Assembly (NCBI RefSeq): GCF_000150275.1
Contig: NW_002060948.1
Location: 1,015,983-1,079,982 of the forward strand
Reading direction: 5' to 3'
Source: Trichoplax adhaerens
Taxonomy: Eukaryota; Animalia; Placozoa
DNA length: 64,000 nucleotides
The notes beneath the pieces are model-generated. The model had not been told where the DNA came from, did no database searches, and saw only the letters and a list, made by a program, of their open reading frames with translations. The translations under genes and the position numbers were made by a program. The stretch's first letter is position 1, and each line of letters begins with the position of its first letter. Shown in pieces: positions 1-64,000 of this stretch.

Positions 1-15100: not shown

Positions 15101-15550
15101 CTAATATAGTACATTATACACGATGAAGAATTTAATATCTTGAAATAGGGAATCGATGAAAATCCTTGATTTTCAGTATGCTTATTGGAGAGTTAGATAG
15201 AGACTACTCATTACTTTCACAGATAGATGCTTACGGTTCTAGTGACTAGGTGATAGTAAGTCAGATAGCAAGCGAGCCATGTCAAAAGTTTGTAAAAGCA
15301 TAAAATTGCTATTTCTAAGAATATCCATATTCTTTGTCTTTTATTATCAGCTCGATTGCGACCGAAACCAAAATCTCCATCAACTAATAGTCCAGCCAAA
15401 GATAAAAAATACGATTTAAAGAGGCGAAGAAGTACTCGTGTAATCGTCACTAATAGTAAACCTCGCACTCCTACCACTGGCAAAGGACGTCAGTCGAGGG
15501 TACAAAACTATAGTCTATCGCCAAATAAAGGAGCAAAAAAGGGCAAGTAA
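12139..15550 (+). CDS. CXorf65/C22orf15-family small protein (probably ciliary/testis-type); 5 coding exons
   Basis: Exons 12139-12166, 12422-12508, 13150-13269, 14628-14702 and 15351-15550 splice in frame (all phase 1, GT-AG): MTFITVKFGDNKSEIFNPNCRNTSLIDNIKERC...ISLSDERG...YASNYLEPRGVFILIKIEK...TYTPLLDSL...ARLRPKPK...KKGK. Resembles recalled CXorf65 (MFIFIKHGDNQQFLVNTNC...YASKYL) and C22orf15, with a basic C-terminal tail. Confidence 0.75.
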
Positions 15551-16750
15551 TCTTTGTTAACGGTTTTATTTTGGCGTGATGTACTTGTTGAAGGAATCAT
15601 AAATTAGATGAATTAATGGCATCATGTATGATATTGTAATGCATGATAACTGTGCTACAGATCTGATATCAGATTTATCGTTATTTGGTCCTTGTGTTCT
15701 ATTGTGAAGTGAGGAAATGGTTATTCCAACCAAATATTAATGCTGAAATCTAAAATATTATTATTAATTAATTTTTCAATGCTACGCTAGAGGTGTAATC
15801 GTATGATCGTGATTTAATTGTAACGCTTATTATTTCTCAGGATACAAAATACATAGTACAGTTAATGAAGTAAGATCGAATTAGCGGTATCTTAGATCAA
15901 TATTGACAGTATTTATGTTACTCTACATAAGACAAGAAAACGATACATTATGTCGTTATGCCGTATTCCGAGATTAACCATATGAGTGTGATACAAAAAT
16001 AGATTTTACATTTTAGTTTCTAACACCGGCTTATATAAATGCCACAGGCACATAAGTTTTATTCAAATATTTTGTAAAAATTTACGCACTTTTTGGCAGG
16101 TACAACATAAAAAGCATTTTTAAAATCTGTTCTACTGGAAGTTTTAAAGCTACAATTTAAACGATTGGATAAATAGTAACAAACATTTGATAACTTGATT
16201 AGTAGCTTAAAACTAAGTACATGTGTTCTAAAATTAATCTTGTTTCATCATCAGCGGGAGCTTTAGGCTATTATTGCATAAATTATTCAAAAATATGCAT
16301 GCAAAATAAAATATTAAAAAATGTAACGCTCAACATTTCTTCAACTGGGAGAAACAAATTACTGCAAATTTGATGCTTAACTATATACTGTAGTAATATC
16401 GAATAGTCAGATCTAATGTTTCTTTAGGATATTTAAATTTCTTATAGATTTATAGCTATCATTGATGTTGTACAGGAATATAATATCGTAATATTGCTGC
16501 AGTTTCTAACTGTAGTAGGTAACAGTGAAAATCTTTCAAAAACGGAAAATTATGTTGGGTTTTGAATTGAGTTAACCGATACCCGAAAATTGATTTTTCG
16601 CTGAAAATACGGTCGTAGAATCCAAAATCACATTGGATACGCCAAACAGCAGTCGACACAATTTGCATTAGAACTTTAAGATATATAGTGGTTATAAATG
16701 CTGTAAGATCCCTACCGTATTTTGAAAAATTTTAAGACAATTTTTTGTTT

Positions 16751-19700
16751 TCATGATATGGTTGATTTATTGTTCATAAAGGGCCGTAGAACTTCAGGAA
16801 TTTTAATACTACCGTCCTGTAAGATACACGGAAATTGAGGAACTTAATGATTTTACTGATTATGACGCGAAAAAGGTGTTGACTTGCATAAAGTATCTTT
16901 CAAATCAAAATCGATCATATTTCGTATATGCATGACTACAATCAAGGAGGTTTTAGATCGTGTAATTTTATTGCTTTACTATTTAAATTTCGTTATAACC
17001 TGCTGTTGAAAATTCTCTAGAATGCTGATAATCAGTCTTGGAATAGCACATGCAGTAGCATTAACCTAAATGTTATACGAGTTGAAAAATGAACGCTTTA
17101 AACACAAAATTGTAATCGTACTTTATAAATATCAAAACTTTCTTAAAATTTATATTTACCAAAGTGGTATTTAGTGAATAACATACCGTATGGACAAACT
17201 GACGACCTCTATGCTTAGCTTTAGAACCTTTATATTGGATGTTTAGGCGTCTACTTTGATAATCTGTGCAGTTAGAGGCACTAGATATCTGCACAATAGT
17301 AAGATTATGATCGTAAATTATTTTGTCTATGAGTAAATAAAACAGACTAGTGGGATTCTAAATAATAAACAGTTATGAAAAGATAAGTTAAAATATATTC
17401 ATTCCGCTATATAATTATCCTTACTTCACCATAATTATTTCTGCCTGGCATCCAAGCTTCAATATCGAATTTTCTATAGGCTGAGCTGCTAAGTTCTGCC
17501 GTAGGCATGTCTAAAATTCTGATATAAGTAAGCCAAAAGAATGCATATAATATATATTTTATGTTTGCCGAATTTAGAGTTGTCTATGATTTACCTAGCA
17601 TGTAAGCCTAAGTTCGAATAAAGATCTTTTTGTATCTCCACAAACTCATTAAACAACGCGTCGCTTTCATTGTGACCTTCATTAGTAGTTATACCAAACA
17701 TTTCCACCTGTCGTGTAATGTTATAAGTTAGTGAGTGATAGATTCGTGTAAGTGCAAATTACGGGTAGTAGAACTATATTGTATTAGTAACATAATGATG
17801 TACTTTTGTAAATTGATGTAAACGATACAAGCCGCGCTCTTCGGAAGTGTGTCTCGCTTTAGTAAAGAATGATAACAGTATCGTTAATATTAAGTTAATT
17901 TTTACTAAAAGCAATAGATTTTATCACTAGATATATACTATAATATACCAGCTTCAGCGCGAAAGCAGTGGCTAACGGCTACATATCTGCAATGCAAAGT
18001 GCACGCCTTAATTACTAATTAATTAAAGTTTGGGTAAGTTACCAGTATGCTTGAAAACAATGATATATTTACTCTTTTGTCACTATGTGCTATATATCTG
18101 TATATTTGTGCAGTGTATGGAATATACTTATTTCTAACCTTAAAGGGAGATCTTTCGCGTCTAACATTGAATCCATAAACATTCCTAAAAATGCAAAGTG
18201 CTTACTTATAAAATCAATGTTCCAATGAATATTTTTATACTTACCGCATAAAGGGATTTCTGAAGTTCCAGCGAGGCGTAATTCACCGTGGCTGGGATCA
18301 AGGCTATATATCTTTTCATATTAAATAAAATTGTAACTACAACGTGGGATTTTTATTTGATACGCATGTATGAGGCTAATGAACACGGTTTTTACTTTCG
18401 TAGCTTTTCAATACCTGAGCATGTTCAGTTCTTGGATGATATCCACATCCTTCCTAAATTGACATATAGTATGAAAGAGAATCTTTCATTATAGTTAAAT
18501 ACTATGCGGTTGCGCATAAAGTTTTATAAGTAAAATTGACGTTAACTTACTATAAGCCTAGGTTTGACGATATCTGGAGGCAGAATTGTAGTAAAACCCT
18601 AGAATGAAGAGAAGTCAAATGATAAAGTATTTCACTTGTGAAACTTTAGTAGGAGCGCACTGAAGTTATATGAGGCAGTAGCCATCTAAGAATACCTTCT
18701 GTGTAAGCTTTTGGATTGCGTACTGAATAATTGCCAACTCCAATAGAGCGGCATCTCCTAATAAATAGCAAAATTTCGGATCGCTCTGAAGTGCTGCAGA
18801 TCTAAATTCGATATTAATAGTAGTTAGCTGCTTATAATAGACGATCTATTTGATAGTAAGTCAATCGAATTTTGAAAAATGGTAGACAAGTTACGAGTTA
18901 ATTAAGCTATTGCATATACCGAAATAAATTCAATTTTTCGCCAATTTGTATATGATTTTTCAAATCCAAGTCAAATACTAAAATGATGAATGGGATAATT
19001 GTGCAGTGTTATTACATCATTCGTTTTTATAAGTTTACCTGATTGATTGAAATAAATAATCTGGAGAGATATACTAATCAATCGTAACTTGCATTACAGA
19101 CCAGGTTTATCTCCAAAAGTGCTTAAAATGGTTGCATTTTCTTCGTCTCCAATTGGCTTTAGCAAGAGAAAATGAAGTTCTACATGAGACTGTCACAAAA
19201 ATTGATATTCAGACATTATTTTACCGTATCTGGGTGAGTATCATTCGGAATTTTCGACGCAGCTTCAAACAACTGATTTTCGTAATGTAATTTTGTATCC
19301 TGTGATGCCATAGATTTCAATTTTAGTATTAGAAATTTAAAACTTTACACCATTATTTTAGAGCGCGATAGTGATGTACAGTACAACTTAGGATATGTCT
19401 AATTCGACCTGTATATATACTGTGCAATGATGCTTATTTTAAGGTATTAATCAATGAATTAAAAGCGATATGGTGTTTTACTTCCCTACCTCCAGTTGTG
19501 GCATTTTCTCTTTTATTTTCTTACCTAAATCGACAAGTTTTACATAGTCATCCTCACCTTTTTTGACCTATTAAAAAACAGGGCTAGTTAAGTATTGCTT
19601 TATCTGCACCACCTCGTGTTTTGTAGAGATTATCTATTTTATTGGTTAACTATTCACCTCTTGTAGCTTAATTTTCTTTGATATTTCATTTCTCTCATGT

Positions 19701-20595
19701 CGTAATGCAGAAATTTCTGTACATATTTTGCCAAATTTGTTATGCAATTTTACCTGATAACATAGATGGATATTTAACTGTCTTAATTTTTGAAAAGTTA
19801 TAATATACTCGTACTGACGTTATAATATGTTGATTAGGGACTAATTTAGGGTAATCTTTAATTTTCTTAGTTGTGGCATATACTTGTATTTTTACGTCTG
19901 CTGCAGTCAGTCATGGCAAGGAAATAGACGTGAACTAGATGGAATTTTGACTCCAAAAAAGAGTCAATTTTCATTGACACTCTATAGTCTGTACTATTCT
20001 GTAAGATGAGCAAAAATGCTTGCGACAAATGAAATCTTTAACTTTAGTGTGCTCAATTTCATTCATACAGCTATAGTCTATAAAGCATAAACTGTAACGA
20101 ACTTTGCATGGACTGTCCGCGCGTAATCTTAGTTGTTGAAAGCTTTATCTGAGAGTACAGTAATAATGGTACTTGATAATTCTGAAAATGATTTCATTCT
20201 ACAGTATTTTAGTCTACAGTTTGCTATGAACATTAACTTTATCAAATTGATGATATTGGTATTGAGCGGAAGTGATTGCATGTAATACTGTACAGTATAT
20301 AGCAATCTTCGTTTAGCAACTATCCAAGATCTGCTAATATGCATAAGCCAATCAGTAGTTTCTCAGCCTTTTATAGCCTATTCAACTCTTTTCTTACCAC
20401 TTCGTCAATGTCAGCATCACAACATCGATTCTTAATATTTTCACGTATAATATCAGTTTTTTTTCGATAATAATCGAAATCAAATATGGGTCTATAGCCA
20501 ATGCCATCTTTTCGAAATAAATATGAAGAGAGAGCCTTGCAATGGATTCGGCAAGAGCTCGGTGTGATCCACCTCCGGCGCACTGCTTTCATCAT
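16751..20595 (-). CDS. SARS2: Seryl-tRNA synthetase, mitochondrial; multi-exon
   Basis: Arg-rich presequence [11 protein letters not shown]...; class II SerRS motifs [35 protein letters not shown]|[22 protein letters not shown]|[14 protein letters not shown]...; stop TGA at 16751-16753. Confidence 0.93.
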
Positions 20596-20850
20596 GGCGT
20601 TGATGGTTAATTTTTAATCTACCTTAAACTTAATATTGGATGGGAAAATTTTATAATCTACTATAATATAACCTAATGGTAGCACAGGATAAGAGTTTTA
20701 ATGAATTAATTGCATCAAGTCAATTCTTTTAGCCGTCGTAGATTGCAATAATTTTCTCAGCTTATAATTCAGATGCTCTAGTCTCTCTCGATTTCATTCA
20801 TTGCAGCTAACGTGGAGCGGATTGCAGACTTTTTAACAGGGAGCCTCGCG

Positions 20851-21051
20851 GTACGGACTGTGCACTGTACTATACAGTACAGTACCGTACGATTAGTTTT
20901 ACTGTACGTCTGTACATCTTGTCCGTATAGTATGGTACTGTACTGTAGTGTTACATGTTATACTGTAGTAACTGTACTGTACTGTACTGTACAGTGTACA
21001 GTGTACAAGATGAGACACATTGTACTGTACTGTACACTGTATTGTACTGTA
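20851..21051. repeat. Degenerate (ACTGT/ACAGT)n pentamer array in the SARS2/SPATA7 divergent promoter
   Basis: Dense tandem actgt/acagt units, e.g. actgtactgtactgtactgtacagtgtaca. Explains spurious ORFs 20812-21201 and 20899-21108. Confidence 0.85.
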
Positions 21052-21061
21052 GGCCATCGAG

Positions 21062-21074
21062 GTCGCTATGATAC
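21062..21074 (+). promoter_or_regulatory. RFX X-box-like site GTCGCTATGATAC upstream of SPATA7
   Basis: 13-bp variant of GTYNCYATRGNWAC, ~210 nt upstream of the predicted ATG of a ciliary gene homolog. Confidence 0.4.
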
Positions 21075-21281
21075 ATGTATGAGACTTCTGAATCGAATCA
21101 CTCAACATTCCAACGACTTTTTTAGCCGTGGCAGTTCATTTCTCAAAGTTCCCACGTACTGTTTACATTGGAAAATTAAGTTATTCGAAAATAAATCTTA
21201 ATTTGGATCAATAAGCGATTGGAATAAGCATCTTTCTAGAGTTCTCGACGATGTCATGGTGGTGATTATCAAATTTCTAAG

Positions 21282-23812
21282 ATGATTAAGCGCCAATCGG
21301 GTAAAATGAAATGATGGTATTTCAATAATGCTTTAAATCAGTCAATTAACATGGACTAGTAAGAAGACAGTAAAATAATGATCACCTAAACCTGTTTATC
21401 CATGCTCAATGAACAGGAATGGTTTACTATCATTGCTAATATTAGTTTTCTCTGTACTATATACTGTCATCAATTTGGATGGTATTGAAATAGAAGTAAT
21501 CATTGAAATAAAGTAGTCATACAATAACAGAATATATTACATGATTCAATGAAAAGCGCAAAAAGGATTCAATTTTGATAGAGATAGAATAATGATTATC
21601 TTAATTTATGGAAAGTAATAATATTACAGCTTTAAAGGATAATCCATGGAAGACCGGGAAGGGTAAGAAGGAGGCACAATTGAGCTTACAACGAAGCGGT
21701 AAGGATGATCCATTCGTAATTTGAATTATTTGCCTACGCTATAATTGATAGTTTTCATAACACACCAAACAAGCTTTTACGTAATATTGTAATGATAAAC
21801 GATTAACGTTAATAGGCCATATCTTGCTATTAGTTTAATTCATTCATTTTTGTATTCAGTTTAATATACCTGTGCATACAGTAGTTAATTATAATAGTAC
21901 GCCAGACTATGAAAATGAGTGCTTAATTAATAGGCTCGTATTATCATGGCTTCTACTGTTAGTTTTAATGATGCGTCAGAGTATGAGAACTAATGGCTTA
22001 ATATTATATACTCGTATTATAATCGTAGGTTTTATCCCCAAAACTGTTAGCACGACTGGAGGTCATGATATCGTTAGCAGCCATATGAAATCTCATTACA
22101 ATCGAATTACCGGTGCTAAATGTAATTTTAAAAAATAATACTTTGCTATCCCAATTTTTCTTGTACGCTATTATTATCCTTCAAATGCACATTAAAACTT
22201 TTATTATTATCCTGTCTCGTTATCCGCTATACTAATACTGTTATCTTGCTTTAGCACGAACTGATACGTCTGCTCCAAAATCTCTTGTTGTCAATCCAAG
22301 GCGTAAGATAAATATCATTTAATCTCAATAACCATTAAAAGAGATTAATACCTTCATTTTGTTTTCGACTGTAGGCCATAGTCGTAAAGGAACCTCAACA
22401 TTTGATTCTACAGGTTCCGTATATGCTGGACTGCCCCAATCTGCACGTAGCATGAAAGGACGTAGTCTACTAAATTCACGTCCTATGTCTGCTCGTACTG
22501 CGCCAGAAACAAGCACAAAGGATGTTAATAAGAGTACTACCAAGGTTGTACTTGTATTGTATGTACAATAAATATAACTAAGATTTGTATGTTATATTGC
22601 CTTTTTACAATAGATATGGATCCCTTAAAATCACTAACGTATTAAACTAAACTATAGGAACAGGGGAGCAATTATAAGCGGAAAGTGTCTCAAAAGAAAT
22701 CAAAATCTGCAATAGCTGTCGATGTGAATTCTACAAATATAGCTGATACACCCGTTATGTCAAATTATAATGATCATCCTACACCTGATATGAATGAACA
22801 AGACGAAGCCGACGATGGACCTTCTAAGTAATATAACTCATAGATGATAAAATGAATAAAAATGTTTTTTATGTTACTGACTTGATATTGCTTCAATTTA
22901 ATTAGAGAAAAATTGGCAGAATATTTGATCTTAAAATATGGTGTTAAATCGAGTAAGAAAGCTAAGCAACAAGAGCGTAAAGGACAACAATCGCAGCTGT
23001 TTTCAAATAGTGTACAAAAAGTCCCATCTAGGTAGAGTCATCTGTCATATTGAAACCATTTTCAGGTTTAAAATCTCACTTAGCCTGTATTACGATAAAA
23101 ATCTTAGAATTACGCATGAGGTTAAGGATGATCCAAATAGAATTACGTCTACAAGATTAGGAAATTATGATTTTCAAGGCAGTAGTGTTAGAGACCCTAA
23201 TAACCTAAGAAGTAATGTCGACAATTGGCTAAACGATGCGAATGCTTCCGTCATGGCAGAAGTGTAAGCTTTTCATAATTACTATTATCACAACTATTGT
23301 AAAATAATATATGGATACTTTAAAATGTACAGAAATTTAGAAATGGAATACTTGAAATTTATGTCTTCCCTCACAACCGATGTAATCTCTCGTGGAATTT
23401 TTTCTGATAGGTACAACTGAGCGTTAGCTCGTTAAGCTGATATAAATTGTTGTGTCCTTAAATTGGTATAATATTTTATTTATTTGTTGCATCCTCTTAC
23501 CTACAGATATATTAATCGTATCATTGAACAGCATATTCGAGACAATAGAGCTACATTAAATGAAGTAAGTCCATATAATAATTTCTTAAGAAGTGTGCTG
23601 TACTGTAGTCAATTAAAGTTTTCAATTTATGCATACATAGGTTACAGTTGTCTACTATTACTACATTTACTGTATTCATGTCAATTTCGGATGATGAATA
23701 GATATAAGTTCAGTAATACTGAAATCCACTTGTTACTTCTCGGGTTATCAACTAGGATCACATGCGTGAATTGACAGAACAATTGAAAAGGGATCTCTGC
23801 ATTCGCGATTAG
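21282..23812 (+). CDS. SPATA7: SPATA7 homolog (ciliary/transition-zone protein); multi-exon
   Basis: N-terminal block IVSSHMKSHYNRITGAK..TDTSAPKS matches recalled SPATA7 LVKNHMAVHYNKILSAKAAVDCSVP. C-terminal block EYLKFMSSLTTDVISRGIFSD|RYINRIIEQHIRDN...HMRELTEQLKRDL matches YLSFIEDVTDEILKLGLFSNRFLERLFERHIKQN...MRHLLHVLKVDL. Stop TAG 23810-23812. Start codon (21282) is less certain. Confidence 0.8.
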
Positions 23813-24042
23813 GATTGTTTCCTCATAATTTAGGAACCTACTTGCGCACTTTGCGCATTACAACTACAGGATGCTCATTTTTAAATATTATAATGTCAAT
23901 CCTCCTTATGTAAATAAACTACAATGTGTTTATCCGATGTTGCTGTGAATTGTATCGAATATTGTAGATCATAGTTTAAATTGTATTTCCAAATCTCCAT
24001 TTTATTTACAAAATTTTTATACACACAATATAAACTATTTTC

Positions 24043-26575
24043 CTAGTTGCTTGACTTTGTCTTCTTTTTTTCTGTATATGATAGAGATAATTTATTAATT
24101 CTATTGATACTAATGAATTGTATGAATTATCGATAATAATATGTACGTATATTATATAAAATTATGTATGGACATACTGCGACTTCGCATCATTTTTTTG
24201 GGAAAATGTCGGTAACTTACTTTTTTGAGGTAATGAGTCTTCGATTACTTCTAATTCATCCCAAACGTCAGAAAGTTCACTATCATTGTCGTCATTTTCT
24301 GCTGTAGTACCACGTTCCCTCTTGCTTTTCTATTGGGAAATGATAGAAGGTAAAAATATGGCATCGTGATATCTACTTCACTTATTATTATGCCTATGAA
24401 CAAAATATTAATGACATGCAGCAAGAGATATCAAACCTTAAATGATTGAGAATGGAATAAAAGACTGTTTAACTTTGATTTCAAGTAAAACTGTGCGAAA
24501 TAAGAAGTGAAAATTCAATTAGAAAATTTGATTATATCAGGTTGAAGTACCCTCATCCATCATACAATAAAAAGAATTCAGGAATTAATAAGGCCGTACT
24601 TTATATCTAGGCTGCCTTGACTCAAGATCAAACACTCTCAAGTGCCTATCTAGCCCACAGGCTGCAATGGCATTTTCAGAGGGATGACAAGCAATTGACC
24701 GAATTGAACCTGTACAGCCTTTAAAATTGCCGACTGGACGTTCTAAATCCAAAAAATATTTTAGTTAATACGCGCTATGACGATTTGCAAACAGTATATC
24801 AACAAGTGTTTATAGCCGAGAACTTTACTTGATTTCAGATCAAATAACGTCATAGTCCCTTTATTATCTCCCACGATAACTCTCCTAGCATTAGAATAAA
24901 TGTTAGTCTCCTTTATCAATAAAGTAAAATGGAATTATACTCAGACAATTAGCGTAGATAAGAAACTTTTACCTTTGCTCAGGCTCGAGTGCGAGGGACA
25001 GAAGCGGGGAATTGCCCAATTCTGTTACAGAAACAGGTCGTCTTTGGGCTCTAGGATCGTAAACTTGAATCTGTGGTATTGGATTGGATTCAGACAATAT
25101 AACAATGTCTTATTTGATATTTAATGAAGGATGCAGCATGAAAGAAATGTTCGACGATACCTTATGATATTTTGATACTGTGATGATTTCTGGTTGCTGA
25201 TGATTACAAGGTAATATTGCAATATTGGTAATCCATACAGGTACTTGTAAACCTAGCGAATCATTTGGCATCTAATATTGAAGGTATTATAATAGTTTAA
25301 TAAGGTTATAACGACACGTATAGAAACTGCTAATATAAAGTGCATAAATACATTTTTTGCTTTAAAGACAGGTTCCTTTGGTTTTGATAAATCCCATAGT
25401 TTTAGATTGTTTTGTTTTCCTCCAGTTGCTACTAACATAGGATTAAGTGGATTAACCGTCATTCTTGAGGTTTGCCCTCCAGTATTTATTTCGGTCTACG
25501 GTGAAGTGATATAGTAATGATCGCGTGAAAATACGTATGATAAGATCGTTAATTAAAGAATATAAAATATATTGCGGTTATCGCCGTACTAGATTAGAGT
25601 TCTCAGAATTGTAGCATAGCTTCCCTGAATCGAAGCAGCCGATGTAGCAACTAATATTAAAATAAAGGTATTAGCTGTGAAGGAGCAGTAACATTTTGTA
25701 GAGAGTAATAAATTTTATTTTAATTTTACCCTTACCCATTGTGATAGTGAAGCCCAGTAAATTGACCTTTACCTACGAATTCGTTCCAGTTTGTAGTATA
25801 ACTGCAAGTATCCGTATTAAAGTGTTTAATGCTACCACTTTGAAATCCTACACATATCTTTGATAAATTGCAACAAAATACTTTAGTATTCTCAACACTC
25901 GCAGAGCTGAAATACGCGTATGTGTATTAACAGGGAATATAGCGCTAGCTAACTAGTGTTTACTGCATGAATTACTAAATATTCATTTAGTAATTCACGG
26001 TTTGCAGCTATAAGGTCAATATTGTTCCTACCTACTCCGAATTGTAAGCAAATAACTTCGTGTACTTACCTCTTTTTCATAAGAATCTGTCCAACACATT
26101 GATAATATTTCTGGTGGGTTATCCGATGCCTTACAGTCTCCATAGCTGGAAGTGGAGTTATCTTTGAGTTGCACCCCTGATATATAAGGAGATAAAGTAA
26201 AGGTAATTACTAAATTATATATATTTACTTTGAGAACGTAATATGGGATGTTCGCCTAATCAGAGTATACAATGTATGTAGTGTAACCGGAATACGATTC
26301 AGGCTGTGCTAATTGACTCATTCCTGCTACCAATATCAGTTAACTTTAAAGATCACTACTCTAACTAGACGTTTTGATTAATTCATTGTGCAGCTGTCCA
26401 CTAGTTATGCTATAACATGTATGCACAAGTACGTATAGTACAATGTATTTCAATTAATATTCAGTATCAATTTATGAAGGACTGTAGTATGAATAATTAA
26501 TTCTGTTATGAGTAAATTTATGAGACCTTTTAAGATGCCAAGCTGACTTCCTATCCATATATTGCAAGGATTCAT
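24043..26575 (-). CDS. WDR74: WD repeat protein 74 (Nsa1 homolog, 60S biogenesis); multi-exon
   Basis: MNPCNIWIGSQLGILKG (cf. human VWVGTETGILKG); ATGGKQNNLKLWDL...FKAKNV|PNDSLGLQVPVW; VYDPRAQRRPV; GNFKGCTGSIRSI..HP...CGLDRHLRV; YLKSKLN; acidic tail WDELEVIE; stop at 24043. Confidence 0.92.
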
Positions 26576-27123
26576 TGGATAAAAATCTAAAACTAAAATG
26601 AAGAAAGGGCAAGTATAATGTATGGTTAGTACAGAGGATGTAGTATCATTTATTATCGTACTAACAGTTGATTACAGTAAACGTTTAGTTTATAATACTG
26701 TATTTATTTTATGAGAAGGGTACAGACGGGTGTTATAATAATGATTCGGAAAATCGATTTTCACATACAGGATTACTGCCATTGGATGTGCAAGTACGAT
26801 TCAATATTACAAACTGTCAGCTAGACAACAGTACTGTAATACAAGATTAAGACCCATGTGCATTTGTGCAGTTATCTATTTACATTACCTTGTAAATCTA
26901 TGCTTGCTATTGTTCAAATTCTATTTCAGTAGATTACTTTTAGGTCTATTAATGCAAATGATATCAGATTTTCGATCAATTCAATTCATCAAGACTCCGC
27001 TTTTAATTTGCGCTAGGGATTGAACCGAGGCCTTACCGGAGGTGTGCAGTAGCTTTTATTAGCTGGTCTTGCAGGCAGGATGTACACGGTAGAGTTTGAG
27101 CGTAGCGAATGTTACGTTGCACT

Positions 27124-27295
27124 TACTGTGCAGTGTTGTACAGTGTACAGTACATGCATGTACTGTACTGTATCAGCCATTTACAGTACTGTACTGTAGT
27201 GTACAGTACAGTACAGTATGGCGCACCTACAGTACAGTACAGTACAGTACAGTACTGTACAGTACTGTGCAGCATGCATGCGAAGTACTGTACAG
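27124..27295. repeat. (ACAGT/ACTGT)n pentamer array in the WDR74/BIRC6 divergent promoter
   Basis: e.g. tacagtacagtacagtacagtacagtactgtacagtactgt; a smaller patch lies at ~27650-27695. Explains spurious ORFs 27096-27362 and 27109-27342. Confidence 0.85.
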
Positions 27296-27520
27296 CGCGA
27301 TTAACTTCGGTGACACTAAGGAAAATAAACTGCGCAGGTTAAATCAAGCCCAAAGTAGGTAAAATCTGATACGTAGATGTAGCCCAATAACTTAGCCTGT
27401 ACATATAGATTTTGGACAGGAGTGTTAACAAATTGCCACTTTGAATTTTCGACACCATCTTGCCATCGAAGTGAATCGCGTTCAGCAGCGAGAGATTGTC
27501 TTATCTTATAATTACTGTAA

Positions 27521-27572
27521 TGGGTCTCAATTGGGTCTCATGTGGGTCTCATGTGGGTCTCATGTAGGTCTC
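27521..27572 (+). repeat. 11-bp tandem repeat (TGGGTCTCATG) x ~4.7
   Basis: tgggtctcaat tgggtctcatg tgggtctcatg tgggtctcatg taggtctc read directly from the sequence. Confidence 0.9.
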
Positions 27573-27913
27573 TGACTCATCAAGTCATTACGGACTACTG
27601 TATGTACGGACTCGATGAAGGCCAGCCAAGGTCCTCAGCACAGTTCATACAATACAGTACTGTACTATACTGAACACTCACTGAACAGTACTGAATGTCA
27701 CAACGACTAGCATACTGCAAAATACGTCAACTGACTGTACCGGGTGCGATTCATTCGCATACTGTGCGTGTTATTTACTGGACGCAACGGGTCAGTCAGG
27801 CCTGGTCAGACGTGAAAATGAACAACTGACTTGTTACTAGTGTGACTGTGTAGTACGTGTTGTTGTGGTCATGCGCCAGCTCAATTCCGACGTCGTCTAA
27901 GAAACGATCAGTC

Positions 27914-30900
27914 ATGGCGACCGGTGGTGGTTCCCTTGAGGTTTCTGGTCCGGCGACATGCATTTCCTTAGACCATTGCAGAGATATTATTTCAGTGACA
28001 TACTGTGTACCATTAAATTGTATTATTGTAGGTGATATAGATGGACAAATTCATGTCGTTGATGCACATTCTTATGAACTTTTGAAAAGGACTCCAGTAG
28101 CAGGTAATGATTGACTGCTTAGTCTTCACCATATTGAGCTGCTTGACTATCCATGATTGGAATGGAGGATTGTGTATAAAAAGAGTATATCTTTTCTAAT
28201 TGATCTAAACATAATCGCGATATCGAGTAGATGATTCATATAGCATATCCAATACGGTACAGTAGTTAGAATAATAATTTGGATAATTTCATGTTGGTCT
28301 GCTGCTCTACTGTCGAAATAAACATCCGTAACATTCGTACTTGGATAATATACTGTACTGTTGTTAGAATAGAAGACAATACTGTACCATGCAAACAGGG
28401 TTCCCCCATTTTCGCATGGAGAAAGAACATTGCCTGTACAGTAGTATACAGTAATGTTAGTCAACGAACTACTGTAGTAATTGCCATACTTATTAGTTTT
28501 TTGATTAATCAATGTCATTATAAACTTGATGGCCTTTCTTCGTCCAATCCTCTTGCACATAGGTTGTATACGTAGGTTAATATGATAGAGAAAATGTGCT
28601 AGCTACTTTTCTTTTTCGTGAATGATCTTTACAATAAGTCATTCACTGATTACACACGACTACTGAATTTATGCTAGACTAGTAAAGGATTTTATGATGC
28701 AGACGGTAGGATTGACATAATGAAATCATAGTTAGTATATTCTCCTGGGACAAGTAGTAATTTCAAGTTTTTACGCTATGATCTATTGAATTTTGAAGGA
28801 CTCTAAGAAAAGATAGACTATAAGATAGTCAGCGATCTGGAGGTATCCTAAGATAATTCAGCTTGACTTCTCCCCATTCAATGTACTGCAGACGTTAATA
28901 CATTTGATTAGAAGATGTACAGTATCTACATATAGCTACATTATATGATGACGCTTACATTACATTCTTCTACTCCTTGCATTGAGAATTTAGTCGTAGA
29001 TACCCGAGGTCATTGATACATTTTCTAAATTACGCTATTGTACGCGTATTTGCAAATATCTTGACATTTTGACCCCTTTTCACAGGTAGGCGTACGGTGC
29101 CTACGATAAATAGTCATGTTACTGTATTAATTTAATGTTGTGCTTCATACTCGCTATCCAATTACGAGTATAGAGTGTTAGTGAAAATGATTAGATGATG
29201 ATTCTTTACCTAGTGCTGTAATTAGATTCTCGCTAACATCATGTCAATATTAAATTACATCAACAAGATTATATTTCATAGTCTTGAGTTCTATCGTTCA
29301 ATACCTTGGATCCATATTTGCTTACATAACGCGCTCTAGTTTTGATCGCCGTTGAAATGAATACTACTACTTATCAATTAGTAGTTTATGCTACTACAGT
29401 ATTCCAACTTAATCAGTATGAGGTAACACTTTAGTGCTATCTTTTAAATTTCCTAGACATGCAAGAGTCGATCAAATCGAACAGACATGATGCTACCGAT
29501 GATCGTATAACGCGCAGATTTATCTGTGATATTATTCCATCATAATGACATACTTAGGGCAGACTATGATAATAATAGTAATAAATAATTCTTTGAAAGT
29601 TTATGAAAATCTTTTGTCAGTTAACTACAATATATCGAAATGAATGCGTTACGGTACTGCTAGGTTACGATTACTGCGACTTTAAAATGTGTTATGATTA
29701 CGAGATTACGTATGGGTAGCATATTATTCTTTGATTAACATTTATTATGAATGAGATAGTTTATAGCATCATCTTATTCATAAGCTGTATTTTATGCTAG
29801 CTTGGTCCTTTTTTGATAGGCATTAAATACTCATGTCTACATGCGGAACTGATAAAATGGAACATTATTACATACTTATAAATTAAGTTTAAATCTAGGT
29901 GTACTGAATGTAATTTTATTTCATATTTTCGTATAATACGTATGTTAAAATGAATATATCAAGAACAGCATTAAGTAATTAGTTTTGTTGATTATAATGA
30001 TAATTATTATTACAGAAGAAGCGAGCCCTTCAAATACGCTAAAATGCGAGTGTATTGCAAAGTCTGACTGCCTTATAGTTACTTGTGGCCAAAAGATAGG
30101 CATGAGAAAAGCGATGAACGGCATATTTTTATTGGATACAATTCTACAAACTCCGGTGCAAAATAAAAGTCAGCCAATCTGTATAGATTTACAGCGTCAT
30201 GAGGTCCGCATCGTACTATCGCGATAAGTGATCAATAACAGTTAGCGTTGTAAAGATATCATTGTATAAAATCTGCATTTTAATTCTATCGTATACACTG
30301 TAATTCAATGATCTTTCAACTAAATTGATCATATTCTGTCTTTACGAGATTATGTTCAGTCTTTCATTATTTTGCAATGGAAAAGCAGTTTTAAGAAGCT
30401 CACAACTTATCATTATTTCTATGATTCAGGCTGAACGCATGATAAAATATGTGGAAAACAATATTTCTTTGGATACAAATTTTGAAAATTCATGTAGGAA
30501 ATTATACGATCAAATTACGGAATATTTGAATAATTACAAAGAGTATGATCGCAAATCTGCCAAAGTACGTATAGTAGCTCTTGATCGAAACCTTGTACTT
30601 TTAAAATACAGTCAAAGCGTAACGGTATACTATATATATTACGTTATATAATAGTGGTCAACGTGCTCGCTGACTTTGCAAGGAGATAGTTTTTTGTCGA
30701 CCTTAGCTGAATTAATGAATATCTTGGAAAAAAAGATGAAATCTTCATTGCCATTATTGTCGTCATTAATGGAGCGTGTCAGTAAACTGTGTGGTACGGA
30801 AATGAGGCAATTGCGAGGTAGTGATCGATCAATTATGTATGCTGAACTTACGCGACTAAAATCATTTAAAGTTTGGCCGCATATGAACTATAAGTAAGTT

Positions 30901-33900
30901 GTCTATATGCCATATTGACTGAATATAGTTAGCACCTTATAGGTATCTATGTATTTATTATGGTCCTCTCGTGACGATACGATTTCGCTTTAATGTTAAT
31001 TTTTAGATGGGCTGTGCCTAGAGCGATGGCTGAAGCGGGATTCTTCCATCAAGTAAAATATAATATATCCATTTAGCTATATTTTTTGTATTCGTTTTTG
31101 CCTATACATTTTCGTATATGATTTTGATACAATCTAAAGTATGGTGTATTATCTCGTTTTAACGGCTAATATAATTTAAATAACTATTCTACATAATCTC
31201 TTTTTCATTCTTTTTATCTATAATTATCAAAGCCGAACAGTTTAGGAGATGATCGTGTAAATTGTTTTACATGTAATTCTTGCTTAATAAATTGGGAGCC
31301 TTCAGATGAGCCTTGGTTAGATTAAGCTTACATATTATAAATTTAAACTTTTAAAGATTTATTATAGCTATGTTAACTTATATAATACTAGGTCTGAACA
31401 TGAAAGACATTGTCCTAATTGTCCGTATGTAAAGAATGAGTATACGAAAAATATTCCATCATGGGGTAATGTTGCGTTACTAAAAATATGTTTGCAAAGT
31501 CTACGTTGTCAAGTTGTATTCATACAATTTGTTATTATTACTAGATTGTAATGGCACCTTAAAATATAGAATTTTATTCTTGTTTTGCAGTGTCCCTTGG
31601 CACTAGTATTGCCCGCTATATCGATGTTGATTCTACTACTGTGAGTAGTATTATAATTATTTTGAGTTATATTAATTTATCTAAGATATTAAAAATTGAT
31701 TCATTATCCGTACTTCTTGCTTAATGTGGATTTTACTGAAACTGTTAAATATACCTAGGTTAGTTGCATTAGCAACAATCTGCATCGGCTACCTCTTATA
31801 GCTACAGCAATAGCATCTGATACTATTTTAATTTGGAATGTTATGCACGATCTTCAGGTATGTTTCAAGCCTTGACTAATTTGCTTAGATTATAGTCCTA
31901 AAGGGCATTTTGTGATCGTGCGTATTGTCTTTATGTTACATTTCAATTTTAGCTTCAGTTCGAAATAAATTTAGCGGCCTTGATAAGATACTCACACGCA
32001 TCGTCCAAAGATAATAACCTCCCTCTTGCAACTCAAATATCCTCTTGTGACGAAAGCAAAGCCAAGCTAGTTGATGATAGATCTGCTGACGAAAATCAAA
32101 TAGCAAATGACGTTAAAACCGTTCTTGGTTCGAAAAATGAATTATTTTTTTATAATTACATTAAATTAATGGGGCTTTTTAAAATGTTATATGATTATTA
32201 ACTATATTCTCATATCTTATAATAGATACCAATACGAACTTGACGAATGTACTTCAAAAATCTAGACATGCTAAAAATTTATCGATAACGTCGATGTCCT
32301 TTATTGACAGTATTGATTTAGTCCGATCAGAAAATGATGGGAACGCTAATATTGTAAATGAAGACTTTAATCCAAATTCTCTTAGCCTAGTTTGTGGTGT
32401 TTCCGTATCAAAGGAGTTTTACTTGAGTGATCGTCTACTTTTGGTGATTCTTACCACAAGTCCTCAGTCTATGGCGGAAAACAACATTGGAAAGACCGAT
32501 ATCAATAGCGTTGCAGAATCTGGAGCTCCGCCAGATGAAGATAACTGGCTGATTGACATATCAGACTATAAATCGAATGCATCTGCTATAAAAGACGATG
32601 AAAGTGATTATTCTTCGCTAATTTCCCAAATGCTCCCTTGCTTACCTGATAATCACTCAGTTACGAGTAGTATTGGTACAAGAACTGAAGATGAATTATC
32701 TAGAAATGACGATGTTAGTGATCATTTAGCGAATAATAACTTAATTGAGCTACAAAACGAAAATATATTGCAGGTTGTCCAATTACCTTGTGGAAATAGT
32801 AGTTCTTTTGTAATTTCCTTTATCTCGACAACTTCCGATAATAAGTACGTCATCGTTGTAGTTTCTCCTCATGAATTGCCTTCTGGTAATAATGATAGAG
32901 ACAATCATGGATTTGATGGTGGCTACTTATTTGTCTACGAAGTTGTATTATCAGAAAATGTAAAAAAGATATCCAAAAGACCATTACATAGTCTATGTAT
33001 CGATTCAGTGGAAGAGTCTATTGTTAAGGCAGCGCTCATACCTAGAAATGAACTTCGCCGTGAAAATTTATCGAAGAGTAATGATTTTGACAATTATAAT
33101 AAATTAGCTCACAGTCGTGATATCTTTATTGGCGCAACTAAAGGTGGAAGTCTGCATCTTTTTGACGCTGTCACGCTACAAGTAATAGCCTCGTATTCGT
33201 TTAGTGAGCTGATTTTGGATTTTAATGGCGAGCAATGTATGCAACTTTCTTATTGTGCTGCCGTGCAAAAATTATGTATTGCCTTCAAGGGTAGTCAATT
33301 GCACTTCCTTGACATGAATAAAATTGTACATATGCATAATCAGCTATATGAAAACGAAATAGCTAATGATGTAACTGATGGCCTAAAGACTAATGGTTAG
33401 TTCAGGAAAATCGGTTTATAGCAATTGATATTACTGTAAGTAAATCTTTTCTACATACTTTTTCTTATTATTTAGAAATATCGACAACGCTGTCGCAAGA
33501 GTTGTCATCTAAGATTAAAGATTTGATGCTATTTGCGTCATCGCTGGTTTGTCGGCCTACTGCAGATAAAGTTCAAGTTATTACTCCAGCAGGTTGGGTG
33601 ATTTTTCAACCAAGCAGAAAAAGGGAATCAATCGTAAATATTATTGATGATAGTAGCAATTGGTGTGCTTGTAAATACGATGGGATAAGGTAATTAAATA
33701 TACAGTGTTGCTGCCAATGACTACAGCTAATTTTAATTTTTACGATAATGAATATCAGAATCTAGGTTCTTTAATCATTTCATTATCATTCATTTCAATT
33801 CCAGTCTAACATCATCAGGTCGCAATTATGTGTTTGAATTGGTACTCTCTCGGCCATCTTATGTGAGCCACGTTAATGTTAAGGTTGTTATACCAGAAGA

Positions 33901-36900
33901 AGTAACTGGAAAATACGAAATCAGAGGAGCTTTACATGACAGCTATAATTATGTTAATACACTAAATGATTTACCAACTGGTGAAAATCCGTTGCAGACG
34001 AAGCTACACAGCTCAGTTAATGATGAAGGCGGTAAAACATATAGAGCCAAAGTTAGCAATATTGGATTAGTAAATAAAGCATCTACCGTTTTGTACCTTA
34101 CCTTAAGCATTCGGAGTGATAGTAGCTCATATCATGATGGTAAAAATTCTTCAAACATGAACCCAGAAAGTAGTATGAAATCTCATTCGTGGCACGGATT
34201 GATGGTTTATCTAAATGCATACTCGTTTCTTGATGAGTCTGCAAAGGATATTGTTATTAGAAATAGTTTGCTCAATAGCGAAGACATTTACACATCAATC
34301 ATAGAATCACTAGCCGGTAAAGAATTTCATACAGGAAATCTCGGAACAAGTTTGAAATCGAATCATGAGATGATATCTTGTACTACGATATCCTTAGATT
34401 TATTGATAAAGATATTAGCATACAGAGCTGGTATAGATGCTTCGTGAGTAACAAATTGCATGCGTATGTAGTTAGTAAATTAACTTTTACTGATATCTAC
34501 TACTTTTGTTGTTTAGGGCTTTATCCTATATTCAACATTTGCAATTAAATCTTGAGCGTATATCCCAGAACTACATAATATTTAACAATAGAAGTTGTGC
34601 ACATTTATTTGCAAGATTATTTATACAATGCTTAACGTAAGTGATACTTAAGTTTAAAGCATAGATAAAATTTCATTATTGTTGTTGTATCATGTTGATA
34701 AAGTAGGATCCACGTAATACTTGGACATATATAACTTTACTAAATGGGATTATTCTATCCGTATAATATTTGATGTGGTTATCATAGTTCCATTGCTAGC
34801 AAAAGTGCGAATTCTTTTCAGAATGAGGCACTGCGAGCTTTTCTGCGTATTCTGCCGAAGACAAGTGCAGCTGTCTCTTTTGAGGCTTTACAGTGGTATT
34901 TCCTGTTAATTTCCAATTGTATCAACAATGAAAACAGAGATACAGCTTTTGCTACATGCTGCCAATTTCTATCTGAATGCTGTTCCAGCTTATCTTCATC
35001 TTTAACCGAAGAGCATACTGTACTGCGATCATTGTAAGTTATTTGACTATATTTTGCATTTATTATGGTTGTTTATATCGATTTGTGAAATTTAATGTTT
35101 GATCGTAGCATTTGTGGTTTCGTTAAATTTGATGATCATAAAATGTTTTAATTTTTTTTTGACAGGTTTGGCTTATATGGTAATCCTCTAGAAGCGACAA
35201 TTTATTCCTCACCACTCTCATTATTGCAGCCTCTCTTTACTAATTCGATGTTTGATAGAGCTTTGGGATCTAGACTACCTGGTATCGATTATTGCATCAA
35301 CTGCTCAGAATTAAGCACTTATCTTGAAACTTTTGTCACTTATAAAGGTAAGGTATAGTGGTATTGATATGATACTATTTATACTTAGTATTGCGGTTGA
35401 GTAGATGTTTTAAAAGGCTGTTAAGCAATAGTATGATTCATAACATACTCATAATACAGTACTTATTATAGCGATACATATTCAAGCTTTATCTTGTAAA
35501 GTAAGGAATTGATTGTGTGTTCGTTAAGTAGATTTTCCGTCATCCTTTCTGGAGGCTGAGCCATTATTCTTTAAACATCATGCAGTAAGTTCTGGTGCCA
35601 AAGTTGAAATAGTGAAAGGTAAGATTAATGAATTACACAACTGGTATTGTAATGATTTCATTACAAACATTGCCTGTAATTAACGCTTAAATATCTAAAT
35701 GCTATCGATGTACATTATACTCTGGTCTTATTTAAATTTTAGGCTTCAAGTCAATAAATTCGGGTGATTCACTGGATGCTTCTAACGAATTTTTCGAATA
35801 TTATGATCACGATACGTTGTTTGAAGCCCCCGATAGCATAGATGATTATTATTTAGATAAAGAGGTAATTTATATTGAATGTGGTAGAGAAGCTTGAACG
35901 ATAGTTTAATTGATTTAACATTCGTTCGTCGTATTATGTTACTAATTATTAGTTAATTATTGATTAACTTATTTAAATACTTAATACTTTATTTGCCATA
36001 TATCGCTATCATCAGTTGGAGCAGTTGATTCCAGGCGGTAACATTAACATGAAGCCTTATAGTGGATCACTATTTGAACACAAAAAGTCGAAAGCATTGC
36101 TGAGAGATAGTAAGAAGAGTGGAATAGATAATTTATCAAGCTTGCCGCGAACACACGAAATCAAACTCAGTGTATGTATGAAATTTCAATTTTATTTCGC
36201 AACGTCGTTAGTGAAAAATTTTTAATTTTTTATCAGTCTGAGGTCTGAAGCCCATAATTACGACTGCATTATATTAGTAGCTATGTTACGGTCCATCCCA
36301 GGATTGGCCATAACAGCTATGCGTAGATCACTTGGATATTCTTTATTTAGATACTGAATACTTTTATAAAAATGATTGGCTTTTAGCCTCCTCCGTCGTT
36401 GGTTTTAATTGTAGAAAAAATATATTCCGGTTCCCGACACTATGTTACGATTGATTTTGGACGGCCTATAGCTCTAACGGATGTTGTTATACCTAGTTCT
36501 TCATACTTATCCGTAATTTATTTGGATGCTTGGTTAGATGGCGATAATGAGCGTAGACTATCAGTATCGACTGAAATTGGCAAAAAAAATTTTATACTAA
36601 ATGACATAGTACCCCCAGTTCTATGTCGCTTCGTTAAGGTTATAAAAGTAACAATTTTTTATTATTGTTTTTACCAAACCTATATATTGTATACGCATAA
36701 TGGATTTAAAAATATTCATTAATAATTAGCATTTTACTCAAATACACGCAAATAATCTTTCTTAATAGATTTCGATTATCGCTCGATCTCTTGGAACTAC
36801 TGGTACAAGTGTTCGTATTTCCTTAGGCAACTTTTATGGAATTTCTTCGGTTCTACCATGGCAGAATGATATGCATCGAGCTTCTATTAACGGAAAACAT

Positions 36901-39900
36901 GAATCGAATAATTTAGAGAGACAAATTTTTAGAAATTTAGAGGAATATCGTCAATCATTCCACTCTTTTCTAGATGATCTATGCTGCCGATATGAAATAG
37001 CATGTAGCTATTTTCGGGAGATATTAAATAAATCTGTTTCAGGTTCTGTTATGCAAAGGAACCATTTTGATCGATCAGCGTTTACTGAAGCATATTGCAC
37101 TTGTATTAAACTTCAATTGCAACTAAATACTGGTAGCAGAATACTGGAGAGACTCGATGCAAATGCTATAGAATACGAAAAGCGAAGCTATGATTTCAAT
37201 AGTAATCTTTGCCTTCAGTTGATTAACACCTTGCTATCAATAGCTAACTTTGATCAAATCAATCTGGATTCTTGTCATATATTCACGAAATATATGACGC
37301 GAGATTTTTGTAAATCGTTATTTATCGCTTTATGTGTAAATGGTTCACCGCTAGTTTGTGTTCGTACTGGGGCGCTATTGCTCCATATTTGTGGATCGCA
37401 GCCGTGGTGGGGAGAATTTTTAGCTGATATGCTTTATTGCTGTTATAGCAACATTTGGCGACGGAACTTGCATAATGAAAGGTATACTATAACATCCAAT
37501 CTGGATTGTTAACGATTACGGATGATGTATTTGTCTTTGGTTTAGATATTTCTTTTTGTTATACACGTATTTTTACTCGTCGCAGGTTATTTAGCCTACT
37601 TGTTGATATGGGACGTAGATCAATAGAATTATCAAATAAGCACAGCACACTTCATGGCATATTGCAATTTACTTATAAAGTCTTAACCACGCGTCATGAT
37701 GACGAAGATGAAAAGAATTCGATTGACTTTAATCTACTTTACTGGACGGTCATATTTATATCCGAATTACTGGATGGATTCACTCGAGGCAACCAACAAA
37801 AAAATGATAAGGGTAAGAGGATTTTATTTGTTATCAATACCAACCTATGCTGAATATTTTACTTTTAGGCTTTAGTATATGTACTGGGACATTTGAACTG
37901 GTACCTTATCTACCTTACAACTTATTCTATATTTTCATTAAATAACTTATTTTTCCTATTTATATTAATTTACGTAGATAAATCAAGGTGGAACTTTTTA
38001 TTAATTAAAGAAGCATCCAATCTGCCTACTCCGCCGGCCAACCCTAAACAGAAACTTAAACGGTCTTATTTCTCTAACGCTAATAACGGAATCTTTAAAA
38101 TATCCCCAACATTAAAAGAGGTGAGAAATATTACCTATATATTTTATGTTCGCAATAATAAAACTTAACAATAATTGAACAGGGATGGTACTTAACTGCT
38201 TGTATTATATATAAATTAAGCCATGTATTAGATCACTGATTGTATGTAATACGTAAACTATGTTTCATTTAAGAGCTATCTTGCACGAGATTCAACTACT
38301 TTAATGCTACTTAATTACCTATTATAATTATTATTCACAATATAATATCACACACTGCAATACGCGCATATCGCTTAAAGTTTAAGTCTTTCATGGATTC
38401 TATCTGACCTGATAGGAGTACAAAGATGATAATGATGGCAAGCCTGGTGCGTTTAATTCATCTGGTTCCACTAATGCTACGTTATTATCGGAGAACTTAG
38501 AACATTTACCGATAGCAGCTAGCTTAGCTAAAGATAGCGTCCAACCGGTTGTGAAAGAATTGATCGCTGTTATTCTTTCCTTAGATGTTGTTCAATGCGA
38601 AGATATCTTCACTGTGATATGCATGGTACAAGAATTTGTTGTTGATTATGTTATAGTAGAAAGTGTGAATGATTTACGCCAAATGAATTTTTATTAGGCT
38701 GTGCTGATTTTATCACTTTTACATAGGTTATAGCGCGGTTATGTTTATTAAGTTCTCCAGCAATAGTATTAGCTGAGCTATTAACAGAAGATCAACTTCT
38801 TGCATTGCTACATCAAGCTACATCTCATCAACGAACTGCTCCTTGGGTATCACATTCACTAAGTTGTTTATTATTAGATGTAACATCTGCTAGTTCAAGG
38901 AGATTAAATAGTGGCATTTCTTCACCGAAAAGGAAGCAAACCGGTAAGACATCCACCATAATTTTGAGAAGATCTCATATTAATGTTGCTCGAGTAAATG
39001 TTCGTAATTTTTAAGTAGATACCCGTGACAATTCCGTTAAGTCAAAGAACTCCAGTAACACTGCTTCAGAAGCTAATAAACCCAGCAAATCAAGTAATCT
39101 ATCTCAGATAGAACAGTCTGAATCATTAAATATTACATTGTTGGAAGAATCACACGGTAACTCTTCATTTAATATTTGGTCATATGAAAGTGGACATAAA
39201 TCCGCTAGTGACCCGAACAATCGTGGAACTGATCCTGAACAAACTACTGCCTCTTCAGTTGATAACCAGATATGTCTGGATTTACGTTTAAATGATCAGA
39301 TGGGTCAAATTGCGGAAATAAAACTAATGTCTCGATGTATTGATCATGGTCTGTTTTTAAAGAATTGTTTGAAAGGTCCCATCTTACGAAGTAACAGTTC
39401 ATCACAAAATTTTGATAACACATTAACTGGTACAGTCAATAATGTAACGGACAATACTGCGGTGATGCTATCAAAAACTTTTAATAACTTTTTTCAACGC
39501 AATTTTCACAACGATGATGACCTTAAATTTTTACTCAAGCTTTGGTTACAGTTAAGTGTGCTGCTACCGTTTAGCAATTGGAAACAAACGCACTTAAGTT
39601 TGGTTATGAATAAGGAAACGATTGGCATAATAATCAAGCGCATATGCAGAAAACAGTCAATTTCGGTTTCAATATGGCATGTCCTTTTCAAGTGCTTAAT
39701 TATAATATATGAAACATATAATGATACCCCGGATGAATTGTTGCAAGAATTGTTAATACACTTTTTCTCAGCTGTTAATTCTACTGACAAAAGTGAACAT
39801 AAAATTGGGCAATCAGTTATCCTAACGGTTAATCAATTTTTAGTAGCTCTTGCTGGCAGAGACGCTGATTTAATCTGTTCTGAAGTAAAATACAAAAGAA

Positions 39901-42900
39901 TTATGTTGAAGGTTCTTGTTAATCTTACCAATTCAGGGTAAAATTTTTATTTGCAGCCTTTATAGACATAATATTTAACTTAAAGATCTAATTTTAATTC
40001 AATATGCTTACAAACATCAAAAGTTAGAATGCTAAAAAGATGTGTTGTTATTTGATTTGTGATAATATAGAAATTCAACGACACCTAAAGGAATAATTTG
40101 CCAACAATCTGGTCCGCTGGATGCGCAAGTGATGTTTCTTAAATATATGATTAAAAATATGCCGACGAAAGCCAATGAGATCGATTTGGATGACATTATT
40201 CAACTTTATCGAAATACTAGCCTCTTGATATTATCTCATATAATCTCTGCAAAGTCAACATCAGATAATCACTCCGTTCTATTTGAACAAATCCTTCTGA
40301 CGCTATTAGCTTACTGTACTAGACTCGCTCGCTTATCATTGGTTGACAATTTACAGGAAGATCAACATGAAGTAAAAAATCCAGCAACTGTGGCTAATAT
40401 AGTACTAGATGAACCCGATATTATTACTGTATTTCTTCTAATTCTAAATCAAATTGATGATAAATATATTGGCATGAAAATATCTGGAGGTGTAGCCTTG
40501 AAATTAACTAAACACCATAGCCATCAAGATATGGTTGTATCTATTGCCGATTGGGTGCTAATGCTTATGTGTGCACTATTTAAAGGAGACGAACGAAAAT
40601 TAGTAAAATCTATTATTGAAGTTTTCAATGGAAAATCTATAAATAACATATTTCTTAAACGCTCTATTACCAATTATTTGTCGGATGCTCTGTTTCTTTT
40701 TGTTCAATTAGTACTTGAACATGAAGCTAGTAGAACAAACTTTATGGAATCGGGTTTGTAGACAGATTTATTAATGAAAAGGTAATTGTTACTAAGATCG
40801 GTAATATTAATATTTATAAAAATCTTATTAGGTGGCGGAGAATTATTATGTCATAACTTTCTGGAATCAGCTAACGACTCTTACGGATTATCAGTGCAAT
40901 TGCTTCCACCAGTGCCTAATTTATTATGTGATCCGCAAGTTAAATCCGCTTATGCAAAATATGTCTCCGGAAATTTAGTGAACTTTGCCCCTTTCTGTGA
41001 GCTATTTTAGTTGTTATAGTCGTTTAAGTAATTGATTAATATTACATTATATTATCATTTCAGGTAAGATTGTCTGTTCATCTTCGAGATCATCATCACC
41101 TAATATTTTATTGACGTCATCACTACGAAGTAGACGTCCTAGATCGGCATTATGGCGATTTCAATTCAATACAGGAGAAAGTTCATGCGATTTAATTCTT
41201 GAACTTCCTCATGTTATTCTGTTGTCGGAGCTGCACATTACACCTTATGTCTATTCCTTATTAAGTAAGATACATTCACTATATAAATTATTCATCGACA
41301 AGTGCTAAACTAATGATAAATTTTCAAACATGTGTTACTTAACAGTTAATATCTTATATGGTAGATTCTCCAAGCGCTGCAGCCATTGAAATTTCTGACA
41401 ATAAAGCATTACTTTCTCCTGTCTCTTATCCCGTTCAATGCTGCGGATTAAAAGTCATTAAACTAAAACTACCCAAACCCGAAATTGCTCGAGTAAATAT
41501 GTATATTGATATGGCATCTGACTTAATATTTAACAATTTATTATTGCATGTCCCCTGTTTTTAGTGTAAAGAATTTGCTGTTTTCTGTTTTGTAGTGCAT
41601 CAGAATTCAATTACTGCGACCACGCGATTCAGATAATATAGGGTTAATGCAAATAGCTGTACTGGGAAGGATGCCGTTTCTTTCTGAAGATCAAACTGTT
41701 ACGCCAAATAGAATTGATGAAGATTTTAAATCGAGGTATGATCTCTTCTGCTTTGCTATGAAATACTGGATATTTTTTGTCGTAAAATTATACTGGTACT
41801 GTTAATAAAGGCACAGCTTATAACAATAATATCTATTTATTTTATTTTTTTTCTGAATTATCTATTTAGTCTATATTGGTTAGGCTTGATCTACTCATGC
41901 TTAAATGATAAGTCCGATATAGTTAATAGCACTTTATGTCCTAAAATTGCAAGTATGCCATCATTTATTCATAAATGTGCACGCCTGTTAGGAGTTAACA
42001 GCCTTAGGTATGATTGATTGATTTTTTATTTTATTATTGCTATGGTTTGTATTACTAATACGTATTCTAATTTTATTTTATTTTGATTTAGTAATGACGA
42101 TCATATAAAGATCGAACAGATATTACTAAGGGTTGCTTCGAGTTCACCCGATTGCGCTTTATCATTATTACGAATGCTACTTTACCAAAACAGAAATAGT
42201 CCATTGTTATCATACTACGCTGGTGCTTCTTCTGTTTACACTATTTACCAGTTAGGTATTTCTGATGTCCCTACTGGTCGAGAAAGGTATTTAGTGAATG
42301 TCTTTGATAAAAGATCCTTATGCTATTGAAATTAATCTCCTTATTCTGTTTCTGCAACTACAGATTAAAATTAATTGCCGGATGGTTAGAAAATATTAGT
42401 GGTAAAACACCGAGTATTCTTCTGCGTACCGTAGCAAGTATATTGTGGCAATTTAAGGAAACGGAATGCCGTCTTTGTGATGTCATTAATGTGGATTTAA
42501 TTAAGTTAGTTTAATGTATTTTTGATAAGGAAACATTTCGATCTAATTTATATAAATACCATTTTAATTTTTTTGCTTTACTAGATCATTATGCAATACG
42601 GCTTTATCTTTAAATCGTGATAGAGAATCACAAAAAGCTATTGGCCTGCTAATATGTGCGATATGCCATGCTGAGAATTCTTTCACACCCGTAACAATTG
42701 AATATTTGCAGCTGTCATCTATTTTTGCTTTAAGATCCGAGAACGAAATTCATGGTCGTTTGTTACTTTCTTCTTTCATATGCCAATCCACATTTGTTGT
42801 TGAATTTATCTTACAGCAAGAAATCATATCAAAATTTGTAGTGTACGTGACGAAATTTTTCGAATTATTATCGCAAGGCCAGCCCAATTTAATGAATGAA

Positions 42901-45900
42901 GTTCGTCGGAAATGTTCTAGGCTTGTTACTATCATTGACTTTATTTCAGAGTTGTGCTTGCAGCCAAAAGCCCAGCAGTGGTTTGGGGATGAACCAGCTC
43001 TGTGTATGTGGAATTCTATTATTAAAGGCTTATGTACTCATCAGGATAAGCCATTATTGTGTCAACTGCCTAAACGTGACAGAATTGACATTGAAACAGC
43101 AACCATTTTACTGGTAAAACGGTTTACATCTCATAATTATCCGAATCAACAAAAGATTGTTGATATTATATATCGCCTTTTAGCCGTTAAAAATCACGAT
43201 GATGGAAAATCTCTACAGTATCCTCGACAGTGTATCATTCCTAATTTTTTTAGGAAATTACTCGCTCAAGTCATACTGCGAGATGAGTGCATCAATCTAC
43301 AAATCAGATATTTTAAACCTCTGGAAGAATTTTCATTTCAAAGTAGTTTATCTCATCCTCGATTTACAATCGATCGCAAGAAGTATCTTTTTGAAGCAAA
43401 ATTATCTGATAGCATCCATACTTTGATCGGTCCACTTTTAAATGAAAAAAATAATGTTATCATGGATAAAAAATTAGAACAGGCTGTCCAAAAGCAGCTA
43501 AGTAAGACTAAAAATGCTGGTGATGTTGAAGGCTATGGTGTTAAGATGGTATCAATTCCAGCCAGTCAAAGATCATTAGATCAACTTGATAGTAATGACG
43601 ATAATGATACCAGTGATGAAGAAGGATCATATGTAATATATTTCGGAGATTTTGCCTTTTTATTAAACTCGAAAGCGAAAAAATGCACAATTTCTCAAAT
43701 TCTTCAGTATTTGATTGATAAAGAAGTGATCAATTTATCACAACCTATTATTGAGTTATACGTTTGTACCCACGATCTACCGAGACCGCCATCTCTACCA
43801 GGTACAGTATATTGTACAGTAGAAATAGTAATGGTAGGAAATATAATTTTTACTAAATTGTAGACGGTTGTTATTACATTAATATAAATTTATCATTAAA
43901 ATTGTATAGCTATACAACAATTGGACTGGTCAACACTTGCTCCTCTTCCATCGTTTTTAAGTACTTTCATTAAGGCTGGCTGCGCGCAAATATTGGGCAA
44001 TAGAATTATCCCATCAATCAACGTTAACAACATTTATAGCTACTTGACTCCAATTCTTAAAACACTCTCTACTAATATTATGGCTGCTATGCCGCCGCAT
44101 TCTTTATTAAGTTTTGGAATGTTTCTGAATTTGAATGGATTTGCTGAAAAGTTATTAAGTAATGAGACAAGCGCCAGATGGTTGTTTAGGCTAACTTCTG
44201 GGGTGGAAATTAGTACTGAAGGAGGTATGTCATGCGTAGATGTAATAAATTTTGTATTTGCGTATTTCAGACAAATTGAACGAATAAATTTTGTACAAAT
44301 AGAATTACTTAGTTATAATTTGGATATTTTGGGATTCTTTTTCATTGTAGGGAATATCTCTACGGTTGCTGGTAAACTGTCCCTACCACTGAAGCCATTC
44401 ACAGCATTGGAATCTTTATTTCATGAAATACAGTTTTCTTGCAGCGAAGGGATAGATTTACGGACGGAAGCTATCGAACTTGGAATTATGCACTTACTCA
44501 TTACATGTTTAAAGATATTTGGTCACCTTGAACCGTTTATATCAATAGATCAGAATTCGGTAGGGAAGCCGATTGCTAGTGCGATATACTTGTAACGTGC
44601 ATTAAGCTTGTAGGCGCGGATATATTAAGGTGCTCTTTTATTAATAGGAGACTCAACAGCTGGAACATTCCGGTGTATCTTGCAGCGACGTGCTAGGAAA
44701 TAATGACCCAATGTCTTCTCAAAGGGAAAAAAGCAGAGACCATGATTTATACTATATGGCAAAAGGGACAGGATTTGGAACAGGATCGATTGCGTCTAAC
44801 TGGGATGTGGATCAACTGCTCATAGTTCAACAAATTGAAGAGTCTCATATTAACGCTATTTTGAATGTATGATTTTTAGAGTAGTTGTCTACAAATAAAT
44901 ATATTAAGCTTTCGTTTTTTTAATTTTTCATATTTGTTTATTATTAATAGGTGATCACATCCTTTCTGGAATATGACAAATCAACCTATTTATCGTTAGA
45001 TACAAGAGTAAAAGATACGATATCCACAATTCTTAAGAAATTAGCTCTATTATTTAAAGAATCGAACTTTGTGGTTTTTATTAATAATTGTCTAAGGAAT
45101 GACTCTGGTTAGCATTCTACTTTGCAATTCTCGAATACTTAATCAACCTAAAATTAAATTTTTAAAAATCTTTATGTTAGTTTTAGATATTGCACACCAT
45201 ATTCCGATGTATCAGTCTTTATTAAATGTCGTACGTAATATTGCAAAATGGCCGACGTTAATTCCGCTACTAGCTCCGGACGTCACCTCAAGCGAAGGCT
45301 CTGATGGCGTCGTAGATTTTATTAAAAATTTAAAAAGCTGCATCGAAATTTATTTGGGAAGATTAAGGTGCTATTAATGCCTATACAGGAACGAATACGT
45401 TTATCATTCATAAAATTGTTGTTATTTAATTCCTTTTTGCATTAATTATTAGGCCAAGTAAGAAAGGTACTTTTAAAAATGGCGATAAAATGATAGATGA
45501 AGGTAAGTTAACACCGGATTATGTGATGGCAACAAAGCTCTTCGAATATTGAATCGACAATATAATACTGAATGGGATGGTGAGACCTTATTCAGTAATT
45601 TTATTGTAAACATTTATTTCAGGATTGCAGAAAGAAAACAAAGAAGATCAGGACAGAAAAAACATTGCTTCCTTGATTCCGAATATTTTAACTACTTTAG
45701 AGATAGTCGAAAATGGTATTGCTTCTTATAGAAATGTGAATGAAGATATGCCAACGTTGGTTAACACGAATGCTGATATTAATGAAGAGCAACATGATGG
45801 TGATAGTGATCAAAATTATGTGGCAAAGATGAGATCGTTGCAGTTTGGTAGGCTATTCATAGATGATTGTTAACTAATTTAATTCAGTGTTCGAACTTGA

Positions 45901-47126
45901 CGAATATTTGATGGATCGGCTTCGTTGTTGATTTAATAATATACTATTTTTTCTTGCTACATTTTAAGATACTTACTGTATCACAACTGAAACGGATGAA
46001 AATGAAACGATATTTAACGTTCGCTATCACTATGCATCAGCCGTGCGTTCAGCAATAGCTAATGGTAGCGATTCTGGCAGTTCGGAGAGGGCTAGAAGGC
46101 TAGCTCAGGAAGCTGCGGCTTTGTCGAATTCCTTACCATTATCTGCCAGTTCTAGTGTGTTTGTCAGATGTGATGAAGAACGGCTAGACATAATGAAGGT
46201 AGGTCGGTACTATCTTACTTAGTTTGCAGCCAAACTAGTAATATATTAATATACTATACATGTAGGTTATAGTTACGGGTCCTAGTGGAACACCATACGC
46301 AAACGGTTGCTTTGAATTTGATACCTACTTTCCGCCAGAATACCCAAATGTTCCTATGCAAATAACATTAATAACTACTGGTAATCATACCGTAAGATTC
46401 AATCCTAACCTTTACAACGAAGGCAAGGTAATTTTAATGCTCTGTACTGTAATACCATTTAATGTTGTCCATGGATGATTTTACATTGATATTCTAAAGC
46501 TAATTAGCTGATTAATGGAAATAACTTTAAACCCTAATAGGTATGCCTGAGCATACTGAATACATGGGTTGGTAGACCAGAAGAAAAATGGAGCCCTCAG
46601 ACCTCGAATTTTTTACAGGTTAACTTTTAAAGCCGTAATTAATTATTGGCTGTTGCATCAACATTGAGTTTATTTCGATTTTGTATAGGTCCTAGTTTCG
46701 ATTCAGTCGTTGATTCTGGTATCTGAACCTTATTTTAATGAGCCTGGATATGAAAGGTCATATAATACCCCTCATGGTCAGCAAGCGTCGTTAGAATATA
46801 GCGCAAATATTAGACAAGCGACAGTTCGTTGGGCAATGTTGGAACAATTGCGTAATCCACCGTCAGGCTTTGAAGATGTAGGTACCAGTTTGTATTCGCT
46901 GTTTATTTTGTGAGTGCTGATAACTGCTAAAAACTTACTTTAGGTAATACAAAGTCATTTTGCAATGAAACGAAGTGAGATTTTAAAACAATGTCAAAAC
47001 TGGAGAGAAGAGTATGAAGATATCGTAAAAAATCACAGCAAAAAAGCAAGTAAAGCGTTCGTGAATAGTCTGGAACTTCTAAAAAAGCACATTAATAAGT
47101 TACAGGAAGAATTGAAGAAATTATAA
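27914..47126 (+). CDS. BIRC6: Baculoviral IAP repeat-containing protein 6 (BRUCE/Apollon), giant E2/E3 hybrid; very many exons
   Basis: ATG 27914 (MATGGG...); [19 protein letters not shown]; BIR domain; central blocks [45 protein letters not shown]; C-terminal UBC domain; stop TAA 47124-47126. Confidence 0.96.
30820..31440 (+). other. BIRC6: BIR domain-coding exons of BIRC6
   Basis: [23 protein letters not shown]|[15 protein letters not shown]|[28 protein letters not shown]|[13 protein letters not shown], with zinc ligands CxxC...H...C. Confidence 0.93.
46090..46877 (+). other. BIRC6: UBC (E2) domain-coding exons of BIRC6
   Basis: [34 protein letters not shown]|[19 protein letters not shown]...[11 protein letters not shown]|VCLSILNTW...|[20 protein letters not shown]; the catalytic Cys in GKVCLS is intact. 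Confidence 0.95.
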
Positions 47127-49769
47127 TTATTCATTTAATAAATTAGAATGGTATTGCTTTGCAGTATTGCGAGCGTGATATATAATCGTTTACTCATTGT
47201 ACAGCGTTACGTATATTCCTTCATATCTACAAATAGTACTATCTAATCTGCAGCAGAATGTTCAGCATGCATAGTATTAAGAGATTTGCCACATCATCTA
47301 AATAAAATGTTATCCTTTGCTTTGCTTACCAAGTCTATTCTGACTTATGGGTTAGTTAAATATGATATCTTATCATTATTTTTGTTATATCCTATCGTAA
47401 GTCAATACCTGTATGCTATGAACATTATTATTAATGATGATCTAGCGCATATGTTCCAATTACAATTTTAAATGCAAAATATATATATAAGTGCTACATA
47501 CGTATAAAAAAGCTCAAAAATTAATCAATGAATCAGTTAAATTGTTTTTACGATTTTAATATGACATCAACTAATACATGTATACTTTCAATAGAAGTGT
47601 ACGAAGTAGCAAGAATAATGTTCATACTGCAACTGTTTATGTAGCAGTTGTCGATTTTTGTTAATTAATCACAATGTAGTAAATGAATTTTGCATCTACT
47701 GTTGTGAAAATGGGGATACGAAGAGATTGGGTTATGATGAATCTTTCACTTTTTTTAAAGAAAATTGAAAGAAGTATTAAAATTATATGTTTGATTTAAA
47801 AAGCGAACAATAAACCGTATAGTAATAAGAAGTTTTAATTGATGAAATATGGATGTCAAACACTGCGTAATAGCATAATATTGGATTAGTATTAAGTAAC
47901 AAATTCTGGTAAATTAATTACTGTACTCCTAAAATATCAATAGGTCACTTGATAGCTGAAACACATTTTACTGTAAGTATACTAAATTGAGGAGCATTTT
48001 TGTAAACGAAGAAATCTTAGTTCATTTGGTGTCGGAAATCAAACTTTGCTTAAAGATGGTATGGTATGGCATTTTTTGATGCCTAGCTAATTTTAACCCT
48101 ACTACTATATATCGTATGTAATATACGAGTATAGATTCCTATATTTACTGCATACTTAGATCAATATTTCTTCGCGCTTTTCGAATATATATTTACCGCT
48201 TCATTAAGTATATCCTTGATCGATTATTACTTAAAATTGGTAGAAGGTGCATTCGCTTTTAATCAGATATAAATATTTACACAAATGATAGCTACGAACT
48301 GAGGAATATTTACTTATCGTTTTTAATTCATTTCTCGTAAATACGCGTATATAACTAACTACTCAGATTTGTAATTTTTCATTTATCAATAAATATTACA
48401 GCTGCTATACAATCTGATTCCTTGCCTAATCAGGTATAGTAGTCATGATGAACTATTCTTAAGACTATCAAGGGGCGTTATATCAATAAATTAATATGCT
48501 GTCCATATCGTCACGTCATGAGAATCTATGTGCAAGATGAAATCAATCATTTACAACTTTCGAACATTTCTATACAGTATACTCTATTGATAAATTACGT
48601 TACTTTTTATAGGTAGGAAAATCTGAAATAGGTTTATCAATAGTATAATTAAAATTCTATTGATAGTAAATTTACTCCAAATGAAGAAACACTACAGCTA
48701 TCATGCAATTTGATTTTCTCAGCCATGTTAAAATATGAGTACACAATTTGATATTAAAATACCGTACGAAAACAGCAGTGATAATGAAACATATTTATTA
48801 GGTTATACGTATGCCGCTTGTATACTACTGTACAAGTGTACATACGATATCACGGCAGAACAGGCTAAACACCAACGTTATCGAGGCTTTACATATAATA
48901 GTGTGTTGTTAATATATTAATTAATGTCATTGCAGTCTATGATTTAAAATTGATCGATTAAAGATCACAAAACCGAGATAATTTAGTGAATGCTTAGGGC
49001 TACTGTGTTGGCTTTACAAATAATAATGATAATATAATAATTAGTTGATAGAAGCGAATGTCAAACTCAACTACTGAATAACTTTAATATTATATAATAT
49101 GTTACGCCAATATTGTCAATTTATAGTAGTACCGCTCTTACAGTATATTAATAAGCTGAGCTAATACTGTATTCGTCTACATTACTGTGTATCGTTTTAA
49201 GACAAGACCTATGCATTAACCTCAACAAGCATGATCGAATTTGTTATAGAAGCAGCTATTTAGTTAAGGCACGAAATACAGCGTATTTTATAAGCTATGG
49301 CGGTCATTAAGGCAAATAGATCAGTTTTAATACATGCTCGACGTGCATTTATGATTGTATGATGAATAGCATAAGAGCAACGAATCTAGTCAATTTAAGA
49401 CTGTGCCTACTGTACTGTATGTATATGGATTGGAGGAAGGTTAAAATGATAATTACATAATTGATATTATTATTACGTAGATTCCTAAGTGTATATATAC
49501 TGCGTATAACAACATACAGTCGTGTAAATTTATGAATAGTATCAAGAAGGTAAGATAGTGATCGATAAAGTCATGAATTAGCGAATTAATATGATTAATG
49601 ATGCATCTTCATTTATTCTCTTGGAGTAGGTGATATAAAAGCTATGCAGTTTCGGTATTTATGGCAAAGCGTTTGCAAGGTCACACTGAAGATACATTCT
49701 TATATACAAGCACGAGTCCACATTTCATGGAAGCAAGACGAAATCCTATCCAAAGGCTGACGGAACATT

Positions 49770-49952
49770 TCACATTTTATCTAATTCACTGTCGACTTCG
49801 CTGATTTTACTTTGCAATATTCTTTTCTTAGCTCGTAGGTACTTCCTGCGAACTGAACCGATCTCGTAGCCGCAAACCATTCCTCCAACAAAGACCAACG
49901 TCAAAACTACAGTAAATGTAGTTTTACTCATGGATAGACTGTCACCACTCAT
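49770..49952 (-). CDS. MTLN: Mitoregulin (MTLN/MOXI/SMIM37)-like single-pass microprotein, 60 aa (53 aa from the second ATG at 49931)
   Basis: MSGDSLSMSKTTFTVVLTLVFVGGMVCGYEIGSVRRKYLRAKKRILQSKISEVDSELDKM: TM helix with FxxGxxxG, then RRKYL..KKR.LQ.K....LD, ungapped against recalled human MTLN. Single coding exon preceded by a pyrimidine-rich acceptor at ~49977. Confidence 0.75.
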   Translation of the reverse strand: MSGDSLSMSKTTFTVVLTLVFVGGMVCGYEIGSVRRKYLRAKKRILQSKISEVDSELDKM

Positions 49953-50924
49953 CTTTACAATCAACAAGCTCTGGTCCTAGGTAGGCAAAGAGAGATTTAA
50001 GTTAGTCAATCCTGTAAATATCTCAACGACGGATGAAATATGGTCTACTTATTGAATTGATCATACAACATTGAAAGTATTCCCTAAACTAATATATATG
50101 ATTCGTATTGCATTATCAGCTACAAAAAAAAGGGAGGCAATCTTCTTGAAAATGCTAGAGTGATAAAAAAGACTTTACCAAGGATATTTAGATGAATTAA
50201 AATGGAGAGATAGAATCAAGGAGTTCGATTAATAGCAGGTTTTAATTTTCCTGTCGTTATGGACTGATCAAGTTAGCTTATAATATTCCTCCACCCTTGA
50301 TGGACTATTTTAATTGGCTCGAGGGAAAGACTTCTGTTGGTGCCGCTCCTATAGAATTTACTATAGCCAAATCGCTGTATTATAACAAAGAAAGTACCGG
50401 GATTGATCCCGTTATAGGGAATCGACGATGCCAGTCTCTCAAGAGTGATTTATATATTAGGTGATATCATGTTTGGGATATATGATAGTCCTGTTATCAT
50501 CAAACTTTTGGTCACGAGGAGCCTTCAGACCATGTGATAGGCTGCCCTCAAGGTTCTTGTATGCTTTTTGGTACTGTACGCGATCGCCTTGAATACTAAC
50601 TATAATTAGTATAGCGTTGGGCGTGATCTACCGCAACTTGTACCGTAGAACTTGATCGATGATGAGGTGATTTGGCTTTGGCCATGCACAACGAGATTTA
50701 AACCAACTGCAGCAGCGGCTTGCAAGCTGAGTAATAAAGTGTTGAAAGTGCAAAAGCTAGGAAGAAAATTGGACTGGAAGGATAGAAAAAGACTCACAAG
50801 TTGTTAAACAGCTACTACCAGTTTACAAAGGACATCCAATTTTGAACGATATACAGTATATCTGACGGCTTAACCGATCACAAGGCAACGACGAGTTATC
50901 GCGCTGCAGAATTCCTGATCGAAA

Positions 50925-53527
50925 ATGGTAAGTCATGGAGAGGACGTATTGCTATAAACTGAAAATTGAAAATGCTTTGCCTCTTTAATGCATATTTTCC
51001 ACCTTTTTCAACCATCATGAATCGTTGTTAACCTATAAATAGAGACTGTATCTCACTTTGGGATCAAAATACTTGCTGTTACTTACATCTTGAAAACTAA
51101 TATGGAGAAGATAGTATTCTAATTGGCATAGCAACTGCACACATAGTCAGTCACTATTCGCATAATAGACCGTTGTACAGTATATCAAATTGCCGGAAAT
51201 GCTCATGAAGAATTGCCCGTCTAATTCACGATAATAATTATCGTGAATGATCAATTTACGAGCTTATACCTAATTCACTTACAACACTACTATACAGTAC
51301 AGCGTATTGATATGATGTCTATCATACGTGAAGTTCTTATATTGTTACGCTATATAAATCCAATGAAAGTAGCTCAGTTATCCGTCAGACTTGGAACGTT
51401 ATAGAACTCCTCAGGTTCTACATTGAATTCCTTGCTAGTACGTATGGATCAGTCTAGCAGATTCAGTAGACATGAATAGTGAACAAATGAGTGTAAATGA
51501 AGTCTATACCTGTAGATTACACTTGTACGATTCTATAGACAGTATCATGTATTATGGCACATGCCAAGCAAGGAGCTATGTTCAGGATTGCAGTTACTAA
51601 TCAGTAGGAAATGAGACATTTTAGTTATATCTTTTAGCTCTTTGTAATGAATGGAGCCTATGGAAAGGATAGAGAGAAATAAGCTTCTGTTTGATATCGA
51701 AATTTTTTATTCACTAATAACAGGGAAAGGCCAAAAGAACTAGAAAATTTGCAGAAGTTAAGCGCCTAATCAATCCTAAAGACCCAAGAATGTAACTATT
51801 TCATTAACTATGAATATTTACTTTTGCCATCACTTACTGCCTAAATGAAATATTCAAAGTACCGTTTTAAATAGAGAATCTATGGATTTACTTTTTACAT
51901 TGGAAATTTACTTTCATGTGTAGGAGATACAAATGTGATTTATGTTAAAATGAAAATTACTGCTGTATATTGAGTTAATTGCAACGAAATTTTGTCAGGA
52001 GATTGTCATACCTGATACCTACGTTCTTGTGATTTACACACTACAATATCGACCGGATAGCCTCCTTTGTAAATACTTTATGTCAAAATGTTACAAAACG
52101 GACTAAATGAGTACCAACAAATTAATATACAGTAGGTCTTTACATCATGCTATGCGTTAATACGCATGATTTTATATTATTTAAGAAGGATATTCCATAA
52201 ATTTTAATTCATGGAGCCTTTACATAAATAATATTACGACGATTAAAATACACGCTATTTTATAAACGGTTTATAATGTATGCTATATCTAACCTAGTTT
52301 GATGTGGTATTCTTGCAGCAAAGACAACAAACCCAGTAAAAAGAAAGACAATAAATCTGAAGACCAAGTTCGAAGACTGTAAGTCTTTAGTTCTTTATCG
52401 CTTTGTTAAATATTGATTTTATTACCATATATATTCAATAAGATAAGCTGCATGATGATCTAAATTGGAATGCTGCTCTTCCATGCGCAATGTATGCTAG
52501 ATATTTTTAACTAACACAGTACTTGGTTATTTATTCAATTTGTAGCCAGCCAATCTTCTCTTCCCTCTATTTTCGCTACAATACTCAACTAGGGCCGCCT
52601 TATCATATCATTGTAGATACAAACTTTATTAACTTTTCCATAAAAAATAAGCTCGACATTATGCAGTCTATGATGGGCTGCTTATATGCTAAGTGTAAGC
52701 AGATTTATAACTTGTTTTCTTTCGATTTTAGCCATTTATTGCATTTCTAAGTGATGTTAATATGCTAAAATTTGATCACATGCATTTTTGGGCTAAAGTG
52801 GCAAGTTCTGATTGAATGATGTAGGTACTCCTTGTATAACTGACTGTGTTATGGGAGAATTGGAAAAATTAGGACCCAAGTATAGGGTTGCCCTAAGGTA
52901 GATTTTTAAACATCAATCGATGGTACTTTGGTTAACAATAGTATTGCTTGTATAGTAATTGTGAATATTTTTGCAGAATTGCGAAAGATCCACGATTCGA
53001 GCGTTTACCTTGTATGCACAAGGGTACTTACGCTGACGATTGTATTGTCGAAAGAGTCAGCAGTGTAAATAGCAACTTCTAATTTCTTTCTTTTAATGCT
53101 GCATACTATACAATATGTTGCTGAACATGAAAACTGATTATTTTTTCCTTCTTTATACAGCAAAAGTGTTACATTGTAGCTACCTGCGATAGAGATTTAA
53201 AAAGGCGAATCAGAAAAATACCTGGAGTCCCGATCATGTATATTTCTCAGCATAAGTAAGTAATATCAGAATATAGTGCATTGAAGTATTAAGTGAAACT
53301 AACACGTTTCATGATACCGATCGTTATATCTTAGGTATACAATAGAGCAAATGCCAGATGCGTTTGGAGGTAAAAGCAATGAAACTTTATCTATTTACTG
53401 TTATGCTTATTGATTTTATTTAGCGATTGTTTGTAATCGGCGTTATTTACACGATATAGCAACAAATCCTTTACGATAACATGGTAATCGATTGTATTTC
53501 TTCTTGTTTTTAGCACCTAGGATTTAA
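50925..53527 (+). CDS. FCF1: rRNA-processing protein FCF1/Utp24 (PIN-domain nuclease); 9 coding exons
   Basis: ATG|intron|[14 protein letters not shown]...; [27 protein letters not shown]; [52 protein letters not shown]; [24 protein letters not shown]; [15 protein letters not shown]; stop 53525-53527. Confidence 0.97.
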
Positions 53528-54137
53528 CTGGGCTATTCTCTGTAATTATTTCAGCGAGTTATGGTGATTTCATCCAGTAGTATCCTGTAGTGTTATGATA
53601 CTGTAAGCGTTACTACAGACTATCTTATTAATGTGAATGAAGGCACCTTCAAATACAAGCTGTCAACAAGCGATTACATTATAATATTATATCTAGTAAT
53701 GATATTTATTCAATGGTCCTTCCTAGTATAATTATATAATAGAACTAAATCAGATTCACTGTAGTTTCTGCTGTAAATAACTTGTAAAATGATGTTCATC
53801 ACAATAAATTAGATTGCTTTTATTTGATCAATGAATAATTACAGAACCTATAGCCTTGATTATGTCGTATGATTACGCTAGTGATGTCAAGTCATCCCAT
53901 TATCAGATAAACAAAAATGTCTTAGCTACAGTATCACCTACTATCCGCCTGCTTGTACTATCGTGAGATACTGTCAAGCAAGTTCAACTATAATGTACGT
54001 ATATTTTACTCGCATACGCGTATGCCGATCTTAAACAAACAGAGAGTAATGAAAATCGGAATGCAGGGTAAAAGGCTTACATAACATGGTGTACACATGA
54101 TCAGTTATGTTATATTGTAACTGGCAAGGTACTACGA

Positions 54138-54166
54138 CATGGACTACTAAGACTTAGTAGTCCATG
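54138..54166. repeat. Perfect 14-bp inverted repeat CATGGACTACTAAG-A-CTTAGTAGTCCATG
   Basis: Read directly from the sequence. A half-site recurs at 57763-57775, with variants at 21350 and 55919. Confidence 0.85.
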
Positions 54167-55673
54167 GTACTGTGTACTGTGTTTTTAACAATTCAATTTA
54201 ATGAAGTTGGGTATTTTTCTCTTACCCTTTAAAATATCGCTTGCAGGATAGTACTATTAATAACGATTGAATCTAAAATAAATAGTATAATCTGATACAT
54301 TAAATGAGAGGGCAATCTACTAATCATCATTAAGCATTTTCCATTTTGATACAAGCTAGAATTTACTGTAACATTTTGTCGGCTAGTACATTGCAGTGTA
54401 CAGAACTAACATTTTTCATAGTATCAGGATTTTACCTGATACTAATCGATACTATCTTGACAATACCAAGAAAAATCTAACAGTTGATACCTCTATAGGA
54501 CACAACAATACATTAACTATTTAGGTATTTATTATACGCAATGCTAATCAAAATGGCCAATAATGTGCTAATTGTTCTATCTAATTCTATGAAAAACATT
54601 TGCTTTATAGTCTCTAGAAGGCGATGACTTGGATACCTCTTAATTATTTCGCTTTATTGGTAAAGCGAATTCGAATCGAGCAGTATCAACAAATTATGAT
54701 AACTGTACTTAATGTGTCGTACGTAATAGGAGATTACAGCTCAGTTTAAGTATTGCACAGGTGCACCGTGTACATCTATCCATCTTGTATCCTAACTTGT
54801 ATCAGTTGTATGAATGAAAGTATAGCAATTGCCACCACCGTCGTGATTGATAGATATTTTCAATCTCGATTGATCCATCAGATCTCTTCAATAGTTTTTC
54901 ATTGCAATGATAGCCATAAACAACTCAATACTTTAGTAAACTACTCACAGTACTTAGCCCATAAATGCACAGTCAATTAGTCATGCTTGACAGTCTCTTG
55001 ATCTAATTAGCATCCACAGAGTGAAGCTCAATTAGTGAAATTAGATTGCAGAGTGCATATATACGAGTGTATTGAATGATAACATCGTTCTGTTTCATTA
55101 CAGCCTTTGATCTAAGCACGATGAATCCAAAAGCGGATAACGTGTACAATTACATTCCATGCTTCTGCACCACAGTAAAGCAGTGCATCGATGGTCACAT
55201 TACACTGATGGATTGCTCAATTACAATAAGAACAATGATGATCATTTAGCAATCCATGGTACAGTACTGTAGTATGTAATACCGTCGAATGGAGATTAGA
55301 AAAAATAGAGCAATATGCTATATCTAAAAAGCAAGGCAAGCTGCTGCGAAGCTACTCCAGCGCCATCTGGTAGCTCAGGCGCGACTACTGATGCAAATTT
55401 AACATAAGCACAGAAATCACTTACTACAAAGTATAGCTGTTATTGCGTACGGGTACGACGGCTGCATAAACTGGTAGTGGATCTTTGGTAACCAAAGTCA
55501 GACACCGCGAACTACATCAGATCTGCCTGAAACAACAACTACAAGCGATCATGACTCAACGCTAGGCGTCTACGTAAAACTACCGCATCCAAACTACCGA
55601 AATTTATGATCGCCGAAAAGAATATATATTAAAAATTTTTTAAATGCCTTTAATTATGGTTCAGAGTAACCAT

Positions 55674-55758
55674 TACAGTGTACAGTACAGTACTGTATCG
55701 GACAGTTTTGAATTTTTTAGCTACAGTACTCAGTACTGTATGTACTGTACAGTACAGT
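55674..55758. repeat. ACAGT/ACTGT pentamer patch
   Basis: tacagtgtacagtacagtactgta...tacagtactcagtactgtatgtactgtacagtacagta. Confidence 0.7.
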
Positions 55759-57529
55759 AAAAACAGACGGGGGACTACGAAAAAAAGGTACAGTCATGGA
55801 TAGACGGATTACCTTACACGGAAGTGTAAAATGGAATACGAGAAAAAAGGAAAAAATAGCTCGCAGTCAGTTCTAGTTACAGTATTTATTTCTAAGAAAG
55901 GTAGAAATTAAAATAGTTCATGGACTATACTGCGTTCTGCTTGATCAACGTCTTCATAGTTTGATCGATACTATTTTCGTCCAAGAATTCGAAATGGTTA
56001 TATTTGCCAGTTATGACGTTGTAGCACCCTCATGATTCAGCAATTTACCCTAGTGTTTGTTCCTTTCATGAAATTGTCAACTTAATTCATTGAGGATAAT
56101 GATACATCGTGTTTATTCATTGATAACAATGCTTGTGTCGCACTTTTATATTCACTCTAAAAGATTGTTGTATATTGATGTAATCTAATCGAAGAACGGC
56201 ATCCATGTTCAAAAAAAAAACACGGATATTATAGAGTATCATTGGATTCTTGAAGCTACTATCTGCTGTTTCATGTCTAATTTACATCAATATTTAATTT
56301 TTTTTACCAATTTCAAGTAGAAAATTTCTCGAATTGAAAAGGGCTGGTACCTTATATACTGTACTGTACATTTGTACAGTAGTAGAGTTCGATTGGAATC
56401 TCGGGATTCGATAAAAAGTACTTTGGCATATACTCTATACTGTGTTATCTACTTTACATTACACTACTAATGACTTTCTGTATAGAATACGTGAATAACT
56501 AAGCTCAGTGAGCATGTTGCATCTCCAAGTACTTGGCAATTCGACGTTGGCACTTGTTAGTTCTGTTGGAACACTAAATCATGCCATACATTTATATCCT
56601 CTCCCTTCTCTCTCCGAGAGTCTTTCTCGTCTATCTCTCACTACATCTTGTGTGTTAACTCCTTGCTGGACTAGAGGAAATGTTACGCACTATACGGTAC
56701 GACACGGTCAATTCAAATTTTAGTGGGTTAGTAAAGATAGTGGTGTCGAGAAATTATTATGTAAAAATGTTCCGTGTATTCGTTGACAGAAGATACACAA
56801 TTAACAGTAAACAATAGCTCCACTACCGGATCATCAATTACCCTATAGTAGTCATTCTGTTACTATAATAAATTATACAGTATTATATCATGTACACTTT
56901 AACGCTAACCCATCATCACTAACTGTGATTCAATTAATTATAAATTCACCGTGGGTACAGTATTTACTTTGCTCTATTTTAATTCTAATTAGTCATGTTT
57001 ATTTATTTATTTATTCATTTTTGTATTTATTTTATTGTGTTGCCTCATCATGCGTTACTGTAGCATTATTTAGAAGTCATTATCACCAGTATCTTAACAA
57101 GGAGAGTCGTCAGCAGTAAATAGTACGAGGAGCATACGGTTATATTGTAACCGCAAATAAAACTATCAAAGTTTTTCCTTCAAGTACCGCCGCTTCGCTG
57201 CCGATATTTTCTGAATTCCCTGCAACTAAAAAAAATATGACGCTCATCATACGTCTATAAACGGAAGTTGCGGTCGTAATTTTGCTGTATGTACTGTTAC
57301 ACCAATTCATGATAACAGTACCAAAAGAGCAAGTGAATCACTCATGTAATGCAGTACTTGCTTTAAAGGTACATCAGCGGCTATTTTTAGTGATGTACAT
57401 ATAACTTGATCATCATAAGAATTAACCAAGTTTACACTATTTCGATCTCATGTTTTTAATTTGGAGAAAAATTCAGCAGCGCGTTTTCCATACTAAATTG
57501 CACATACAGTATTCTAGACATTTTACGCA

Positions 57530-57802
57530 AGTACAGTTGTCCTACGCTACAGTACAACTACTGCAGAGTACAGTGTTGACACTGTTACGACATTTACTGT
57601 GCTGTACAGTGTACAGTACTTAAGCTGGCCACCGTATTTGGCATTACCGTAAAGAGTGCCAGTGAAAATGCGTTTTGACGGTATCAGACTATAGTATTAT
57701 GCACAATTTTAGACTACTGCACATGTACTGTAGTGTACAATGTACAGTAGAGTACTGTACTTTTAGTAGTCCATGATACGGTACCCTGTACAATACCACT
57801 GT
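57530..57802. repeat. Dispersed ACAGT/ACTGT pentamer array upstream of the alpha-actinin ATG
   Basis: Many tacagt/actgta units 130-400 nt upstream of ATG 57929; includes the TTAGTAGTCCATG half-site. Confidence 0.7.
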
Positions 57803-57928
57803 AAAGGAGGATGTGTGAAGCGCATGAAAAGTGACTCCAAGTGCTCTGGTCAGTGGATAGTACGATCGACCCGACAGCTAGCTGAGAAAATTGAAAATTT
57901 CCAACGTTTCTTCTTCCAGTGAATCAAA

Positions 57929-60900
57929 ATGTCTAACAAACCAAGAAAATCCATTCCTGCTTCTGAACAAACTGTTGAGGATGGCGCAACTTTATTAGAT
58001 CCTGCCTGGGAAAGGCAGCAACGCAAGGTAAGTTATACGATGGTCATGCTTGGATAGAATAGCAAGTTTTTGTGTCCTCACAGTCGCCAGATAGCTACCG
58101 TGTCTTTGTTATGCTGAAGCCGTGAGAAAGAGATTTATTGCTTTTTCTTGCTTTCTACTTTGGACTCCTAATGACTGAATGTCTTTCGACATTGAACTGT
58201 TGATATCGATAAAATGATGGCATAAAAAAGTCCATCGTTATAAGATAAAGTAGATGACGTAGTCATATTGTTCTTTCAAGTCGATATAATTGCTCAAAAA
58301 GTATTACATTTCAGTATTTATTGGGTAGAAAACACTCCATAGTCTACAACTTGTAAATAGTCCAGTGTATGCTATTGTCGAGAATGATTGTGATGGCATA
58401 ATAATCTTAATTATTTGAAAAGTGAATTCATAGCTTAAGCCGATAGCTTTTCCAATACTAACCACGGTACAAGCCCGTTTTGATCGATTTTCCTCCAAAA
58501 TACATGCTAGCAAGAGATGATGACTACTGCTATACAGTATACAGTAGTGTACGCGCATTCCCTAATCCCCCGACTGTATACGTGCATTTTTACTTGCTTT
58601 GATTGAGCCGATGAAATAACCAATCGATATAATTGTGCTTGAAGCTGAAGAGTAGTTGGAAAGCATAGTCTTCAAATGATTACTGGAGAAAATGCCGTTG
58701 AAGGCGCTACGCATCTGTGTAAAATGTACTAAGCTGTATATGTTACGAGTTACGGCTTAGGGTTATACACCGTTCCAAATGCAAATGGGAGTACATTATC
58801 TTGTCTCGAACTGGACCATTTGAAAATGGGATCGTGATCGTACGATGCTGTATTATCGCTGTAGTGCAGAGTATTACACTGTAATTTCAATTCACTCCAT
58901 TTTTTATACTAAGTTGATATTTGAAATAGCAACCGTGCTTCCATGCATGATACATAATAGAATCTCCAATCATCATTCTTATGCTACTGAATGATTCGCA
59001 TAGTAAGATGGCACTGGTTTACTACATAATGATACCCTAGTGTTAAATATTTGCATGTATGTATTCATTTTATTGAAATTGTGGAATTAGGTCATTAAAT
59101 TGAAACTTGTAAGTACATTTTTCGCAGCTGGAGCAATCGATTGTAAGTACACGTACAGCAGTACCAGAAATGTTGACAGAATTGGGTATACTTAGACTTA
59201 ACATTGCTTGTAAAGGCAACAGATTGTGTAATGTCTGCACAACTAAAATGAGAATGATGAAATTCGCACTTTTCAGTCACGTCTCATTACTAGCCTATCA
59301 TAAAACATAAGAGACGCGTGATTTTACCTTGATGATGAACGATAACATCAGAGCTATTTACTGTTAATCTGATACTACACTTACCAATCGTTGCGATTGA
59401 ATATATTGTCCATGTATGATTCGGTCACTATATTTTATCAAGTTTTCATATTTGTAAACTATACGATATATTAATTTATACAAAATTTTCAAGCATCAAC
59501 GCCTAATGTGCAGCTATACAGAAATACCTTAACTCAAGTAGTAAATTGAATCAGCTTAATTTTCTATTAAATCTGTTATGATGATACTGTGTATTACATT
59601 GCATTGATGTGCAATTTCTGCCTGGGATAATACAATTCAAAACGTAGTGCACAATTTTCCTTAATTCATCAGCAATTCCGAACTTTTTTTATTCGCATAA
59701 AATGTTATTTTTCACTAACTACACGCCCTCCATTACAGGAAGCCTAGTTGATACACGTAAAGTATTTACTAAGCCAAGTGAGTCCACAATAATAATATTC
59801 AAAACTTATAAATTTCTTTATTAATTTCTAGACCTTCACAGCTTGGTGTAACTCGCATCTCCGTAAAGTTGATATCACTATCAATGAGATTGAACAGGAT
59901 TTACGAGATGGCTTGGCGCTAATTAAATTGTTGGAAGTGATTGCAAGCGAGAAATTGCCTAAACCAGAAAAAGGCAAAATGCGTTTTCACAAAATTGCTA
60001 ATGTAAACAAAGCGCTAAATTTTGTTATAAGCAAAGGAGTAAAATTGGTATCCATTGGTGCTGAAGGTCAGTTTATATTAATTTAATAACTTAAATTGCT
60101 GTTGCAACAATAGTATGCGCGTATATTATGATTATAGAAATGGTAGAATCCGGAATATTATCATACAATTCGAAATCTTAGGTTACTACTTATGAAAACT
60201 CTTAGATTCCCTAAAAATACTATTTAGTGATTAAACTGTACCGTATGCGTGTTTTTATGCAGAAAGTATCGAAAAATCGCTTTTTATAGTAGTAGATATC
60301 AAACTTTGATAGATGCTATGTGCATTAATAGACGCTTCAGGGGAACAGTTTCCATCCTAGTAATAAGTAGGCACTATATCATCATAACTGCTCGCTTTTC
60401 CATTACAGTACTGAATTACACGTAGTGACAGTGTGACACTAGGTGCTTAGCTGAAATACCAGGTTTCAATATTCATACTGTAGGGATAAACTCTTAGTAA
60501 AAGATCTTGTATTCCGTCATTATATACTTTTGAGGTTTATTTTTTAAAGTTGGATGTCGATAAGCATTATCTGAACTATATTACTTTACAAAGACATTTG
60601 AAGCACTTCCTGCTATATATACGCTTCTGCAACACTAACCTAGATTATTTTGATGGTTCACTTGATTAATCATCATGATTAGTTCCTTTATTATACTCGT
60701 AAAATTTTATCAAGTTGAGAGATGTACTGTACACTCAACTTTCATAGCAACAACATTAAAGGAGATATTAACGCATTATATAAAATTAAAACAGAAACTT
60801 ACAAAAAACTACTATCGATAGATGACGATAATTTGAATGCCTTGGATAATGCTAATATTAAACTTATTAGCTTGTCTTATTGTTTAGAAATTGTGGATGG

Positions 60901-63900
60901 CAATCGAAAAATGACCTTAGGCATGATTTGGACAATCATTTTACGTTTCGCTATCATGGACATTGCTGTTGAACGTTAGTAACTGTTTAAATTTTTAACT
61001 GATAGTTCAAATATTGTTTACTACAGCACCAACTTATGACTAACATAGTGTACCAGATGCACTTCAGGTGCAAGAATATTATTCAATCTCGTCTACTGAA
61101 TAGAAGTGCTCTATTGATACATTTATAGAGAGTATTTCTTGATTTTGTTTATAGAAACCTCAGCTAAAGAAGGGTTACTATTATGGTGCCAAAAGAAAAC
61201 CCAGCCCTACAGGAATGTTAACATTCGCGATTTCCATGCTAGGTATGTAACTTACGGTTATGAATATACCTAATAGCAATTGTATCCTTCCTTATAACGT
61301 TTGACTTCTTATAAAATGATATCAATTTTTATATGAAACGTAATCATTTGCATATGTCTTCTTTTGTGATTTATCTGCATTTTCGGTCAAGTTGGCAGAA
61401 CGGTCTAGGATTTTGTGCTCTTATACATAGACACAGACCCGAATTACTCGATTATCATTCACTTGATCCTGTAAGTAGGCGTACACATATTATGTAATTA
61501 TTTTATTATTTTTTTACCCTATCGTAGTATAATTAATTTCTATTTGTACATACATCTGTACCTCCATGTATGTACGTACTGTCTATGAGTATTTATGTAC
61601 AGTATACAATACATAGATAAATCAACCTTACAAGATACCTCTGCATCATTGCATTCGTATCGGATTTTATAGAATATTATGTATTACTACTCATTTATTT
61701 ACTAGTCGACCATCGTGTACTTACTCATTTACTATTGTACTATTATTAACTTATTAATTGAAACTATTAATTACCTTAATGCTTTGGACGTACAAGTCTT
61801 TATGATCAATTTCTCACGACAGTAATGAAATAATCGCATGATATTACACGACCTACTTTGCCGCGTGTATTTATAACAACGGTACTCAATGTGCTACACT
61901 AAATAAGAAAGCTGACAAAGTCTTAAAATCTAGCTAAATTAATACGGAATAAAAGTATGAATCTTAGTTTCCTCCTTTTACTAGGAAAATGCAATTGAAA
62001 ATTTAAACTTGGCTTTTGATGTTGCTGATAAAGCTCTTGACATTCCTCCGATGTTAGACGCTGAAGGTAATGTTTTGCACAATCCTCTGTCAATAAAGAA
62101 AGTATGCCTACTGTAACCCATCAATAGTTTTTATTCATTATTATTAATTAGTGCCATTATTATATCGTTTACAAATTACAATTATAATACTTGCTTTATT
62201 ATCTCGTACACAAACTTGCAAAGTTAATATAACTAATACAATCATTATAGTATGTCTTTAGCAGATTGATCTGTTGTAATGTACCCTTGAATATCATAAA
62301 GCTAGGGAAACACTGGAAAACGACATGATAAAATATTGTGCATTATGAAACTTTTTGCGATTACAGCTGTAGTGGGTTGACGGCATGTTTCATCAAGCAC
62401 ATCATTTTACCCTCAGTTCGTATAGATGTAAAATACTTAGACTGTACAATACTACTATTTCATAATATCGAATGTTTCGCTATATCAATAGCATTATTCG
62501 TGTTATATATTATTCCCACCCGTTCGTCCGCACGATTAAAACGCGAGTTTGATGGTGCATTTGAATTGTAGATGTAATATTGCAGTGAGTCATTTTGAGA
62601 AATTTTATTAGTCTCCCAAAACATACTCAGGAGACTAATGGAACTAAAATTTAAAATAAAGTATGCAGCGTTAAGTATCACTAGTGGAGCTTCTACTAGT
62701 TTCTGTAACGAAGGATGTAATACAGTATTAATTATTTTAATTCTGCAGACAATATTATGCTAAATAGTTGATATGCTTGTACATCGTGCATAGCAATGAT
62801 TTCAATTGTACATAATTTTTGCATAGTAATTAGGATTATAACAGATGATTAAAAACAATGGTTTAAGAATCCAATGTAAAATGATTAATCTTTTTTCACT
62901 TATACAGATATATCAACGAAACCTGATGAACGGGCTGTTATGACTTACGTATCGTCATATTATCACGCCTTTGCCAGCTCTAGCAAGGTTAATAATGATA
63001 CTTTACAGTTAATTATATTCTCAGTTTTCGAGTTACTAATAGCCATGTTATCGCTGTGTTATCTCATTGGCTTTCATATACTCTATAGGCTGAAATGGCA
63101 TCTAAACGTATTGGCAATGTATTAGATGTTACGATGAAGAATGAACAAATGATGGAAGAATATGAATTTCTTTCTTCCGATGTAAAAGCAGTATAGCTAA
63201 AAAGATTCATCTAGATAGTATCATATCTAATTATTGTCGGTCCAGAAGAAAATTAGTAAAGGGGTTATCCCCTTGATACTATTTTTAATTGCAAAGGATA
63301 CCGGGCAAAGATTTTTTAATGCCCCTCCAAACCGAATATCTATTTAAATTACTAAATTAGACGCGTATTTCCTGGCCATTCCTTAAAAGAGTGACTGGAA
63401 ACATACATAATTATATAATCAATACTTGATTACAAATGAACTTTAACACTATCATGGCGAAGCTAACTTTTAACAAACTCTTATCGTAGTTGCTTGAATG
63501 GATAGCTGAAAAGATACCATGGTTATCAAGTAGACCAGAAGATGATAGCATCGAATCGGTTCAAGTAAGATTTTAGTTTTATAACTCAAATAATCTAAAA
63601 TCTTTACCATTGGGCTTCAATGAATCTAACAATGTCATTAATAACGTAATCAGCAAGCACTAGAAGAATTTCGCACGTATCGATCAAGCGAGAAACCGCC
63701 AAAGGCCTCCGATAAGACGCGTCTCGGTATAATATTCAGTGCTCTGCAGACCAGACTTCGCATTGCTAACAGACCTGCATATGCTCCAGGAGATGGAAAA
63801 GTCATCACGGTACTGTAGTTTCATTTTACGGTTACCATGATTAATTGTGTATAGTTAAGTTAGCGCCGATAATTCATACATACATTCTAATAGGATATCA

Positions 63901-63970
63901 ACGATGCCTGGGAAAATTTAGAGCGCGTTGAACGAGAATTTGAAGAATGGATCTACCCTGAATTTAGAAG
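57929..63970 (+). CDS. ACTN: Alpha-actinin, 5' part (CH1, CH2, first spectrin repeat); continues past the window end
   Basis: [12 protein letters not shown]|[12 protein letters not shown]...[48 protein letters not shown]|[23 protein letters not shown]..|[15 protein letters not shown]..|[18 protein letters not shown]..|[17 protein letters not shown]|AEMASKRI...; last visible exon ends ~63970. Confidence 0.97.
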
Positions 63971-64000
63971 GTCAGCAATATTATACTCGACTATTTACTA

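Follow-up and report, generated by a model that had tools for sequence, protein, structure and literature searches.

A transcribed gene for a mitoregulin-family microprotein in the placozoan Trichoplax adhaerens

Vertebrate mitoregulin (MTLN, also MOXI, MPM or LEMP; LINC00116 / 1500011K16Rik) is a protein of 56 residues with one N-terminal helix and a basic tail, whose coding sequence is contained whole within a single exon of a short, spliced mRNA (PMC6091870). The mammalian protein crosses a mitochondrial membrane once and binds cardiolipin, as shown in mouse and human, and it has effects on respiratory supercomplexes, the oxidation of fatty acids, calcium retention and ROS (PMC6091870). There is disagreement over its placement in the inner or the outer membrane and over its partners; split-GFP data speak for the outer membrane, with the N-terminus lying in the intermembrane space (PMC11920140). 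Copies of mitoregulin associate into a complex of about 66 kDa that is probably hexameric, and Trp37 has been named as an oligomer contact in the human protein (PMC11732159). It has been described as conserved from fish to human (PMC11732159), and a 2025 review states that invertebrates are commonly assumed not to have it (PMC11920140).

The DNA analysed here is a stretch of 64,000 nucleotides from the placozoan Trichoplax adhaerens (the window, whose positions are used throughout). It contains, on the minus strand, a short open reading frame that a sequence-only reading had called an ortholog of MTLN, and this call is supported by a match to the Pfam family PF22002 (Mitoregulin), by conservation of the frame and by a spliced transcript. 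Our results indicate, with a probability of about 0.8, a real, transcribed, single-copy gene for a placozoan PF22002 member of 60 residues (possibly also of 53), most likely the ortholog of MTLN, whose function would be assigned by homology. The novelty lies in a placozoan member of the family with transcript evidence; non-vertebrate members were already in databases. The features of the locus are collected in Table 1.

Table 1. Positions of the microprotein gene, its predicted peptide features and its neighbours in the window.
Feature	Position	Strand	Remarks
Mitoregulin-family CDS, predicted	49770..49952	-	183 nt = 60 codons + stop; ATG 49952-49950, TGA 49772-49770
53-codon core from second in-frame ATG (49931)	49773..49931	-	Pfam match begins at its Met; relative P0001 begins here
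Predicted transmembrane helix, codons 13-31	49860..49916	-	Kyte-Doolittle; carries family-invariant F-x2-G-x3-G-Y (F21, G24, G28, Y29)
Basic membrane-adjacent stretch, codons 33-44	49821..49856	-	net +7; holds conserved R-x-[KR]-[YF]-L-x-A-K-[KR] core
Exon 1, non-coding, at least 131 nt	50179..50309	-	RNA contigs; no ATG; in-frame TAA 50190-50188
Intron, 202 nt, GT..AG	49977..50178	-	joint in RNA contigs of X15, X4; X1, X6 read through
Exon 2	48787..49976	-	24 nt 5' UTR + whole CDS + ~983 nt 3' UTR
Inter-gene gap, ~286 bp	50310..50595	.	between outermost RNA-contig ends of microprotein gene and FCF1
BIRC6 ortholog, 3' part	~30000-47830	+	e.g. exons 46043-46222, 46710-46913, 46965-47126
FCF1/UTP24 ortholog	50596-52897 and beyond	+	five exons in RNA contig, all introns GT..AG

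The peptide and its family

The frame had been described beforehand as 60 residues long (53 from the second ATG), with one transmembrane helix and a basic tail. This is correct: it lies on the minus strand, and its hydropathy profile (19-residue Kyte-Doolittle) has a single hydrophobic segment, at residues 13-31, with a mean of 1.88. The net charge is zero over residues 1-10 and +7 over residues 33-44. The tail holds nine lysines and arginines and five aspartates and glutamates; its last third is mixed to acidic, its C-terminal end is acidic, and hydrophobic residues recur in it with heptad spacing (46, 50, 53, 57 and 60). The helix is rich in Gly and Thr, and there is no classical presequence, just the helix and the basic flank, as in vertebrates. 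In its size of about 56 residues (60 or 53), its one N-terminal helix and its positively charged C-terminal tail, the peptide has the build of a mitoregulin.

The sequence-only reading had also aligned the peptide with human MTLN, and a recount by hand, against the human sequence as quoted there, gave the same values: an offset of four, no gaps, 16 identities (about 29% identity) and C-termini in register. The one independent check on the quoted sequence is that it agrees with the naming of Trp25 and Trp37 in the 56-residue mitoregulin (PMC11732159). The Pfam alignment reproduces the offset, pairing residues 8-58 with profile positions 4-54 of 56 without gaps. By the hand count, the core common to the placozoan peptide and the quoted human sequence comprises S, F, G-x3-G, the aromatic at the end of the helix, RR, YL, KR, LQ, K and LD. 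Human Trp25 is replaced by Tyr29 and human Trp37 by Ala41; the latter position is Ala in the placozoan peptide and in all recovered relatives (P0001-P0011, proteins without name or accession). Relative to human MTLN, the placozoan N-terminus is four residues longer in the 60-residue form or three shorter in the 53-residue form.

PF22002 is the best family for the peptide, matched at 40.1 bits (E 3.3e-10) against a gathering cut-off of 27 bits. When the whole assembly (105,631,681 bases in 1414 contigs, AT-rich, with about 32% G+C) was searched in six frames, a single place exceeded the cut-off (38.9 bits, E 8.6e-8 per genome), and the next best reached 15.4 bits. Because this is the sole match over the cut-off in 105.6 Mb, the gene is single-copy and the match is clear of the AT-rich background. 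A search of PDB sequences with the peptide and a search of NCBIfam returned no match, and of 133 pattern matches in a JGI metagenome scan with the family alignment none was confirmed. A two-sequence placozoan profile, run with HMMER against 1.84 billion representatives, gave four matches at E <= 1e-3 and no identified vertebrate protein; it is the Pfam profile alone that provides direct likeness to vertebrate sequences. Two other identities were considered and rejected: FixQ (PF05545), matched by the peptide at 15.4 bits against a cut-off of 29 (E 0.018), and COX14 (PF14880), matched by relatives only, at 12.5-14.4 bits against a cut-off of 25 (E 0.03-0.13). Subunits of the COX14/FixQ type are like the peptide in size, single helix and basic flank, but have no position-specific motifs in common with it.

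The closest relatives speak to the coding nature of the frame. P0001, the only protein returned by a first word-index search, has 53 residues, begins at the second Met and is 74% identical to the peptide, with no indels and the same stop position. Its cluster-mate P0005, of 60 residues, is 78% identical and has no indels, the same length and the same stop position; its first seven residues are unchanged. Of its 13 differences, the last 17 residues hold 11, and the remaining two are conservative and fall within the helix. Conservation of the frame in related sequence, which had been proposed as a check, is thus found at about 75% identity, where frame, length and both ATGs are kept (P0005). Judged by sequence comparison, a frame that stays open, unshifted and equally long at such divergence, with its substitutions clustered, behaves as coding sequence.

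Two more distant groups were added by a second word-index search and by HMMER against the 1.84 billion representatives. Members of one (P0002, P0003 and P0007-P0011; 81-104 residues) consist of the mitoregulin domain, with a PF22002 match of 47 bits, and a low-complexity tail. They are 36-38% identical to the placozoan peptide over the domain, without gaps, and the residues common to both are F13, V15, F21, G24, G28, Y29, R35, L39, A41, K42 and D58. The placozoan protein, like the vertebrate one, ends two residues past the domain, whereas the tail of this group runs on for a further 25-40 residues and closes with a conserved G-V-V-I-T-A in five of the seven; the tails of P0002 and P0008 have other endings, which look like those of a different frame or splice form. 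The mitoregulin papers cited here do not describe this longer architecture. The other group, P0004 and P0006, comes from ENA contigs of 5.9 Mb and 40 kb and has a complete mitoregulin domain (53 bits to PF22002) within an open frame of 278-290 residues, which continues beyond the point where the protein normally ends and has no stop there. Either the gene caller read through into an intron or flanking sequence, or the protein is longer. Full-length P0004 was part of the alignment used for a third word-index search, which was swamped by the non-homologous flanks of P0004 and brought nothing new.

The match to the family withstands controls for composition. An HMM made from the non-placozoan PF22002 proteins only gives the peptide 50.9 bits, about 31 bits over the best of 10,000 shuffles: the maximum was 16.9 bits among 5000 full shuffles and 19.8 bits among 5000 that kept the compositions of N-terminus, helix and tail. 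The next of the 917 open reading frames of the window scored 5.2 bits with the same HMM. The proteins in this HMM were first found through the placozoan profile, so that their selection is not fully independent; each of them matches the Pfam MTLN family on its own, at 47-53 bits. In a comparison by hhalign, the placozoan set and the P0002 group aligned over 53 ungapped columns with a probability of 97.7% (E 2.2e-12), and 12 positions do not vary among the three divergent groups (S9, F13, V15, F21, G24, G28, Y29, R35, L39, A41, K42 and D58). The HMM, the invariant columns and hhalign concur in a conserved core that is position-specific and goes beyond composition. The profile comparison that the sequence-only reading had suggested thus came out positive, both against PF22002, above its gathering score, and in hhalign.

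Transcript and genomic neighbourhood

Contigs of four runs were compared over positions 47000-52900; X15 is declared as RNA-seq, X4 comes from another study, and X1 and X6 are DNA-like. The X4 contig (1322 nt, in mRNA sense) fits the locus without loose ends. At the 3' side, the RNA contig stops at 48787, with a poly(A)-signal-like hexamer beginning at 48799. Transcription of the frame, also proposed earlier as a check, is borne out by this spliced minus-strand mRNA in RNA contigs of two studies. As in vertebrates, the transcript is short and spliced and leaves the small frame uninterrupted, with the coding sequence wholly in exon 2 (X15 and X4); a difference from vertebrate MTLN is the placozoan 3' UTR of about 1 kb. 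The locus is present in runs of six studies, and it is therefore not a contaminant. Variant counts in the four runs were considered as evidence of constraint and set aside: there are none in the coding sequence vs about 10 variants or indels in the 3' UTR, but at the rate of the 3' UTR about two would be expected in the former, and the difference is not significant. The loose ends of X1 contigs at 48739 and 52135 read as remnants of sequencing adapters (ATCGGAAGAGC; CGTGTGCTCTTCCGATCT), an artefact of that run's assembly and not genomic sequence.

Since exon 1 has no ATG and holds an in-frame TAA, no AUG in the known mRNA precedes the ATG at 49952. This ATG has an A at -3, and the second ATG, at 49931, has a T. 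The two are in frame and seven codons apart; the seven-residue extension is identical in P0005, and P0001 was called from the second. The 53-codon form could be made from an alternative start via leaky scanning.

The neighbours of the gene were identified from exons searched singly; Pfam was mostly silent on the short ones, and the identities came from PDB sequences. On the plus strand, the 3' end of a BIRC6 (BRUCE/Apollon) ortholog faces the microprotein gene tail-to-tail; exon 46710-46913 of this ortholog, in the UBC region, gives matches to human BIRC6 chains at E 1e-20 to 5e-22 (PDB sequences). On the BIRC6 side the RNA contigs stop at about 47663-47831 and converge with the microprotein gene. 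The long open reading frames at 32240-44595, which had no Pfam match at E <= 0.001, are possibly additional exons of the giant BIRC6 gene. On the other side, the microprotein gene lies head-to-head with an FCF1/UTP24 ortholog, of which exon 52547-52693 matches human FCF1 (E 2.7e-21, PDB sequences) and exon 52827-52895 matches Pfam Fcf1. The gap between the two genes is likely a shared bidirectional promoter.

Synteny with the vertebrate MTLN locus was not found, the neighbours here being BIRC6 and FCF1. In mammals the neighbours are NPHP1 and MALL, so micro-synteny has not been retained. Human BIRC6 (2p22) and MTLN (2q13) share a chromosome; a single BIRC6-MTLN pair on one human chromosome is no evidence of conserved linkage.

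Predicted membrane insertion and self-association

Signal-anchored proteins of the mitochondrial outer membrane are marked by a short uncharged N-terminus, a helix of moderate hydrophobicity and a strongly basic flank. By analogy, the short uncharged N-terminus of the placozoan peptide, followed by its moderately hydrophobic helix and strongly basic flank, would direct single-pass insertion into a mitochondrial membrane. The membrane-adjacent basic stretch would bind cardiolipin, and the flank is a plausible site for this by comparison with the mammalian protein. The invariant helix face F-x2-G-x3-G-[YW] would mediate self-association into small homo-oligomers, to which the heptad-spaced hydrophobic residues of the tail might contribute as a further driver, and such homo-oligomers would in turn stabilise the organisation of membrane and complexes for respiration and fatty-acid oxidation. 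In terms of sequence pattern, the small-x3-small face (G24 and G28) flanked by F21 and Y29 is a classic helix-packing motif.

Structure predictions with ESMFold2 lend support to a possible self-association of the placozoan peptide. The model of four copies reached an ipSAE of 0.50 vs 0.01 for the best control, a value to be read with the caveat that four copies lie outside the calibration, which was made on two copies and is weak for eukaryotes. In that calibration, 21 of the 30 proteins solved as one-chain pairs reached the ipSAE mark, as against none of the 23 with a single-chain structure. Agreement between the runs covers 88% or more of the contacts, with a partner pLDDT of 78 or higher. 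The tightest modelled contacts pair residues 21-21, 24-24, 25-28 and 28-28 of parallel helices (F21, G24, M25 and G28). Some of the modelled contacts in the tail are antiparallel, which is at odds with a parallel membrane bundle.

Alternative readings and the age of the family

The gene could encode a true PF22002 homolog with another job or another place, in the ER or another organelle, or a member of a broader family in which vertebrate MTLN forms just one branch, rather than a one-to-one functional ortholog of MTLN. The conserved C-terminal tail of the P0002 group indicates more than one architecture in the family, human Trp37 is not conserved, 56 residues are too few for a resolvable phylogeny, and the vertebrate synteny is missing. 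Against these points, the gene is single-copy in the genome, its length, C-terminal register and core positions are those of the vertebrate profile, and its best-conserved parts, the helix and the basic flank, are the ones thought to drive targeting and lipid binding. We therefore regard this reading as unlikely, and orthology to MTLN as the better account of the data. Homology itself would be illusory if the peptide were a lineage-specific microprotein that resembles MTLN in architecture and composition only. Short single-pass peptides with basic tails are indeed common, the sub-threshold matches to FixQ, COX14 and LapA_dom indicate how widely the architecture is held, and the ESM Atlas scores of 0.81-0.82 are leads at most. 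Such convergence is very unlikely given that shuffles preserving helix and tail stayed at or below 19.8 bits vs 50.9 for the peptide, that the alignment is ungapped with 12 invariant positions in three groups, and that the match exceeds the Pfam gathering cut-off and is unique in 105.6 Mb.

The transcript might also be non-coding, for instance a spliced, divergent RNA of the FCF1 promoter with a chance frame in it, given that it starts about 286 bp from that gene on the opposite strand. This is the reading to which we give almost no weight: at about 75% protein identity the frame is preserved in length and with both ATGs, the substitutions fall mostly in the tail, the PF22002 match is significant at the scale of the genome, and the start codon is the first AUG of the mRNA, with an A at -3.

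The sequence-only reading had noted that the family is usually described as vertebrate-conserved. This holds for the literature (PMC11920140) but not for the databases. The ESM Atlas contains a cluster of 54 members named 'Mitoregulin family protein', all with PF22002, in which the commonest known phylum is Mollusca, and a separate cluster that is mainly Chordata; the Atlas scores (0.81-0.87) are leads only. With a Mollusca-labelled PF22002 cluster on record, 'vertebrate-only' is a statement about the literature, not about the databases, and the caveat that the sequence-only reading had placed on novelty, concerning family models that already include non-bilaterian members, applies in part. 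Our literature search found no paper pairing mitoregulin with molluscs and none pairing Trichoplax with a relevant microprotein or micropeptide. The suggestion that such a gene is easily missed by annotation fits what we found in a collection of 15 billion predicted proteins: neither the 60-residue nor the 53-residue sequence is in it, and homology searches never returned the protein of the window itself. This absence implies that the gene appears unannotated in the sources of that collection, and the Trichoplax mitoregulin gene is probably unannotated.

A transcribed placozoan member makes the family at least as old as the placozoan-bilaterian ancestor. The earlier proposal that the module dates to early animals is upheld to that depth; in its wider sense, which would take in sponges and ctenophores, it goes beyond the present data. 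We lean towards the view, with less assurance than for the gene itself, that mitoregulin is an ancient animal mitochondrial microprotein that predates the split of placozoans and bilaterians, was missed by annotation in non-vertebrates and is not a vertebrate 'lncRNA' invention. Its function would then have persisted for over half a billion years, residing in the F-x2-G-x3-G-aromatic face of the helix and the R-x-K-Y-L-x-A-K-K flank.

The case illustrates how small genes escape annotation. A sequence this distant also helps to tell residues that are essential from those that are dispensable: the G-x3-G face of the helix and the basic flank are invariant, whereas human Trp37 lacks conservation. 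Conservation of this kind bears on the unresolved mechanism of mitoregulin: whether the protein acts in the inner or the outer membrane, with which partners, and as an oligomeric pore or not. If the view of an ancient family is true, its minimal core could resolve the dispute over mechanism, and Trichoplax would offer a minimal system for testing it.
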